Shown one piece after another: positions 1 through 64,000 of a DNA stretch of 64,000 bases (the first letter of the stretch is position 1; every line of letters starts with the position of its first letter). Position numbers and translations under genes: made by a program. Origin of the DNA: Candidatus Geohabitans tengchongensis (lineage in GTDB: Bacteria; Sysuimicrobiota; Sysuimicrobiia; Sysuimicrobiales; Humicultoraceae). The stretch covers positions 188,051 through 252,050 of the forward strand of contig JAVKIH010000002.1 of the NCBI GenBank assembly GCA_031459625.1, written 5' to 3'. The notes beneath the pieces are model-generated. The model did not search any database. It was not told where the DNA came from and was given only the letters and a program-made list of their open reading frames with translations.

Positions 1-2
1 CG

Positions 3-2597
3 GAGCGGCGGGCGCGGGTCGAGCCCGGCGTCGTGCAGGACGTCCTGAACCAAGCCGTGGCCCCCTACGGCCTGCGCCTGGGCCCCGACACGGCCACGAG
101 CAACCGGGCCACGCTCGGCGGGATGATCGGCAACAACTCCGCGGGCGCCCGCTCCATCGTCTACGGGAAGATGGTCGACCACGTCGAGCGCCTGCGCGTG
201 CTGCTGGCCGACGGCACCGAACTCCACCTGGGGCCGCTGGACGACGCGGCGCTGGCGGCCGTCCGCGCCCGCCCGTCCCGCGAGGGGCGGCTGGTGGACA
301 CCGTCCTGCGCCTGGTCGAGGCCCACCGCGACGAGATCGACCGCCGCTACCCCAGGCTCCTGCGGCGCGTCGCCGGCTACAACCTGCCCGAGCTGCTCCT
401 GCGGCCCTTCAACCTGGCCCGCCTGATCGTCGGCTCCGAAGGGACACTGGGCGTCGTCACCGAGGCCACGGTGCGCCTCGTCCCCCGCCCGCGCCACACC
501 GCCCTGGCCGTGGTCCACTTCGCCGACCTGCTGGAGGCGCTGGAGGCCACGCAGGTCATCCTGCCCCACGGCCCCTCGGCGGTGGAGCTGCTCGACCGCA
601 TGATCCTGGAGATGACCCGCGCCCAGCTGGAGTACGCCCGCCGCCTCACCTTCGTGCAGGGGGAGCCGGAGGCGCTGCTCATCGTGGAGTTCAGCGGGGA
701 GCGCCGGGAGGAGGCGCTGGAGCGCCTCGACGCCATGACGCGCGCGCTGGCGGCGGCCCGGATGGGGTACGCGGTCGTGCCCGCCGTGGAGGCGGCCGAG
801 CAGGACAACATCTGGCGCGTGCGCAAGGCCGGCCAGGGGCTGCTGCAGGGGGTGAAGGGCGACACCAAGCCCATCACCTTCGTCGAGGACACGGCGGTCC
901 CGCCGGCGGTCCTGGCCCCCTACATCCGGCGCCTGCGGGCGATCCTGGAGGCGCACGGCCTGCGCGCGGCCGTCTACGCCCACGCCAGCGTCGGCTGCCT
1001 GCACGTCCGCCCCCTCATCAACTTGAAGGACGCGCAGCAGGTGGCCACGATGCGCGCTGTCGCCGAGGCGGTGGGGGAGCTGGTCCTGGAGTTCGGCGGG
1101 GCGATGAGCGGCGAGCACGGGGACGGGTTGGTGCGCGGCTGGTTCCTGGAGCGCTACTTCGGGCCGGTGGTCTACGACCTCTTCCGCCACATCAAGCGCG
1201 CCTTCGACCCGCAGGGGCTGATGAACCCCGGGAAGATCGTGGACGCCCCACCCATGACCGAGGACCTGCGCTACGGCCCCGGCTACCGCACGATCGCCGT
1301 CCCCACCGTCTTCGACTGGAGCCGCGACGGGGGGTTCGCCGCCGCGGTGGAGCTGTGCAGCGGCGTGGGCGCCTGCCGCAAGACCACCGACGGCGTCATG
1401 TGCCCCTCCTACATGGCGACGCGCGAGGAGGAGCACAGCACGCGCGGGCGCGCCAACCTGCTGCGGGCGGTCCTCTCCGGGGTGCTGCCGCCCGAGGAAC
1501 TCACCGGGCGCCGCCTGTACGAGGCCCTCGACCTCTGCCTGGAGTGCAAGGGGTGCAAGGCGGAGTGCCCGGCCAACGTGGACATGGCCAAGATGAAGTA
1601 CGAGTTCCTGGCCCGCTACCACGAGGCGCACGGCACGCCCCTGCGCGCCCGCCTCTTCGCCCACGTCCACACCCTGAGCCGCTGGGGCGCCGCGGCGGCC
1701 CCCCTCGCCGGGGCGCTGGCCCGCTCCACCCCGGTGCGCTGGGCGCTGGACCGGTTCCTGGGGATCGACCGGCGGCGGCCGCTGCCGCCGCTGGCCCGCC
1801 CCACCTTCGACCGCTGGTGGCACCGGCGCAACGGGACCGCTCCGGCGCCGGACGCGCCGCGCGTGGCGCTCTTTGCCGACACCTTCACGCGCTTCACCGT
1901 GCCCGAAGTGGGGCGGGCGGCGGTGCAGGTGCTGGAGGCCCTGGGCTACCGGGTGGAGGTGCCGGCGGTGGGGTGCTGCGGGCGGCCGATGATCAGCAAG
2001 GGCCTCCTGCGGGAGGCGCGCCGCGCCGCCGAAGCCAACGTCCGCCGCCTCCTCCCCTACGCGGCCGCGGGAATCCCCATCGTCGGGCTGGAGCCCTCCT
2101 GCCTGCTCACCTTCCGCGACGAGGTGCCGGACCTGCTGCCGGGCGAGGACACGCGCACCCTGGCCGCGCACGCCGTCCTCATCGACGAGTTCTTGGCCCG
2201 CCACCTCGAGGCGTCGCCCGCGGGGCTGGGCGCGGTGGGGGACGGGCGCCGGGTACTGCTGCACCCGCACTGCCACCAGCGGGCGGCGGTGGGGACCGGG
2301 CCTGCTACGGCAGTGCTGCGGGCGGCGGGGTTCGCGGTGGACGTGGTGGACTCGGGGTGCTGCGGGATGGCCGGCGCCTTCGGGTACGAACGGGAGCACT
2401 ACGCGCTCTCCATGGCCATCGCCGAACGCCGCCTGCTCCCGGCGGTGCGCGCGCTCCCCCCCGAGGTGGAGGTGGTGGCGATGGGCATCTCCTGCCGCCA
2501 GCAGATCGCCCACGGGACGGGTCGGCGGGCGAAGCACCTGGTGGAGGTGCTCGCCGGCGACGCGGGCCGCAGCGCCGTCCGGGCGGCGAGAGCCTAA
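3..2597 (+). CDS. FAD-binding and (Fe-S)-binding oxidoreductase (GlcD-GlcF fusion, YdiJ-like); 5' end lies outside the window
   Basis: Frame open from position 3 (RARVEPGV); ATLGGMIGNNSAGARS, GSEGTLG, SGEHGDG; 4Fe-4S motifs CSGVGAC and CLECKGCKAECP; CCG domains. Confidence 0.9.
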   Translation, partial: ERRARVEPGVVQDVLNQAVAPYGLRLGPDTATSNRATLGGMIGNNSAGARSIVYGKMVDHVERLRVLLADGTELHLGPLDDAALAAVRARPSREGRLVDTVLRLVEAHRDEIDRRYPRLLRRVAGYNLPELLLRPFNLARLIVGSEGTLGVVTEATVRLVPRPRHTALAVVHFADLLEALEATQVILPHGPSAVELLDRMILEMTRAQLEYARRLTFVQGEPEALLIVEFSGERREEALERLDAMTRALAAARMGYAVVPAVEAAEQDNIWRVRKAGQGLLQGVKGDTKPITFVEDTAVPPAVLAPYIRRLRAILEAHGLRAAVYAHASVGCLHVRPLINLKDAQQVATMRAVAEAVGELVLEFGGAMSGEHGDGLVRGWFLERYFGPVVYDLFRHIKRAFDPQGLMNPGKIVDAPPMTEDLRYGPGYRTIAVPTVFDWSRDGGFAAAVELCSGVGACRKTTDGVMCPSYMATREEEHSTRGRANLLRAVLSGVLPPEELTGRRLYEALDLCLECKGCKAECPANVDMAKMKYEFLARYHEAHGTPLRARLFAHVHTLSRWGAAAAPLAGALARSTPVRWALDRFLGIDRRRPLPPLARPTFDRWWHRRNGTAPAPDAPRVALFADTFTRFTVPEVGRAAVQVLEALGYRVEVPAVGCCGRPMISKGLLREARRAAEANVRRLLPYAAAGIPIVGLEPSCLLTFRDEVPDLLPGEDTRTLAAHAVLIDEFLARHLEASPAGLGAVGDGRRVLLHPHCHQRAAVGTGPATAVLRAAGFAVDVVDSGCCGMAGAFGYEREHYALSMAIAERRLLPAVRALPPEVEVVAMGISCRQQIAHGTGRRAKHLVEVLAGDAGRSAVRAARA

Positions 2598-2738
2598 GGG
2601 TCCGGAGCGGTCCCCGCTCGATCTCCAACCCGCAACGCGTGTAGCGCGGACGACACCGCGGAGTCGGCCAACCCGCCGCGCGGCGCCTCTTGCGCGCGGC
2701 GGGGGTCGAGGCCGGCGGCCTCGGCCGGCACGAGCGCC

Positions 2739-3512
2739 TCAGCCAACGCGCCGCGCTCCCCGGCCCGCGCGGGCGCCCGCCGGCTCGCCCGCGCGCACCA
2801 GCGCGGCGAAGCGGCGGGCGTCCTCCCACATGGCCACGTTGTTGAAGAGGACGTACGTCTCGCCGCGGCAGCGGGCGCGCAGGAGGGCCAGGTCGTCGTC
2901 GGTGTAGCGGTAGCGGTACCCGCCGCGCCCGTGCAACCGGTAGTAGCGCGGCCGACCGGCGACCGGCGACGCGACGAACGGGTCCACGGCGTGGATCAGG
3001 TCCAGCTCGCGGCACAGCGCGCGCACGAGGGTAGCCGGCCACGCACCGCGGGGCTCCCAGGCGAAGCGCAGGCCGTCCCGGTCGACCCGCGCGAAGAAGC
3101 GGCGCAGCCGCTCGACGTTGCCGTCGGAGGGGAGGAAGCTGGCCGGGCACTGGAAGAGGACCAGGCGGGCGCGCAGTACCCGGGCGATCTCCCGCGTCGC
3201 CTCCCAGGCCTGGGCCACCTCCTCGGTGGGGGCGAAGCTGCCGTAGCGGTCGTGGTGCGCCTCGGGGATGGCGCGGCCGAGGCGACGGTAGGTCGGGCTG
3301 GTGGGCGGGTGGGTGATGAGCTGCCAGGCCTTCAGGGTGAACTCGAAGGACTCCGGGACGCGCGCGCGCCACCGCGCCGCCGTGGCCGGGCGCGGCGGGC
3401 GGTAGAAGGTCTGCTGCACTTCCACCACCGGCATCTCACGGGCATAGAGGTCGAGCCGGCGGGGGAACCCGCAGCAGCCGACGCGGATGGCCTCGGGGCG
3501 TTGCACGGGCAT
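2739..3512 (-). CDS. DUF72 family protein
   Basis: IRVGCCGF, VEVQQTFY, FTLKAWQLITH, LFQCPASF, WEPRG, YYRLHG, YVLFNN. Confidence 0.88.
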   Translation of the reverse strand: MPVQRPEAIRVGCCGFPRRLDLYAREMPVVEVQQTFYRPPRPATAARWRARVPESFEFTLKAWQLITHPPTSPTYRRLGRAIPEAHHDRYGSFAPTEEVAQAWEATREIARVLRARLVLFQCPASFLPSDGNVERLRRFFARVDRDGLRFAWEPRGAWPATLVRALCRELDLIHAVDPFVASPVAGRPRYYRLHGRGGYRYRYTDDDLALLRARCRGETYVLFNNVAMWEDARRFAALVRAGEPAGARAGRGARRVG

Positions 3513-3551
3513 GCGCTCGCGGCCCCCCTTCGCCGCGAGGGCGCAGGGCTC

Positions 3552-4304
3552 CTACGGACCGCCCCTCCCGGCGCGGCGGCGCCGCAGCACGCCGCGCACC
3601 GCCTCCAGGCTCACGCCGCGCTCGACCAGCAGCACCAGGGTGTGGTAGAGGAGGTCGGCCGCCTCCTCGGCCACCCGCTCATCGCGCTCGGCGACGGCCG
3701 CGCGCACGAGTTCTCCGGCCTCCTCACGGACCTTCGCCCCGATGCGCGCGCGCCCGGCTCGCAGGAGGGCGGTGGTGTAGGACCCTGCGGGCAGCTCGGC
3801 ACGGCGGCGGACGAGCAGCGCAAAGAGCTCGTCCAGGATGTCGGGCGCCGCTCCCCCGGGTGTCGCCGGCGGGAGGAGGGTCGAACCATCGGGAGCGCGG
3901 AAGAAGCAGGAAGGCTCGCCGGTGTGGCAGGCGGGGCCGGTCTGGTCCACCAGCAGCAGCAGAGCGTCGCCGTCGCAGTCCACCCGCACCTCGCGCACCG
4001 TCTGGGTGTGGCCGGAGGTCTCGCCCTTGCGCCACAGCGCCGCTCGGCGGCGGCTCCAGTACCAGGCCTGCCCGGTGGCCAGCGTGCGCGCCAGCGCCTC
4101 GGCGTTCATCCACGCCACCATGAGGATCCGACCGGTGCGCGCCTCCTGCGCGACGACCGGCAGAAGACCGTCCGGGCCGAACTGCACGGCGCGCGTCCGC
4201 GCGTCCTCCGCAGCCCGCGCGTCCTCGGCAGGCCGCCCATCCTCGACCGACCGCACCGGCATGGGGTCGGGCTGCGGCCTGCCGGCGGCGTCCGTCCCGC
4301 TCAT
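3552..4304 (-). CDS. hisIE: bifunctional phosphoribosyl-AMP cyclohydrolase / phosphoribosyl-ATP pyrophosphatase
   Basis: [49 protein letters not shown] at 4304 overlaps hisF stop (ATGA). Confidence 0.95.
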
Positions 4305-5089
4305 GGGATCGGTCCTCCCACCGGCGTCTCCCGGCGCACCGCCACGCCCCGCGCCTCCAGGTAGCGCTTCACCTCGTCGATGCGCACCGCCCCCGTGTGG
4401 AAGATGGACGCGGCCAGGGCGGCATCGGCCTTGCCCGCGGTGAGGACGGCGTGGACGTGCTCCGGGGTCCCCGCCCCGCCCGAGGCGATGACCGGGATCG
4501 CCACGGCCTCGGCGACGGCGCGCGTGAGCGCCAGGTCGTAGCCCTCCTGGGTGCCGTCGCGGTCGATGCTCGTCAGCAGGATCTCCCCGGCGCCCCGCGC
4601 GGCCACCTCCTGCGCCCACGCCACCGCGTCCCGCCCGGTGGGGCGGCGGCCGCCGTGGGTGTAGACCTCCCACCCGTCGCCGGCGGCGCGCCGCTTCGCG
4701 TCGATGGCCACGACCACGCACTGGCTGCCGAAGCGGTCGGCCGCCTCCTCGACCAGCGCCGGGTCGGCCACCGCCGCCGTGTTGACCGCCACCTTGTCCG
4801 CGCCCGCCCGCAGGAGCCGCCGCACGTCCTCCACCGAGCGCACCCCGCCGCCGACGGTCAGCGGGATGGTGAGACGGGCCGCGGCCGCCCGCACCGCCGC
4901 CTCGAGCGTCTCCCGGCCCTCCACGGAGGCCGTGATGTCGAGGAAGACCACCTCGTCCGCGCCCTCCCGGTCGTAGAGCGCGGCCAGCTCGGCGGGGTCG
5001 CCGGCGTCACGCAGGTTCACGAAGCGGACACCCTTCACCACCCGGCCGGCATCCACGTCCAGGCAGGGGATGATGCGCGCGGCTACCAT
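4301..5089 (-). CDS. hisF: imidazole glycerol phosphate synthase cyclase subunit
   Basis: [33 protein letters not shown]. Confidence 0.97.
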
Positions 5090-5829
5090 GCGCCTCCTCC
5101 CGTGGCCGTTCCCGTTCCGACAGCCATCAGGTCAACCCGTCCCTCGTACAGCGCCCGGCCCACGATGGCCCCGGCCGCGCCCGCCTCCGCCAGCGCCGCC
5201 AGGTCCTCGGGGCGGCCCACGCCCCCGGCCGCCAGGACGGGGACCTGCACAGCCCGGCAGAAGGCCCGGACCGCCTCCACGTCCGGTCCTGTCAGCGTCC
5301 CGTCCCTGCTCACCGCCGTGTAGATGAAGCGCCGGATCCCCGCGTCGACCAGCCGCCGGGCCAGGTCGAGCGGGGCGTCCCCGGCCGCCCTCCACCCGTC
5401 CACCATCGCCCGCCCGCCCCGCACGTCCAGGGCCGCAGCGACCCGCTCGCCGAACCGCCCCGTCGCCGCAGGGGCCAGGGCCAGGGCGGCGGTGCCGAGC
5501 ACCACGCGGGCCACGCCGGCAGCGAGCAGCCGCTCGACGTCCTCGAGCGTGCGCACGCCGCCGCCGGCCTGCACCGGCACGGGGACCGCCCGGGCGATCG
5601 CCTCGATGAGGTCGCGGTGCACGGGACGGCCGGCGAAGGCGCCATCGAGGTCCACCACGTGCAGCCAGGGAGCGCCCCGCTGTGCCCAGGTCCGCGCCAC
5701 CGCCACCGGGTCGCCACTGTAGACGCGCTCGCGGGCGGGATCCCCCTGGACGAGGCGGACGCAGCGGCCGGCGCGCAGGTCCACCGCCGGGATCACCGCG
5801 AACGTGCGGAGCGGCGCGGGGAGCGTCAT
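5083..5829 (-). CDS. hisA: ProFAR isomerase
   Basis: [54 protein letters not shown] at 5829 overlaps hisH stop. Confidence 0.95.
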
Positions 5830-6515
5830 GGCACGGGCGCCGGATGGCGGGGCTCGCCGCCCAGCCGGCCCGCAGCGGCCAGGCGGACGATCCCTTCCAG
5901 CAGGCGGCGGCCGGTCGCCCCGCTCTTCTCCGGGTGGAACTGCACCCCGAGGAGCGCTCCACGGCCCACCACTGCCGCCACGGGGCCGCCGTAGTCGGTG
6001 ACGGCCAGGACATCCTCCGTGCGGCCCGGGCGCACGACGTAGCTGTGGACGAAGTAGGCCCACGCGCCCTCGAGGCCGTCCAGCACCGGGTGCGCGGCCG
6101 TGCAGCGCAGGCGGTTCCAGCCCATGTGCGGGACCTTCAGCTCCGCCGGCAGCCGGACCACCTCGCCGGGGAGCAGCCCCAGCCCCTCCGCCCCGCCGCC
6201 TTCGCCGCTGCGCTCGAAGAGCAGCTGCATCCCCAGGCAGACGCCCAGCAGCGGGGTGCCCCGTCGCACCTCCTCCACCAGCCAGGCCGGAAACCCGGCG
6301 GCGGCCAGACGGGCCATGGCCGGCGGGAAGGCGCCCACACCGGGCAGCACCAGCAACGCCCACGGACCGGCTTCCGGCGCGGGCGCGGGCAACACCGTCA
6401 CCGCCGCACCCGCGCGGGTGAGCGCGCCCACCAGGCTGAAGAGGTTGCCGGCCCCGTAGTCGATCACGCCGACGCGCGGGGCCTGCGGCACGGACGGGGC
6501 GCCCGGAGCGCTCAC
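5826..6515 (-). CDS. hisH: imidazole glycerol phosphate synthase glutaminase subunit
   Basis: IDYGAGN, LPGVGAF, GVCLGMQ, VPHMGWN, YFVHSY, QFHPEKS; GTG at 6515 overlaps hisB stop. Confidence 0.95.
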   Translation of the reverse strand: MSAPGAPSVPQAPRVGVIDYGAGNLFSLVGALTRAGAAVTVLPAPAPEAGPWALLVLPGVGAFPPAMARLAAAGFPAWLVEEVRRGTPLLGVCLGMQLLFERSGEGGGAEGLGLLPGEVVRLPAELKVPHMGWNRLRCTAAHPVLDGLEGAWAYFVHSYVVRPGRTEDVLAVTDYGGPVAAVVGRGALLGVQFHPEKSGATGRRLLEGIVRLAAAGRLGGEPRHPAPVP

Positions 6516-7138
6516 AGCACGCCCTTCGTCGAGGGGATGGCCTCGCCGCGCACCCGGGTAGCCCGTCCCAGGACGATCCCCGTCCCCTTGAAGGCCGCCT
6601 CCAGCACGTGGTGCGCGTTCTCGCCGTGCCACTGCACCAGGTGGAGCGTGACCGCGGCGTGCGTGGTGAAGGCACGGAAGAACTCCCGCGCGAGGTCGGT
6701 GGGGAACGTGCCGAGGAGCTGCGGCGGCACGGTCAGCCCGTAGTGCAGGTAGGGGCGGCCGCCCACGTCGACGGCGGCCAGCACGAGCGCGTCGTCCATG
6801 GGCACGTGCTGCGAGGCGAAGCGCACGATCCCCTGCCCGCTGCCGACGGCCTCGCGCAGGGCCTGGCCCAGCACGATCCCCGTGTCCTCGACGGTGTGGT
6901 GGGGGTCGACCGCCAGGTCGCCCCGCGCGTGGACCTCCAGGTCGAAGCCGCTGTGCCGGGCCAGGGCGGTGAGCATGTGGTCGAGGAAGGGCACCCCGGT
7001 CGCCACCACGCTCTCGCCGGCACCGTCCAGGGTGAGCGCCACGGTCACCGCCGTCTCGGCGGTGCGGCGCTCCACGCGCGCCAACCGCAGGGCGCGCTCC
7101 CCGCCGCCCGCTGCCGACGCGCGCGCCCCCGGCGGCAT
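6512..7138 (-). CDS. hisB: imidazoleglycerol-phosphate dehydratase (monofunctional)
   Basis: RRTAET, FLDHML, DPHHTVED, PMDD, NAHHVLEAAFK, IPSTKG. Confidence 0.96.
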   Translation of the reverse strand: MPPGARASAAGGGERALRLARVERRTAETAVTVALTLDGAGESVVATGVPFLDHMLTALARHSGFDLEVHARGDLAVDPHHTVEDTGIVLGQALREAVGSGQGIVRFASQHVPMDDALVLAAVDVGGRPYLHYGLTVPPQLLGTFPTDLAREFFRAFTTHAAVTLHLVQWHGENAHHVLEAAFKGTGIVLGRATRVRGEAIPSTKGVL

Positions 7139-8289
7139 CAGGCGCCCTCCCCCAGCACGCGCCGCAGGGCGGCGACGAACCGGTCGTCCTCCCCCGGCTG
7201 CCCCACGCTCACCCGCAGGCAGCCGGCCAGCGCCGGCCAGGCGGAGACGTCGCGCACCAGCACCCCGTGCGCCAGGAGGCGCGCCGCCACCTCGGGCGCG
7301 GGCAGCGGCGTGCGAAAGAGGAGGAAGTTGGCGTCGGAGGGGAAGACGGTGACACCCGGCACCTCTCGGAGCGCACCGGCCAGCCGCTCCCGCTCCGCCA
7401 CCACCGTCCGCACCCGCTCGGCCACGAGGTCGGGGCGTTCCGCCGCGGCCCGGGCCGCCTCCAGCGAGAAGACGTTCAGCGTGTAGGGTGGCAACGCCCG
7501 GCGCACCGCGCCGATGACCTCCGGGTCGGCGACGATCCAGCCGATCCGTGCGCCGGCGAGCGCCAACGCCTTCGACGCGGTACGCAGCAGGGCGACGTGC
7601 GGGTACCGGTCTAGCAGCGGCCGGTGCGTGCGCCCGGCGAAGGCGGCATAAGCCTCGTCGACCACCACGAGCCCGGGGGCGCCGCGCACGACCGCCTCCA
7701 CGGCCTCGGGGGAGAAGGCGTTCCCGGTAGGGTTGTTGGGCGAGGTGAGGAAGACCACGGGCGCGGTCTCGCCCGAACCCGCCCCATCCGCTGCCGGTTC
7801 GCCCGCTGCCGTCTGGCGCGCGGTTGCGTGGCGCGCGGCCGCCAGCACCGCCCCGGGGTCGAGCGCGAAGTTAGGGCGCAGCGGCACCTCGACCAGACGC
7901 GCGCCGGCGCTCGCCGCCAGCGCCCGGACCATCGAGTACCCGGGCACCGGGAAGACCACGGCACCGCCGGCGGCGAAGGCCAGCAGCACTCCCAGGATGG
8001 CCTCGTTGGAGCCGTTCGTCGCCAGCATCATCTCCGGGTCGACGCCCTCCAGGCGGGCCAGCGCCGCGCGCACCTCCGCCGCGTCGGCCTCCGGGTAGCG
8101 GTGCCACGCCCGGGCGGCCACGCGCTCCAGGACGACGCGCTTGAGGTCGGCCGGCCAGTCGGCCGGGCTCTCGTTCCGGTTGAGCCGCACCGGCGCGTGC
8201 TGCGCGACCCGGTACAGGGGCAGCGCGGCCACTTCCGGGCGGGGCCGGGCGCGCTGCGGGATCGGGCGGACGCCGGGGCGCGGCATCAC
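7138..8289 (-). CDS. hisC: histidinol-phosphate aminotransferase
   Basis: LNRNES, TNGSNE, SPNNPTG, VDEAY, RTASKALALAGARIG; position in his operon. Confidence 0.92.
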   Translation of the reverse strand: MMPRPGVRPIPQRARPRPEVAALPLYRVAQHAPVRLNRNESPADWPADLKRVVLERVAARAWHRYPEADAAEVRAALARLEGVDPEMMLATNGSNEAILGVLLAFAAGGAVVFPVPGYSMVRALAASAGARLVEVPLRPNFALDPGAVLAAARHATARQTAAGEPAADGAGSGETAPVVFLTSPNNPTGNAFSPEAVEAVVRGAPGLVVVDEAYAAFAGRTHRPLLDRYPHVALLRTASKALALAGARIGWIVADPEVIGAVRRALPPYTLNVFSLEAARAAAERPDLVAERVRTVVAERERLAGALREVPGVTVFPSDANFLLFRTPLPAPEVAARLLAHGVLVRDVSAWPALAGCLRVSVGQPGEDDRFVAALRRVLGEGA

Positions 8290-8311
8290 GCGGGGCTCAC
8301 GAACGGCCGAT

Positions 8312-8941
8312 TCATGTGGCCTGCACCGCAGGCGCCACCGCCTCGAGCAGCGCCCGCACGCCCGGCGCCTTGAGCCGCAGGCTCACCCGGTTTACCACCA
8401 ACCGGGCGGTGGAGCGGAAGACCTCGGCCACCTCGACCAGGCGGTTCGCCCGCAGCGTGCGACCGGTCATCACCAGGTCGACGATGGCGTCCGCCAGGCC
8501 CACCTGCGGGGCCAGCTCCAGCGCCCCGTGCAGGACGATGACCTCCACCGGACGGCGGGCCTGCTCGAAGAACCGCGCCGTCACGCGCGGGTAGCGGGTG
8601 GCCACGCGCAGCGGGGCCGAGCCGGCGAGCAGCGCCTCCCGGCCGGCCGGCACCGCCACCACAGCCCGGCAGGCGCCGAACCCCAGGTCGGCCAGCTCGT
8701 AGACGTCGGCCTCCTGCTCGAGGAGCAGGTCCTGGCCGACGATGCCCGCGTCGGCCGCGCCGTGCTCCACGTACGTGAGGATGTCGAGCGGCTTGGCCAC
8801 GAGGATGCGCCCGCCCTCCGGCCCCGGCAGGACGAGGGCGCGCTCGGGCGGCGGGGCGTCGAGCAGCCGGAGCCGCTGCAGCAGCGCCACGGCCTCGGGG
8901 AAGAGGCGGCCGGTGGGGACGGCCAGCGTCAGTGGCTCCAC
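8312..8941 (-). CDS. hisG: ATP phosphoribosyltransferase, short form
   Basis: LAVPTGRL, DLGFGACR, VATRYP, ELAP, DAIVDLVMTGRTL; no C-terminal regulatory domain; follows hisZ. Confidence 0.93.
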   Translation of the reverse strand: MEPLTLAVPTGRLFPEAVALLQRLRLLDAPPPERALVLPGPEGGRILVAKPLDILTYVEHGAADAGIVGQDLLLEQEADVYELADLGFGACRAVVAVPAGREALLAGSAPLRVATRYPRVTARFFEQARRPVEVIVLHGALELAPQVGLADAIVDLVMTGRTLRANRLVEVAEVFRSTARLVVNRVSLRLKAPGVRALLEAVAPAVQAT

Positions 8942-10236
8942 GCTCCCACCTCCGGACCCCCGGCCACCTGGTGGGCGTCCGCGGCGGCCACCACGTCGGC
9001 GGCCCCTGCCACCGGCACGCGCCGCTCGACGGTGGGACCGTCGCCGCGGAGCCGGCGCACGCGAGCACCGTCGCCGTCCACCCACATCACCCAGCGCGCG
9101 CCTTCGCGCCCGGCCCGGTCCAGGGTCTTCTCCCAGGAGCGGCCCGGCTCGGCGATGACGGCGGCCCCGGCCTCGCGCAGGCCGCGGGCCAGGCGCAACG
9201 CGGAGGCGCGCGCCGTCGGTTCCGCCCAGGCGATGAGGACGTCCAGCTCCTCCTCGCCGTCCGCGACGAGGGCCACCACGCGGTCGACGCCCAGGGCGAA
9301 CCCCGTCGCCGGGGCAGGGGTCCCGAAGGCGGCCAGGAGGCCATCGTACCGCCCGCCGCCGAGCAGCGGGTAGCCCGAGCCGGCCCCGTAGCCCTCGAAG
9401 ACGACGCCGGTGTAGTAGCTGAAGTCCCGGATGATGCTGAGGTCGACCGCCGCCGCCTCGCCCACACCGTGCTCCTCCAGCCGGCCCAGCAGCGCCTCGA
9501 GCCCCGCGAGCGCGGCCTCCCCGCGTTCCGTGCGCACCACCGCCCGCGCCGCCGCCAGGGCGTCACCCCCCTGCAGCAGCGGCAGCTCGCGAAGGAACGC
9601 GCCGAGGTGCCGGTCGGGGACCGTCGTCTCGATGCCGGCGAACTGCTTGCGGTAGAGACGGGCCACGAGCGCGTCCCGCGTCTCCGGGGGCAGCGCGCCC
9701 AGGGCGTCGTCCAGGAAGCCGATGTGGCCCACCGTCACGACCGGCCGGGCGATGCCGGCGCGCCGCAGCGCCTCCACGGCCAGCGCGATCACCTCGGCGT
9801 CCGCGTCTACGCCGTCCTCGCCCAGGCGCTCGACCCCGGCCTGCGTGAACTCCCGCAGCCGCCCCCGCCCCTCCTCCTGCTCCCGGTAGACCGGCGCCAC
9901 GTAGGCCAGGCGCAGCGGCCCGGCGGCATCCGGCAGGAGACGGGTGGCGGCCAGCCGGGCGATGGAGACGGTCAGGTCGGGGCGCAGGGCCAGCAGCTCC
10001 CCCCGCCGGCCGACCACCTTGAAGAGGCGGTCCTGGATCCCGGGCCCGCCGCCGTGGACGAGCGTCTCCAGGTACTCCAGCGCGGGGGTGAGGACCTCGC
10101 GGTAGCCCCAGGCGCGGAAGGTGCCCCGCAGGCGGCCGACCACCCGCAGGTGGCGGGCCGCCTCGGCGGGGGCCAGGTCGCGCAGGCCGCGGGGCAGCGC
10201 GGCCCAGCGCTGGCGGGGGCCGGTGCGCAGGCGCAG
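8929..10236 (-). CDS. hisZ: ATP phosphoribosyltransferase regulatory subunit (probable CTG start at 10236)
   Basis: LPRGLRDL upstream of the track's GTG (10143), GYREVLTP, LRPDLT, REFTQAGVE, YYTGVVF, GGGRYDGL. Confidence 0.92.
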   Translation of the reverse strand: MRLRTGPRQRWAALPRGLRDLAPAEAARHLRVVGRLRGTFRAWGYREVLTPALEYLETLVHGGGPGIQDRLFKVVGRRGELLALRPDLTVSIARLAATRLLPDAAGPLRLAYVAPVYREQEEGRGRLREFTQAGVERLGEDGVDADAEVIALAVEALRRAGIARPVVTVGHIGFLDDALGALPPETRDALVARLYRKQFAGIETTVPDRHLGAFLRELPLLQGGDALAAARAVVRTERGEAALAGLEALLGRLEEHGVGEAAAVDLSIIRDFSYYTGVVFEGYGAGSGYPLLGGGRYDGLLAAFGTPAPATGFALGVDRVVALVADGEEELDVLIAWAEPTARASALRLARGLREAGAAVIAEPGRSWEKTLDRAGREGARWVMWVDGDGARVRRLRGDGPTVERRVPVAGAADVVAAADAHQVAGGPEVGAWSH

Positions 10237-10247
10237 CGAGACTTCAC

Positions 10248-10267
10248 TCCTTTAGCAAGTTAAATTG
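10248..10267. promoter_or_regulatory. candidate HisR (YerC) operator overlapping the hisZ ribosome-binding site
   Basis: AT-rich TCCTTTAGCAAGTTAAATTG with TTTA-N6-TAAA symmetry resembling the Firmicute HisR motif; yerC-family gene 1.2 kb upstream. Confidence 0.6.
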
Positions 10268-10289
10268 CTACCGAAGCAAACTGCCGTTG

Positions 10290-10319
10290 AGGATACCCCG
10301 GCGGTGGCCGGCACGTCAA
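10290..10319 (-). promoter_or_regulatory. sigma70-type promoter of the his operon
   Basis: Minus strand TTGACG-18 nt-TATCCT upstream of hisZ. Confidence 0.7.
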
Positions 10320-10357
10320 CCCGGTGGGGCGGCAGGGCGGCCGCGGCGCGAGGTCGG

Positions 10358-11191
10358 CTAACCGACGCGCTCGGTCGTCGGGCGCAGCTCCCGGAGGGTG
10401 GGCGGGCGGAAGTAGGCCCACCCCACGAGCCCGAGGTAGCCCCCGTAGGCCACGACCTCCACCAGCGAGGGGTCGCCGTTGTAGCCGAAGAGCGCGGCCA
10501 GGAAACTCCCCAAGAGGGACCGTTCGTCCAGCACGGCGTTCGTGTTCCAGACGGGCTCCACGAGCGCCGGTACCAGGCCGGCCTCGTGGAACTCGTGAAG
10601 GCCGTGGGCGAGCAACCCGGCCGCGAAGAGGAGCAGCAGGATGCTGGTGACGTTGAAGAACGCCCGCAGGTTCAGCCGGTAGGTGCCGCGGTAGAGCAGG
10701 TAGCCCAGCACCGCCGCGGCCGCGAGGCCGAGCCCTCCGCCCAGCAGCGCCGCGGAGGCCGAGGCGGTCGTGATCGCCGCGATCATGAAGAGGACGGTCT
10801 CGAGCCCTTCCCGCCCCACCGCGACGAAGGCCAGCAGGCCCAGCGCCCACAGGGAGCCGGATTCCAGCGCCGTCTGCACCTGGGCCTGCAGGTGCGCCCG
10901 GATGCCGATGGCCTGACGCCGCATCCAGAAGATCATGTAGGCGAGGACGCCCGCGGCCGCCACCATGGTAGCGCCCTCGAAGATCTCCTCGGCGTGCCCC
11001 TCCAGGCCCCCAGCCGTGAGGAAGATCGCTACGCCGGCGGCCACGCTGAGCACGATGCTCGACACGGTCCCCAGCCAGACGGCGCCCGCCTTGTCCCGGT
11101 GTCCGGTCCTGGCCAGGTAGGCCAGGATGATGCCGAGGATCAGCGCCGCTTCCAGACCCTCCCGCAGGGTGATCAGCAGAGACGAAGCCAT
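10358..11191 (-). CDS. FTR1/EfeU family iron permease
   Basis: Two REGLE motifs (ITLREGLEAAL, VGREGLETVLF), multiple TM helices; RBS GAGGAG upstream. Confidence 0.93.
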   Translation of the reverse strand: MASSLLITLREGLEAALILGIILAYLARTGHRDKAGAVWLGTVSSIVLSVAAGVAIFLTAGGLEGHAEEIFEGATMVAAAGVLAYMIFWMRRQAIGIRAHLQAQVQTALESGSLWALGLLAFVAVGREGLETVLFMIAAITTASASAALLGGGLGLAAAAVLGYLLYRGTYRLNLRAFFNVTSILLLLFAAGLLAHGLHEFHEAGLVPALVEPVWNTNAVLDERSLLGSFLAALFGYNGDPSLVEVVAYGGYLGLVGWAYFRPPTLRELRPTTERVG

Positions 11192-11412
11192 CGCTGCTCC
11201 TCTCCTGGGCCCGCGCGCGGGCTCGTGGGCCGGCGCGCGGGCTCGACGTGCCGGGGCCCGGGTGTCACGCCGCGGGTAGGCTACCTCGGTGCGTGCGGCG
11301 ACAACAAGGGGATTGCCGAACAATCGTTGTTACCAGCCAACAGGAGATGCGTCGGCCTGCGTGCGGGTCTCCGCTCTCCAGGGTGGTGCAGGAACCAGGC
11401 CAGCGGGGCGCC

Positions 11413-11751
11413 TCAACCGCGGCCCCCCCGCCCCGGGCGCACACCCAGACGGGTGAGCACCAGGCGGTAGCCGTCGGCGCCGTACTCCAGGAAGCGGCGC
11501 ACACGGCTGATGGTGGCGCTGCTGGCCCCCGTGCGCGCCGCCACCTCCTGGTAGGTCCGTCCCTCGAAGAGGAGGCGGGCGATCTCCAGGCGCTGCGCCA
11601 TCGCCTTGAACTCGCCGATGGTGGCGACGTCCTCGAAGAACCGGTAGCACTCCTCCACGGAGGTGAGGGTGAGCACCGCCTGGCAGAACCGGTCGGCCAG
11701 CGGGTCCTTCAGGCGCGGGTTGATGGGACGCCGGGGGCGTGGCACGGCCAT
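11413..11751 (-). CDS. YerC/YecD TrpR-like repressor (HisR candidate)
   Basis: EECYRFFEDVATIGEFKAMAQRLEIARLL, TGASSATISRV, YGADGY are typical YerC motifs. Confidence 0.9.
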   Translation of the reverse strand: MAVPRPRRPINPRLKDPLADRFCQAVLTLTSVEECYRFFEDVATIGEFKAMAQRLEIARLLFEGRTYQEVAARTGASSATISRVRRFLEYGADGYRLVLTRLGVRPGRGGRG

Positions 11752-11869
11752 GGCTGCTGCCTGCTTCCCCGGCCTCGGCGCATCCTCCTGCGCCCGCTGA
11801 GGCCTGGACCCCCGGCATCACGCGGCCCATGGTGCCCGCGGATGAGCAGGCCCTTCGGCGTGCGTCCCC

Positions 11870-12439
11870 TCAGTCCTCGAAGAGGGGCTTCAGCTCCAGC
11901 TCAAAGCCCGGGAGCTCCGGATCCAGTGGAACACGCGCGGGCTCGCGACTGACCTCAGGCGCGCGGCCCGGGCGGTGAACCTCCACCGTTCGCGTGTAGG
12001 GGTCCACCAGCACGGCCACCCGCGCGCCGTTCCTCAGGTAGGCCTGCAGCTTCTCACGCACCTCTTCGGCGTCCTGCCCCCGTGAGCGGAGTTCAAAGAC
12101 CGCGTCCGGGCACAGGGGCACGAACCCCTCCCGTTCCTGCCGGGTCAGGACCTCCCACCGCTCTCGGGACACCCAGGATGCGTCGGGAGAGAACAGCGCC
12201 CCGTCGGGAAGCCGAAATCCCGTGGAGGAGTCGAAGACGACACCGGTCCGGGTCCGCTCATTCCACCCCTGGAGCTGGTAGCCCAAGTTCACGCTGCGCC
12301 GCCCATGCTCTCCTCCCGGAGGGCTCACCACCAGCCTCCCGTCCGCGGTGCGCTCAAACTGATACCCCGGGTTCCGCTCCGAGAGCCGCAACAGCTCCTC
12401 GTCCGTTACCGCCCGCAGCAGGTCGATCCGAACCACCAC
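11870..12439 (-). CDS. Uma2 family endonuclease-fold protein
   Basis: FDSSTGFRLPDGALFSPDASWV, LCPDAVFELRS, YLRNG, LPGF; RBS GGAGGAGG before GTG 12439. Confidence 0.9.
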   Translation of the reverse strand: MVVRIDLLRAVTDEELLRLSERNPGYQFERTADGRLVVSPPGGEHGRRSVNLGYQLQGWNERTRTGVVFDSSTGFRLPDGALFSPDASWVSRERWEVLTRQEREGFVPLCPDAVFELRSRGQDAEEVREKLQAYLRNGARVAVLVDPYTRTVEVHRPGRAPEVSREPARVPLDPELPGFELELKPLFED

Positions 12440-12536
12440 GGAAGACCTCCTCCCGGGCTCCGGAGAGCTCCGGAGAGATTGTAGCGTGCCGGCGAGACGA
12501 TCCGGCCGCGACGGCGCCCTTCCTCCGGAACCCGGA

Positions 12537-13526
12537 TCAGTCGGGGATGTAGACCTCGTTGGCGCCGCTGAACGACCCGCCCGGGCGCGGCCCGCCGCTG
12601 AGGGCGTAGACGCGCCCCTCCAGCGCCACCGCGGCCAGCCCGTGGCGCGGCGTGGGCATGGGCGCGCGGGGGGTCCAGCTCCCCGTGCGCGTGTCGAACT
12701 CCTCGTTCTCGGGGTAGGTGGTGGGCCGGCCCAGTTCCCCGCCCATGACGAAGACGCGGGGACCCACCGCAGCCGCACCGTACCCGCTGCGCGGCGTCGG
12801 CATCGGTGCCGCCATGCGCCAGGTGTCGGCGGCCGGGTCGTAGACCTCGGTGACCGGCAGGTTCCGCCCACTCCGCCGTCCGCCGAAGGCATAGACCCTC
12901 CCATCCACCGCCACGGCCCCCAGGTGGTCGCGCGCCACGGCCATGGGGGCGAGCGCTCGCCACCGGTCCTGGTCCGGATCGTACAGCTCGACGGCCGTCA
13001 CGTCGCCTCCCGGCCCCACGCCGCCCACGGCGATGATGCGCCCGTCCACGACCGCTGCGGCGAGCGCCCCGCGCGGGGTCGGCAGCGGCGCGCGCTGCCG
13101 CCAGCGGTCCTGTGCGGGGTCGTACTCGAAGACGGCGGCGAGCGGTGTCCAGCGCGCGTCGAACCCGCCGATGACGTAGAGCCGGCCGCCGACGGCGGCC
13201 GCGGCGGCGTGGTGCACGGCGATGGGCAGGGAGGTCCGGGGGTGCCAGGTGTTCGCGGCGGGATCGTACTCCTCCACCGCCCCCGTCACCCCGCCCGGGA
13301 CCAGACCGCCAATGACGTAGATCCGCCCGCCCAGCGCGGCCCCCGCCACCTCGGTGCGCTCTGAGGGCATCCGTGCCCGGGACTCCCAGCGTCCCGCACC
13401 GGGGGCAGCCCGCAGCGGGACCGCCTGCGTGCTGAGGAGCGCCAGGACGGTCAGGAAGGCCAGGGCAGGGGCAGGCGGGGTGGAGACGGGGCGGAGGGCC
13501 TGACCGGGCGAGATGCGCGCCATCAC
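12537..13526 (-). CDS. secreted Kelch-repeat beta-propeller protein
   Basis: Hydrophobic N-terminal signal-like segment, then about six repeats of GG...YDP...W...P.PR. Confidence 0.9.
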   Translation of the reverse strand: MMARISPGQALRPVSTPPAPALAFLTVLALLSTQAVPLRAAPGAGRWESRARMPSERTEVAGAALGGRIYVIGGLVPGGVTGAVEEYDPAANTWHPRTSLPIAVHHAAAAAVGGRLYVIGGFDARWTPLAAVFEYDPAQDRWRQRAPLPTPRGALAAAVVDGRIIAVGGVGPGGDVTAVELYDPDQDRWRALAPMAVARDHLGAVAVDGRVYAFGGRRSGRNLPVTEVYDPAADTWRMAAPMPTPRSGYGAAAVGPRVFVMGGELGRPTTYPENEEFDTRTGSWTPRAPMPTPRHGLAAVALEGRVYALSGGPRPGGSFSGANEVYIPD

Positions 13527-13592
13527 CCGCGCAGGCGAGCGGGACGCAGGGACGGCCGGACCTTCATCGGTTGAGCACGGGTTGGGCGACGC

Positions 13593-14069
13593 TCAGGTGC
13601 GCACGGCCCGGCGCGGCTGGTTGACGCGCGCGGTCCGGCGCGGCTTGGAGGGCGCGCCGTCGAGGCGGGCGGGCAGCGTCTCCTCCCAGGTGACGATGCT
13701 GTGGAAGAAGACGCGGTCGCCCTCCTCCAGGCCGCGCGTCACCTCGGTGATGTGGACACTCGTGGCGCCAAACTCCTTCAGCGCGTACTCCACGGCGGCC
13801 TCGGGCTTGGCCTCGTTCCCACAGGTGAAGATGTCCAGCGCCACGTAGCGGAGCTCGGGCCAGGTGTGCACGGAGAGGTGCGACTCGGAGATCACGACGA
13901 CGCCGGAGACGCCGTTCGGGTTGAACCGGTGGAAGGAGATCGCCCAGACCTGGACCCGAGCCGCCTCGGCGGCGCGCACCAGGATCTGCTCCACGCGCTC
14001 GACGCTCCCGATGACCTCCGGGGTGCAGCCGGAGGCCTCGACGATGTAGTGGTGACCCACGGCGTCCAC
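13593..14069 (-). CDS. speD: S-adenosylmethionine decarboxylase proenzyme (pyruvoyl-dependent, class 1b)
   Basis: GVSGVVVISESHLSVHTWPE (E-S autocleavage site), DIFTCG; RBS GGAGGTGG before GTG 14069. Confidence 0.85.
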   Translation of the reverse strand: MDAVGHHYIVEASGCTPEVIGSVERVEQILVRAAEAARVQVWAISFHRFNPNGVSGVVVISESHLSVHTWPELRYVALDIFTCGNEAKPEAAVEYALKEFGATSVHITEVTRGLEEGDRVFFHSIVTWEETLPARLDGAPSKPRRTARVNQPRRAVRT

Positions 14070-14148
14070 TGGTCCCACCTCCCCCCGAACCGCAGCAGCG
14101 GTGTGCTCCCGGCGACGCGCAGTGCGCCGGCCTTCCATGACGGCGTGG

Positions 14149-14176
14149 AGTATAACACCCCCCCTCCCCCTGTCAA
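14149..14176 (-). promoter_or_regulatory. near-consensus sigma70 promoter for speD
   Basis: Minus strand TTGACA-16 nt-TATACT with extended TG. Confidence 0.7.
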
Positions 14177-14260
14177 CGCGACGGCTGGCATGAACCCCGG
14201 AGGCCGCTCGGACGTTTCACCGGCGGCGAGGCATCGAGGCTCGCCGGAGGGGTGAGGACC

Positions 14261-14971
14261 ATGCGACGGACCTGGCTGGTGGGCGTGACCGCGCTCGTCC
14301 TGCTGCCGCTCCTGGCCGCAGCGGCCCCACGGGCCCATGGGCAGGGAGGGGCGCCACCACCCGACCGCAACGAGATCGTCACCCGCGGCACGGGACAGGT
14401 GGAGGTCCCGCCCACACAGGCCAGCGTGGAGGTGGGCGTCGAGGTGCAGCGCCCCACCGCCGCCGACGCCGCTACGGCGGTGGCGCGCACCGCCGAGCGC
14501 ATCATCACCCGGCTGGCGGGATTGGGCATGGCGCGGTCGGCCGTCCGGACCTCCGGGGTGCAGCTCACCCCGGTCTACACCACACCCCGAGAGGGCGCAC
14601 CGCAGCTCGCCGGCTACCGGGCGGTCTACACCCTCAGCGTGGTGGTCACCGACCTGGCCCTGGCCGGGCGGGTCCTCGACGAGGCGGTGCGCGGCGGCGC
14701 CACCACGATCCTCGGGGTCACCTTCGGGCTGCGGGACCCGTCGGCGGCGCGCCGGGAGGCGCTGGGCGCGGCGGTGCGGGAGGCGCGCGAGAAGGCCGAG
14801 GCCATCGCCCGTGCCGCGGGGGTGCAGATTCGGGGCGTGGAGCGGATCATCGAGGAGGGCGTGGAGGTCCCGGTCCGGGCGATGGAGCGCCTGGCTCTCG
14901 GTGCGCCGATGCCGGTGGAGGGCGGGCTGCTCACCGTCACGGCGCGCGTGACGATGGTCTTCCGGTACTGA
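14261..14971 (+). CDS. SIMPL/DUF541 domain periplasmic protein
   Basis: Signal peptide; VTRGTGQVEVPP, GYRA, AREKAEAIARAAGV, VTARVTMVF. Confidence 0.85.
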   Translation: MRRTWLVGVTALVLLPLLAAAAPRAHGQGGAPPPDRNEIVTRGTGQVEVPPTQASVEVGVEVQRPTAADAATAVARTAERIITRLAGLGMARSAVRTSGVQLTPVYTTPREGAPQLAGYRAVYTLSVVVTDLALAGRVLDEAVRGGATTILGVTFGLRDPSAARREALGAAVREAREKAEAIARAAGVQIRGVERIIEEGVEVPVRAMERLALGAPMPVEGGLLTVTARVTMVFRY

Positions 14972-14977
14972 GGGCGC

Positions 14978-15004
14978 CCGGGGGGCGCCTCAGGCGCCCC
15001 CCGG
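14978..15004. terminator. perfect 13-bp inverted repeat between convergent genes (candidate bidirectional terminator)
   Basis: CCGGGGGGCGCCT-C-AGGCGCCCCCCGG; no U-tract. Confidence 0.4.
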
Positions 15005-15520
15005 CGGGCGTGCCATCGCCTCGGGCAGGCGCACCGCCACTGCGCGGGCCCGGGCCGTGACGACACCGGCCGCCCGCAGCTCCGCCTCCACCACCACTTT
15101 GCGGTCGGTGACCTCCGTCGCCCGCCCGCGCAGCTCCAGCTCGGGACCGAGCGGCGTCGGCTTGAGGTAGTCGACCTGCAGCGACGCCGTGACGAAGCGC
15201 GCGACGGGTCCGTCGCCGAGCCGCTGCCCGGCCTGCGTTGCCGCCGCCGCGGCTGCGGTGGCGGTGCTGTGGCAGTCGAACAGCGAGGCGATGAGCCCGC
15301 CGTAGACGAACCCGGGGACGGCGACGTGGTGCGGCGCCGGGGTGAAACGGGTGCGGCTCTCCCGCCCGTCCCAGTAGGTCTTCAGGTGATAGCCCTGCGG
15401 GTTGAGGCGCCCGCACCCGTAGCAGTGGGCGAAGTCGTCCGGGTAGCAGTCCTGGACGGCAGGGCCCAGGGGCCCGCACGCTCCTGCCGTCATCGCGCCC
15501 GGACCGGTCCCCGTGGTCAC
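14990..15520 (-). CDS. PaaI family hotdog thioesterase (alternative start 15493)
   Basis: HCYGCGRLN, GFVYGGLIASLFDCH, VTASLQVDYLKPTP. Confidence 0.85.
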   Translation of the reverse strand: MTTGTGPGAMTAGACGPLGPAVQDCYPDDFAHCYGCGRLNPQGYHLKTYWDGRESRTRFTPAPHHVAVPGFVYGGLIASLFDCHSTATAAAAAATQAGQRLGDGPVARFVTASLQVDYLKPTPLGPELELRGRATEVTDRKVVVEAELRAAGVVTARARAVAVRLPEAMARPPGGA

Positions 15521-15542
15521 TGCGGGGCGCCCGCTGCCGCCA

Positions 15543-16361
15543 TCACCGCCTCGGCACTCTCCGCTGCTCCCGCAGGGCCTGCAGGACGGGGATGGCGGCG
15601 ATCTGCGCCGGTATGAGGTGGCTCCAGAGCACCCCGCGCGGGCGACGCGGGCGGGCGGGGCGGATCACCGCGTCCGGCGTGACGATGAGGTCGACGCGAA
15701 AGTCGTGCGCCGTCTCCGGCAGGGGCTGGTCCACGACCTGCAGCGGGTGCACCGTCGTGGCGATGACGGTCTGCCGGTCGACGAGCCCCGCGGTGACGAG
15801 CAGGCCGAACTCGAGGTCGGAGTACCCGCCGCCCTTCCCCACTCGCGCGCCCCGGCGGTCCACGGCCACACTCCCGCAGACGATCAGGTCGATGCGCTCC
15901 ATCTGCTCCACCCACACGGGTCGGCCCCAGCGAAACGCTCCCCGAATCGAGGCGGCCTGCCGGGGCGCGACGGTGAGCCGACGCGGGTCCAGTTGGACGA
16001 AGGGCTCGGGCGCCGCCAGCCGCGGGACGGCCATGTAGAGCACCTTGCCCTCGGCCAGCGCCCGGGCCCGCACGGGCAGCTGCGGGCTGTCGGGATTGGC
16101 CTTGACGACGCGGGCCGCCTGCCATTCGGGCGTGGCGGCCAGCCGCTCCGCCGCCGCCTCCGCCCCGACGAAGTTGGGGATGCGGCCAGGCGCGCCGGGG
16201 AAGCGGACTACCCCGCGGTCCTCCAGCAGGCGCCACAACCGCTCCCGCACGGCCGCCTTCGCGGCGTCTGCGGCCTGGGGGGGCGGGGCATCACCTGGCT
16301 GCGTGCCCCTGGAAGGATGGTGCGGGGCGGCGGTGCGCCGGGTGCGGCGGGCGGCCCTCAC
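15543..16361 (-). CDS. 5-formyltetrahydrofolate cyclo-ligase-like protein (MTHFSD/archaeal COG0212 type)
   Basis: GRIPNFVGA, KANPDSPQ, GSVAV, GKGGGYSDLE, TTVH, HDFRVDLIVTP; GTG at 16361 overlaps upstream stop. Confidence 0.85.
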   Translation of the reverse strand: MRAARRTRRTAAPHHPSRGTQPGDAPPPQAADAAKAAVRERLWRLLEDRGVVRFPGAPGRIPNFVGAEAAAERLAATPEWQAARVVKANPDSPQLPVRARALAEGKVLYMAVPRLAAPEPFVQLDPRRLTVAPRQAASIRGAFRWGRPVWVEQMERIDLIVCGSVAVDRRGARVGKGGGYSDLEFGLLVTAGLVDRQTVIATTVHPLQVVDQPLPETAHDFRVDLIVTPDAVIRPARPRRPRGVLWSHLIPAQIAAIPVLQALREQRRVPRR

Positions 16362-17287
16362 GGGCCCGACAGGCGCAGGCGTGGGTCGAGGGCGTCGCGG
16401 ATGGCGTCGCCCAGCAGGTTGAAGCCCAGCACCGTGACCATGATGGCCAGTCCCGGGAAGACCACCGTGTGCGGGGCCAGCCGCAGGTACTGACGCGCGC
16501 TGCTCAGCATCGCTCCCCACTCCGCCGCCGGGGGCTGCGCGCCTAGCCCCAGGAAGCCCAACGCCGCCGCCGAGAGGATCGCGCCGGCGATCTGCAGCGT
16601 CGCCTGCACGATGATCACCGCCAGCGTGTTGGGGAGGACATGCCGGGCCAGGATGCGCACCGGGGTGGCCCCCAGAGCCCGCGCCGCTTCCACGAACTCC
16701 TGGGCCCGCAGGGAGAGGACCTGACCGCGCACCAGGCGGGCATAAGTGGGGACGCTCACGATGCCCACCGCCACCATCACCTGCACGAGCCCCACCCCCA
16801 GGATGGCCACGAGGATGATGGCCAGCAGGATCCCCGGGAAGGCCAGCATCACGTCCACCACCCGCTGCACGATCAGGTCGGTCCACCCGCCGAAGTAGCC
16901 GGAGAGCGCGCCGAGCGGCACCCCGGCACTGACTCCGATGGCGACGGCGATCACCCCGATGAGGAGCGAGAGGCGGGCGCCGTAGATCAGGCGGCTCAAT
17001 ACGTCCCGGCCCAGCTCGTCCCGACCGAGCAGCGCTGACCGTCCCGGCGGCTCCAGGCTGCGCTCCAGCGCCGGCTCGTAGGGGTCCTCGGGGGCGAGCA
17101 GGGGCGCCAGCAGCCCGGTCACCAGGAAGACCAGCAGGATGATCCCCCCGGCCAGCCCGGCCCGGTTGCGGACGAGCTGGCGCCAGACCGCCGCCCCCCG
17201 CGTGACGCGACCCCAGCGCACTGCCGGGACGGACCCGGTGGCGGGCAGCCGGACGGCGCGGACGGTGCGCACTGAGGGGTCACTCAT
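16358..17287 (-). CDS. peptide/nickel ABC transporter permease (DppC-like)
   Basis: LGRDELGRD, EFVEAARALGA, HVLPN, LGLGAQPPAAEWG, DALDPR. Confidence 0.93.
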   Translation of the reverse strand: MSDPSVRTVRAVRLPATGSVPAVRWGRVTRGAAVWRQLVRNRAGLAGGIILLVFLVTGLLAPLLAPEDPYEPALERSLEPPGRSALLGRDELGRDVLSRLIYGARLSLLIGVIAVAIGVSAGVPLGALSGYFGGWTDLIVQRVVDVMLAFPGILLAIILVAILGVGLVQVMVAVGIVSVPTYARLVRGQVLSLRAQEFVEAARALGATPVRILARHVLPNTLAVIIVQATLQIAGAILSAAALGFLGLGAQPPAAEWGAMLSSARQYLRLAPHTVVFPGLAIMVTVLGFNLLGDAIRDALDPRLRLSGP

Positions 17288-18200
17288 AGCGGATGCGCGG
17301 GTCCACCAGCGCGTAGAGCAAGTCCACCACCAGATTCACCAGGACGAAGGAGAGGGCCACGAGCAGCACCGCCCCCTGCACCACCGGGTAGTCGCGGTTC
17401 AGCGTGGCGTCCACCATGAGACGGCCGATCCCCGACCAGGCGAAGACGCTCTCCGTGAGCACGGCCCCGCTCAGCAGCGTCCCCGTCTGCAGCCCCACGA
17501 CGGTGATGACCGGGATGAGCGCGTTGCACAGGGCGTGACGGTTGATGACGACGCGCTCCGCCAGCCCCTTGGCCCGGGCGGTGCGGATGTAGTCGGCGCG
17601 CAGCACCTCCAGCATGGCCGACCGGGTCATGCGCGCGATGATCGCCGCCGAGGTGAAGCCCAGCGCGGCGGCCGGCAGGACCAGGTGGGCCAGGGAGTCG
17701 CTCCCCACCGCCGGCAGCCAGTTGAGCCAGACCGCGAAGACCAGGATGAGCATGAGGCCGGACCAGTAGATGGGCATGGAGAGCCCGGCGAGCGCCACCA
17801 CCATCACGGCGGTGTCGACGAGGGAGTAGGGGCGGACGGCCGAGACCACCCCGGCGGTGACGCCCACGGTGGTCGCCACCAGCATTCCCGCAGCGGCCAA
17901 GCGCAGCGTGTTGGGGATCCGGTGGGCCAGCTCCTCGGTGACGGGGGCCCGGGAGCGGACCGACCGACCCAGGTCCCCCCGCAGCAGCCCGGCCATGAAG
18001 TCGGCGAACTGGACCAGCAGCGGCCGGTCCAACCCGAGATCCCGGCGGATGCCCTCGACCAGCTCGCGGGTGGCCTGCTGCCCGGCCATGATCTGGGCCG
18101 GGTCGCCCGGCACGATGCGGACCATGACGAAGACGACGAAGGCCACCCCGAACAGGACGGGGACGGTCAGCAGGAGGCGCTTGACGATGTACCGCCACAT
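17280..18200 (-). CDS. peptide/nickel ABC transporter permease (DppB-like)
   Basis: MWRYIVKRLL, PGDPA, DYIRTARAKG, TESVF, RDYPVVQG, DPRIRYE. Confidence 0.94.
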   Translation of the reverse strand: MWRYIVKRLLLTVPVLFGVAFVVFVMVRIVPGDPAQIMAGQQATRELVEGIRRDLGLDRPLLVQFADFMAGLLRGDLGRSVRSRAPVTEELAHRIPNTLRLAAAGMLVATTVGVTAGVVSAVRPYSLVDTAVMVVALAGLSMPIYWSGLMLILVFAVWLNWLPAVGSDSLAHLVLPAAALGFTSAAIIARMTRSAMLEVLRADYIRTARAKGLAERVVINRHALCNALIPVITVVGLQTGTLLSGAVLTESVFAWSGIGRLMVDATLNRDYPVVQGAVLLVALSFVLVNLVVDLLYALVDPRIRYE

Positions 18201-18296
18201 CGCCCTAACAACGACATATCTCCGTTGTCAGGCCCCGGAGACCAGCGGGGGCGGGGTCACCCCCCGCCCCCGCTCCCTGCCGGTGCCCGCCGGCAG

Positions 18297-19844
18297 TCAA
18301 CGGCGGAAGAAACCCTGCATGGCCACCAGCCGCTCCGCCGGGTGCATGTAGACGTTCTGCACCTCGGCCCGGTAGGCGGTGACCTGCGACTCGCTGTGGA
18401 GGAAGATCCAGGGCGCGTCCTCCATGATGAGCGCCATCGCCTCGCGGTAGATCCGGTTCCGCTCCGCCTGGTCGAGCGTGGTGCGGCCCCGGTCGAGGAG
18501 CGCGTCCACCTGGGGGTTGCGGTAGAAGCCCCGGTTGAAGCCGGCCGGCGGCCACTGGCTGGAGTGGAAGAGGTTGTACAGCCCGTAGTCGGCGTCGCCG
18601 GTCACCGTCCCCCACCCCAGCATGTACATCTGGTGGGTGGCCTCGGCCTGGGGCTTGTTCGTGAAGGCGACGAGGGAGCCGATGTCCATGGGCACGAGCT
18701 CGACCTCGACGCCGACGCGGCGCAGCAGGCCCTGGATGGCCGCGGCAATCTCGGCGTCCCGGATGTAGCGCGCCACCGGGTGGTGGAGGGTGGCCCGGAA
18801 GCCGTTGGGGTAGCCGGCCTCGGCCAGGAGCTGGCGGGCCCGCTCCACGTTGTACTCGTAGGTCATGATCCTGGCGTAGCCGGCCACACCGGGCGCGATG
18901 GGCGCGTCGGAGACGCGTGCCGTCCCGCCGAGGATGGCCCGGACGATCGCCTCCTTGTTGATGGCGTAGTTCAGCGCCTGCCGGACGCGGCGGTTGTTGA
19001 AAGGCGGGCGGGTGACGTTGAAGCCGATGAAGATCGTCCGCAGGCTCGTCTGCACCTCCACCCGCAGCGCCCGGTTGGCGCGCAACCGCTCCACGTCGCG
19101 CGGCGGGACGCGCTTGGCGATGTGCACCGCCCCGCTCTCCACGGCGGCCACGCGGGCGCCGTCGTCGGGGATGACGCGCCACTGGATCGCGTCGAAGTGC
19201 CCCTTCTCGCCCCAGTACTCCTCAAAGCGGGTCACGGTGATGCGGTCGCCGCGGACCCACTCCCGGAAGCGGTAGGGGCCCGTGCCCACGGGGTTGCGGG
19301 CGTACTCGTCCGGCCCCAGGCGCTCGATGGCGGTGGGACTCTGCATGCAGACCCCGCCGTGAGTGAGGTTGAGGACGAGTGGGGCGAACGGAGCGTTGGT
19401 GAGCAGGACGAGCGTGTTCGCATCCAGGGCCACGACCTGCGTCACCCGGTCGATCAGCGATCGGAACGATGCCCGGGTGGCGGGGTCGAGCACCCGGTCG
19501 AGGTTCCACTTGGCCGCCTGCGCGTTGAAGGGCGTGCCGTCATGGAAGCGCACGGTGGGGCGCAGCCGGATGGTCAGCCGGCGCCCGTCGGGGGAGAAGG
19601 TGAAGGCCGTGGCCAGCCGCGGCTCCACGCGGCCTTCCGGGCTGAGCCAGAAGAGCGTCTCGCAGATGTGCTCCATGCGCTCGGCTGTGGGCGAGTCGGT
19701 GTAGCGGTGGCCGTCTAGCGTGGTGGCGTCGCTCCCCTCGGCGATGATCAAGGTACCGCCGCGGGCGGGCGCGGGAGCGGCTCCCGCGACGGCACCGGCC
19801 GCCAGCATCGCGAACGCGAGCAGACAGACCGCGAGTACTCTCAT
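18297..19844 (-). CDS. peptide ABC transporter substrate-binding protein (family 5, GsiB/DppA-like)
   Basis: Signal peptide; VRFHDGTPFNA, PVGTGPY, VRQALNYAIN, GWGTVTGDADY. Confidence 0.92.
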   Translation of the reverse strand: MRVLAVCLLAFAMLAAGAVAGAAPAPARGGTLIIAEGSDATTLDGHRYTDSPTAERMEHICETLFWLSPEGRVEPRLATAFTFSPDGRRLTIRLRPTVRFHDGTPFNAQAAKWNLDRVLDPATRASFRSLIDRVTQVVALDANTLVLLTNAPFAPLVLNLTHGGVCMQSPTAIERLGPDEYARNPVGTGPYRFREWVRGDRITVTRFEEYWGEKGHFDAIQWRVIPDDGARVAAVESGAVHIAKRVPPRDVERLRANRALRVEVQTSLRTIFIGFNVTRPPFNNRRVRQALNYAINKEAIVRAILGGTARVSDAPIAPGVAGYARIMTYEYNVERARQLLAEAGYPNGFRATLHHPVARYIRDAEIAAAIQGLLRRVGVEVELVPMDIGSLVAFTNKPQAEATHQMYMLGWGTVTGDADYGLYNLFHSSQWPPAGFNRGFYRNPQVDALLDRGRTTLDQAERNRIYREAMALIMEDAPWIFLHSESQVTAYRAEVQNVYMHPAERLVAMQGFFRR

Positions 19845-20011
19845 CCCGACCGATTCCTCCCCGTCGCCCGGCCCCGGCCGGGGCGGGCACTCACGATCGA
19901 TACGTTGGGTCCCTGCCGTGAGGTGAACCCAGCCTGGCTTGTTCGCCTGCCAGGGCGACTTCCCCTCTTGACGCCCGGGCCGCGAGGTCCGGTCGCGTCG
20001 GCACTGGGGCC

Positions 20012-20665
20012 TCAGGCCTCCTCCCCCACCCCGGCCGGACGGGATCGGCGGTGCCGCCACACCTCCAGGGCCAGGGGGACCAGGGAGGCCGCGACGATGA
20101 GCAGCACCGCCACGCTGAAGTTGCGCTCCACCCAGGGGAGGGTGCCGAAGAGGTAGCCGCCGACCACGAAGAGGGCTACCCACACCACCCCGCCCGCGAC
20201 GTTGTAGAGGAGAAAACGAGGGTAGGTCATCCGGCCGATGCCGGCCACGAAGGGGGCGAAGGTGCGCACCACCGGGACGAAGCGGGCCAGGATGATCGTG
20301 GCCGCCCCGTACTTCTCGTAGAACCGGTGCGTCCGCTCCAGGTGCTCCCGCCGGAAGAGGCGGGAGCGCTCTTGGCGGAAGACCCGCGGCCCCACGTGGT
20401 AGCCGGCCCAGTAGTTCACCGTGTCGCCGAGGATGGCAGCGGCCGCCAGCCCCACCAGCAGGACGCCCAGGTCGAGGGTGCCGCGCGCGGCGAAGGTGCC
20501 GAGCGCGAAGAGCAGCGAGTCGCCCGGCAGGAAGGGCGTGGCCACGAACCCGGTCTCGGCGAAGACCACCAGGAAGACGATGGCGTAGGTCCAGGTCCCG
20601 TAGGTGAGGAGGAGCGTGTCCAGGTGGCGGTCCAGGTGGAGGAGGTAGTCCAGCAGCGTCGTCAC
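20012..20665 (-). CDS. DedA family membrane protein
   Basis: FAETG...FLPGDSLLF, GDTVNY, ARFVPVVRTFAPFVAG. Confidence 0.95.
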   Translation of the reverse strand: MTTLLDYLLHLDRHLDTLLLTYGTWTYAIVFLVVFAETGFVATPFLPGDSLLFALGTFAARGTLDLGVLLVGLAAAAILGDTVNYWAGYHVGPRVFRQERSRLFRREHLERTHRFYEKYGAATIILARFVPVVRTFAPFVAGIGRMTYPRFLLYNVAGGVVWVALFVVGGYLFGTLPWVERNFSVAVLLIVAASLVPLALEVWRHRRSRPAGVGEEA

Positions 20666-20672
20666 GGTACGG

Positions 20673-21692
20673 TCATACCCCCATCCCTGGCCGCAGCCCC
20701 CCGGCGATCCCCGGCTCCGGGGCCCCGCCGCCCCCGCGCAGCCCTGCCAGGCGGGCCTGCCGGGCCTGCCGCCGCTCCGCCGCCGCCTGCCAGCGCCGCC
20801 GCTCCGCCGCCGTCCGGGGCTCGTAGGGCGGGAGCGGTGCCGGCCGCCCGTCGGGGCCCACGTGCACGGCGGTGAGGAAGGCGGTGCAGGTGTGGCGCAG
20901 CTCCCCCGTGCGCGGGTTCTCCGCCAGCACCTTTACGCCGATCTCCATGGAGGTGCGGCCGACATAGTTGATGGCCGTGCGGTAGGTGACGATCTCCCCC
21001 ACGAAGATCGGCGCGTAGAAGTCGAGCGCGTCCAGGGAGGCGGTGACGACCGGCCCGCGGGCGTAGCGCACGGCCTGGATGGAGGCGCACTCGTCCAGCT
21101 GCTGCAGCAGCGTCCCGGCGAAGAGCATGTTCGCGCCGACGGCATCCTCGGGGAAGACCAGGCGGGAGACCTCGGCGGCGAAGCGCAGCTCCTCCGGCTC
21201 GGCGGCCACGTCCCGGGCGCGCTGGCGGCGGTCGGCCAGGCGTTGCATCCGCGCCGCCTTGCGGGCGCGGGCCCGCTCCGCCAGCTCCCGCTCCTCTGCG
21301 GTGGCCGGCTCCACCGCCGCCCCCACCGGCCGCGGCCGGCCGCCGTCGTCCACGGCCACGAGGACCAGGTGGGCCGTGGTGGCGCGGCGCCGCTCCCCGG
21401 TGCGCGGCTGCTCCGCCTCCACCTCCACGCCCACCTCCATGGACGCCCGCCCCACGTGCTCCACCTGCGCCCGCAGGACCACCAGGTCGCCCACGCGCAC
21501 CGGGGCGAGGAAGTCGAGGTCGTCCATGCTGCCGAGCACCACGTTGCCGCGGGCCAGCCGCATGGCCACCAGCGTGGCCGCCGAGGCGATCCAGGCCATC
21601 ATCCGGCCGCCGAAGAGGTTGCCGTAGAGGTTGCCGTGCTCCGGCAGGACGAGGTGGACGACCTCCTGCCGGGTCTCGGCGATGGACGGCAT
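20673..21692 (-). CDS. tandem hotdog acyl-CoA thioesterase (two YciA-like domains)
   Basis: VLPEHGNLYGNLFGG ... GRASMEV; second domain VFPEDA...GRTSMEIGV. Confidence 0.88.
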   Translation of the reverse strand: MPSIAETRQEVVHLVLPEHGNLYGNLFGGRMMAWIASAATLVAMRLARGNVVLGSMDDLDFLAPVRVGDLVVLRAQVEHVGRASMEVGVEVEAEQPRTGERRRATTAHLVLVAVDDGGRPRPVGAAVEPATAEERELAERARARKAARMQRLADRRQRARDVAAEPEELRFAAEVSRLVFPEDAVGANMLFAGTLLQQLDECASIQAVRYARGPVVTASLDALDFYAPIFVGEIVTYRTAINYVGRTSMEIGVKVLAENPRTGELRHTCTAFLTAVHVGPDGRPAPLPPYEPRTAAERRRWQAAAERRQARQARLAGLRGGGGAPEPGIAGGLRPGMGV

Positions 21693-23080
21693 CAGGCAGG
21701 CCGCCCTGGGAGCCCTGCGCTGCCCAGCAGCTCCATGAAGCGGATCACCGTCTCGATCCCCTGGTAGAAGTTGGGCAGGTGGAACTTCTCGTTGGGGGCG
21801 TGCAGGTTGTCGTCCGGCAGCCCGAAGCCCATGAGCACCGCCGGGGCCTTCAGCGCGTTCACGAAGGCGGCCACCACCGGGACGCTGCCCCCCTCGCGCA
21901 TGTAGACCGGCGGCCGGCCCACCACCTCCTCGAGCGCCCGGGCGGCCAGGCGCACCGGTGGGGCGTCCGGCGAGACCTGCACGGGGTCGCCCAGCGACAG
22001 CGCCCGCACCTCGGTGCGCACCCCCGGCGGGGTGAGCGCCTGCACCCGCCGGGTGAAGGCGCGCAGGATCGTCGCCGGGCGCTGCCGCGGCACCAGGCGC
22101 ATGCTGATCTTCGCCACCGCCCGCGCGGGGATCACCGTCTTGGCGCCGGGGCCGGTGAAGCCGCCGGCGATGCCGTGCACCTCCAGCGTGGGGCGGACCC
22201 AGCGACGCTCCAAAATGGAGTACCCGTCCTCGCCGGGGGCCGCGTCCACCCCGAGGTGCGCCAGGTAGGCCTGCTCGTCGAACCCCAGGCGCTCCCAGGC
22301 CTCCCGTTCCTCGGGGGCGGGCGGCTCCACCGCGGCGTAGTAGCGGGGGATGGTCACCCGTCCCCGCCGGTCCTTCAGCCCGGCGACGATGCGCGCCAGC
22401 GCCTCGACGGGATTGGGGGCCGCGCCACCGTACTGGCCGGAGTGGAGGTCGTGGCGCGCGCCCCGCGCTTCGACCTCCGTGTAGATCAGCCCGCGCAGCC
22501 CGGTCACGAGCGCCGGAACACCCGGGGCCCAGTACTGCCCGTCGCAGACCAGCGCCGCGTCGGCGGCCAGCTGCCGGCGGTGGCGCGGCACGTACTCCAC
22601 CACCCGCGGGCTGCCGATCTCCTCCTCGCCTTCGATGAAGACCTTCACGTTCACGGGTAGGGTCCCCGTGGCGCGCAGCAGCGACTCGATGGCGAAGAGC
22701 TGCAGCATCAGCTGCCCCTTGTCGTCCGACGCCCCCCGCGCGTAGAGATCCTCCCCGCGCACGGTGGGCTCGAAGGGCGGCGTCTCCCACAGCTCCAGCG
22801 GGTCGGGCGGCTGGACGTCGTAGTGGCCGTAGCACAGCAGTGTGGGCCTGCCCTCGGCGCCCAGCCACTCGCCGTAGACGATGGGGTGGTCGCCGCTCGG
22901 GATCACGCGCGCGCTGAAGCCCAGGTCGGCCAGGCGGTGGCACAGCCAGGCGGCGGCGCGTTCCAGGTCGGGACGGTGCTCGGGGAGCGTGCTGACGGTG
23001 GGGATGCGGATGAGGTCCTTCAGCTCCTCCAGGAACCGGGCGCGGTGCTCTCGGGCGTAGGCTCGGGCGTCCGTGACCAT
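21692..23080 (-). CDS. M20 family dipeptidase
   Basis: YGHYDVQP, RGASDDKG, EGEEEIGS, DLHSG, HAPNE. Confidence 0.93.
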   Translation of the reverse strand: MVTDARAYAREHRARFLEELKDLIRIPTVSTLPEHRPDLERAAAWLCHRLADLGFSARVIPSGDHPIVYGEWLGAEGRPTLLCYGHYDVQPPDPLELWETPPFEPTVRGEDLYARGASDDKGQLMLQLFAIESLLRATGTLPVNVKVFIEGEEEIGSPRVVEYVPRHRRQLAADAALVCDGQYWAPGVPALVTGLRGLIYTEVEARGARHDLHSGQYGGAAPNPVEALARIVAGLKDRRGRVTIPRYYAAVEPPAPEEREAWERLGFDEQAYLAHLGVDAAPGEDGYSILERRWVRPTLEVHGIAGGFTGPGAKTVIPARAVAKISMRLVPRQRPATILRAFTRRVQALTPPGVRTEVRALSLGDPVQVSPDAPPVRLAARALEEVVGRPPVYMREGGSVPVVAAFVNALKAPAVLMGFGLPDDNLHAPNEKFHLPNFYQGIETVIRFMELLGSAGLPGRPA

Positions 23081-23230
23081 CGTGACCTCCGGGTCGGACT
23101 GAGATGCGGAGCCGGCGACGGGCCGGCCGCCCCTGGAACCGTGGGCCACAGGGGAGTTCGCTGGAGGGGCGGGTTGCCCTCCCCGTCAGGGCAGGGTGAC
23201 CCGCCTCGTCAAAGCGGGTGCCTCGACCTT

Positions 23231-24127
23231 TCAGGCCCGCAGGACCGTGCGCGGGTCGAGCGCGTCGCGCAGCCCGTCCCCGAGTAGGTTGAAGGCCATC
23301 ACCGCCAGGAAGATCGCCAGCCCCGGGAAGGTGGCGATGAACCAGTAGGAGAGCAGGTAGGTCTGCCCTTCACCCAGCATTGTCCCCCACTCCGGGGTGG
23401 GCGGCCGGACGCCCAGGCCGAGGAAGCCCAACCCGGCGGCCGTCAGGATGGCGGTGCCCAGCTGGAGCGTGGACTGGACGATCACGGGCGCGACCGAGTT
23501 GGGCAGCACGTGCCGCGCCAGGACCCGCCACTCGGGAGCGCCGAGCGCCCGGGCCGCCTCGATGAACGTCTCCTCCCGCAGGGAGAGGGTGACCCCCCGC
23601 ACCAGCCGGACGTAGACGGGGACCGCCGCCACCGCCACCGAGACCACGACGTTCGTCACCCCGACCCCCAGCACGGCGATGAGGGTGAGGGCCAGGAGGA
23701 AGCCGGGGAAGGCCAGGAGCAGGTCGATGATGCGCTGGACCGCCATGTCTACCATGCCGCCGAAGTAGCCCGAGACCAGGCCGATGGGCACACCCACCGC
23801 AGCAGCCAGGAGCACGGCGAGCAGGCCGATGAGCAGCGAGAGGCGTCCGCCATAGGCGACCCGGGTGAGGATGTCGCGGCCGAGCTGGTCGGTCCCCATC
23901 GGGTGGGGCCACGACGGCGGCTGGAGTACCCGGGTGAAGTCGGCCTCGTTGGGGTCGGCGGGCAGCACCACTGGCGCCAGGACAGACGCGCCGAAGAGGC
24001 CCAGCAGGATGACGAGCCCGGCCACCGCCGTGCGCCGGCGCCGCAGCCTGACCCAGGCTCCCCGGGCCGGAGCGGGACGCACCAGCAGCAGGGGGAGGTC
24101 ACTCGTAGCGAATCCGCGGGTCGACAT
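23231..24127 (-). CDS. peptide ABC transporter permease (DppC-like), second copy
   Basis: GTDQLGRD, FIEAARALGA, HVLPN, PPTPEWG, DALDPR. Confidence 0.92.
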   Translation of the reverse strand: MSTRGFATSDLPLLLVRPAPARGAWVRLRRRRTAVAGLVILLGLFGASVLAPVVLPADPNEADFTRVLQPPSWPHPMGTDQLGRDILTRVAYGGRLSLLIGLLAVLLAAAVGVPIGLVSGYFGGMVDMAVQRIIDLLLAFPGFLLALTLIAVLGVGVTNVVVSVAVAAVPVYVRLVRGVTLSLREETFIEAARALGAPEWRVLARHVLPNSVAPVIVQSTLQLGTAILTAAGLGFLGLGVRPPTPEWGTMLGEGQTYLLSYWFIATFPGLAIFLAVMAFNLLGDGLRDALDPRTVLRA

Positions 24128-25019
24128 AGGCGTAGAGCACGTCCACGGTTAGGTTGACCAGGACGAAGGCGAGGGCGAAGAGGAGCACGATCCCCTGGAT
24201 GACCGGATAGTCCCGCGCAGTGATCGCCGAGACCAGCAGCCGGCCGATCCCCGGCCAGGCGAAGGTGGTCTCCGTGAGCACGGCACCGCCGAGGAGCGCA
24301 CCGAACTGGAGGCCGACGACCGTGATCACCGGGATGAGGGCGTTGCGCAGCGCGTGCCGCGTCACCACCTGCCGCGGCGGGAGTCCCTTGGCCCGGGCGG
24401 TGCGCACAAAGTCCATGCCCAGGGTCTCCAGCAGGCTGCCGCGCGTCATGCGGGCGATGATGGCGGTGGAGAAGGCGGCCAGGGTCAGCGACGGGAGGAT
24501 CAGGTGGGCCGGTCCGCCGTAGCCGCCTGCGGGCAGCCAGCGCAGCCGCACGGCGAACAGCAGCATGAGCATGATCCCCAGCCAGAAGACCGGGACGGAG
24601 ACGCCGACGAGTGCCGCCACCATCACCGCGTAGTCCAGCGGCGAGTTGGCGGTGGTGGCGGAGACGATCCCGGCGACCAGGCCGAAGAGCGTGGCCAGCG
24701 CCGTGCTGGTCACCGCCAGGGTCACCGTGGCCCGCAGCCGGCTGCCGATCTCCGCCGCCACCGGCGTGCGAGTGGCGGCGGAGATCCCGAGGTCGCCCCG
24801 CAGGGCCGCGCCCAGGAAGCGCAGGTACTGCTCGTGCAGGGGCCGGTGGAGGCCCAGCTCCACGCGCAGCCGCGCCACCTCCTCCTCCGTCGCCAGCAGA
24901 CCGGCGATGAGACGGGCTGGGTCGCCGGGGATGAGCCGGACCATGAGGAAGATGACGACAGTGACGCCGAGCAGCGTCGGCACCGCGTAGAGCAGGCGGC
25001 GGAGGATGTACCGACCCAG
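24099..25019 (-). CDS. peptide ABC transporter permease (DppB-like), second copy, probable CTG start
   Basis: (L)GRYILRRLLYAVP N-terminus, PGDPA, FVRTARAKG, RDYPVIQG, DPRIRYE. Confidence 0.92.
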   Translation of the reverse strand: MGRYILRRLLYAVPTLLGVTVVIFLMVRLIPGDPARLIAGLLATEEEVARLRVELGLHRPLHEQYLRFLGAALRGDLGISAATRTPVAAEIGSRLRATVTLAVTSTALATLFGLVAGIVSATTANSPLDYAVMVAALVGVSVPVFWLGIMLMLLFAVRLRWLPAGGYGGPAHLILPSLTLAAFSTAIIARMTRGSLLETLGMDFVRTARAKGLPPRQVVTRHALRNALIPVITVVGLQFGALLGGAVLTETTFAWPGIGRLLVSAITARDYPVIQGIVLLFALAFVLVNLTVDVLYAYVDPRIRYE

Positions 25020-25105
25020 GACCGGTCCCCCTCATGCCCGGACGGTGCGGGAAGGCGGGCCGCGGCGGCGCCCGCGAACCGACTGTCGCGGTGGCGTCCG
25101 GGCGG

Positions 25106-26665
25106 CTACTGCCAGGTGGCGTGGATGGCGTCCCACTTCTCGATCGGGGTGATGCTGACACCGCGCAGGTTCTTCACCGTGGCCACGTACCACTTCTGCG
25201 TCCACAGGAAGATCCAGGGCGCCTCGTTCCAGATGATCGTCTGGGCCTCTCGGTAGAGCGCCTTGCGCCGCTCCTGGTCGACGATGGTGCGCGCCTCCTC
25301 CAGGAGGGCGTCCACCCGGGCGTTCCGGTAGAAGGCCGGGGCCAGCCCGCGGTTCGGGTGCTGGGAGGAGTGGAACTGCCCGAAGAGCACCCCGTCGCAG
25401 TCCAGGACCACCCAGGCCCACCCCAGCACCAGCATCTGGAGGCGGGTCCGCTCAGGCGGCTGGGTGATCTCGGCCACGTAGCTCGGCCAGTCCATGGTGG
25501 CGACGTTGGCCCGGATCCCCACGTTGCGCAGCTGGGCCGCGATGGCCTGGGCGAACTGGAAGTCCTGGATGTAGCGGCCCGTGGGTGTGAGGAAGGTGAC
25601 CTCGAACCCGTTCCCAACGCCCGCCTCGCGCAGGAGTTGCTTCGCCTTGATCGGGTTGAAGGGCCACCCGCCCGGCTGGACCGGGTGGTGGCCGAACATC
25701 ATGCCGGGGCAGGGGGAGTCGGCCACCGTGCCCAGGTCGAAGAGCACGCTGCTCAGGATGGCCTTCTTGTTCACGGCGTAGTTCATCGCCTGCCGGACGC
25801 GGGCGTCCTTGAACGGCCCCCACTGCGTGTTCATGGCGACGAAGATGATCCGGTCGGTGGGAGCGACCACCATGGTGACGTTGGGGTGCTCGCGGAGCCG
25901 CCGCACGTCGGGGGCCGGCGGCAGCATGGCCATGTGCACGTCGCCGGCGAGCAACATGGCCTCCCGCGCCCCGGCGTCGGGGACGATGCGGAACATCACC
26001 TCTTCGAAGACCGGCCGCGGGCCCCAGTAGTTGGGGTTCCGGGTGACGAGGATGTGGGTGCCGCGCACCCACTCCTTGAACATGTAGGGGCCCGTGCCGG
26101 CACCGGTGGCGTCGCGGGTGAGGTTGGCCGCGCCGATGCGCTGGGCCGCGGTAGGCGAGATGATCGCGGTGGTGGTGTAGGTGAGGTTGGTCAGGAGCGT
26201 GGGGCTGGGCTTGCTGAGGACCAGGCGGACGGTCTGGGGGGTCGGCGTCTGGACCTCCTCGATGGCGTCGATCAGGAAGCGCGTGGGGACCCGAGTCCTG
26301 GGATCCAGCAGGCGCTCCAGGGTGAACTTGACCGCCTCGGCGGTGAGCGGCGTGCCGTCGTGGAAACGCACGCCGCTGCGCAGGGTGAAGGTGTAGGTGA
26401 GGCCGTCGCGGCTCACCTGCCAGCGCGTGGCCAGGTGGGGGACGACCCTGTTCTCCCTGTAGTCGTAGGCGACCAGGGTCTCGTAGATGTAGTCGACCAT
26501 GTTGGCCACAGTCGTCGTGGTCTGCCCCGCGGGGTCGAGCGTGTCGGCGTCGATCCCCACGGCGATCCGGAGCGTCCTCGGCGGCGCCTGCGCCTGCGCC
26601 GGAGGGGAAGCCAATGCGGCCAGGACCACGCAGAGGAGCAGGACACCGTGCAGACGTCCTCGCAT
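25106..26665 (-). CDS. peptide ABC transporter substrate-binding protein (family 5), second copy
   Basis: Signal peptide; TLDP, VRFHDGTP, GTGPY, VRQAMNYAVN; RBS GGAGGTGG. Confidence 0.92.
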   Translation of the reverse strand: MRGRLHGVLLLCVVLAALASPPAQAQAPPRTLRIAVGIDADTLDPAGQTTTTVANMVDYIYETLVAYDYRENRVVPHLATRWQVSRDGLTYTFTLRSGVRFHDGTPLTAEAVKFTLERLLDPRTRVPTRFLIDAIEEVQTPTPQTVRLVLSKPSPTLLTNLTYTTTAIISPTAAQRIGAANLTRDATGAGTGPYMFKEWVRGTHILVTRNPNYWGPRPVFEEVMFRIVPDAGAREAMLLAGDVHMAMLPPAPDVRRLREHPNVTMVVAPTDRIIFVAMNTQWGPFKDARVRQAMNYAVNKKAILSSVLFDLGTVADSPCPGMMFGHHPVQPGGWPFNPIKAKQLLREAGVGNGFEVTFLTPTGRYIQDFQFAQAIAAQLRNVGIRANVATMDWPSYVAEITQPPERTRLQMLVLGWAWVVLDCDGVLFGQFHSSQHPNRGLAPAFYRNARVDALLEEARTIVDQERRKALYREAQTIIWNEAPWIFLWTQKWYVATVKNLRGVSITPIEKWDAIHATWQ

Positions 26666-26865
26666 CGGTCCACCTCCCGCGGCCCGCTGCGGGCCGGCCC
26701 GCCCGGGCCGGGATGACTCCGCTGCGCTAATACGTGAAACCGCGAAGCGCTCCCTGCCCGCTGCCCATACCGGCCTCCCCGGCCCTGCGGCAGGCTCCCG
26801 CCGTTGGGACCGGCGGGCACGACAGGGGGACGGTGCCACCGGCCGGCCGCGCCGTGGCTGCGCCG

Positions 26866-27426
26866 TCACGGCGGGCGCAGCACGGCGGCGATCCGGATGA
26901 GGATGAGGTCCTCGGCCACGAAGATGAGGAAGCGCGGGACCGGCAGGCCGAACTCCGTGAAGCGGACGGTGGTCTCGCCCTGCGCCGCGTACCCCGCCCC
27001 CGTCAGGCGGACCGTCAGGGGGATCACCACCTCCCGGCTGACGGTGCGCACGGTGAGGCGCCCGCGCAGCGTCGCCGGGAAAGGCTCTCCACTCACCCGC
27101 TCGGCGGTCGCCGTCCCCTCAAAGCGGATGAAGGGGAACTCCCGGGTGTGCAGGAAGGTGGCGCCGCGCATCTGCGCGTCGCGCAGGGAGGCGCCTGTGC
27201 GGATGGTGCGGGCGTCGACCCGTGCCTCGACGGTGGCTGTGTAGCCGCCGTCCACCGCGCGGACGACGACGGTCCCGCTCACCTGGTCGGTCTCTCCGCT
27301 GAACCCCCCGCGGTTGTCCCGCACGTGGAAGGTGACCCGGCTCTCCCCCGGCACCACGACGAACGTCCCGGTGGGCAGGGCGAGCTGCACCACCCAGGCC
27401 AGCAGCCCCAGGAGGACCATGCGCAT
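26866..27426 (-). CDS. YceI family lipid/polyisoprenoid-binding protein
   Basis: SRVTF, IRTGASLRDAQMR, FPFIRF, GRLTVR, FTEFGL. Confidence 0.85.
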   Translation of the reverse strand: MRMVLLGLLAWVVQLALPTGTFVVVPGESRVTFHVRDNRGGFSGETDQVSGTVVVRAVDGGYTATVEARVDARTIRTGASLRDAQMRGATFLHTREFPFIRFEGTATAERVSGEPFPATLRGRLTVRTVSREVVIPLTVRLTGAGYAAQGETTVRFTEFGLPVPRFLIFVAEDLILIRIAAVLRPP

Positions 27427-27517
27427 CCGGCTCTCCCTCCTCCCGACCATCGTGCCCCGCCCGTGTCACGGGAGCGTGGCGCCGTACCAGAGGCGTTCGT
27501 GGGAGAATAGATGGGCC

Positions 27518-28429
27518 ATGCGCCTCTGGCTCACGCGCCTGGGCGACGCCCGCGCCCGGCAGGGGGCCGCCCGTCTCCTCGCCGCTGGCTGTGCCCTGGG
27601 CTTCCTGGTCACGATGGCCGTCCTGCAGGTCACGGGACGGGGAGGCGAGCGCTGGGTCTTCGTGCTGATCGTCTGGGGCGCGCTCGTCTTCCTGCCTCTC
27701 TGGCTGGTCCTCCAGGCCTTCCAGACCCTCGGCCCGGCGCTGCGGGGGTACGCCGCCGCGGCCCTGGCGACCCGGGAGGACCGCTACGCCCGCCCCGGCA
27801 GTGTCGCGATCGTGGTGGAGGAGCTCTTCGCGCGCACCGTGGTGATGCCGCGCATCGCCACCCCCGCGCAGGCGGCCCGGGCCCGAGAGGGCGCGGTGGC
27901 GCTGGTGGCCCGGGCGGCCCGGCACGACGACCTCCTCGGCGCACTGCACCGGGCCACCGCCCGCTGCGCCCTCGGGGTGGACGCGTGGGTGCGCGAGGTT
28001 GGGCGGTGGGCGGAGGTGGAGGCGGCGGACAGCATCCAGGCCCGCTGGAGCCAGACACGCGCCCTGGCTGCGCTGGCTGCCCTGACCCGGACGTTGCTGG
28101 CCGTCTACGAGGATGTCGCCGCCGACCGGCTGGGCCCAATGGGCCGGCCGCTCGCCGCCCGGGGCTTCGACGGGCGCTCCCTGGCCGCCTTCCTCGACGC
28201 GGCCCTGGACTACTGCGACGACCTCTCCCTGGAGGTGGAGGTCCCGCGCTGGGAGGAGCCTCCGCTGGCGCTGGCCCCGCCGCCGGTGAGCGCAGACCCC
28301 GAGGCGGTGCGCACGGCCTGGCAGGCCTACGCCGACGCCCCCGACCCCAGTCGCGCCGCGCTGGACGGGTTCCTGCGCACCGTCCTCCCTGAGCGGGAGC
28401 GCTCCCTCCGGGGGCTGTCGGTCAGCTGA
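27518..28429 (+). CDS. hypothetical protein with two N-terminal TM helices
   Basis: GC3-rich reading frame; two hydrophobic segments followed by a helical soluble domain; no family recognised. Confidence 0.7.
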   Translation: MRLWLTRLGDARARQGAARLLAAGCALGFLVTMAVLQVTGRGGERWVFVLIVWGALVFLPLWLVLQAFQTLGPALRGYAAAALATREDRYARPGSVAIVVEELFARTVVMPRIATPAQAARAREGAVALVARAARHDDLLGALHRATARCALGVDAWVREVGRWAEVEAADSIQARWSQTRALAALAALTRTLLAVYEDVAADRLGPMGRPLAARGFDGRSLAAFLDAALDYCDDLSLEVEVPRWEEPPLALAPPPVSADPEAVRTAWQAYADAPDPSRAALDGFLRTVLPERERSLRGLSVS

Positions 28430-28627
28430 GTTAGGGCCTCGGCCGGCGGGCGTGCCCGGCGGAGCGACCAGCTCGGTCCGGGCCGAGTTCCGTTCGGCTC
28501 CTCCGCGCTGCCATCCGTGCCATCCCGGCGCACCGTCGACCACCTCTGCGCCAGGCCCGCCACTTGGGCCTCGTACCCGTTTGCCTGGCGCGCACCGCAG
28601 TGGCCCACGAGAGCGCAGGGCGATGGT

Positions 28628-29593
28628 ATGCTGGAGGCCGTGGCGCTCTACCTCCGCGAGGCCGACGTCGCCTCGCTCGTCACCCTGGACGACGTCATCG
28701 ACACCGTGGAACGCGCCTTCGCCGAGGCGGCCGCCGGGCGGGCCGTCAACCGTCCGCGCCAGCGCGTCCAGGTCGAAGGCGGGGTGCTGCACGTCATGGC
28801 GGCGGGCCTGCCGGACTGGGGGGTGCTGGGCCTGAAGTCCTATGCCACCACCCGCGGGGGGCGCCGCTTCATCGGCCTGCTCTACGACCTCTACGACGGC
28901 CGGCTGCTAGCGATGATGGAGGCCGACACCCTGGGCCAGCTGCGCACCGGTGCCGCCAGCGCCGTCGCCACCAAGTACCTGGCCCGCCCCGGGGCGGGCA
29001 CCCTCGGCCTCATCGGCACCGGGTGGCAGGCCCGCTCCCAGGCGGCGGCGATCGCCCGCGTGCGCCCCATCGCCCTGGTCAAGGCGTACAGCCGCACGCC
29101 GGAGCGGCGCGAGGCCTTCGCCGAGGAGATGACCGCCGAGCTGGGGGCCCAGGTGGTGGCCGTCGACTCCCCGGAGGAGGCTGTGCGCGACGCGGACATC
29201 GTCACCACCATCACCTCGGCCCGCGACCCGGTGGTGCAGGGGGCGTGGCTGCGCCCGGGCGTGCACGTGAACGCCGCCGGCGCCAACGCCCTGCCGCGCC
29301 GCGAGATCGACACCGGCGTGGTGACGCGCGCCGCCCGCATCGTCGTGGATTCCCTTGAGCAGGCCCGGCTGGAGGCGGCCGAGCTGACGGTACCGGTCGA
29401 AGACGGGCTGCTCACCTGGGAGCGGGTGGCCGAGCTGGCCGAGGTGGTGGGGGGGCAGGTCCCGGGGCGCCGGGACCCCGAGGAGATCACGCTCTTCAAG
29501 TCGCTGGGCATCGCGCTCGAGGACGTGGCCACCATGCACCTGGTCTACCGGCGCGCCCGCGAGCGCGGCGTGGGGGAGGAGATCGGCCGGTGA
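28628..29593 (+). CDS. ornithine cyclodeaminase / mu-crystallin family protein
   Basis: LRTGAASAVATKYLAR, IGTGWQA, GVHVNAAG, ITLFKSLGIALEDVA. Confidence 0.92.
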   Translation: MLEAVALYLREADVASLVTLDDVIDTVERAFAEAAAGRAVNRPRQRVQVEGGVLHVMAAGLPDWGVLGLKSYATTRGGRRFIGLLYDLYDGRLLAMMEADTLGQLRTGAASAVATKYLARPGAGTLGLIGTGWQARSQAAAIARVRPIALVKAYSRTPERREAFAEEMTAELGAQVVAVDSPEEAVRDADIVTTITSARDPVVQGAWLRPGVHVNAAGANALPRREIDTGVVTRAARIVVDSLEQARLEAAELTVPVEDGLLTWERVAELAEVVGGQVPGRRDPEEITLFKSLGIALEDVATMHLVYRRARERGVGEEIGR

Positions 29594-31149
29594 TCGACCT
29601 GCAGGTGCTCACGACCGACCCCCGACGCCACGCCTGCGAGGCGCTGGTGGTGGGCGTCTTCGCCGGTGTGCGGGAGCTGGGGGGTGCGGCCGCGCACCTG
29701 GACCGCGCGCTGGGCGGCGAGCTGCGGCGCACGCTCGACGAGGAGGCGTTCTCCGCCCGTCCCGGCGAGACGGCGGTGATCCACACCCAGGGCCGCATCG
29801 CCCCCCGGCGCCTGATCGTGGCCGGGCTGGGGCCGGGGCCCGAGCTGGAGGGGGAGCGGGTGCGGACGGCTGCGGCCGCGGCCGTCCGCCGGGCCCAGGA
29901 CCTCCACCTGCAGCACCTGGCCTTCGCGCCCCTGCCGGCGCCGGCCGACCGTCTGGCCGCTCTCACCCAGGCGCGGGTGGAGGGGATCCTGCTCGGCGCC
30001 TACCGCTTCACCCGCTACCTGAACGCACCGCCTCGGCCGGTGCGGCGTGCGGACATCCTGGCCGCCGACCGGGAGGATCGCGAGGCGGTGGAGCAAGGGG
30101 TGGCCTGGGGGCGCCTCTTCGCCGAGGCGACGGTCTTCGCCCGCGACCTGGTGAACGAGCCGCCCAGCGACCTCACCCCGGCGCGCTTCGCCGACCTGGC
30201 TGCCAGCCGCGCCCGCGAGCGCGGACTGGGCGTCGAAGTACTGGGACCCGACGCGATGGCGCGCCTGGGGATGGGAGGAATCCTCGGGGTGGCCCGGGGG
30301 AGCCGCGAGGAGCCCCGCCTGGTCGTCCTGACCTACGCTCCGCAGGGCGCGGGACGCACGGTGGCCCTCGTGGGCAAGGGCCTGACCTTCGACAGCGGCG
30401 GGCTCGACCTCAAGACGGCCGAGCAGATGCAGACGATGAAGTCCGACATGGCGGGGGCTGCCGCCGTGCTGGCCACGATGACCGCGCTCCCCGCGCTCGC
30501 CCCGCGGGTGCGGGTGCTGGGCCTGCTCGGGCTGGCCGAGAACATGCCGGGCCCGGGGGCGATGAAGCCGGGCGACATCCTGCGGATCATGAACGGCAGG
30601 ACGGTGGAGATCACCAACACCGACGCGGAGGGGCGGCTGGTCCTGGCCGACGCCCTGGCCTACGCCGCGGAGCGGGCGGACGTGCTCATCGACGTCGCCA
30701 CCCTCACCGGCGGAGCCCACGTCGCCCTGGGCCCGTTCGCCGCTGCGCTGCTCGGCACTGATGCCGGGCTGATGGAGGCGCTGCGCGCGGCCGGCGACGC
30801 CGCCGGGGAGCGGCTCTGGCCGCTGCCGCTGTACGAGGAGTACACCGAGGCGATGCGCGGCCGTGTTGCCGACCTGCGCAACTCGGCGGGACGCTACGGT
30901 TCGGCGGAGAAGGCGGCGGCGTTCCTGCGCGAGTTCACCGCTGGCCGCCCCTGGGCCCACCTGGACATCGCCCCGGTGGCCTTCCTGGAGAGCGAGGAAG
31001 GGACGGGTCCGTACCGCCCGCGCGATTGCGCCACCGGCTTCGGGGTGCGCACCTTCCTTCACTACTTGGCGCGCCTGGAGACCGGACCGCAGCGGCCGGG
31101 ACGCGCGGCACCGCGCCCGCGCATCAGGAAGCCGCTGCGGGCCGCGTAA
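29590..31149 (+). CDS. pepA: leucyl aminopeptidase (M17)
   Basis: VGKGLTFDSGG, MKSDMAGAA, NTDAEGRLVLAD, ATLTG, WAHLDIA. Confidence 0.95.
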   Translation: MIDLQVLTTDPRRHACEALVVGVFAGVRELGGAAAHLDRALGGELRRTLDEEAFSARPGETAVIHTQGRIAPRRLIVAGLGPGPELEGERVRTAAAAAVRRAQDLHLQHLAFAPLPAPADRLAALTQARVEGILLGAYRFTRYLNAPPRPVRRADILAADREDREAVEQGVAWGRLFAEATVFARDLVNEPPSDLTPARFADLAASRARERGLGVEVLGPDAMARLGMGGILGVARGSREEPRLVVLTYAPQGAGRTVALVGKGLTFDSGGLDLKTAEQMQTMKSDMAGAAAVLATMTALPALAPRVRVLGLLGLAENMPGPGAMKPGDILRIMNGRTVEITNTDAEGRLVLADALAYAAERADVLIDVATLTGGAHVALGPFAAALLGTDAGLMEALRAAGDAAGERLWPLPLYEEYTEAMRGRVADLRNSAGRYGSAEKAAAFLREFTAGRPWAHLDIAPVAFLESEEGTGPYRPRDCATGFGVRTFLHYLARLETGPQRPGRAAPRPRIRKPLRAA

Positions 31150-31201
31150 AGCGCGCCGGGCCGCCTGGGGGGCGCGCCCGACCGCCTGGGCGCGCGGAGT
31201 C

Positions 31202-31867
31202 CTATCCCTGGTGGGCCAGGACCCAGACCGCCCGCTGCGGCGGCAGGTCGGCCGGGCGGATCGTCGCCGTGTGGCCGCGGTGGGCGACATTGGGCTTCCC
31301 GCTGAGGAAGGGGTCCACCGGGCCGATGGGCCACCCCGCCGTGGCCGGCGTCTTGTAGTGCATGGGGATGACCAGGCGCGGGGCCAGCAGCTCCACGACC
31401 TGCGAGGCCTCCTCCGGGCCGATGGTGTAGTGGCCGCCGACCGGGACCATCAGGACGTCTGGGCGACCGATGGCCCCGGCCTGGTCGGCATCGAGGGTGT
31501 GCCCCAGGTCGCCGAGGTGGACGACGCGCATTCCCTCGACCTCGTAGATGAAGACCGCGTTGCGGCCGCGCTCCGCGCCGCGGCTGGCGTCGTGGTAGGT
31601 CGGGACCGTGGTGATGCGCACCTCCCCCACCGCCGTGTTCACCCGGGCCCAGTCGCCGCCGGGAGCGAGGCCGCGGATCACCGTGGGCGACCCCTTGGCC
31701 ATGGCCACGTGGTTGTGGTCGAAGTGCTCGTGGGAGACGGTGACGGCCGTGGGCGCGACGTCGGGGATGGGGTAGCCGCACTCCGTGTTGAACGGGTCGA
31801 TGAGGATGGAGGTCCCGTCCGCCGCGGACAGGAGGAAGCAGGCATGGCCGTAGTAGGTCAATTCCAC
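31202..31867 (-). CDS. MBL-fold metallo-hydrolase (COG2220-like)
   Basis: YYGHACF, IDP, SHEHFDHN, HLGDLG, PVGG, IPMHY; RBS GGAGGTGA. Confidence 0.9.
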   Translation of the reverse strand: MELTYYGHACFLLSAADGTSILIDPFNTECGYPIPDVAPTAVTVSHEHFDHNHVAMAKGSPTVIRGLAPGGDWARVNTAVGEVRITTVPTYHDASRGAERGRNAVFIYEVEGMRVVHLGDLGHTLDADQAGAIGRPDVLMVPVGGHYTIGPEEASQVVELLAPRLVIPMHYKTPATAGWPIGPVDPFLSGKPNVAHRGHTATIRPADLPPQRAVWVLAHQG

Positions 31868-31969
31868 CCGGATCACCTCCTGCGCCGCCGCCCCGGGCCG
31901 TGCCGCCACCGGACCGGCCCGGGCGTGCGCGTGCTGTCGCTGTGGACACTCCTATGGTAGGGCGGTAGC

Positions 31970-33697
31970 GTGCGCCGCACCACCCGCACCGCGGAGGACC
32001 TGCGGGCGCTCGCCGCCGTGGCGCGGGGCGAGGCGCCGGCCGACCTCTACCTGGCCGGCGGCCGCGTCCTCAACGTCTACTCGGGCGAGGTGCTGGAGGC
32101 CAACGTCGCCGTGGCGCGCGGGCGCGTGGCCTACGTGGGTCGGCGGCGCACGATGGTGGGCGAGCAGACCACCGTCCTCGACGTGACCGGCCGCCTCCTC
32201 GTCCCCGGCTACTTCGACCCGCACTGCCACCCGGGCGCCATGTACACGCCGGTGACGCTGGCGGAAGCGGTGCTGCCGCGCGGCACCGTGGCGGCCGTGG
32301 CCGACACCCTCTTCCCCCTGGTCTACGCCGACCCGGCCCGCCTGGAGCAGGTGCTGCAGGACCTGAGCCGCCTGCCCTTCCACTACTACTGGTTCCTGCG
32401 CCTGCACGCCCAGGCTCCGCTGCCGCAGGAGGCGGAGCGCTTCGCTCCGGACCGCCTCGATCGCCTGCTCCACCTGGAACCGGTGCGCACCGCCGGGGAG
32501 GTGACGCGGTGGCCCCTCCTCCATGCGGGCGATCCGCGCCTCACCGAGCTCGTGGCGGCCGTGCTGGCCGCGGGCCGCCGCGTCGAAGGCCACGCCCCCG
32601 GCGTGGGGTGGGAACGGCTGCAGGCCCTCGTCGCCGCAGGGGTGAGCAGCGACCACGAGGCCATTACCGCCGAACAGGCGCTGGACCGGCTGCGCGCCGG
32701 CCTGTACGTCATGCTGCGCCACTCCTCCCTGCGCGGGGACCTGCCCGCGCTGGCGGGGGTGGCGTCCGTCGCGCGCGCCTTCTCCGGCCGGCTGATGCTG
32801 ACGCCGGACGGGCCGGACGCCACCTTCATCGCCGACCACGGCTACATGGACGCCGTGATCCGCCAGGCGCTGCTCGCCGGCGTCGACCCGGTGGCCGCCT
32901 ACCAGATGGCCACCCTCAACCCGGCCACGTACTACGGCCTCGACGAGGAGCTGGGCGGGATCGCCCCCGGCCGTCTGGCCGACCTGAACGTGCTGGTGGA
33001 CCTGCGCGACCCCACTCCCGAGCGGGTGATCGCCGGCGGGCGGCTGGTGGCCGAGGAGGGCCGCCTCACCGCCCCGATCGAGGCCCCGGAGTGGGTCAGC
33101 GCCTTCCCCCGCCGCTACGCCCCCACCTGGCGCCCCGACCCGTCACTCTTCGCCCCGCCGCGCGGCGCGGCCATCGCCCTCCACCTGCAGAACGCGGTGA
33201 TCACCCGGCGGCGGGACCTCACCCTGTCGGACGGACCGCCACCAGGCGTGCAGGTGCTGACCCTCCTCGCCCCGGACGGGCGGTGGGTGGCGCGCGCCCT
33301 CCTCAGCGGCTTCGCTGACCGCCTGGGGGGCCTGGCCTGCACCTACACGGTGGGCGGGGGGATGGCGGTCGCCGGCGACGATCCGCACGACATGGCGGCC
33401 GCCGCCCGGCGGACGCTGGAGCTGGGGGGCGGGGTGGTGGCGGTGGAGGACGGGCAGGTGCGGTTCGAGCTCCCCCTGCCCATCGGCGGGTTGATGTCCC
33501 CCGAGCCCCTCCACCGGCTGGCCGCCCGGGTGCGAGAGCTGGGCGCCTTCCTGCGGGCCCGCGGCTACCGCCACGAGGACCCGACCTACACCCTCTTCTT
33601 CCTCTCCTTCGACTCCCTGCCCGACCTGCGCCTCACCGCTCTGGGGATCTGGGACGCCCGCGCCGGCAGGGTCCTGGTTCCCCGCGAGGAGCGCTGA
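31970..33697 (+). CDS. adenine deaminase family amidohydrolase, YerA-like subgroup
   Basis: VLNVYSGE, PGYFDPHCHP, EGHAPG, SDHE, TPDG, ATLNPA, LPIGGLMS. Confidence 0.85.
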   Translation: MRRTTRTAEDLRALAAVARGEAPADLYLAGGRVLNVYSGEVLEANVAVARGRVAYVGRRRTMVGEQTTVLDVTGRLLVPGYFDPHCHPGAMYTPVTLAEAVLPRGTVAAVADTLFPLVYADPARLEQVLQDLSRLPFHYYWFLRLHAQAPLPQEAERFAPDRLDRLLHLEPVRTAGEVTRWPLLHAGDPRLTELVAAVLAAGRRVEGHAPGVGWERLQALVAAGVSSDHEAITAEQALDRLRAGLYVMLRHSSLRGDLPALAGVASVARAFSGRLMLTPDGPDATFIADHGYMDAVIRQALLAGVDPVAAYQMATLNPATYYGLDEELGGIAPGRLADLNVLVDLRDPTPERVIAGGRLVAEEGRLTAPIEAPEWVSAFPRRYAPTWRPDPSLFAPPRGAAIALHLQNAVITRRRDLTLSDGPPPGVQVLTLLAPDGRWVARALLSGFADRLGGLACTYTVGGGMAVAGDDPHDMAAAARRTLELGGGVVAVEDGQVRFELPLPIGGLMSPEPLHRLAARVRELGAFLRARGYRHEDPTYTLFFLSFDSLPDLRLTALGIWDARAGRVLVPREER

Positions 33698-33891
33698 CCG
33701 CCGCCGCAAGCCGCCTCCTCTTCATCATCGTCCTCCTCCACCTGCAGACCGTCCCGCCCTGGGACGCGGGCGAGCTCGTGCGCCGGCTGGACGCTCTCCT
33801 CCGTGCCCATCCGGAGGAGGATGCGCTGACGGACTCCTGTGCTGTTCCTTCCGTGATGTGCTCCGCGCTTTCAGGAGACTCACCGTGAGGG

Positions 33892-34332
33892 TCAGCCGGC
33901 CTTTGTGCGGAGGTAGGCGAGGACGCGGTCGGCGTCGCGGAGGGGGTTGACGCGCCTCCAGATCTGCTCCACGCGCGCCTCGCGGTTGACGAGGACCGTA
34001 TCGCGGCTGAGGATTCCGAGGAATCGCCGGACGCCGTACGCGCGCGCCAGCGCTCCCTGCGGATCGGGCACCATCGTGAGGCCCGTGCGCTCCGCGAAGC
34101 CGCACTGGGCCTCCGCGCGGTCCGGACTCACGCCCACCACCGTCGCGCCAAGCCGCCGGAACTGGTCCGCGAGCGCCGCGTACCTGCGGGCCTGCAGGGA
34201 GCAACCCGGCGAGCCGGCCTTGGGGTAGAAGAACAGCACGAGCCATCCCGTCTGAGCGCGCTCCCTCAGGTCCAGCTCGTGGCCGACGGAGTCCCGCACC
34301 TGGGGCAGTGGAGCCGGATCGCCCTCGCGCAC
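33892..34332 (-). CDS. peroxiredoxin, BCP/PrxQ family
   Basis: FFYPKAGSPGC, VVGVSPD; TATAAT 6 nt before GTG. Confidence 0.88.
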   Translation of the reverse strand: MREGDPAPLPQVRDSVGHELDLRERAQTGWLVLFFYPKAGSPGCSLQARRYAALADQFRRLGATVVGVSPDRAEAQCGFAERTGLTMVPDPQGALARAYGVRRFLGILSRDTVLVNREARVEQIWRRVNPLRDADRVLAYLRTKAG

Positions 34333-34479
34333 ACCCCGATTATAGGCGGAGTCGCCGACGGCCCCCGGGGTCGCGCAGCGCGGCCTGAGGCATGCGCATC
34401 CGCCGCCGCAGCGGCGAGGGAGCGCATCCCGGCGGTACAATACAGGTGATCCGCGACGCAGCGAAGGAGGCGGGAGACC

Positions 34480-34932
34480 ATGCCGAAGTTCGTGCACGTC
34501 GAGATCCCGGCCGTGGACCTGCGCCGGGCGAAGGCCTTCTACGGCAAGCTCTTCGGCTGGTCGTTCCGGGATTTCGACCGTGACTACACGCTGATCCTGG
34601 ACGGCGGCGAGACGATCGGCGGCATCTACCGCGTCCGGCGGGCCATCCCCCGGCCGGACCGCCGGCGGCCGCAGACGCGGGCCTACGTGGCGGTGGAGGA
34701 CATCGACACGACGCTCAAGGCGATCCGCCGCGCCCGCGGCACCATCGTCGAGGAGAAGCAGGAGGTCCCGGGGATGGGATGGTGGGCCGGTTTCGCCGAT
34801 CCCCAGGGCGCCGTGCTCTACCTCTGGCAGCGCATGCCGCAGCGCGACGAGGCCGGTCGCCCGGCCACGGCGATGAACCTGGAGGAGGAGGGGCGCGAGG
34901 TCTCGCGGGAGGCGCAGCTGGTCAAGGGCTGA
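34480..34932 (+). CDS. VOC/glyoxalase family protein
   Basis: HVEIPA...AKAFYGKLFGW, YVAVEDI, FADPQG; RBS AAGGAGG. Confidence 0.9.
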   Translation: MPKFVHVEIPAVDLRRAKAFYGKLFGWSFRDFDRDYTLILDGGETIGGIYRVRRAIPRPDRRRPQTRAYVAVEDIDTTLKAIRRARGTIVEEKQEVPGMGWWAGFADPQGAVLYLWQRMPQRDEAGRPATAMNLEEEGREVSREAQLVKG

Positions 34933-35006
34933 GTCCTGCGCCGGGTCCACGAAGCCCCGCGCCGCCGCATAGCGACCGCGCGGCACTCACCGGTGCCTCT
35001 CGGCGC

Positions 35007-35978
35007 TCACCGGTGTACTTCGAGAATGTCGCCGTCCTCGAGGAGGTGGTCGCGACCGACCATCTGGCCGGCGTACTCGTCCCGGCCCCACAGCCGCGCG
35101 TAGCGCAGCTGCGCGGCAAAGTCCTTGTGGATCGCCTCGGCGGCGTCCAGCACCGTGGCCCCCCGCCGCAGGATGAACGGGGCGCTCAAGTCGGCCTTGC
35201 GGCCCGGCGGCTTGCTGTAGACCCGGATCACCCCCAGGCTCTCGAAGAGGGCGCGGCGCAGGGCCTCGAGCCCCTCCCCTGTGACGGGGGAGACTGCCAC
35301 CACCGGCAGGCGCCCCCCCACGAACTCCCGCAGGAGGTCGAGGCGGACCGCCGCCCCGGGGGCGTCGACGTGGGTGGCGACGGTCACGGCGGACTTCCCC
35401 TCGTCCGTCGCCTGCGGCGCGCGCAGGGGGATGCGGGCCTCCTCCAGCAGCCGGAGCGCCGTCTCGGCCTGCCCCAGCACGTCCTCGTCCCCGAGGCTCA
35501 GGGTGAGCGCGACCGCGTCCGCCGTGCGGATGATGGCGTACAGCCACCCCTCGCTGAACTCCCGGGTGAGCGGCGGCAGGTCGACGAGCTGGATCTGCAC
35601 GTTCTCGAAGGGGACCATGCCCGGCAGCGGCATGCGCGTGGTGAAGGGGTACGGCGCCACCTCGGGCTCGGCGCGGCTGAGGGCGCGCAGGAGGGCCGAC
35701 TTCCCGCTGTTCGGCGGGCCGACGAGCACCACCTGACCGGCCCCCTCGCGTTCGACGTGGTAGAAGGGCTTCTGGCGGGCGGTGCCCCCCTTGCGCTGCA
35801 TCTCCCGGCGGACCTGCGCGATGCGGCGCTTGATGTCCGCCTGCATCTTGTCCGTCCCCTTGTGCTTGGGGATGGTGGCGAGCATCTCCTGGAGGGCGGC
35901 CAGGCGGTCCTGCGGCGTCGTCGCCGCCTTCCACTTCTTCTCCGCCGCCAGGTACTCGGGGGTCAGGTTTGCCGGCAT
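35007..35978 (-). CDS. DRG/Rbg-like OBG-family GTPase with C-terminal TGS domain
   Basis: MPANLTPEY, PKHKGTD, GPPNSGKS, YPFTT, IRVYSK, IHKDF, GQMVGRDHLLEDGD. Confidence 0.88.
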   Translation of the reverse strand: MPANLTPEYLAAEKKWKAATTPQDRLAALQEMLATIPKHKGTDKMQADIKRRIAQVRREMQRKGGTARQKPFYHVEREGAGQVVLVGPPNSGKSALLRALSRAEPEVAPYPFTTRMPLPGMVPFENVQIQLVDLPPLTREFSEGWLYAIIRTADAVALTLSLGDEDVLGQAETALRLLEEARIPLRAPQATDEGKSAVTVATHVDAPGAAVRLDLLREFVGGRLPVVAVSPVTGEGLEALRRALFESLGVIRVYSKPPGRKADLSAPFILRRGATVLDAAEAIHKDFAAQLRYARLWGRDEYAGQMVGRDHLLEDGDILEVHR

Positions 35979-36309
35979 CGTGCCATCCCGCTCAGCACCG
36001 AGCGATCACGCCGCCCGTAGCCGCCGGCCGACGGCAGCCCACGCGCGGCCGCTGTTCCCATCTTCGTCGGCCGCACGCTTCCCGGGAAGAGCCCCGCCGT
36101 GACGGACACCCGCCCGGCAAGGCGCGCTCCTGCTGAAGGGATGCCAGCCCGTTGGAGGGATGCGGGCCCCGCGCGGGCGGGCACGCGGCAGGAGCCGCGT
36201 GGAGGCGCAGGGGGGAAGCGTCCGAGCCCGCGCGGGGACCGGCGAGATCGGGGCGCGCCTCGACCCCGGGCGCCGCCGGGGCCCCCGGCGGCGCATCGTC
36301 ACCGGCCGA

Positions 36310-36825
36310 TCAGCCGGTCTGCTGCGAGCCGTGGGCCGGCACGGGCGCGACGACTGTCGAGCCCACGACCACCACCAGCGCCAGGGCCAGCCCGGCGACC
36401 AGAATCGGGACGACCGGCAGCGTCCGGCCCAGGACCGAGTCCACCGCGTAGGCGCCGGGACCGGTGAGCGCCACGCCCGTCACCACCGTCAGGTTGGCCA
36501 GGGCGTACTCCCAGCCGCCGTTCGCCACCCACGGCCCGCGGCCCCAGTGCGCCCGGGCGATGGCCATGAGCATGACGGCGCCGATCAGTACCGAGCCCAC
36601 CGGGTTGAGGAGCCCGAGGGCGAAGAGCGCCCCGCCGAGCGTCTCACAGAGCCCGGCCACGAGCGCCCAGAGGCGCCCGGGGCGCAGCCCCAGCGACTCC
36701 ATGTAGCCTGCCGTCCCGGCGAGCCCGTACCCGCCGACCCAGCGGGTGAGCTTTTGCAGCCCGTGTCCCATGAACAGTCCCCCGATCACGACACGGATCA
36801 TGACGAGACCGAGGTCAGCCGGCAT
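36310..36825 (-). CDS. DoxX family membrane protein
   Basis: FMGHGLQKL, E..GG, NGGWEY, GPGAYAVD. Confidence 0.9.
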   Translation of the reverse strand: MPADLGLVMIRVVIGGLFMGHGLQKLTRWVGGYGLAGTAGYMESLGLRPGRLWALVAGLCETLGGALFALGLLNPVGSVLIGAVMLMAIARAHWGRGPWVANGGWEYALANLTVVTGVALTGPGAYAVDSVLGRTLPVVPILVAGLALALVVVVGSTVVAPVPAHGSQQTG

Positions 36826-36989
36826 CGCCTCCCACCTCCTTCGCTGTCCTCAGTTGTCGTCCGGACAACGCCCCCCTGGGGAGGGGCAGCGGCGCGACGG
36901 GGGTAGCGCCCGGGGCGGGTGCACTCCCCGCCGCACCGCTCCACAGACCGGGCGCGCCCTGACGCGCGCCGGCCCACCCGTCGCGTCCG

Positions 36990-37421
36990 TCAGGCGCGCA
37001 CCAGCTCCACCGGGACCTTCTTGGGCAGCGCCGCCTGGACCACCGGGATGGTGATCTCCAGGATGCCGCCCACCCACCGGGCCTTCACCTGCTCGGCGTC
37101 GAGCCCCTCGGGCAGCTCCAGGGTCCGCTCGAAGCGCCCGTAGGCGATCTCCCCGAAGATGCGGTCGTCGGCCGGCACCTCCGGCCCGCGCCGCTCACCG
37201 GCGATGGTGAGCGTCGAGCCGGTCAGCCGGACGTCCACGCTCGTCGGGTCGACGCCCGCCAGCTCCGCCCGGACCACCAGGTGCCCGTCCCTGTAGAAGG
37301 CCTCGCAGTTCGGAGCGAACGCCACCGCCTCCGACCGCTCGCCGAAGACCCGCTGGACCAGGTTCATCAGGTCCCGCTGGAGCCGAAACAGCTCCTCGAA
37401 CGGCGTGCGCCGGACCAGCAT
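36990..37421 (-). CDS. Hsp20/alpha-crystallin small heat shock protein
   Basis: AELAGVDP, LTIAGER, YGRFERTLELP, GILEITIP; RBS AAAGGAGGTGA. Confidence 0.92.
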   Translation of the reverse strand: MLVRRTPFEELFRLQRDLMNLVQRVFGERSEAVAFAPNCEAFYRDGHLVVRAELAGVDPTSVDVRLTGSTLTIAGERRGPEVPADDRIFGEIAYGRFERTLELPEGLDAEQVKARWVGGILEITIPVVQAALPKKVPVELVRA

Positions 37422-37584
37422 CGTCGTTCACCTCCTTTCCTGCGTTGGGTGACCGGCCGGGACGCCCGGGGGCAGGAGCCACCCAGGGCCCCGGAGCCTC
37501 CACCCATTCTTAAAAGGGGAACGGGGTCGATATTGTCAAGGGGATTGGCTTAACAGTGCTCGCGGGCGGGCGCGGGGAAAGGGC

Positions 37585-38907
37585 TCAGGCCAGCCCGAAC
37601 TCCTGGAGGAGGTGGCGCTCCACGTCCGCCGCCGCCTCCAGCATGAAGGCCTCGATCTCCTCCGGGGTGCGCGGGGCCGGCCGGTCAGCTGGCGGCGTCC
37701 ACACCCGCGTGGCGTAGAACTCGAGGAAGGGCGAGATCGTCGGGAAGGGGTAGATGACGTAGACCTTCTTGCCGGTCGTGTGGGCGTGGATGACCTCGGA
37801 GAGGACCCCGAACGACATCTGGCTCGTCGGGTAGAAGACGACGTTCACGTCGCTCTGGTCGATCAGGCGCAGGTCGCGCACCACCGTGGCCCGCCCCAGC
37901 AGCAGCCGGGTGCGCTCGTCCAGCCCCTGCGCCCAGGCCCGCGCCTCCTCCAGCGATCCGGCCCAGGCGCGGATCTCCTCCCGCTGCTCCGGGGAGAACT
38001 GGGCGTCGAACTCCTCCGTGCCGATGCGGGCGAAGGCGGCGGCCTCCTCGTCCTTCACCGAGAGCGGGTCGAAGACCACGAAGTGCTCGCGCAGCCGGCG
38101 GGCAAACGCCCGCGCGGCCTCGATGAGGTGCCACAGCCCCTCGCGTCTCAGGTTGGTGATGGGGTAGCCCAGGTAGATGCGGGGCCTTTTAAAGCAGATG
38201 AGGTCGATGAGGGTGCGGGTGGGCTCGTCGTGGGCGATCAGGTAGTGCGGCACCCGCTCGTAGGCGGCCAGCATGCGGGTGAGGAAGACCTCCTGCTCCT
38301 GCCACATGATCAGCTCGCTGGTGGGGAGCTGGCCGCGCCACTGCGCCGTCTCGTGCAGGCGGCGGTGGATCTGGTAGACGCTGTCCACCACGGTGATGTA
38401 GAAGATGCCCTCCGGGCGCACCGGCGGGGCCAGCCGCAGCTCCGGGAGCATCTCCTGGACGGCGGTGGGGGCGGGCTGGGCCGACCGCCGGCGGGTCTCG
38501 TCGACGATGAGCTTCAGGTAGTGGGTGTCGAGGCCCGGGATGAGGTGCCCCTTCCACCAGAAGCAGGCGTGGGTGACCAGGATAGTGGCCACCTCCGGGG
38601 CCCACAGCTCCGGGTCGTTCACCACCTCGGTGAGGACCACGGCGCGCAGCTGCTGCAGGGCCTCCGGGGCCATGTCCAGGATCGTCTCGGTGCTGATGTC
38701 CAGCCCCATGTCCCGCGCCCGCCGCAGCATCAGGTCGCCCACGTCCACCAATCGCAGCCGCTTGATGGGCGAGGTCCAACGCCCCTCCAGCTGGGCGGAC
38801 GCGATCAGGCGCTCGGCGTCCGCCACCACCCGCACCAGGTAGCCCGGGGCGCCGCCGGACTCGCGCACCTTGCCGCTGCCGCTGATGCCGGTGGCGATGA
38901 CGATCAT
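37585..38907 (-). CDS. fusion: archaeal adenylate-kinase-like P-loop domain + nucleoside 2-deoxyribosyltransferase-like domain
   Basis: N-terminal TGISGSGK, VGDLML, VTHA, IPGL; C-terminal IYLGYP, VFDP, RDLRLIDQSD, SFGVLSE, GKKVYV. Confidence 0.75.
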   Translation of the reverse strand: MIVIATGISGSGKVRESGGAPGYLVRVVADAERLIASAQLEGRWTSPIKRLRLVDVGDLMLRRARDMGLDISTETILDMAPEALQQLRAVVLTEVVNDPELWAPEVATILVTHACFWWKGHLIPGLDTHYLKLIVDETRRRSAQPAPTAVQEMLPELRLAPPVRPEGIFYITVVDSVYQIHRRLHETAQWRGQLPTSELIMWQEQEVFLTRMLAAYERVPHYLIAHDEPTRTLIDLICFKRPRIYLGYPITNLRREGLWHLIEAARAFARRLREHFVVFDPLSVKDEEAAAFARIGTEEFDAQFSPEQREEIRAWAGSLEEARAWAQGLDERTRLLLGRATVVRDLRLIDQSDVNVVFYPTSQMSFGVLSEVIHAHTTGKKVYVIYPFPTISPFLEFYATRVWTPPADRPAPRTPEEIEAFMLEAAADVERHLLQEFGLA

Positions 38908-38932
38908 CAGTCCGCCCCGCCCGGGCCGGGCC

Positions 38933-40063
38933 TCAGCCCCCGGCCACGCGGAAGGCCCGCACCCGCTCCCAGTCCACCTCCAGCCCGAGCCCCGGGCCGG
39001 TGGGGAGCTCCAGCATCCCCTCCCGCGGCTCCGGGAAGGGGGTGGTGAAGATGTCGCGCAGGGGGTTGGGGATGAACATGGCCTCGTAGCTCAGCAGGTT
39101 CGGCACCGCCGCGGCCAGGTGGAGCGAGGCCAGGTGGGCCACGCCGGCGGAGAAGCCAGTGTGCGGGGCGTACGCCAGGTTGTAGGCGTGGACGAGGGCG
39201 CCCAGCCGCAGGGCCGCGGTAAAGCCGCCCACGCGGGCGATGTCGGGCTGGACCACGTCGATGGCCCGCCGCTCGATCAGGTCGCGGAAGCCGAAGAGCC
39301 CGAACTCCGACTCGCCGCCGGCCACCGGGATGGACTGGCGGCGGCGCACCAGCGCGTACCCCGAGACGTCGTCCGGCGGCACCGGCTCCTCGATCCAGGT
39401 GATGTCCAGCGGCTCCACCTCCCGGCACAGGCGGATCGCCGTGGCGGCGTCGTAGGCGCCGTTGGCGTCGAGCATGAGGGCCACCTCCGGGCCCACCGCC
39501 TCGCGGATCGCCCGCACCGTGGCCACGTCCGCGCGCAGGCCGCCCTGCGCCTCGCTGCGTCCCACCTGCACCTTCACCGCCCGGTGCCCCTGCCGCACCA
39601 GTGCCGCCGCCTCGGCCACCATGTGGTCGGTGGCGGCGAAGTAGACCTTGGAGGCGTAGACCGGCACCCGTTCCCGTCCCACCCCCCGCAGGAAGCGGAA
39701 GAGCGGCTCCCCGGCGGCGCGGGCCAGCAGGTTCCACAGGGCGATGTCCACGCCGCTCATGGCCTCGACCACGAAGCCGCGCGAGTGGCCCCACCGGCGC
39801 AGCTGCCCGAACATCGCCTCCCACAGGCCGCCCACGTCGCGCGGGTCCCGGCCCAGCAGCACCGGGGCGAGGAGGTCCTCGACGACGGTGGCGGTGACGC
39901 GCGGGGCGCGGCGGGCGATGCACTCCCCCACCCCGTGCTGCCCGTCGTCAGTCCACACCTCCACCAGGGTGGCCACGAACGTCTGGAACGGGCCCATGGC
40001 GAAGAGGATGGGCCGCTCCAGCCGGCCTGCCAGGGCGTGGGTGACGATGCGCTCGATCTTCAC
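38933..40063 (-). CDS. mandelate racemase/muconate lactonizing enzyme (enolase superfamily) protein
   Basis: SGVDIALW, LDANG, IEEP, GGES, QPD, APH, PTGPGLG; GTG at 40063 overlaps cofE stop. Confidence 0.9.
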   Translation of the reverse strand: MKIERIVTHALAGRLERPILFAMGPFQTFVATLVEVWTDDGQHGVGECIARRAPRVTATVVEDLLAPVLLGRDPRDVGGLWEAMFGQLRRWGHSRGFVVEAMSGVDIALWNLLARAAGEPLFRFLRGVGRERVPVYASKVYFAATDHMVAEAAALVRQGHRAVKVQVGRSEAQGGLRADVATVRAIREAVGPEVALMLDANGAYDAATAIRLCREVEPLDITWIEEPVPPDDVSGYALVRRRQSIPVAGGESEFGLFGFRDLIERRAIDVVQPDIARVGGFTAALRLGALVHAYNLAYAPHTGFSAGVAHLASLHLAAAVPNLLSYEAMFIPNPLRDIFTTPFPEPREGMLELPTGPGLGLEVDWERVRAFRVAGG

Positions 40064-40818
40064 CGGTACAGGTCCTCCTCCACCGGCCGCACCAGCTGGC
40101 GCGCGCGGCCGTCGCCCGGGGGGAGGCGGGCGCCGCGCACCAGGACCACCGGCGTCCCCTCGTCGCTCTGCCCCTGCAGCAGCCCCGCCGCCGCGGCCAG
40201 CTCGTCGGCGACGGCCTCCACGCTGGTGCGCAGGACGTAGCCGTAGCGGTCGCGCCGTCCCACGTAGCTGAGGAGCGGCGCGAATCCGGCCAGGCCGATG
40301 GCCACGCCCACCGCCCCCTCCCGGTGGGGGCGGCCGTGGCTGTCGCTCACCACCACGCCCACGTCCACCCCGAAGCGCGCCCGCATCGCCTCGCGCAGGC
40401 CCGCCGCCGAGCGGTCGGGGTCGAGGGGCAGCAGGCTGACCACGTCCTCGCTGCCGGCCACGTTGGAGTGGTCCACCCCGGCATTGGCGCAGATGAACCC
40501 CAGCCGGTGCTCGGCGATGATCAACCCCGGGCGGCGCCGGTTGATGGCGCGCGACTCCCGCAGGACCACCTCCACCAGGCGCGGGTCCTTGCCGGTCTCC
40601 GCCGCCAGCGCCAGGGCCTCCCGCCCGGGGGTGACCTCGCGTAGGTCGGCGATGCGCCCCTCCGCCTTCGAGACCACCTTCTGGGCCACCACCAGCACGT
40701 CGCCGTCGGCGGGGACGATCCCGCAGGCGGCCAGCGCGTCGGCGATGAGGGCGGCCAGGTCCATCCCCGGCCGCACCTCCGGGAAGGGCTCCAGGGCCCA
40801 CAGCGTCAGGATGCGCAT
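40060..40818 (-). CDS. cofE: coenzyme F420-0:L-glutamate ligase
   Basis: PEVRPG, GDVLVVAQKVVSKAEGR, ANAGVDHSNV, LPLDPDRSA, DSHGRP, ADELAAAA. Confidence 0.92.
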   Translation of the reverse strand: MRILTLWALEPFPEVRPGMDLAALIADALAACGIVPADGDVLVVAQKVVSKAEGRIADLREVTPGREALALAAETGKDPRLVEVVLRESRAINRRRPGLIIAEHRLGFICANAGVDHSNVAGSEDVVSLLPLDPDRSAAGLREAMRARFGVDVGVVVSDSHGRPHREGAVGVAIGLAGFAPLLSYVGRRDRYGYVLRTSVEAVADELAAAAGLLQGQSDEGTPVVLVRGARLPPGDGRARQLVRPVEEDLYR

Positions 40819-40831
40819 CGGCTCGGCGGCC

Positions 40832-41515
40832 TCACGAGGTCGGCGGGGCGGCCGGCGGGGTGGAGCGCGGCGCCAGGTTAGTCAGGCGCACCCCGACGGC
40901 ACGCCGGCGGCGCACGGCCAGGGCCGTCACCAGCGCCCCGAACCCCTCGAGCGCGCGCGCCGCCGCCAGCGGCCCGCAATCCACCGGCCGGCCGCCGAAG
41001 GCCTCGACCAGCCCGGCCACCGCGGCCCGCGCCCCGTCGTCGTCCCCGCACAGGAGGACGTCCTGGTCGAGCGGCCGCTCCGGGCGCCCCAGCGTCGAGG
41101 CGGCCACGGTGTGGAAGCCGGCCACCACGCGGGCGGTGGGCGCGGCCGCCTGCGTCTCCTCGGCGAAGGCGCGCGCCGCGGGCGGCGCGAGGCCCCCCGG
41201 GACTTCCGGCGCAAACGGCACCGTCACGTCCAGCACCAGCCGGCCGTCGAGCAGCGGAGCGACCTCGCGCAGGACGGCGGCGTGGGCCTCCCAGGGGACG
41301 GCTACGACCACCAGGTCGGCCGCACGCACCGCCTCGACGTTGCCCGCCCCGCGCACCGCCGGACGCTCCAGCGCCGCGGCCGCCGCAGCGCCCCGGGCCG
41401 GATCGCGGGAGCCGATCACCACCGACCAGCCGGCTGCGACCGCCCGGAGGGCGAACCCCCGGCCGAATGGTCCGGTGCCTCCGACGAGCCCGACCGTGCG
41501 TCCCGAAAGGGTCAT
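40832..41515 (-). CDS. npdG: NADPH-dependent F420 reductase (Fno)
   Basis: GGTGPFGRG, IGSR, AVP, VVAGFHTVAA, DVLLCGDD, DCGPL...ARALE; directly upstream of cofE. Confidence 0.85.
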   Translation of the reverse strand: MTLSGRTVGLVGGTGPFGRGFALRAVAAGWSVVIGSRDPARGAAAAAALERPAVRGAGNVEAVRAADLVVVAVPWEAHAAVLREVAPLLDGRLVLDVTVPFAPEVPGGLAPPAARAFAEETQAAAPTARVVAGFHTVAASTLGRPERPLDQDVLLCGDDDGARAAVAGLVEAFGGRPVDCGPLAAARALEGFGALVTALAVRRRRAVGVRLTNLAPRSTPPAAPPTS

Positions 41516-42774
41516 CGCTCCGGCCCGGCCACGGCCAGCGCGTAGCGGTCGAGCGGGAACGCCTCCGCTGCGGCGCGGATCTCCTCGGCGGTGAGCCCCC
41601 GGACGATACCGGGGAAGCGCTCCAGGTAGTCGAGCCCCAGCGCGTAGTACTCGATCTCCCCCAGCGCGGCCGCCACCCCGCCGTGGGTCTCCAGCCGCAC
41701 CGCCAGCGACCCGGTCAGGTAGTCGCGCGCGTCGGCCAGCTCGTCGGGCGCCGGTCCCTCCTGTTGGAAGCGCGCCACCTCCTCCAGGATCGCGCCGATG
41801 GCCCGCTCCACATTGGCCGGGTTCACCCCGGCGCGCACCCACCAGGGCCCCGGCAGCCGGCCGGCGCGCAGCTCCATGGAGGCGTGGTAGGCCAGGCCCA
41901 TCCGCTCCCGCACCCGCTCGCCCACCCGTCCCATCATGCCGAGCTGCCCCAGCAGCACGGTGGCCATCATCGCCGGGTAGTAGGCGGGGTCGGTGCGGGC
42001 GGGGCCCACCCCGCCGAGCACGATGTCCGACTGGCTCTTGCCGGGCAGGGGCACCTCGCGGCGCCGCACGCCCTCGGGCACGCTCACCGGTGGGATGACC
42101 GGTTCGACCGCCTCCCCGGCCGCCTGCCACCCCTCGAAGGCACGCGCCGCCTCTTCCTGGGCCCGGGACCAGGGCAGGTCGCCGACCAGCGCCAGGATGG
42201 TGCGGTCGGGGCGGTAGTGGCGCGCGTGGAAGGCGGCCAGGTCGGGGACGCCGAGCGCCTGCAGCACTGCCTCCTCCCCGTCGGGCGGGGCGGCGTGGGG
42301 GTGGTCCGGCGGGAAGGCCAGCTGGCGGAAGGCCCGCTCGGCGGCGTGCCACGTGTCCAGGGCGCGGACGCGCACCTCGGTGAGCAGCTCGCCGCGCACC
42401 TTCTCTACCTCGGCCGCAGGGAAGGCCGGCCGGGTGACGACCTCGGCCAGCAGGCCGAGGAAGGCCGTTGCGTCCTCCGCCAGCGCCCGCCCCACGACGG
42501 CCACCACCTCCAGCGCTGCGGTAACGGTCAGCGTCGCCCCCATGCCGTCGAGCTCTTCGGCCAGCTGCTGCCCGCTGCGCCGCCGCGTCCCCCGCTCCAG
42601 CGTCCGGGCCACGAACCGGGCCGTACCGGCGTGGCGCCCGTCGAACATGGCGCCCGCCTGCACGAGGAGGTGGACGGCCACCATCCCGCTGCCCGGGCGC
42701 TCGACGGCCAGCAGCCGCAGCCCTCCGGGGAGGACCGCGCGGCGGATGCGCTCGGCGGCCAGGACGACGCTCAT
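41512..42774 (-). CDS. M16 peptidase, non-catalytic subunit
   Basis: M16 fold; lacks HxxEH; VRERMGLAY (R/Y pair). Confidence 0.88.
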   Translation of the reverse strand: MSVVLAAERIRRAVLPGGLRLLAVERPGSGMVAVHLLVQAGAMFDGRHAGTARFVARTLERGTRRRSGQQLAEELDGMGATLTVTAALEVVAVVGRALAEDATAFLGLLAEVVTRPAFPAAEVEKVRGELLTEVRVRALDTWHAAERAFRQLAFPPDHPHAAPPDGEEAVLQALGVPDLAAFHARHYRPDRTILALVGDLPWSRAQEEAARAFEGWQAAGEAVEPVIPPVSVPEGVRRREVPLPGKSQSDIVLGGVGPARTDPAYYPAMMATVLLGQLGMMGRVGERVRERMGLAYHASMELRAGRLPGPWWVRAGVNPANVERAIGAILEEVARFQQEGPAPDELADARDYLTGSLAVRLETHGGVAAALGEIEYYALGLDYLERFPGIVRGLTAEEIRAAAEAFPLDRYALAVAGPER

Positions 42775-44099
42775 GCGTCCACCCGTGCGGCCATGCGCCG
42801 CCCGGCCGCCGCGCCCTCCTCCGGGACGTACCACCCCACCGTCCGCCGACGCGGGTCGAAGACCCGCGCGGCCACCCGCTGCACGTCGGCGGGGGTCACC
42901 CGCTCGACCCGGGCCATCACGTCGAAGAGGGCCTCGGGGTAGAGGAGGAGGGCGTAGGCGCCGAGGGCCCCGGCGAAGGCGTGCACGCCGTCGCGCACGT
43001 AGCTGAACTGCGCCCGGGCCTGCCGCCGCACGCGCGCCAGCTCCTCGGGCGGCACCTCCGTCGTCACCAGCCGGTCCAGCTCCTCCAGGATGGCCGCCTC
43101 CACCGCGGCCACCGGGACGCCGGTGTGCACGGTGGCCACGATGCGCAGCAGGCCCGGGTCGAGGGAGGCGGTGACCGAGGAGACCACTTCCGTGGCCAGC
43201 CCGCGGTCGACCAGGGCCCGGTAGAGCCGGGAGGAGCGCGCGGGCGCCACCGCCCCGCGCACGGCGTCGAAGCCGCCGAGTACCCCGTCGAGCACGAGCA
43301 GCGCGGGCAGGTCGGGATCGCGCGCCGCCGGCGCGTGGTAGGCTACCTGGACGTAGCTCGTGGCGCTGCCGGGCCGCTGCACCACCACCCGTCGCTCCCC
43401 CTCCTGGGGCGGTTCCTCCACGGTCACCGGCGGGGGCGGCGGGCCCGGGTCGAGGGGGTCGAAGGCGCGGCGCACCTGCTCGAGCACCGCCTCGGCGTCG
43501 AACGCCCCCACCGCCACGGCCAGGGCGTTCCCGGGGTGGTAGTAGGTGCGGTAGTGCGCGTAGAGGTCGTCGCGGGTGAGCCGGCGCAGGTCGCCCTTCC
43601 AGCCGATGACGGGGAGACGGTAGGGGTGCACCTTGAAGGCCAGCGCGTCCACCTCCTCCTGTAGGTAGAAGAGCGGGAAGTTCTCCGCGCCCTCCCGCTC
43701 CGAGAGGATGACGGTGCGCTCGCGCTCCACCTCCTCCGGGTCGAAGCGGGTGTTCCGCATGCGGTCGGCTTCCATCGCGATGGCCACGGGGAGGTGCTGG
43801 GCGGGAAGGACCTCGTGGTAGGCGGTGTAGTCCTTCCAGGTGAAGGCGTTCCACCGCCCGCCCAGCCGGTCGATCGCCCGCGTGAGGACGGGGTAGGGCC
43901 GCGTGGGCGTGCCCTTGAAGAGCATGTGCTCCACCCAGTGGGAGATGCCGGTGCGCCCGGGCTGCTCGTTGCGGCTCCCCACGGCGTACCAGAGCCAGAA
44001 GGTGGCCACGGGCGCGGCGTGGCTCTCCACCACCAGCACCCGCAGGCCGTTGTCCAGCGTGGTGGTCTGGACCCGTTCCGACACGACGAGCTCCGACAT
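42771..44099 (-). CDS. M16 zinc peptidase, catalytic subunit
   Basis: LDNGL, VGSRNE, SHWVEHMLFKGT (HxxEH), NAFT, YYHPGNA. Confidence 0.93.
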   Translation of the reverse strand: MSELVVSERVQTTTLDNGLRVLVVESHAAPVATFWLWYAVGSRNEQPGRTGISHWVEHMLFKGTPTRPYPVLTRAIDRLGGRWNAFTWKDYTAYHEVLPAQHLPVAIAMEADRMRNTRFDPEEVERERTVILSEREGAENFPLFYLQEEVDALAFKVHPYRLPVIGWKGDLRRLTRDDLYAHYRTYYHPGNALAVAVGAFDAEAVLEQVRRAFDPLDPGPPPPPVTVEEPPQEGERRVVVQRPGSATSYVQVAYHAPAARDPDLPALLVLDGVLGGFDAVRGAVAPARSSRLYRALVDRGLATEVVSSVTASLDPGLLRIVATVHTGVPVAAVEAAILEELDRLVTTEVPPEELARVRRQARAQFSYVRDGVHAFAGALGAYALLLYPEALFDVMARVERVTPADVQRVAARVFDPRRRTVGWYVPEEGAAAGRRMAARVDA

Positions 44100-44171
44100 G
44101 GCGATGGCAGTGATTCGCCCTCGGTGCGCTCCATACCCCCCGGCGTGCGGGGCGACCTCTCGCAGCGTACC

Positions 44172-45011
44172 ATGGAGGCGGCTGTGGTCGAGCCGCGTCT
44201 GCGCCCCGTCCAGGTGGCCCGGTACCGGTCCGCGCTGCGCCGTCGCTTCCGCCTGCGCAGCGCGGCGGCGTGCGCCCGCTTCGTCGACGCGCTGGGGTTC
44301 TGCTACGCCTTCACCGCCGGCCCGGGGGCGGTCCCCGGAGTCTTCGACGTCATCGGCACGCGCAGCGTCGACCGTATGTGGTCGTGGGCGTGGCGGTGGA
44401 AGGACGAGCTGGCCACGCGCCGGCGCGTCTTCTACGGCCGCGTCCTGCGGCGCAAGCCCACCTTCGTCTCCCGCGCGCTGCTGCCGGCCTTCTACGCCCT
44501 CTCCGGGAACGTCGGGGAGGGCGACGACCACTTGGCCGCCTACGAGGCCGGCCGCCTCTCGCGGCTGGCGCGCGACCTCTACGAGGAGATCGCCCGGCAG
44601 GGGCCGCTGACCACGTGGGACCTGCGCCACCGCTTCGTCCCGCGCGGCGACCGCGGGCACTCCTTCCACCGCGCGCTGGCCGACCTGCAGGAGCGCTTCC
44701 TCATCGCCAAGGTGGCGGAGGTGGCGGGGCGCGGGGCCTACGCCTTCATCTGGGACACCTTCACCCGCTGGATGCCCGACGTGGTGGCGGCGGCCGCCCG
44801 CCTCACCGACGCGGAGGCGGCGGCCGCCATCCTGCGCGCCTACCTGCGCCTGGCCGGGGCGGCGCCGCCGGCGGAGGTGGCCGACCTCTTCCGCTGGCCC
44901 CCCTCGCTGCTGCCGGCGGCGGCGGCCGCGGCCGGGACGGTCACGGTACGGCTGGACCGGACCGACGCTTGGTCCCTGCCCGAGCTCATCCCCCGTCTCG
45001 TCCGGGCGTGA
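44172..45011 (+). CDS. AlkZ/YcaQ-like winged-helix DNA glycosylase-related protein
   Basis: FVDALGF, AWRWKDEL, FYGRVLRRKPTFVS, GPLTT...LR, ALADLQ; family assignment from memory. Confidence 0.6.
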   Translation: MEAAVVEPRLRPVQVARYRSALRRRFRLRSAAACARFVDALGFCYAFTAGPGAVPGVFDVIGTRSVDRMWSWAWRWKDELATRRRVFYGRVLRRKPTFVSRALLPAFYALSGNVGEGDDHLAAYEAGRLSRLARDLYEEIARQGPLTTWDLRHRFVPRGDRGHSFHRALADLQERFLIAKVAEVAGRGAYAFIWDTFTRWMPDVVAAAARLTDAEAAAAILRAYLRLAGAAPPAEVADLFRWPPSLLPAAAAAAGTVTVRLDRTDAWSLPELIPRLVRA

Positions 45012-45031
45012 GCGCGCCCGTCGGCTCCTGC

Positions 45032-45787
45032 TCAGCGTGCCGTCAGGCCGCCGTCCACCATCAGGGTCACGCCGGTGATCCACCCCGCCTCGTCGGACGC
45101 CAGGAAGAGGACGGCGTAGGCCACGTCCTCGGGCGTCCCCACCCGGCGCAGCGGGTAGGCCTGGGTGAGGCGTTCCCAGTCCTCCGCCGTATAGCGCTCC
45201 CACAGGTCACGGTTGAGGGCGGTCGGCACGAAGGCCGGGCAGACCGCGTTCACCCGCACCCGCTCGGGCCCGTAGGCCACCGCCATGGTGCGCGTGAGGG
45301 CGACGATACCCGCCTTGGCGGCGTTGTAGGCTACCGTCAGCCCGCTCCCCGCCCGGAAGGCCAGGTAGGACGCCACGTTCACAACCGCACCGCCGCGGGC
45401 GCGCAGGTGTGGGAGGGCGTGGCGGGAGACCAGGTAGCACCCCGTCAGGTTCGTCCGGAGCACTCCCTCCCACCGCTCCAGGTCCAGCGCGTGCAGCGGG
45501 GTGCGGTCGATGACGCCGGCGTTGTTCACCAGGACGTCGAGCCCGCCCAGGCGGTCGACCGTCCCGGCCACGAGGGCCTCCACGGATGGCTCGCTGCCGA
45601 CGTCGGCGGGCAGGAAGTGCACCTCCCCGAATGCGGCGAGCCGGTCCCGCACCGCCTGCCCCCGCATCGGATCCCGAGCGGCGACGACCACCCGGGCACC
45701 GGCATGCAGCAACGTGCGGGCCACGGCCTCGCCGATCCCCGAGGTCCCGCCGGTCACCAGGGCACGCCGTCCGTCCAGCCGGAACAC
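45032..45787 (-). CDS. SDR family oxidoreductase
   Basis: TGGTSGIG, NNAG, YNAAK, RVNAVCP, DGG. Confidence 0.93.
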   Translation of the reverse strand: MFRLDGRRALVTGGTSGIGEAVARTLLHAGARVVVAARDPMRGQAVRDRLAAFGEVHFLPADVGSEPSVEALVAGTVDRLGGLDVLVNNAGVIDRTPLHALDLERWEGVLRTNLTGCYLVSRHALPHLRARGGAVVNVASYLAFRAGSGLTVAYNAAKAGIVALTRTMAVAYGPERVRVNAVCPAFVPTALNRDLWERYTAEDWERLTQAYPLRRVGTPEDVAYAVLFLASDEAGWITGVTLMVDGGLTAR

Positions 45788-45858
45788 TCCACCCTCCCCC
45801 CGGCCCGCGCAGGTCCGACGCCACGACGCCCATCCGCCTGGGGCGCTATGCTCAGAAC

Positions 45859-46995
45859 GTGGGTCGGCTGATCCTCCACGTCGACATGGACGCGTTCTTT
45901 GCGGCCATCGAGCAGCTGCGCCGCCCGGAGCTCCGCGGCCGGCCGGTGGTCGTCGGCGGGGACGGCGACCCGCGCAAGCGCGGCGTGGTCTCCACCGCCT
46001 CCTACGAGGCGCGCCGGTACGGCATCCGCTCGGCCATGCCCCTGCGCCACGCCCTGCGCGCCTGTCCCCATGCCGTCTTCCTGCCGGTGGACTTCGAGAC
46101 GTACCGCACCTACTCCGCCCGGCTGATGGCCCTCCTGCGCGAGTACACGCCGCTCGTCGAGCCGGTCAGCCTGGACGAGGCCTTCCTGGACTGCTCCCAC
46201 CGGACCGAGGACCCCCTGGCGCTGGCCCGGGAGATCCAGGCGCGGATCCGCGCGGAGCTGGGCCTCACCGCCTCCATCGGGATCGGCCCCAACAAGCTGG
46301 TGGCCAAGATCGCCGCCAACCTGCAAAAACCCGGAGGCCTGACGATGATCTCTGCAGAGGAGGTCGAGGAGCGCCTGCGCCCGCTGCCCGTGCAGGTGCT
46401 CTGGGGGGTGGGGCCCAAGACTGCAGCCTATCTGAAGCAGACCCACAACATCGAGACCGTCGGCGACCTGCGGGCGGTCCCGCTGGCCGTGCTCCAGGAG
46501 ACGCTCGGCCCGCGCCACGGCGAGGACCTCTACCACATCTGCCGGGGGGAGGACGACTCGCCGGTGGTGACGGCGTGGGAGCCCAAGTCGTACAGCCGGG
46601 AGACGACGTTCCAGGTGGACGTCCGGCGGCGGGAGACGCTCGTGCGCACCGTCCAGGCCCTAGGGCGCGAGGTCTGGGCGGAGTGCGTTCGGGAGGACGG
46701 CTACCGCGTCCGCACGGTGACCGTCAAGGTGCGGTACCACACCTTCCGCACCCAGACCCGCGCGCTCACCCTGCCGCAGGCCACGGACGCCCTCGACCTG
46801 CTCCTGCGCACCGCCGTGGACCTGCTGCACCGCCACACCCTGGACCGGCCGGTGCGCCTGGTGGGGGTGCGGTTCTCCGGCCTGGAGCGTCCCCCGACCG
46901 AGGGAGCGGCGGCGTCAAGCCAGACGGACCTCGTCGGCGCTCAGCCTGCCTTCCTGGACACGAGCCGCCGGACCGCCTCGCGCACCTCGTCGTAG
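45859..46995 (+). CDS. dinB: DNA polymerase IV (Y family)
   Basis: HVDMDAFFA, TASYEAR.YGIRSAM, SLDEAFLD, GPNKLVAKIA. Confidence 0.95.
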   Translation: MGRLILHVDMDAFFAAIEQLRRPELRGRPVVVGGDGDPRKRGVVSTASYEARRYGIRSAMPLRHALRACPHAVFLPVDFETYRTYSARLMALLREYTPLVEPVSLDEAFLDCSHRTEDPLALAREIQARIRAELGLTASIGIGPNKLVAKIAANLQKPGGLTMISAEEVEERLRPLPVQVLWGVGPKTAAYLKQTHNIETVGDLRAVPLAVLQETLGPRHGEDLYHICRGEDDSPVVTAWEPKSYSRETTFQVDVRRRETLVRTVQALGREVWAECVREDGYRVRTVTVKVRYHTFRTQTRALTLPQATDALDLLLRTAVDLLHRHTLDRPVRLVGVRFSGLERPPTEGAAASSQTDLVGAQPAFLDTSRRTASRTSS

Positions 46996-47423
46996 GGAGG
47001 TTCCGTCCCCGGGACCTCGGCCACCCAGCGGTAGGCAACCGCTCCGTCGTCGTCGAGGACGACGACCGCGCGCCGCGCCACCCCGGGCAGGAGGCCACGC
47101 GCGAAGGTCGGGTCTTCCAGGCCGAAGGCCCGCACCGCCTCCAGGTTGTAGTCGCTCAGGAGCGGAAAGGTCAGGGAGAGGTGCTCGGCGAAGGCGCGGA
47201 GGCTCCAGGGGAGGTCCACGCTGATCCCCACCACACGCGCCCCCAGCCCGGCAAAGGCCTGGAGGTCGTCCCGAAACGCACACATTTCCCGGGTGCACGT
47301 GCTGCTGAAGGCCGCCGGGAAGAAGGCCAGGACGAGCGGCTGCCCGAGAAGGGCCGAGAGCCTGACCGGCTGGCGCTCGTAGTCAACCAGGTGGACATCG
47401 GGTACCCGCTCACCCTCGCGCAT
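46941..47423 (-). CDS. peroxiredoxin/redoxin (AhpC/TSA, AhpE-like)
   Basis: FFPAAFSSTCTREMC, GISVD, LLSD, EPPY. Confidence 0.9.
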   Translation of the reverse strand: MREGERVPDVHLVDYERQPVRLSALLGQPLVLAFFPAAFSSTCTREMCAFRDDLQAFAGLGARVVGISVDLPWSLRAFAEHLSLTFPLLSDYNLEAVRAFGLEDPTFARGLLPGVARRAVVVLDDDGAVAYRWVAEVPGTEPPYDEVREAVRRLVSRKAG

Positions 47424-47539
47424 CACGTTACCCTCCCCTGCCCTCCCCGCCGTTCTTCGGCACTCTGGGATAGCGGCGGGGACGTCTCGGCGATCTCCTC
47501 GACCTACATGCGCCGCCCCAGGCTCTCTTCCGGTCCGCC

Positions 47540-48649
47540 TTACCCCATCGGAGCCCGGGCCACCGTCGCCCGGGCCAGCACTCTCCCCACCGCCGCGCTG
47601 CCGAGCGACAGGAGGGCGAGCACGGGCAGGGCCACGACCAGAGCCGCCGGGTCCATGGGCGCCTGCCCGACGATGCGGGGACCGACCAGGCCTTCGACCG
47701 CGACGACGGCCCCAAACGTCGTGGCGACCACCGGCCATGCCCCGGCTCGACCGCGCCCCCGGAGGGCGAGCGCGGCCACGTCGGCGGCGAGGGCCGGGAC
47801 GAGCACCAGCAGCGGCACCGTCGCGAAGACCCGGGCGAGGTAGGCAGGCGCCAGCCAGGGCATCGCCGGCGTGGCGGGCAGCCCGGTCGGCAGGACGAGC
47901 GCGTAGCCCAGCGCGGTGAAGGCGCCGCTGAGGGGACGGAGGAGGATCTGCGCGAGCGGGGCCAGGCTCCACCCTGCCGGCAGGTGCAGGGCCGTGGGGA
48001 CCAGGACCACCGTGCAGGGGGCCAGGGCCGCCACCAGGGTCGGGAGGAGCCAGGGGCCGAGGAGCCCCGGCTGCAGGTAGCTGTAGCGCACCCCGGGGGC
48101 CAGCGCGAGCAGCACCGGCTGCAGCAGGAAGGCCAGCGCCACGACCAGGACGCCCCGGGCTCGCTCCTCGGCCGCCAGCGTGGCCGCCCCGAGCACGATG
48201 GTCCACCCGGCGGCGATGAGCGAGAGGTGCGGCGGGCTCCACAGCGTCACGTCGAGGCCGAAGAGGCGGTGCCACACCTCATCAAAGGGGGCCGAAGCGA
48301 GGAACCAGGCCGCGCCCAGTGCGGAGAGCCACAGGCCCCGGGGCGCGGTGGAGCGCAGCGACCTCTCCCGGGCCAGCGCGACACCGTGCGCCTGCCAGAG
48401 CCCGACGGCCACCGACGCCACCACCAGGAGGGCACCCCCGTAGATGACCAGGTGCGGGGGAATCCAGAAGCTCTCGCGGCCGACCCGGACGTGCCAGCTG
48501 ATGTCCCAGTTCGTGCCGGCCCCGATGAGGAAGGCCCCGGCCAGCACGAGGACGGCGGTGCGGAGGTAGGAAGCACGGTCGGCCGCTGCAGCCGCGAGCG
48601 AGGTCAGCGGCCGCGCCACCGTGCCTGTCGTCCCTCCCGGCGTGGTCAT
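47540..48649 (-). CDS. polytopic membrane protein with duplicated D-x3-H-x12/13-H motif
   Basis: About 9-10 hydrophobic segments; WDISWHVRVGRESFWIPPH and FDEVWHRLFGLDVTLWSPPH. Confidence 0.75.
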   Translation of the reverse strand: MTTPGGTTGTVARPLTSLAAAAADRASYLRTAVLVLAGAFLIGAGTNWDISWHVRVGRESFWIPPHLVIYGGALLVVASVAVGLWQAHGVALARERSLRSTAPRGLWLSALGAAWFLASAPFDEVWHRLFGLDVTLWSPPHLSLIAAGWTIVLGAATLAAEERARGVLVVALAFLLQPVLLALAPGVRYSYLQPGLLGPWLLPTLVAALAPCTVVLVPTALHLPAGWSLAPLAQILLRPLSGAFTALGYALVLPTGLPATPAMPWLAPAYLARVFATVPLLVLVPALAADVAALALRGRGRAGAWPVVATTFGAVVAVEGLVGPRIVGQAPMDPAALVVALPVLALLSLGSAAVGRVLARATVARAPMG

Positions 48650-48670
48650 CGCTTCACACCCTGACAGCAC

Positions 48671-49558
48671 TCAGGCCGGCGATGCGGACGCCCGGGCGGC
48701 CAGGCGGCGCACCCAGGCGATCGCGGTGGGCAGCACCAGGGCCAGCGCGTGGTCGGGAAAGGCCCGGCGCAGGGCAGTCACGATCGCGGCCTCCTCCTCG
48801 CCCCTGGCGAACGCGTCCCGCACCACCGCCTCCACCGTGTCGTGGTAGTGCGCCTGCAGGGTCAACAGCTCCGGGCCGCCGGGCGGGCCGTGCCCGGGGA
48901 CGAAGACCTCGGCGCCGCGGGCGCGGAGCGCCTCCAGTCCCCGCCGCACGCCGTCGGGGGAGGCATCCTCGTAGTTGAAGTGGTACCGGTGGAAGACCAG
49001 GTCGCCGGTGAGAGCCACCCCCTGACCGGGGAGGTGGAGGAAGGCATCGCCCGGGGTGTGCCCCCACCCGGGGTGCCAGACCTCCACCTCCAGGCCATCG
49101 AGGTGCAGGGTCACCCCCGTGGAGAAGGTGACCGTCGGACGGACGGGCTCGGCGTCGTCGAAGAGCCCGGCGAGCGCCGGGACGGCGCGCCGCGCGGCGA
49201 TGAGCCCGGGGTGCTCGGCGGCGATGCGCTCGGCGCAGGCCGCGTGGGCCAGCACGGGGATGCCGCGGGCGGCGAACCACGACGCCCCCAGGGCGTGGTC
49301 GGTGTGGTGGTGGGTGAGGACGACGAGGCGCACCGGGGCGGCGGTGTGGCGACGCAAGGCCGCGTCCACCAGCCGGGCGTGGGCCGGAGCGACCAGCGGG
49401 TCTACCAGCACCACGCCATCGTCGCCGAGCAGGGCGACGGCATTCGTCCCGTAACTGGTGGCAAGCTCTTCACCGCCGAGGGTCCAGACCAGGACGCGCT
49501 CGTGCGGGCGAGACTCCTGGAGGCGGCCGCCGGGCGAGACGTTGAACGGTGCCGTCAC
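48671..49558 (-). CDS. MBL-fold metallo-hydrolase (glyoxalase II/cyclase-like)
   Basis: THHHTDH, GHTPGD, TGDLVF, VPGHG. Confidence 0.9.
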   Translation of the reverse strand: MTAPFNVSPGGRLQESRPHERVLVWTLGGEELATSYGTNAVALLGDDGVVLVDPLVAPAHARLVDAALRRHTAAPVRLVVLTHHHTDHALGASWFAARGIPVLAHAACAERIAAEHPGLIAARRAVPALAGLFDDAEPVRPTVTFSTGVTLHLDGLEVEVWHPGWGHTPGDAFLHLPGQGVALTGDLVFHRYHFNYEDASPDGVRRGLEALRARGAEVFVPGHGPPGGPELLTLQAHYHDTVEAVVRDAFARGEEEAAIVTALRRAFPDHALALVLPTAIAWVRRLAARASASPA

Positions 49559-49755
49559 GTCCCCTCTATCTTAGCGCCCGCACCCCTCCTCAGGTCGGCG
49601 GAGGCCCGGGCCACGGTGCTGCGGCGGATCCGCCACCTCTGGCGCCCGGCGGAGGCGTGGCCTACGCTAGTCGCGGTCCCGCCCGGCCGACAGGGCAGGA
49701 GAGTGCCGTCTGGCGCGTCCGGCGGCGCCCCCGGCACCCTGCTGGAACGACGACG

Positions 49756-50709
49756 ATGCAGATTACGGTCTACCGTCCCGACGGCCTCCAGGAGGAGGCC
49801 CCGGAGCGCCTCGCGGCCCTCCTCCGCGGGGACGGGGGCGGTGTCTGGGTGGACCTGGACCGCAGCCGGCCGGAGGATGCGGCGGCGCTCGACCGCTTCG
49901 GCTTCCACCCCCTGGCGGTCGAGGACGCCCGCAAAGCCGGGCAGCGGCCGAAGGCCGAGACCTACGACGGCGTCCTCTTCCTCACCTTCCACGCGCCGCA
50001 GCTGGAGGGCGCGGACGTGGTCTTCGACGAGATCGACCTCTTCTTCACCCCGCGCCTGGTCGTGACCGTCCGGCCCTCCCGCTGTCCGGTCGTGGAGGAG
50101 GCCCGGCGGCGGCTGGCCCACGCCCCCGCAGCCCTGCGCCAGGTGCCAGCCTTCCTCCTGCACACCATCCTCGACGCCGCCGTGGACGCCTACTTCCCCG
50201 TCGTCGACGCGCTGGACGCGGAGATCGACCGGCTGGAGGACGACGTGCTGGCCCGGCCCTCCACGGCGGCGCTGGCGCGGCTCTTCCGCATCCGGCACGT
50301 CCTGCTGGACGCCCGGCGCCACGTCGTCCCCCTGCGCGACACCCTGAGCCTGCTGATGCGCCACGAGACCGAGGGGATCGTCCCCGAGGTCGGCCCCTAC
50401 CTGCGCGACGTCTTCGACCACGTGCTGCGCATCACCGACCAGATCGACACCCACCGCGACCTGGTCACGGGCGCCCTGGAGGTCTACCTCAGCCAGGTTA
50501 GCCACCGCCTCAACGAGGTGATGAAGGTCCTCACGGTCATCACCGCGGTCTTCGCCGCCCTCACCGTGATCACCGGCATCTACGGGATGAACTTCGAGCG
50601 CGCCCTCCCGGCCTGGGAGGCCCCGGGCGGCTTCCTGGGCGTGCTGGCGGTCATGGGGGCGGTCACCGCCGTCATGCTCGCCCTCTTCCGCTGGCGGGGG
50701 TGGGTGTAG
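49756..50709 (+). CDS. corA: magnesium/cobalt transporter CorA
   Basis: FHPLAVED, QRPK, YLRDVFDH, NEVMKVLT, YGMNF. Confidence 0.95.
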   Translation: MQITVYRPDGLQEEAPERLAALLRGDGGGVWVDLDRSRPEDAAALDRFGFHPLAVEDARKAGQRPKAETYDGVLFLTFHAPQLEGADVVFDEIDLFFTPRLVVTVRPSRCPVVEEARRRLAHAPAALRQVPAFLLHTILDAAVDAYFPVVDALDAEIDRLEDDVLARPSTAALARLFRIRHVLLDARRHVVPLRDTLSLLMRHETEGIVPEVGPYLRDVFDHVLRITDQIDTHRDLVTGALEVYLSQVSHRLNEVMKVLTVITAVFAALTVITGIYGMNFERALPAWEAPGGFLGVLAVMGAVTAVMLALFRWRGWV

Positions 50710-52083
50710 GTGGCGCGGCCGTATCCCACCTTCGGGTTCGTCACCCCGGACACCGTGGGGCTCCTCACCGACCTCTACGAGCTCACCATGGCGGACAGCT
50801 ACTTCCGTCAGGGGATGAACGAGCCCGCCACCTTCGCCGTCTTCGTGCGCGAGCTGCCGCCCGACCGCTCCTTCCTCGTCAGCGCGGGGCTGGAGACCGT
50901 CCTGGCCTACCTGGAGCAGGTGCGCTTCCCGCCCGAGGCCATTGCCTACCTGCGCTCGCTGGGCCGCTTCAGCGACGGGTTCCTCGACTACCTGCGCGAC
51001 TTCCGCTTCGGCGGCGACGTGCGGGCCATCCCCGAGGGGGAGGTCTTCTTCCCGCTGGAGCCGCTCGTCGAGGTGACCGCGCCGCGCATCGAGACGCAGC
51101 TCATCGAGACGATGCTCCTCAACACCCTGAACTTCCAGGTGATGATCGCCACCAAGGCGGCGCGGGTCGTCCTGGCCGCCCAGGGCCGCCCGGTCATCGA
51201 CTTCTCGCCGCGGCGCGACCACGGGGCGGACGCGGCGGTGAAGGTGGCCCGGGCGTCCTACATCGGGGGGTGTGCGGGCAGCTCCTGCGTCCTGGCCGGC
51301 CACCTCTTCGGGCTCCCGGTCTTCGGCACCATGGCGCACTCCTACGTCATGTCCTTCGAGGACGAGCTGACGGCCTTCCGCGCCTTCGCGCTGGACTACC
51401 CCGACAACTCGGTGCTGCTCATCGACACCTACGACACCGTGCGCGGGGCGGAGCACGCCATCACCGTGGCCCGGGAAATGGCCGCGCGCGGGCAGCGCCT
51501 GCGGGGCGTGCGCATCGACAGCGGGGACCTGGTGGCGGCCAGCCGCAAGGTGCGGGCGCTGCTGCAGCAGGCCGGCTTCGGCGACGTGCAGATCGTGCTG
51601 AGCGGCGGGCTCAACGAGTTCAAGATCGCCGACCTGCTGCGCGAGGGCGCCGAGGTGGACGCCTTCGGGGTGGGTACGGAGCTCGGCACCTCCGCCGACG
51701 CCCCCTTCGTGGAAGGGGTCTACAAGCTCGTCGAGGACGTGCACGGTTACCGCATCAAGCTCAGCGCCGGCAAGGCCACGCTGCCCGGCCGCAAGCAGGT
51801 GTGGCGCACGGTCGACGCCGAGGGGGTGCTGGTGCGGGACGTCATCGCCCTGGCCGACGAGCCGGGCCCGCCCGGGGCCCGGCCCTTGCTGGAGGAGGTC
51901 ATGCGCGGCGGGCGGGCGCTCCGGCCCGAGCCGCTCGACGCCATGCGCCGGCGCTGCCAGGAGGCGGTCGCCCACCTCCCCCCGGCCCTGCGCGCGCTGC
52001 GGGACAGCTCGCCGCCGCCGGTGGGCCTCAGCCCGGCGCTGGAGGCGCTGCGTGACCGCATGTACCGGGAGGGCGAGGCGTGA
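50710..52083 (+). CDS. pncB: nicotinate phosphoribosyltransferase
   Basis: LLTDLYELTM, IATKAAR, GTMAHS, LIDTYD, RIDSGDL, FGVGT, VYKL. Confidence 0.95.
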   Translation: MARPYPTFGFVTPDTVGLLTDLYELTMADSYFRQGMNEPATFAVFVRELPPDRSFLVSAGLETVLAYLEQVRFPPEAIAYLRSLGRFSDGFLDYLRDFRFGGDVRAIPEGEVFFPLEPLVEVTAPRIETQLIETMLLNTLNFQVMIATKAARVVLAAQGRPVIDFSPRRDHGADAAVKVARASYIGGCAGSSCVLAGHLFGLPVFGTMAHSYVMSFEDELTAFRAFALDYPDNSVLLIDTYDTVRGAEHAITVAREMAARGQRLRGVRIDSGDLVAASRKVRALLQQAGFGDVQIVLSGGLNEFKIADLLREGAEVDAFGVGTELGTSADAPFVEGVYKLVEDVHGYRIKLSAGKATLPGRKQVWRTVDAEGVLVRDVIALADEPGPPGARPLLEEVMRGGRALRPEPLDAMRRRCQEAVAHLPPALRALRDSSPPPVGLSPALEALRDRMYREGEA

Positions 52084-53039
52084 GGCCCGTCCCGGGGGCG
52101 TGGGGCGTTGGGACCAGGAGGGCCATCGTGGCCTGCATCCCGGCCGTCCTGCTGGTGGCGGTCCTCGCCCCGGCCGGCTCCCGTCCGCCCGCCGCGCGGC
52201 GCGCCGCCGCCCAGCCCCCCATCACGGTGGTTCTCGACGGGGAGCCGCTCACCCTGGACGTCCCGCCCATCCAGGTGGCGGGACGCGTGCTCGTCCCGCT
52301 GCGGGGGATCTTCGAGCGGCTCGGGGCGTCGGTCAGCTTCGACCCGCTCGCCCAGACCGTCACGGCCCGGCGGGGGGCGGTCGTCATCGTGCTGAGGCTG
52401 GGGAGCCGGGAGGCCCGGGTGGGGGACCGCATCGTCACGCTCGACGTGCCGGCGTTCGCCCTCCAGGGCCGGACCATGGTGCCGCTGCGCTTCCTCAGCG
52501 AGGCGCTGGGCGCGCGGGTGGACTGGGAGGAAGGCACCCGCACGGTGCGCATCTACACCATCCCCCTCCCGCCCTCGCCCGGCGCATCCCCGCGGCCCGG
52601 GCCGGGGACGGCGCGGACGGTCCAGGGGACGCTCCTGCGGGTCGAGCTCTCCCAGAACCGCCTCCAGGTGCTGGAGGGCACGGTGGTCCACCTCGTGGTG
52701 GTCACCGCCGAGACGGCCATCTTCCGGCGGGAGACGACGAGCGGGGTGGGCGGGTCGGCCAACCTGCGCGAGCTGCGCCCGGGAGACCAGATCGTGGCGG
52801 AGGTGCGGGGCAGCGGCGAGGCGGTGACGGTGCGGGCCTTCTACCGCCAGGTGCGCGGGGTGGTGGAGACCATCGCCCTGCGCACCATCACCCTGCAGGG
52901 GCTGGGGGCCTTCACCCTGCACCTGGAGGTGGCCGTCTCCGGGCGGGCGCGCTCGCGGGACGAGGTGCGGCCGGGGATGACGGTGGTGCTGCGCCTCAAC
53001 CCCCAGACCCATATCGTCTGGGAGATCACGGTGGAGTAG
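52080..53039 (+). CDS. secreted protein with copper amine oxidase N-terminal (stalk) domain
   Basis: Signal peptide; GRVLVPLRGIFERLGA, GRTMVPLRFLSEALGARVDW; C-terminal beta-rich repeats. Confidence 0.85.
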   Translation: MRPVPGAWGVGTRRAIVACIPAVLLVAVLAPAGSRPPAARRAAAQPPITVVLDGEPLTLDVPPIQVAGRVLVPLRGIFERLGASVSFDPLAQTVTARRGAVVIVLRLGSREARVGDRIVTLDVPAFALQGRTMVPLRFLSEALGARVDWEEGTRTVRIYTIPLPPSPGASPRPGPGTARTVQGTLLRVELSQNRLQVLEGTVVHLVVVTAETAIFRRETTSGVGGSANLRELRPGDQIVAEVRGSGEAVTVRAFYRQVRGVVETIALRTITLQGLGAFTLHLEVAVSGRARSRDEVRPGMTVVLRLNPQTHIVWEITVE

Positions 53040-53826
53040 CGCGCGCGGCCCCCAGCAGCCGGTCGAAGGCGCGGCGGTTGGCGGCCACCGTCTCCAGCTC
53101 GCGGCCGGCGGCGTACCCCTCGATGGCCACGAGTCCCCGGTAGAAGGCGGCCAGGCGCGCCAGCGGCGGCGCCAGAGGGTAGATCCCCTCGTCCAGCGGC
53201 ACGTGCACCAGGCGCTCCGTGGAACCGCTCAGGTGCACGTGCACGACCAGCGGTTCCAACCCGTCCAGGTCGAGCGGCTGCCTGTTGGAGAGCAGGTGGG
53301 CGATGTCGAGCGTCAGCCCCAGGGCGGGGGAGGCGGCCTCGGCCACCAGGCGCGCCACCTGGCGCGGGCTGGTGACGAACTCCCCCGGGCGCGCCTCCAT
53401 GTTCTCCACGCCCACGCGCAGGCCGAGCCGCGCCGCCGCCGCCCCCAGCGCGGCGAAGCCCTCGACGAGCGCGGGCCAGTAGGCCTCGGGCGCGTCGCGC
53501 GACGAGGAGAGGCTGCCGGGGTGGAGGGTCACCACCACCGCCCCGAGCCGCGCCGCGTCCTCAAGGGCACGGGCGTACTGCCGCCGCGACTCCTCCCGGA
53601 TGCCCGGGTTCTGCGAGGTGACGTTCAGGTCGCGGCTGGGGCCGTGCACGGTCACGACCAGCCCCCGGCGGGCGGCCTCTTGCCCGAGCGCGACCGGATC
53701 GGCCTCCTGCGCCCAGAGGTGCTCCGCCCAGAGCTCCACCCCGGCGTACTCCCACCGGTGGGCGGCCTCGAGCGCGTCCCGGATCGGATGGGTGCGCAGC
53801 GAGGTGGTGGAGAGGACCGGCCTCAT
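53026..53826 (-). CDS. sugar phosphate isomerase/epimerase (xylose isomerase-like TIM barrel)
   Basis: VELW, TVHGP, LHPG, VENM, LDIAH, HVHLS, AIE. Confidence 0.85.
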   Translation of the reverse strand: MRPVLSTTSLRTHPIRDALEAAHRWEYAGVELWAEHLWAQEADPVALGQEAARRGLVVTVHGPSRDLNVTSQNPGIREESRRQYARALEDAARLGAVVVTLHPGSLSSSRDAPEAYWPALVEGFAALGAAAARLGLRVGVENMEARPGEFVTSPRQVARLVAEAASPALGLTLDIAHLLSNRQPLDLDGLEPLVVHVHLSGSTERLVHVPLDEGIYPLAPPLARLAAFYRGLVAIEGYAAGRELETVAANRRAFDRLLGAARATPP

Positions 53827-54974
53827 GGGGTGCCCGGCCGAGCGACGCGCGGGTCGGGACGATGGTCGGGGTCGTCCTCCGTGGCGGGGAAGAGGAGAAC
53901 CCGGGTCAGGCGGAGCCGGAGGTGGGTCCCCTCCTCGACGGTCACCCCCGGCGGGGTCTGGACACGCAGCACGTGCCCGTCTGCGCGGACCTTGTAGTCC
54001 ACGACGTTGCCCATGAAGTTGCGCACCTCCACCGTGCAGGGGATCTCGCCGTCGGGGCCCAGGGCCACGTCCTCGGGCCGCACCGCCACCAGGACGGGAT
54101 CGCCGGCAGGCGGCCCGCCTGCGCTGCCGGCCGGCGCCGCGGGGCCCTCGGCGGGGAGGCGCAGCCGCCGCCCCAGGACCTCGACCGCCACCCCGGCGGC
54201 GTCGCGGCCCAGCAGCCGCCCCGGCAGGAAGTTCATCAGCCCGATGAAGTCCGCCACGAAGCGGTCCGCCGGCCGCCGGTAGATCTCCAGCGGCGGGCCC
54301 ACCTGCACGATGCGCCCCTCCCGCATCACCGCCACCCGGTCGGAGAGGGCCATCGCCTCGGCCTGGTCGTGGGTGACGTACAGGATGGGGACGCGCAGGC
54401 GGCGCTGCAGCTCCTTCAGCTCGAAGCGCATCTGCTCGCGCAGCTTGGCGTCGAGGTTGCTGAGCGGTTCGTCCAGGAGCAGCAGCTCCGGCTGGCGCAC
54501 CAGCGCCCGGGCCAGGGCCACCCGCTGCTGCTGGCCGCCGGAGAGCTGGGCCGGGTAGCGGCGCTCCAGGCCGCTCAGCGCCACCACCTCCAGCACCGCC
54601 CCCACCCGGCGCGCCACCTCGCGCCGGTCGAGCCGCTGCAGGCGCAGCGGGTAGGCGACGTTGTCGAAGACGGTCATGTGCGGCCAGACCGCGTAGTTCT
54701 GGAAGACCATGCCGATGGCCCGCCGCTCCGGCGGGACGAAGAGGCCCGAGGCGGGGGCGGAGACCACCCGCCCGCCCAGCCGGATCTCGCCGCGCGTCGG
54801 CACCTCCAGGCCGGCCACGCAGCGCAGCGTGGTCGTCTTGCCGCACCCGCTCGGCCCCAGCAGGGTGAAGAACTCCTGCGACCCCACGCGGAAGGTGACG
54901 TCCTGGACGGCCACTACGCCGTCGAAGGTCTTCCACAGCCCCCGCACCTCCAGGCGGTCCTCGACGGCGGTCAC
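53823..54974 (-). CDS. ABC transporter ATP-binding protein (FbpC/PotA type)
   Basis: GPSGCGKT, LSGGQQQR, LLLDEPLSNLDAKLR, YVTHDQ. Confidence 0.95.
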   Translation of the reverse strand: MTAVEDRLEVRGLWKTFDGVVAVQDVTFRVGSQEFFTLLGPSGCGKTTTLRCVAGLEVPTRGEIRLGGRVVSAPASGLFVPPERRAIGMVFQNYAVWPHMTVFDNVAYPLRLQRLDRREVARRVGAVLEVVALSGLERRYPAQLSGGQQQRVALARALVRQPELLLLDEPLSNLDAKLREQMRFELKELQRRLRVPILYVTHDQAEAMALSDRVAVMREGRIVQVGPPLEIYRRPADRFVADFIGLMNFLPGRLLGRDAAGVAVEVLGRRLRLPAEGPAAPAGSAGGPPAGDPVLVAVRPEDVALGPDGEIPCTVEVRNFMGNVVDYKVRADGHVLRVQTPPGVTVEEGTHLRLRLTRVLLFPATEDDPDHRPDPRVARPGTP

Positions 54975-54990
54975 CGTGCCCTCCCCGGCC

Positions 54991-56676
54991 TCAGAAGCCC
55001 AGCCGGCCGCGCGTGGCCCAGCGTAGCAGGAGGTTGCCCGTCAGGATGAACGCCAGCACCACCACCGAGAGCGCGGCGGCGATCTGCGTGTAGCCGGAGT
55101 CCTGCATGTTGAAGATCGTCACCCCGATGGTCTCGGTGCGCAGGCTGAAGAGCAGGATGGACATCGTCAGCTCCCGGCTGGCCGGCATCGCCACCAGGAT
55201 CCACCCCGCCGCCATCCCGGGGCGGACGAGCGGCAGCACGATGTCCCGGAAGGTGCGCAGCGGCCCCGCCCCGGCGACGCGCCCGGCTTCCTCCAGCGAG
55301 GCGTGGATCTGCTGCAGCGTGGCGGCGGTGGTGCGGATGGTGAAGGGGAGGTAGGCGAGGACGTAGGCCAGGAGGATGATGGCCAGCGTGCCGTAGAGCC
55401 AGCGCCCCCACGCCAGCAGGACGGCGATGGCGATGACGGTGTGGGGGATGGCGGAGGGGAGCGTGCCGACGGCGTCGAGCCAGCCGCTGCCGCGCAGGCG
55501 GGCCTTCACGTGGACGTAGGCGATGACCGTGCCGAGCGCCATGGCCACGGTGGCGGCGGCAACGGCCAGGACGAGGCTGTTGGCCAGCGCGCGGCGGGCC
55601 TGCTCCAGGCCCAGGACGTAGGCGTAGTGGCGGGTGGTCAGGCTGGCGGCCGCCAGCGGCGCGCCGAAGTAGCGCAGGAAGGAGGTGAGCACGAGCGCGG
55701 CGATGGGCAGGACGGCGATGGTCACGGCGAAGGCCGCGGCCAGGGCGAACGCCGGCCAGCGCAGCGGGCCCAGGCGCAGGGACTGGGGGTGGATGGCCTT
55801 GCCGGCGATGACGGCGAAGCGCCCCTCCCCGCGCTGCACCCACCGCTGGGCCAGCAGCGCGGCCAGCGAGACGGCCACCAGCAGCATGGACATCGCCGTG
55901 GCCAGGCCGAAGTCCGGCAGGGTGAGGGCGCTGTAGATGCTCGTGGTCAGCACGAAGAAGCGCGCTCGCAGCCCCAGCAGCGCCGGGATGCCGAAGTTGG
56001 CCACGCTGCCCATGAAGACCAGCACCCCGCCGGCCAGGATGGCCGGCCACACCAGCGGCACGGTGACGTGGCGCATGACCTGGAGCGTGCCGGCCCCGGA
56101 GGTGCGCGCCGCCTCCTCCAGGCTCACGTCCATCCGCTCCAGCGCCCCGGCCACGGTGAGGAAGACGTAGGGGAAGAAGTGGATGGCCAGGACGGCGACG
56201 ATGCCCCCGGGGGAGTAGACGGTCCACGGCGCCCGCTCCAGGCCCAGCAGGTCGAGGAGCGGGCGCATGAGGTACCCTTGCGGGCCCAGCAGCTGCGTCC
56301 AGGCGATGGCGCCGAAGAAGGGCGGGATGGCGTAGGGCAGGACGACGAGCGGCCGCAGCCAGCGGCGGCCGGGCAGGTCGGTGCGCACCAGCAGGAAGGC
56401 CAGCACGGTGCCGGCGGCCATGGCCAGTGCGCTCGCGGCCGCGCTCACCCAGACGGTGTTCCACAGCGCGCGCACGTTGGCGGGGGCCACCGCCCGGCCG
56501 TAGGCCGCCAGCGTCCAGGCGCCCTCGGCGCGCAGGCTGCGCACCAGCACCTGGGCCAGCGGGTAGACCACCAGCCCGGCCAGCGCCAGCGCCGCCAGCC
56601 CCACCAGTAAGAGGCGCGGGTCGGCCGGGCGGGCGCGGGGGAGAGGGACGCGGAGCGCCCCGCTGCCGGTGGCCAC
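54991..56676 (-). CDS. ABC transporter permease (FbpB/ThiP type, two EAA domains)
   Basis: RTDLPGRR, SLEEAARTSGA, SLEEAGRVAGA. Confidence 0.92.
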   Translation of the reverse strand: MATGSGALRVPLPRARPADPRLLLVGLAALALAGLVVYPLAQVLVRSLRAEGAWTLAAYGRAVAPANVRALWNTVWVSAAASALAMAAGTVLAFLLVRTDLPGRRWLRPLVVLPYAIPPFFGAIAWTQLLGPQGYLMRPLLDLLGLERAPWTVYSPGGIVAVLAIHFFPYVFLTVAGALERMDVSLEEAARTSGAGTLQVMRHVTVPLVWPAILAGGVLVFMGSVANFGIPALLGLRARFFVLTTSIYSALTLPDFGLATAMSMLLVAVSLAALLAQRWVQRGEGRFAVIAGKAIHPQSLRLGPLRWPAFALAAAFAVTIAVLPIAALVLTSFLRYFGAPLAAASLTTRHYAYVLGLEQARRALANSLVLAVAAATVAMALGTVIAYVHVKARLRGSGWLDAVGTLPSAIPHTVIAIAVLLAWGRWLYGTLAIILLAYVLAYLPFTIRTTAATLQQIHASLEEAGRVAGAGPLRTFRDIVLPLVRPGMAAGWILVAMPASRELTMSILLFSLRTETIGVTIFNMQDSGYTQIAAALSVVVLAFILTGNLLLRWATRGRLGF

Positions 56677-56679
56677 GGC

Positions 56680-57684
56680 CTACTTCAGCATGATCTCCTC
56701 GAAGCGCTGGCGGATCTCGGCGGCGTTCTGGGCCGCCCACTCGAAGGGCACCGGCAGCGTCCGGATCTCCGAGGGCCGCGGCAGGCCGCGCGGCGGGGCC
56801 ACGTCGGGCCGCACCGGGATGATGCCGCGCTCCGCCAGGGCCTGCTGCCCCTCCCGGGAGAGGACGTAGTCGACGAACAGCCGCGCTCCCTCGACGTTGC
56901 GGGCGCTGCGCGTGATGGCCACGGGGCTCGGGATGCTCACCGCCCCCTCCTCCGGCCAGATGATGGCCAGCGGCGCCCCGTCGCGGATCATCCCGTAGGC
57001 GATGAAGTCCAGCGTCATCCCCACGCCGAACTCCCGCGCCGCCAGCGCCGCCGCCACCTCGGAGTTGCCGCGCAGCACCTGGATGCCCTCGCGGCGTGCC
57101 CGCTCGAACCAGGCCCACCCGTACTCCCGCACGAAGGTGGCTACCACGACGAAGACCGAGCCGGAGAAGAAGGGGTTGGGCATGGCCGCGGTGCGGCCGA
57201 AGCGCGGGAAGTCGGCCCAGCGCCGCGGCGCGACCCGCTCGGGGATCAGCGTGGTGTTCACGGCGATGATCATGTTGATCAGCCGTCCCGCGGTGAAGAA
57301 GCCGCCGGGGTCCCTCCAGGCGGCGGGGATCTGGCGCGCCTCCGGGGAGCGGTAGGCCTGCAGCGCGCCCCGGTCGCGCAACGTGAGGAAGACCGGCGCG
57401 TCGGCCAGCCAGAGGAGGTCGGCGCGGATGCCGCCGGTCTCCAGCTCGGCGAAGATGCGCCGCTCCAGCTCCGTGCTCCCCGAGCGCAGCACCTCCAGCC
57501 GCAGCTGCGGGTAGCGGGCCATGAAGGCCCGGGCGAAGCTCGTGGCGATCTCCTGCGGCAGGGAGGTGTAGAGGACCACCGTCCCGCCCGGCGCGGGCGC
57601 GGCCTGCGCCCCGCCGGCCGGCCACACGGCGGCGCCAGCCAGCGCCGCCACCAGGACCAGCCCCACCAGGTGCCGGATCGTCAT
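56680..57684 (-). CDS. ABC transporter substrate-binding protein (Fe3+/thiamine/AfuA class)
   Basis: Signal peptide; VVLYTS, ADLLW, MPNP..SG, WPEEGA, FVDYVLSREGQ. Confidence 0.88.
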   Translation of the reverse strand: MTIRHLVGLVLVAALAGAAVWPAGGAQAAPAPGGTVVLYTSLPQEIATSFARAFMARYPQLRLEVLRSGSTELERRIFAELETGGIRADLLWLADAPVFLTLRDRGALQAYRSPEARQIPAAWRDPGGFFTAGRLINMIIAVNTTLIPERVAPRRWADFPRFGRTAAMPNPFFSGSVFVVVATFVREYGWAWFERARREGIQVLRGNSEVAAALAAREFGVGMTLDFIAYGMIRDGAPLAIIWPEEGAVSIPSPVAITRSARNVEGARLFVDYVLSREGQQALAERGIIPVRPDVAPPRGLPRPSEIRTLPVPFEWAAQNAAEIRQRFEEIMLK

Positions 57685-59039
57685 CACCACGCCTCCTCTC
57701 CGAAGCGCTCCAGCAGGCGCGCCACGAGCCCGATGGTCTCCGCCCAGTCGCTCAACCGGATGTTCTCGTTGGGGGAGTGGCCGCGCGCGTCCCAATACGA
57801 CGTGCCCAGGCTGACGATGGGGATCCCCAGCGTCGTCCCGAGCGGGTACATCGGCCCGGTGCCGGCCGAGGTGGGCTGCAGCAGGACCTGCCGCCCGGTG
57901 GCCTCCCCGGCCACCCGCGCCGCCATCTGGATGAAGGGGTGGTCGATGGGGGAGCGGTAGGCGCGCTCCCCCCCGAGCAGCTGCACCTGCATCTCGGAGA
58001 ACCCCTGGGCGGCGAAGTGCTCCTGCACCAGGCGGGCGATCTCCTCGGGGTCCTGGTCGGGGACCATGCGGAAGTCCACCTTGGCGCAGGCGCGCCGCGG
58101 CAGGACGGTCTTGCTGCCGGGGCCCCGGTAGCCGCTCTCCAGCCCGCAGACGGTGCAGGTGGGCATGAAGTAGAGGTCGTACTGGGCGTCCGCCCCGGTC
58201 TTGCCGGCGATGAACCGCTCCACCCCGTAGAGCCGCTTCAGGTCCTCCTCCTCGAAGGGCAGGCGGCGCACCGCCTCCAGCTCCTGCGGTGAGGGCGGCC
58301 GCACGCGGTCGTAGAAGCCCGGCACGCGGACGCGCCCCGTCTGCGGGTCCTTCAGGGAGGCCAGGGCCCAGACCATCTTCATGGCCGCCCCCTCGACGAT
58401 GGCCCCCAGCGAGGAGTGGAGGTCGCGGGAGGTGGCCTCGATGGCCAGGTCCAGGTAGCAGATGCCCTTGACCCCGGCCGAGAGGTGGAGCCGCTCCTTC
58501 ATGTCGCGGGCGCCGAACTCCCAGATGCACGCGTCGGCGGCCAGGCGGTCACGGTGCTCGCGGACGTAGCGCTCGAAGTGGACGCTGCCGATCTCCTCCT
58601 CCCCCTCGACCAGGAAGCGCACCCGGCAGGGGAGGTCGCCGCGCACCGCCTGCAGCGCCCGCACCGCGGCCAGCCGGGACACCAGGTCGCCCTTGTTGTC
58701 GGCGGCGCCGCGGGCGTAGAGCTTCCCGTCGCGCACCGTCGGCTCGAAGGGCGGGGTGACCCACTCCTCCAGCGGGTCGGGCGGCTGGACGTCGTAGTGG
58801 TCGTAGAAGAGCAGCGTCCGCCCGGGCCCGGGGAAGTCGGCCACGACCAGCGGAGCCGCATCCGCTGCCCGCAGCACCTCCACCTGCGCCCCCGCCCCCT
58901 CGAAGAGCTCGGCCACCAGCGCGGCGCAGGCCTCCACGCCCTCCCCGGTCGCGGCCACGCTGGGCTGGCGCAGGAGGCGCTTCAGGTCCTCCAGGTAGGT
59001 CTCCAGGTGCTGCCGGATGTGGGCCTGCAGGGGGTCCAC
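57684..59039 (-). CDS. M20 family peptidase/deacylase
   Basis: YDHYDVQP, RGAADNKG, EGEEEIGS, DLHS, HSPNE. Confidence 0.92.
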   Translation of the reverse strand: MDPLQAHIRQHLETYLEDLKRLLRQPSVAATGEGVEACAALVAELFEGAGAQVEVLRAADAAPLVVADFPGPGRTLLFYDHYDVQPPDPLEEWVTPPFEPTVRDGKLYARGAADNKGDLVSRLAAVRALQAVRGDLPCRVRFLVEGEEEIGSVHFERYVREHRDRLAADACIWEFGARDMKERLHLSAGVKGICYLDLAIEATSRDLHSSLGAIVEGAAMKMVWALASLKDPQTGRVRVPGFYDRVRPPSPQELEAVRRLPFEEEDLKRLYGVERFIAGKTGADAQYDLYFMPTCTVCGLESGYRGPGSKTVLPRRACAKVDFRMVPDQDPEEIARLVQEHFAAQGFSEMQVQLLGGERAYRSPIDHPFIQMAARVAGEATGRQVLLQPTSAGTGPMYPLGTTLGIPIVSLGTSYWDARGHSPNENIRLSDWAETIGLVARLLERFGEEAW

Positions 59040-59116
59040 CGCTCACCTCCCGTCACTCGCCGTGCACCGGGTTCCGCTTGAATTGGGTTCCGCCCGCGCT
59101 ACAGTTATCCCTGGTG

Positions 59117-60001
59117 ATGCCTCCTTCCCTCCCCGCCACGGGGCCCTCGCCCGGGGTCGAGGTGGCGGTACGCCCCATCACCGACCTGGCCACCCTCCGC
59201 CAGGTGGAGGCGCTGCAGCAGGCGGTCTGGGGGATGGCGCCGCTCGACGTCGTTCCCGCCCACCAGCTCCTGGCGGCGACGGCCGCCGGCGGCGTCGTGC
59301 TGGGCGCCTTCGCCCCCGACGGGACGCTCGTGGGGTTCTGCTACGGGTTCGTGGGGATGCGGGATGGCCACCCCTTCTTCTACTCGCACATGGCCGGGGT
59401 GGTGGACGCGTACCGCGGGCACGCGGTGGGGCTGGCGCTGAAGCGGGCGCAGCGCGAGGCCGCGCTGGCCTGCGGGCTGGACCGCATGGTCTGGACCTTC
59501 GACCCGCTGCAGAGCGCCAACGCCCACTTCAACTTCCGCAAGCTCGGCGTCACCGCGCGGCGCTACTACGTGGACTACTACGGTGAGATGTCGGACGCCC
59601 TCAACCGCGGGCTCCCCAGCGACCGGCTCGAGGTGGACTGGGAGCTGCGTTCCCCGGAGGTGGTGGCCCGCCTGGAGGGCGAGGGCGAGCAGGCGGACGC
59701 CCGCCGCGCCGAAGGACGCTGGGATGCCGCCGCGCAGGAGGCGCCGGCCGCCCTGGAAGCCACCGCGGGCGGACCGGGGCCGCGGCCGGGCGATCCGTTC
59801 ACCGACCTGGACGCCCCGGCGGTGCGCCTGGCCATCCCCGCCGACCTGGGCCGCCTGCGCCGGGAGGACCCCGGCCTCGCCCTGGCCTGGCGCGAGGCCA
59901 CCCGCACCGCCTTCCTCGCCTACTTCGCCCGGGGGTACGCCGCCGTGGACTTCCTGCGCGGACCGACCGTCGGCCACTACCTCCTGCGGACGGTCCGGTA
60001 G
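59117..60001 (+). CDS. GNAT N-acyltransferase (probable D-amino acid N-succinyltransferase)
   Basis: YSHMAGV, LKRAQR, WTFDPLQSANAHFNFRKLG, SDRL, WREATR; directly upstream of NSAR/OSBS. Confidence 0.85.
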   Translation: MPPSLPATGPSPGVEVAVRPITDLATLRQVEALQQAVWGMAPLDVVPAHQLLAATAAGGVVLGAFAPDGTLVGFCYGFVGMRDGHPFFYSHMAGVVDAYRGHAVGLALKRAQREAALACGLDRMVWTFDPLQSANAHFNFRKLGVTARRYYVDYYGEMSDALNRGLPSDRLEVDWELRSPEVVARLEGEGEQADARRAEGRWDAAAQEAPAALEATAGGPGPRPGDPFTDLDAPAVRLAIPADLGRLRREDPGLALAWREATRTAFLAYFARGYAAVDFLRGPTVGHYLLRTVR

Positions 60002-60007
60002 CCGCCG

Positions 60008-61114
60008 ATGCGTGTCGAGGCGGTGGAGCTGCGGGAGGTCCGCCTGCCGCTGCGCCTCCCCTTCGAGACCTCCTTCGGCCGCTCCGAGACCAAGGTCTGC
60101 GTGCTCGTGCGCGTGTGGGCGGACGGCGCCGAGGGGTGGGGAGAGGCGCCGGTGGACGCCGCCCCGCTCTACAACGAGGAGACGGTGGCCACCGCCTGGC
60201 ACGTGCTGGAGGCCTTCATCATCCCGGAGGTCCTCGGGCGCCCGCTGGAGCACCCGCGGGACTTCCCGCCGCGCGTGGCCCGGCTGCGCCGGCACCACAT
60301 GGCCAAGGCCGGGCTGGAGGCGGCGCTGTGGGACGCCTACGGACGCCTCGGCGGGCGGTCGCTGCGCGCGCTGCTCGGCGGCGTCCGCCAGCAGGTCGAC
60401 GTGGGGGTGAGTCTCGGCATCGAGCCCGACGTGGAGGTGCTGCTCGACCGCATCGGCCACTTCCTCGACCAGGGCTACCAGCGCATCAAGGTGAAGATCA
60501 AGCCCGGGTGGGACGTGGCGGTGGTGCAGCGCATCCGCGAGGTCTACGGCGACGTCACCCTCCAGGTGGACGCCAACGCCGCCTACACGCTCGACGACGC
60601 GGCGGTCTTCCGCACCCTCGACCGCTTCAACCTCCTCCTGATCGAGCAGCCCCTGGAGGAGGACGACCTGGTGGACCACGCCGCCCTGCAGCGGGAGGTG
60701 CGCACGCCGATCTGCCTGGACGAGTCGATCACCTCGCCGTCCGTGGCGCGCAAGGCGCTGCAGATCGGCGCCTGCCGCATCGTGAACATCAAGCAGGCCC
60801 GGGTCGGGGGGCTCGGGGCGGCCACCGCCATCCACGACCTCTGCCGCGCTCAGGGCGTGCCGGTGTGGTGCGGGGGCCTGCTGGAGACCGGCGTGGGCCG
60901 GGCAGCCAACCTGGCGCTGGCCAGCCTGCCGGGCTTCACGCTGCCGGCCGACCTCTCCGCCAGCGACCGGTACTTCGACGAGGACATCATCGACCCGCCG
61001 GTGCGCCTGGGCCCGGGCGGCACCATCGCCGTGCCCGACGGGCCCGGGCTGGGCGTGACGGTGCGCATGGACCGCGTGGAGGCGGTGACGACGCGCCAGG
61101 CGGTGTACCGGTGA
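60008..61114 (+). CDS. menC: o-succinylbenzoate synthase / N-succinylamino acid racemase
   Basis: FETSFG, RIKVKIKPG, VDANAAY, IEQP, CLDESI, NIK, WCGG.LE, DLSASDRY. Confidence 0.9.
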   Translation: MRVEAVELREVRLPLRLPFETSFGRSETKVCVLVRVWADGAEGWGEAPVDAAPLYNEETVATAWHVLEAFIIPEVLGRPLEHPRDFPPRVARLRRHHMAKAGLEAALWDAYGRLGGRSLRALLGGVRQQVDVGVSLGIEPDVEVLLDRIGHFLDQGYQRIKVKIKPGWDVAVVQRIREVYGDVTLQVDANAAYTLDDAAVFRTLDRFNLLLIEQPLEEDDLVDHAALQREVRTPICLDESITSPSVARKALQIGACRIVNIKQARVGGLGAATAIHDLCRAQGVPVWCGGLLETGVGRAANLALASLPGFTLPADLSASDRYFDEDIIDPPVRLGPGGTIAVPDGPGLGVTVRMDRVEAVTTRQAVYR

Positions 61115-61167
61115 GGCGGCCCGCCCGGGGAGGCGAGAGGGCAGGGCCGCCCGCGCGGGAAGGCGAT

Positions 61168-62304
61168 ATGGCGGGGCCGCACCCGCGAGTCGGCGACGCC
61201 GCGGCGGCCCAGGCCCGGGCGGGCGACGTGGCCAGGGCGACGGGCGCGGGTGCGCTCGTCACCGTCGAGGCGCACCCGTACAACGCCGAGACCCCGATGC
61301 GGGCCCTGGGTGCGCTGCCGACCCCCCCGGAGCTCGTCTACGTCCGCACTCACTTCGACCTCCCCGAGCACCTCGCCGACCCGGACTTCCGGGCAGCCTG
61401 GAGGCTCCGGATCGACGGGGCGGTCGAGCGCCCCCTCGACCTGGGCCTGGCGGACCTGCAGGCTCTGGAGCCGCGCCGCGTCACCCTGACGATGGAGTGC
61501 GCCGGGAACGGCCGCGCGCTGATGACCCCGCCCCCACCGGGCACGCCGTGGCGGCTGGGGGCGGTGAGCACGGTCACCTTCACCGGGACGCCCCTGGCCG
61601 GTCTCCTGGCCCGTGCCGGGGTCCGGCCGGGCGCCGTCGAGGTGCTGGGCGAGGGTGCCGACCGCGGCGAGGTGGCCCGCGGCCGCGTGGAGCCGTTCCG
61701 GCGCAGCCTGCCGCTGGCCGCCGCCACCCACCCGGACACCCTGCTGGCCTGGGCGATGGACGACCGCCCGCTCCCGCCGCTGCACGGGGCGCCCCTGCGC
61801 CTGGTGGTCCCGCGCTGGTACGGGATGGCGTCGGTGAAGTGGCTCGTCCGCCTCACCGTGCTGGAGGAACCGTTTGCGGGGTTCTTCCAGCGCGAGCGCT
61901 ACATCTACGAGGACGAGGAGGGCACGCCCCAGGGGACGCCGGTGACGACGATCCGGGTGCGCGCGGTGATCGCCGATCCCCCGAACGGCGCCCGCCTCCC
62001 CGCCGGACCCCTGACCATCCGCGGCACCGCCTGGTCGGGGGACGGTCCCATCGCCACCGTGCGCGTGAGCACGGACGGTGGGGCCCGCTGGCAGGAGGCC
62101 GCTCTGGGGGAGAGCCTCTCCCCCTACGCCGCCCACCCCTGGCACCTCACCTGGGCCCCGCCGGGACCGGGCCGCTACACGATCGTCGCCCGGGCCATCG
62201 ACACCCTCGGCAACGCCCAGCCGCTGGCGCCGCGCTGGAACCGCCACGGCTACGGCAACAACGTGGCCCACACCGTGAGGGTGGAGGTCATGGAGTCGTC
62301 ATGA
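61168..62304 (+). CDS. sulfite oxidase family molybdoenzyme (alternative GTG start 61111)
   Basis: NAETP, YVRTH, ECAGNGR (Mo-ligand Cys), HGAPLRLVVPRWYGMASVKW, WN..GY.NN. Confidence 0.9.
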   Translation: MAGPHPRVGDAAAAQARAGDVARATGAGALVTVEAHPYNAETPMRALGALPTPPELVYVRTHFDLPEHLADPDFRAAWRLRIDGAVERPLDLGLADLQALEPRRVTLTMECAGNGRALMTPPPPGTPWRLGAVSTVTFTGTPLAGLLARAGVRPGAVEVLGEGADRGEVARGRVEPFRRSLPLAAATHPDTLLAWAMDDRPLPPLHGAPLRLVVPRWYGMASVKWLVRLTVLEEPFAGFFQRERYIYEDEEGTPQGTPVTTIRVRAVIADPPNGARLPAGPLTIRGTAWSGDGPIATVRVSTDGGARWQEAALGESLSPYAAHPWHLTWAPPGPGRYTIVARAIDTLGNAQPLAPRWNRHGYGNNVAHTVRVEVMESS

Positions 62305-63461
62305 GGGTGGGCGGCCATGAGACGCCGGTTGGGGCCGACATCGTCGTGGTCGGCGGAGGGCTGGTCGGGCTCGCCACCGCCTATCACCTGGTGCGGGAAG
62401 GGCGGCGCGTGGTGCTGGTGGACCGCGGCGACCGCGGGCGGGCCACCGACGCCGGGGCGGGGATCCTCTCCCCGGCGGTGAGCGGGCGCGGGGAAGCCCT
62501 GGCCGCCTTCGCGGAGGCTGCGGCCGCCTACTACCCCCGGCTGGTCGACGCCCTGCGGGGCGAGGAGGCGGGCGAGACCGGCTACGCTGCGGCGCCGCTG
62601 CTCTTCGTCGCCGCCGACGACACCGACCTGGACGCCTTCACCGCCCTGAAGGAGATGCTGACCCACGCGCGCCGGGTGCCCGGACGCGCCCACCCCACCG
62701 AGGTCTCCCCCGGGCATGCCCGCAGCTTCCTCCCCCTGCTGGGGCGGGTGGCGGCCGCGCTCCTCGTCCCCGACGCCGCCCGTGTGGACGGCCGCCTGCT
62801 GAGCGCCGCCTTGCGGCGGGCGGCGGAACGGCGCGGGCTGGCGGTGCGGGCGGGGAGCGTGGAGCGCCTCCTCGTGGAAGGCGGACGGGTGCGCGGCGTG
62901 CTGGTCGACGGGGAGCGCCTGGACGCCGACCAGGTGGTCGCCGCCGGCGGCGCCTGGTCGCGGGCGCTGGGCGAACCGCTCGGACTGCCCCTGCCGGTCG
63001 AGCCGCAGCGCGGCCAGATCGCCCACCTGCGCCTGCCCGAGTCCACGGACGGGTGGGCGATGGTGATGGCGATGGACGACCACTACCTGGTTCCCTGGCC
63101 CGACGCGCGCGTGGCCGCCGGCGCCACGCGCGAGACCGGTTCAGGCTTCGACCCGCGGCCGACGGCCGGCGGCGTGCACCAGGTGCTCTCGGCGGCGCTG
63201 CGCCTCGCCCCGGGGCTCGCACGGGCCGAGCTGCTCGAGGTGCGCGTGGGGCTGCGTCCGCTATGCGCCGACGGGCTCCCGGTGATCGGTCCGGTGCCGG
63301 GGGTGGACGGGGCGTTCGTGGCCACCGGCCACGGCCCTGCGGGGCTGCTGCTGGGGCCCTATACCGGCAAAGTCCTGGCAGAGGTCATGCTGGGGCGCCC
63401 GCCGGAAGTGGATCTGACGCCCTTCCGGCCCGACCGGTTCGCCAGTTCCGGCCGGTCGTAG
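62301..63461 (+). CDS. FAD-dependent oxidoreductase, glycine/D-amino acid oxidase family
   Basis: VVGGGLVG, ATDAGAG, AGGAWS, PQRGQ, GATRE, RVGLRP, TGHG. Confidence 0.9.
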   Translation: MRVGGHETPVGADIVVVGGGLVGLATAYHLVREGRRVVLVDRGDRGRATDAGAGILSPAVSGRGEALAAFAEAAAAYYPRLVDALRGEEAGETGYAAAPLLFVAADDTDLDAFTALKEMLTHARRVPGRAHPTEVSPGHARSFLPLLGRVAAALLVPDAARVDGRLLSAALRRAAERRGLAVRAGSVERLLVEGGRVRGVLVDGERLDADQVVAAGGAWSRALGEPLGLPLPVEPQRGQIAHLRLPESTDGWAMVMAMDDHYLVPWPDARVAAGATRETGSGFDPRPTAGGVHQVLSAALRLAPGLARAELLEVRVGLRPLCADGLPVIGPVPGVDGAFVATGHGPAGLLLGPYTGKVLAEVMLGRPPEVDLTPFRPDRFASSGRS

Positions 63462-63499
63462 AGCATCAGTGTCCGCGTGCCCGGCTACGGGAAGCACAC

Positions 63500-63560
63500 C
63501 GTGCAGCTCGGCTCGCAAGGCAGCCACCGACGCGTGCAGCTCCGCTCGCAGGGCAGCCAC
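63500..63560. repeat. 33-bp-period tandem duplication
   Basis: CGTGCAGCTCGGCTCGCAAGGCAGCCAC (63500) and CGTGCAGCTCCGCTCGCAGGGCAGCCAC (63533); minus strand reads VAALRAELH twice. Confidence 0.8.
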
Positions 63561-63763
63561 TCTCCGACGCGTCCGCCGCCATCGCCGCTCTCCAGCCTTG
63601 CAACGCTCACCTCACTCCATCGTCCAGAACACGAACATTTGCGCCCTCCCCAGGAGGACTTTGCGGGATGTGCGGTGAACCCCCCCGTCGAACGCCGAGA
63701 CTGTGGTGGGCTGCGACGCCCCATGACCGGGGCGTCGCCTCGTTTTCTGGGAGGTCAGAGACG

Positions 63764-63907
63764 ATGGCAGAGCGCCAGGACGACCCCATGCGCCTCTGGG
63801 TGGGGACGTGGACCGCGGACGACGCGCGGAAGCAGGCTGAGGAGCGGCCGCAGCCCCGGCGCAAGGCGGTCGACCCGGTCGAGCCGGCCGACGACCGGCG
63901 GGCCTAG
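63764..63907 (+). CDS. small hypothetical protein, 47 aa
   Basis: GGAGGT RBS before ATG; MAERQDDPMRLWVGTWTADDARKQAEE...; GC3-rich codons. Confidence 0.55.
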   Translation: MAERQDDPMRLWVGTWTADDARKQAEERPQPRRKAVDPVEPADDRRA

Positions 63908-64000
63908 CCCATGTTTGACATTGACGGGGCTGAAACCCGCATGGTTGAGCCATTCCTGTTCAGGCAATTTCACTACAGGGCTCAGGGGGCGTGAGGCGGG

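Follow-up and report, generated by a model that had tools for sequence, protein, structure and literature searches.

What does a protein do in which a fold of the archaeal adenylate kinase (AK) type is joined to one of the nucleoside-deoxyribosyltransferase (NDT) type? The question is raised by a gene in a window of 64,000 nucleotides, the whole stretch of DNA analysed, from Candidatus Geohabitans tengchongensis. The answer we favour, with confidence that is evenly balanced, is a self-contained, allosterically gated 2'-deoxynucleoside-5'-monophosphate (dNMP) N-glycosidase that carries its AK-like N-domain as a non-transferring nucleotide sensor, and its role is likely to be housekeeping control of nucleotide pools. 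The features on which this answer draws are both folds, a conserved triad, a phosphate-type serine, obligate fusion, purifying selection in either half and clade-wide single-copy retention.

Two folds in one widespread protein

The fusion itself had been proposed in a sequence-only reading and is borne out. The motifs lie in the expected order in the N-terminal half (TGISGSGK 6-13, VGDLML 56-61, VTHA 111-114, IPGL 123-126) and in the C-terminal half (IYLGYP 244-249, VFDP 278-281, RDLRLIDQSD 344-353, SFGVLSE 365-371, GKKVYV 379-384), and the AF2 model of the 440-residue protein (pLDDT 93.5) matches archaeal AK over residues 1-240 and the NDT/MilB/Rcl group over 239-440. As a single sequence the protein gave Pfam AAA_17 at E 0.046, which is under the cut-off, no NCBIfam match and nothing meaningful in a PDB sequence search. 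Among thirteen distant relatives, AAA_17 was matched in 11 cases, PF05014 in 11 and both in 9 at E ≤ 0.05, of which only 4 and 2 matches respectively pass at curated cut-offs. A 128-row family profile reached archaeal AKs at E values of 1e-20 to 1e-14.

The gene is real and conserved, and its protein family is widespread in bacteria and archaea and unstudied. The family comprises 458 clusters at 50% identity and at least 586 GTDB stretches, with both domains inside one ORF at 205 of 208 loci; no characterised protein of this architecture was found in the open-licence PMC and bioRxiv literature, in line with what the sequence-only reading had supposed. Across uncultured bacteria and archaea, members by the hundred, often auto-labelled 'adenylate kinase', are probably mis-annotated. 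By itself the family resolves no long-standing open question. Within the host's taxonomic family the gene is fixed and single-copy (31/33 genomes, ~75% identity), and a dN/dS of 0.195 for the N-domain marks purifying selection. A quick-method tree of 62 rows places it inside a seven-row Armatimonadota/Sysuimicrobiota clade (SH-aLRT 100) and does not single out a donor.

Table 1. Features of the fusion gene and its upstream neighbours, in window coordinates; row counts refer to the 128-row family alignment.
Feature	Position	Strand	Evidence or remark
AK-like/NDT-like fusion gene	37585..38907	(-)	440 aa (P0001), ATG start; dN/dS ~0.2 in both halves
C-domain, aa 241-440, NDT/DNPH1/MilB fold, predicted dNMP N-glycosidase	37588..38187	(-)	structure comparison
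ISPF with Ser392, probable DNPH1 S128' counterpart	37726..37737	(-)	105/128; equivalence judged from topology
SFGVLSE: Ser365 (DNPH1 S98, phosphate) and nucleophile Glu371 (DNPH1 E104)	37795..37815	(-)	117/128 and 126/128
Asp345 (DNPH1 D80)	37873..37875	(-)	127/128; aligned to DNPH1
Tyr245, triad Tyr	38173..38175	(-)	128/128
N-domain, aa 1-240, archaeal trimeric AK fold, predicted nucleotide sensor	38188..38907	(-)	6LN3: VIA Z 20.8, rmsd 2.2 Å, 188 aligned; profile E 9e-20
Remodelled LID	38335..38361	(-)	Arg183 kept; Trp190 at place of AK arginine; Arg191 variable
VTHA with His113, archaeal-AK active-site His	38566..38577	(-)	112/128; aligned to DTHA of 1NKS
P-loop TGISGSGK-VR, aa 6-15	38863..38892	(-)	TGxSG conserved; Lys/Arg at position 13; Ser/Thr lost from K+1/K+2
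Mandelate racemase/MLE enolase-superfamily gene, upstream	38933..40063	(-)	in only part of the protein family; not a needed partner
cofE (F420-0:glutamate ligase), upstream	40060..40818	(-)	TIGR01916 279.8 bits, cut-off 180.65
npdG-like F420-dependent NADP reductase, upstream	40832..41509	(-)	TIGR01915 142 bits, just below 149.8 cut-off; PF03807

The C-terminal domain and its predicted substrate

The C-domain has the five-stranded, Rossmann-like NDT fold, and by structure comparison it lies closest to nucleoside transferases and not to DNPH1, with a gap of about 2-4 Z units: VIA Z was 15.0 for 7O62 (rmsd 2.4, 129 aligned over 239-438), 14.1 for 7M5H, 13.2 for MilB (4OHR) and 11.4 for Rcl (2KHZ), and Foldseek returned 8RPT at E 3.5e-4. 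The NDT/Rcl catalytic set with its Glu, as first read from the letters, is intact: Tyr245, Asp345 and Glu371, near-invariant, fit the Tyr/Phe-Asp/Asn-Glu triad of the superfamily. Chemistry of the NDT type is a double displacement via this Glu, and serines replacing an Asp/Asn pair select a 5'-phosphate. In characterised relatives a Tyr at the triad position selects 2'-deoxyribose (the Y24/F17 rule), and S128' of DNPH1 contacts the phosphate from the partner subunit (PMC10603095). In nucleoside transferases the places of the two serines are taken by Asp and Asn (AvNRT D79, N113; PMC7308715). The alignment of D345, S365 and E371 with human DNPH1 is weak (E about 0.9; residue numbering from PMC10603095), and Ser392 lies in an SPF motif after beta4, outside the aligned stretch. 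Taken together, the triad and the phosphate-type serines, S365 and probably S392, point to 2'-deoxynucleoside 5'-monophosphates as the substrate class. The C-domain appears to carry a full DNPH1-type catalytic set, and the prediction is that it removes the base from a dNMP or exchanges it for another.

The domain shares with DNPH1/Rcl (8RPT, 2KHZ, 4P5E) the fold, the triad, S98 as S365 and probably S128' as S392, but those enzymes are stand-alone, whereas our protein adds an AK-like domain and a helical insert of 50 residues (~287-335), which would sit where DNPH1 has its shielding loop; identity is 16-19%. The residues by which DNPH1 recognises the base of hmdUMP, R30/E55/H56, also seem absent, with T/S251 and D280-P281 at these positions in a register estimated from the Tyr and the end of beta2, and we do not assign the protein as a DNPH1 orthologue. 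The CMP N-glycosidases MilB and 4JEN, the latter the best sequence-profile match of the domain (E 0.003-0.04), have in common the fold and the S-x-G-x-x-x-E motif; MilB differs in a Phe (ribose) in place of the invariant Tyr and in its context of antibiotic biosynthesis. Nucleoside 2'-deoxyribosyltransferases (7O62, 7M5H, 6EVS, 1F8X; PF05014) supply the top structure matches (Z 12-15) and share triad and prolines, yet bind a free 5'-OH via Asp and an Asn (NLM) motif where Ser365 and Ser392 stand here.

Another parallel is phage DmtZ, a dAMP hydrolase and deoxyribose-5-phosphate transferase (PMC12884076), which we liken by description and not by sequence. Shared with it are an NDT triad with Tyr, a 5' site without Asp/Asn, an NDT-type proline, dNMP substrates (predicted here) and the possibility of fusion to another nucleotide enzyme, Dut-like in DmtZ; it differs in belonging to a phage Z-genome pathway, in its triad Asn and in having no kinase-like domain. 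The prolines of our family, P249 (122/128) and P281 (127/128), match AvNRT P11/P42 by spacing. We down-weighted P281 as a marker of transfer, as the DmtZ P57A change left transfer versus hydrolysis unshifted (PMC12884076), making the proline a poor predictor.

In the mechanism we propose, the base of a dNMP would be cut via a covalent Glu371-deoxyribose-5-phosphate intermediate, which could be resolved by water (hydrolysis) or by a second base (transfer, as in DmtZ). The N-domain would bind a nucleotide without phosphate transfer and, when occupied, switch the C-domain on or off, so that the dNMP pool would be trimmed or cleaned when a nucleotide signal calls. If this is true, a metabolic kinase fold has been put to new use, sensing a ligand for the nucleotide glycosidase to which it is joined, and DNPH1-type control of nucleotide pools has a counterpart in prokaryotes. 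A more ambitious version, which we consider rather doubtful, is base exchange: a cellular, gated enzyme moving deoxyribose-5-phosphate between a dNMP and another base in one step, with the AK-derived domain reading the pool and setting direction or rate. One-step dNMP base exchange has so far been shown in nature only for DmtZ (PMC12884076). Were it true here, precursors of dNTPs could be balanced while bypassing ribonucleotide reductase and classical salvage, by a system that gene transfer has carried into many phyla of both bacteria and archaea. The protein is an assay-ready target, and should it turn out to catalyse transfer, versions from thermophiles could serve to make dNMPs in one step.

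An adenylate-kinase fold with a degenerate site

The N-domain shares with archaeal trimeric AdkA (6LN3, 1NKS, 1KI9, 7OWE) the whole 240-residue fold, the active-site His, the beta-hairpin (E115-124 in the model) and a long trimerisation-type helix (H196-216); the structure comparison gave Z 17.6 with 7OWE. H113 corresponds to OdinAK H85, as expected of an archaeal AK. In contrast to AdkA, the domain lacks GK[ST]/GG[ST]T, has Leu for the NMP-site Arg and Trp for a LID Arg, is fused to an NDT-like partner and occurs in a host that keeps an ordinary Adk encoded separately; two archaeal hosts likewise have a separate AK-like gene besides the fusion.

The sequence-only reading had noted a P-loop without Ser/Thr after its Lys, followed by an insertion. 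The loss proves to be family-wide, while the insert, of seven residues, is limited to 6/128 rows, all of this clade. GK[ST] occurs in none of 127 rows: K+1 is Ser/Thr in 15/128, and K+2 is Glu/Asp in 61 and Thr in 3, whereas all of five archaeal AKs compared have Ser/Thr-Thr there. The archaeal AK pattern G-x-P-G-x-G-[KG]-[ST]-T is accordingly not matched by the family. The domain is nevertheless not stripped, and 101/128 rows carry a Lys or Arg at position 13. Several NMP kinases do without the K+1 Ser/Thr (bioRxiv 2022.06.23.497301), so its absence is not in itself proof of an inactive enzyme; these kinases, together with Methanococcus AKs, whose P-loop is GVGGTT without the P-loop Lys, leave some room for kinase activity.

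Stronger evidence against such activity comes from arginines that appear to be lost from the NMP site and from the LID. That of the NMP site (OdinAK R51; 1NKS R58 in our mapping) is Leu77 in 116/128 rows, with Arg not among the commonest residues; nearby R88 (107/128) could stand in for it. Of the three LID arginines expected from OdinAK (R124, R134, R137), 1NKS R139 aligns with Trp190 (103/128), R183 is kept in 74/128 and R/K191 in 64/128, and moving the alignment by one residue would bring R191 onto one of them. W202 (125 rows), E206 (122) and W118 are also conserved. Two replaced arginines, the absent GK[ST] and continued selection on the other basic residues of a conserved site together favour the idea, raised earlier as a possibility, that the domain is likely to sense rather than phosphorylate. 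The same logic is seen in DcdV/AvcD, where a P-loop-kinase-like domain (Ser52 in Walker A) is required for a dNMP-modifying partner, a deoxycytidylate deaminase, and kinase domains are duplicated in some members. That system differs in its effector fold and as an anti-phage toxin with an RNA antitoxin; the family described here looks chromosomal and housekeeping.

Genomic context and competing explanations

The gene lies at most 2 kb downstream of cofE in 28/29 genomes of the host's taxonomic family, and its own genome uses CofE while cofC, cofD and cofH were absent when it was searched, so maturation or salvage of F420 or another cofactor alongside CofE/NpdG deserved attention. We rejected this link, and regard it as extremely improbable: cofE is present in 27/27 sister-family genomes without the fusion gene, some of them also without cofD, and the order npdG-cofE-fusion gene is confined to the host's taxonomic family, with no F420 neighbours in the neighbourhoods surveyed outside this lineage. 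The cofactor proposal of the sequence-only reading is thereby set aside. The F420 side chain is moreover ribityl, not an N-glycoside. Across the protein family the neighbours are mostly unrelated housekeeping genes. Scattered deoxynucleotide genes, namely tmk (at 11 loci of Anaerolineae type and one of Thermoplasmatales), dcd/dut, deoC and NUDIX, adjoin it in about five lineages, a pattern noticed post hoc that may be chance.

Nor did genomes with and without the gene reveal a co-occurrence rule with thyA/thyX, dut, deoB or deoC. Thymine salvage in place of thymidylate synthase was rejected, with thyA in 5/33 and thyX in 25/33 genomes of the taxonomic family and thyA in the host's own. Supply of deoxyribose-5-phosphate to DeoC was not supported: deoC is absent from the host's own genome, making a high-flux catabolic role unlikely there, and from five other carriers, yet present in 18/27 non-carriers. 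DeoB is encoded in 56/61 genomes, and dUTPase (PF00692) in 1/61, carriers and non-carriers alike.

A bifunctional salvage enzyme, transferring deoxyribose-5-phosphate to a free base as DmtZ does and then using an active, remodelled dNMP kinase to give the dNDP, is conceivable but unlikely. Partly kept basic residues (13, 88, 113, 183, 191), the tolerance of NMP kinases for atypical P-loops, the NDT-type prolines and other kinase fusions to NDT (dNK+NDT, TMK+NDT; scores under 0.9, leads only) speak for it; the P-loop with its often acidic K+2, the replacement of two catalytic arginines by Leu and Trp and the weak predictive value of the proline speak against, and tmk adjoining the gene in Anaerolineae means that dTMP kinase is already present there. 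It also should be considered that the enzyme might work like DNPH1 as a constitutive sanitiser of damaged dNMPs (dUMP, hmdUMP, dIMP, oxidised purines), with the AK-like domain as a scaffold for oligomerisation or stability only. The hairpin and trimerisation helix with W118, W202 and E206 would suit a scaffold, and many hosts carry labels of lineages that occur in hot or anoxic settings. Scaffolding alone, however, hardly explains conservation of TGxSG, H113 and R88, and the DNPH1 residues R30 and H56 seem replaced in the register given above; we judge this quite improbable.

More improbable still is a signalling or anti-phage effector, in which the N-domain would respond to a second messenger, and the C-domain would drain a nucleotide pool or split a ribonucleotide or NAD-type substrate. 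In some members the parallel with DcdV/AvcD includes a doubled kinase-like domain, predicted conflict systems are known to contain NDT domains (PMC3710099), and darA lies 3' of the fusion gene in Anaerolineae. Against this, PADLOC 2.0 matched 0/22 members, scans with narrow motifs confirmed 0/49 and 0/46 viral-contig candidates, and tblastn of phages and plasmids gave no match; the nucleotide-signalling suggestion of the first reading finds no support. The invariant Tyr argues against ribose, and clade-wide fixation and housekeeping neighbours fit poorly with defence. As for darA, its pairing with tmk is common in its own right.

On expression, a sigma-70/terminator scan of 36800-44400 found nothing, and a single RNA-labelled run was set aside as a sign of transcription because its 14-kb contig has a flat depth that makes DNA the likely source. 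A public contig carries the identical gene, with zero base differences, and may be the source sample.

Recognition of the two domains and extent of the family

The protein encoded by the fusion gene (P0001) carries every motif named in the sequence-only reading, in the order then given. On its own the sequence was nearly silent, reaching AAA_17 in Pfam at E 0.046, under the cut-off, with no NCBIfam family and no meaningful match in a PDB sequence search; the domain assignment is based on relatives and on fold. Among 13 distant relatives, AAA_17 was found in 11, Nuc_deoxyrib_tr in 11 and both in nine, all at E <= 0.05. A 128-row family profile retrieved six archaeal adenylate kinases (AK; E 9e-20 to 1e-14); the CMP N-glycosidase 4JEN came next (E 0.003), and Rcl/DNPH1 matched weakly (E 0.15-0.3). 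The AlphaFold2 model of P0001 was confident (mean pLDDT 93.5, pTM 0.92); residues 1-240 matched Aeropyrum AK 6LN3 (Z 20.8, 188 residues aligned at rmsd 2.2) as well as OdinAK (Z 17.6), residues 239-440 matched 7O62 (Z 15.0), 7M5H (14.1), 6EVS (13.3), MilB (13.2) and Rcl (11.4), and Foldseek found human DNPH1 8RPT (E 3.5e-4). Model and structural matches to both folds bear out the proposed architecture, AK joined to an NDT/Rcl (nucleoside deoxyribosyltransferase) domain.

Positions of the fusion gene and other features, in the window unless a relative's locus (L) is named
Feature	Position	Strand	Remark
AK-like/NDT-like fusion gene	37585-38907	minus	ORF of 440 residues
Hsp20 gene	36990-37421		
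CCCTTGAC-N15-CCCCTTTTA	37540-37511	minus	upstream of Hsp20 gene; resembles a heat-shock sigma-32 promoter
cofE, npdG	40060-41509		
AlkZ-like glycosylase	44172-45011		PF24741/PF06224; also in several relatives' loci
DinB-like polymerase	45859-46995		identified by eye
AlkZ-like and DinB-like genes	44172-46995		5-8 kb from fusion gene
Glutaredoxin-like gene, examples	L044:6616-6900; L145:4604-4864; L094:6506-6781		again in L192, L194, L195
Two divergent fusion-family paralogues with a gene between them	L161:5046-7595; L162:330-2924		gene in the middle Cys-rich, 156 aa, not assigned to any known family

A word search recovered 74 related proteins from 8000 scored candidates, and a full HMMER scan 458 clusters (50% identity, E <= 0.001), 203 of these at 1e-10. 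Confirmed pattern matches numbered at least 586 of 599 in GTDB genomes and 583 of 598 in metagenomes, inspection at locus level covering the best 80 loci of each set. By title, bacterial hosts among the loci listed were Anaerolineae, Dehalococcoidia, Bacillota, Caldiserica, Phycisphaerae, Bacteroidota and Armatimonadota/Ca. Sysuimicrobiota, and archaeal hosts Thermoproteota, Nitrososphaerota, Bathyarchaeia, Micrarchaeota and Thermoplasmatales; in a quick tree the window's gene clusters with Armatimonadota/Ca. Sysuimicrobiota (7 rows, SH-aLRT 100). A single ORF holds both domains in 205 of 208 partly redundant loci, the other three stopping at a contig edge. Members usually have 320-380 aa, the window's clade being longer by three inserts. 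Variants include two AK-like domains ahead of the NDT domain (proteins P0107, P0110, P0126, P0130 and P0133; 566-614 aa), a C-terminal NUDIX fusion (P0186) and a helix-hairpin-helix insert within the NDT domain (P0181).

The distribution is patchy but stable. In the window's GTDB family 31 of 33 genomes hold a strong match (29 near full length, one over two contigs, one a contig-end fragment), and completeness is 59% and 85% in the two without one. G008 and G018, which belong to the 31, are unpublished; they enter the family tallies, neighbourhood surveys and 208-locus fusion count, were left out of the dN/dS, cofE-distance and thyX counts, and carry no claim alone. None of the 27 genomes of six sister families had a strong match, five showing a weak C-domain match only. 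Carriers made up 7 of 29 genomes sampled from one archaeal phylum and 16 of 251 from Planctomycetota. Over 23 window-family sequences, residues 1-240 had a median dN/dS of 0.195 and residues 241-440 one of 0.225.

Residues of the two domains

The OdinAK active site (K13, R51, H85, R124, R134, R137; excerpts of PMC9635829) was carried to 1NKS by motif and spacing, and to the fusion family by profile alignment to 1NKS. In P0001 numbering, the active-site His is kept (H113, 112/128 rows) and the first LID Arg partly so (R183, 74/128); the NMP-site Arg is replaced by Leu77 (116/128) and the second LID Arg by Trp190 (103/128), and the third LID position is variable. Lys or Arg stands at position 13 in 101/128 rows, with Ser/Thr next in 15/128 and Glu/Asp at the second position after it in 61/128; GK[ST] occurs in 0 of 127, unlike the archaeal AKs inspected, which have Ser/Thr-Thr there. 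The missing P-loop Ser/Thr first remarked in P0001 thus proved family-wide, whereas the insertion behind it, seven residues long and real in P0001, occurs in only 6 of 128 rows. Conservation of TGxSG, R88 (107/128), F116, W118, W202 (125/128) and E206 (122/128) points to a pocket or interface under selection. This pairing of a degenerate site with conserved residues favours the suggested sensor role, and from its residues the N-domain is probably non-catalytic. A normal Adk in the window's genome and a separate AK-like gene in two archaeal carriers indicate that the fusion protein is not needed as its hosts' AK.

In the C-domain Tyr245 is invariant, and Asp345 (127 of 128 rows), Glu371 (126), Ser365 (117), Pro281 (127), Pro249 (122) and Ser392 (105) are nearly or largely so. 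A catalytic-core profile aligned RD..LIDQSD..S.GV.SE to QDLEWLQQAD..SLGVGYE of human DNPH1 (E about 0.9, credible only jointly with the fold match); D345, S365 and E371 correspond to DNPH1 D80, S98 and E104, numbered as in PMC10603095, and Y245 to Y24 by beta1 position. Passages of that paper describe phosphate held by S98 and S128' of the partner subunit, and a Phe (F17) that replaces Tyr in MilB and lets ribose in; in nucleoside transferases the two phosphate-serine sites are occupied by Asp and Asn (AvNRT D79, N113; excerpts of PMC7308715). With Tyr at the sugar site and Ser365 and probably Ser392 in place of Asp/Asn, the C-domain reads as a 2'-deoxy, 5'-phosphate enzyme. Its base-binding residues, in a register set by us, seem to differ from those of DNPH1. 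Two NDT-type prolines are common to the family and phage DmtZ, an enzyme that cleaves dAMP by hydrolysis and also passes deoxyribose-5-phosphate on to a different base; in DmtZ P57A the hydrolysis/transfer balance is unchanged, which counts against over-reading the prolines (both from passages of PMC12884076).

Proposed reaction and alternatives

The account we favour, at about an even chance, is a one-gene sensor-enzyme acting on dNMP. The substrate would bind at the interface between two C-domains, where Glu371 would displace the base, Asp345 would serve as acid/base and Tyr245 would keep out a 2'-OH; the covalent deoxyribose-5-phosphate would then be freed by water or handed to another base. 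A nucleotide in the remodelled AK-like cleft would gate this reaction. The C-domain chemistry would follow that of characterised NDT enzymes, and for the gating, which we infer, DcdV/AvcD may serve as precedent (excerpts of bioRxiv 2021.03.31.437871).

An active kinase plus transferase seems unlikely given the substitutions in the AK-like site, but Methanococcus AKs lack the P-loop Lys, NMP kinases can lose the Ser/Thr that follows it (passages of bioRxiv 2022.06.23.497301), and a less diverse locus set keeps R183 in 173 of 192 rows and R/K191 in 139 of 192. That the protein is instead a scaffolded sanitiser, acting constitutively, we consider rather improbable. A signalling or defence effector is improbable: PADLOC on 22 members and searches of viral contigs, phages and plasmids gave no defence or mobility signal, PHROGs matches were to NDT families only, and the nucleotide-signalling role once entertained gained nothing.

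F420 chemistry draws on gene order. In the window's family the gene sits after npdG-cofE, an enolase-superfamily gene lying in between or absent, and cofE is at most 2 kb away in 28 of 29 genomes. We nevertheless give this reading almost no credence. Of 61 genomes from the order, 58 carry cofE, including 27/27 without the fusion gene, and only 16 true cofD; the window's genome (94% complete) lacks cofC, cofD and cofH. The npdG-cofE linkage therefore reflects gene order kept by descent rather than a demonstrated partnership, and the suggested cofactor role is not supported. The survey of homologues' neighbourhoods, with relatives' genes predicted by our own ORF heuristic, found that order conserved in the window's family but neighbours varying by lineage elsewhere. 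cofE without cofD across the order suggests F420 uptake with own glutamylation, or CofE with another substrate; the window's genome has cofE, npdG and 12 luciferase-like (PF00296) matches despite lacking the other three genes.

Other neighbours and related fusions

tmk overlaps or abuts the fusion-gene start in 11 Anaerolineae-type loci and, in one Thermoplasmatales locus, lies three genes upstream; dcd/dut is immediately downstream in two near-identical loci and deoC downstream in one; NUDIX adjoins the gene in two loci and is fused in one protein; and in 10 of 22 window-family genomes a tandem thyX lies at a distance of 4-27 kb. Such deoxynucleotide-related neighbours occur in a handful of lineages and were spotted post hoc, most loci being without them, and among genomes of the order profiles for thyA, thyX, dut, deoB and deoC did not separate carriers from non-carriers. 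Within the window's family thyA and a tandem-duplicated thyX exclude each other, and trimeric dUTPase (PF00692) occurs in just one of 61 genomes of the order. The window's genome (2.8 Mb) has three separate ribonucleotide-reductase large-subunit matches (contigs C23, C4, C9); deoC was not found there. In 24 archaeal loci a glutaredoxin-like gene (~85 aa, no CxxC, weak PF00462) lies just upstream of the fusion gene, in most cases in divergent orientation.

Neither fold is new, nor is the likely chemistry. No description of an AK-like/NDT fusion was found in open-licence PMC and bioRxiv, in agreement with the sequence-only reading, which knew of no characterised protein so built; other NDT fusions are covered in parts of PMC3710099, and ESM Atlas clusters of the family are labelled hypothetical proteins. 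The Atlas also contains separate, independent-looking fusions of NDT with dNK, TMK or KTI12, all scoring below 0.9, so the kinase-like/NDT pairing may have originated on several occasions. Their hosts are Actinomycetota and Pseudomonadota for dNK+NDT, and viruses for thymidylate-kinase+NDT and KTI12/AAA_33+NDT.
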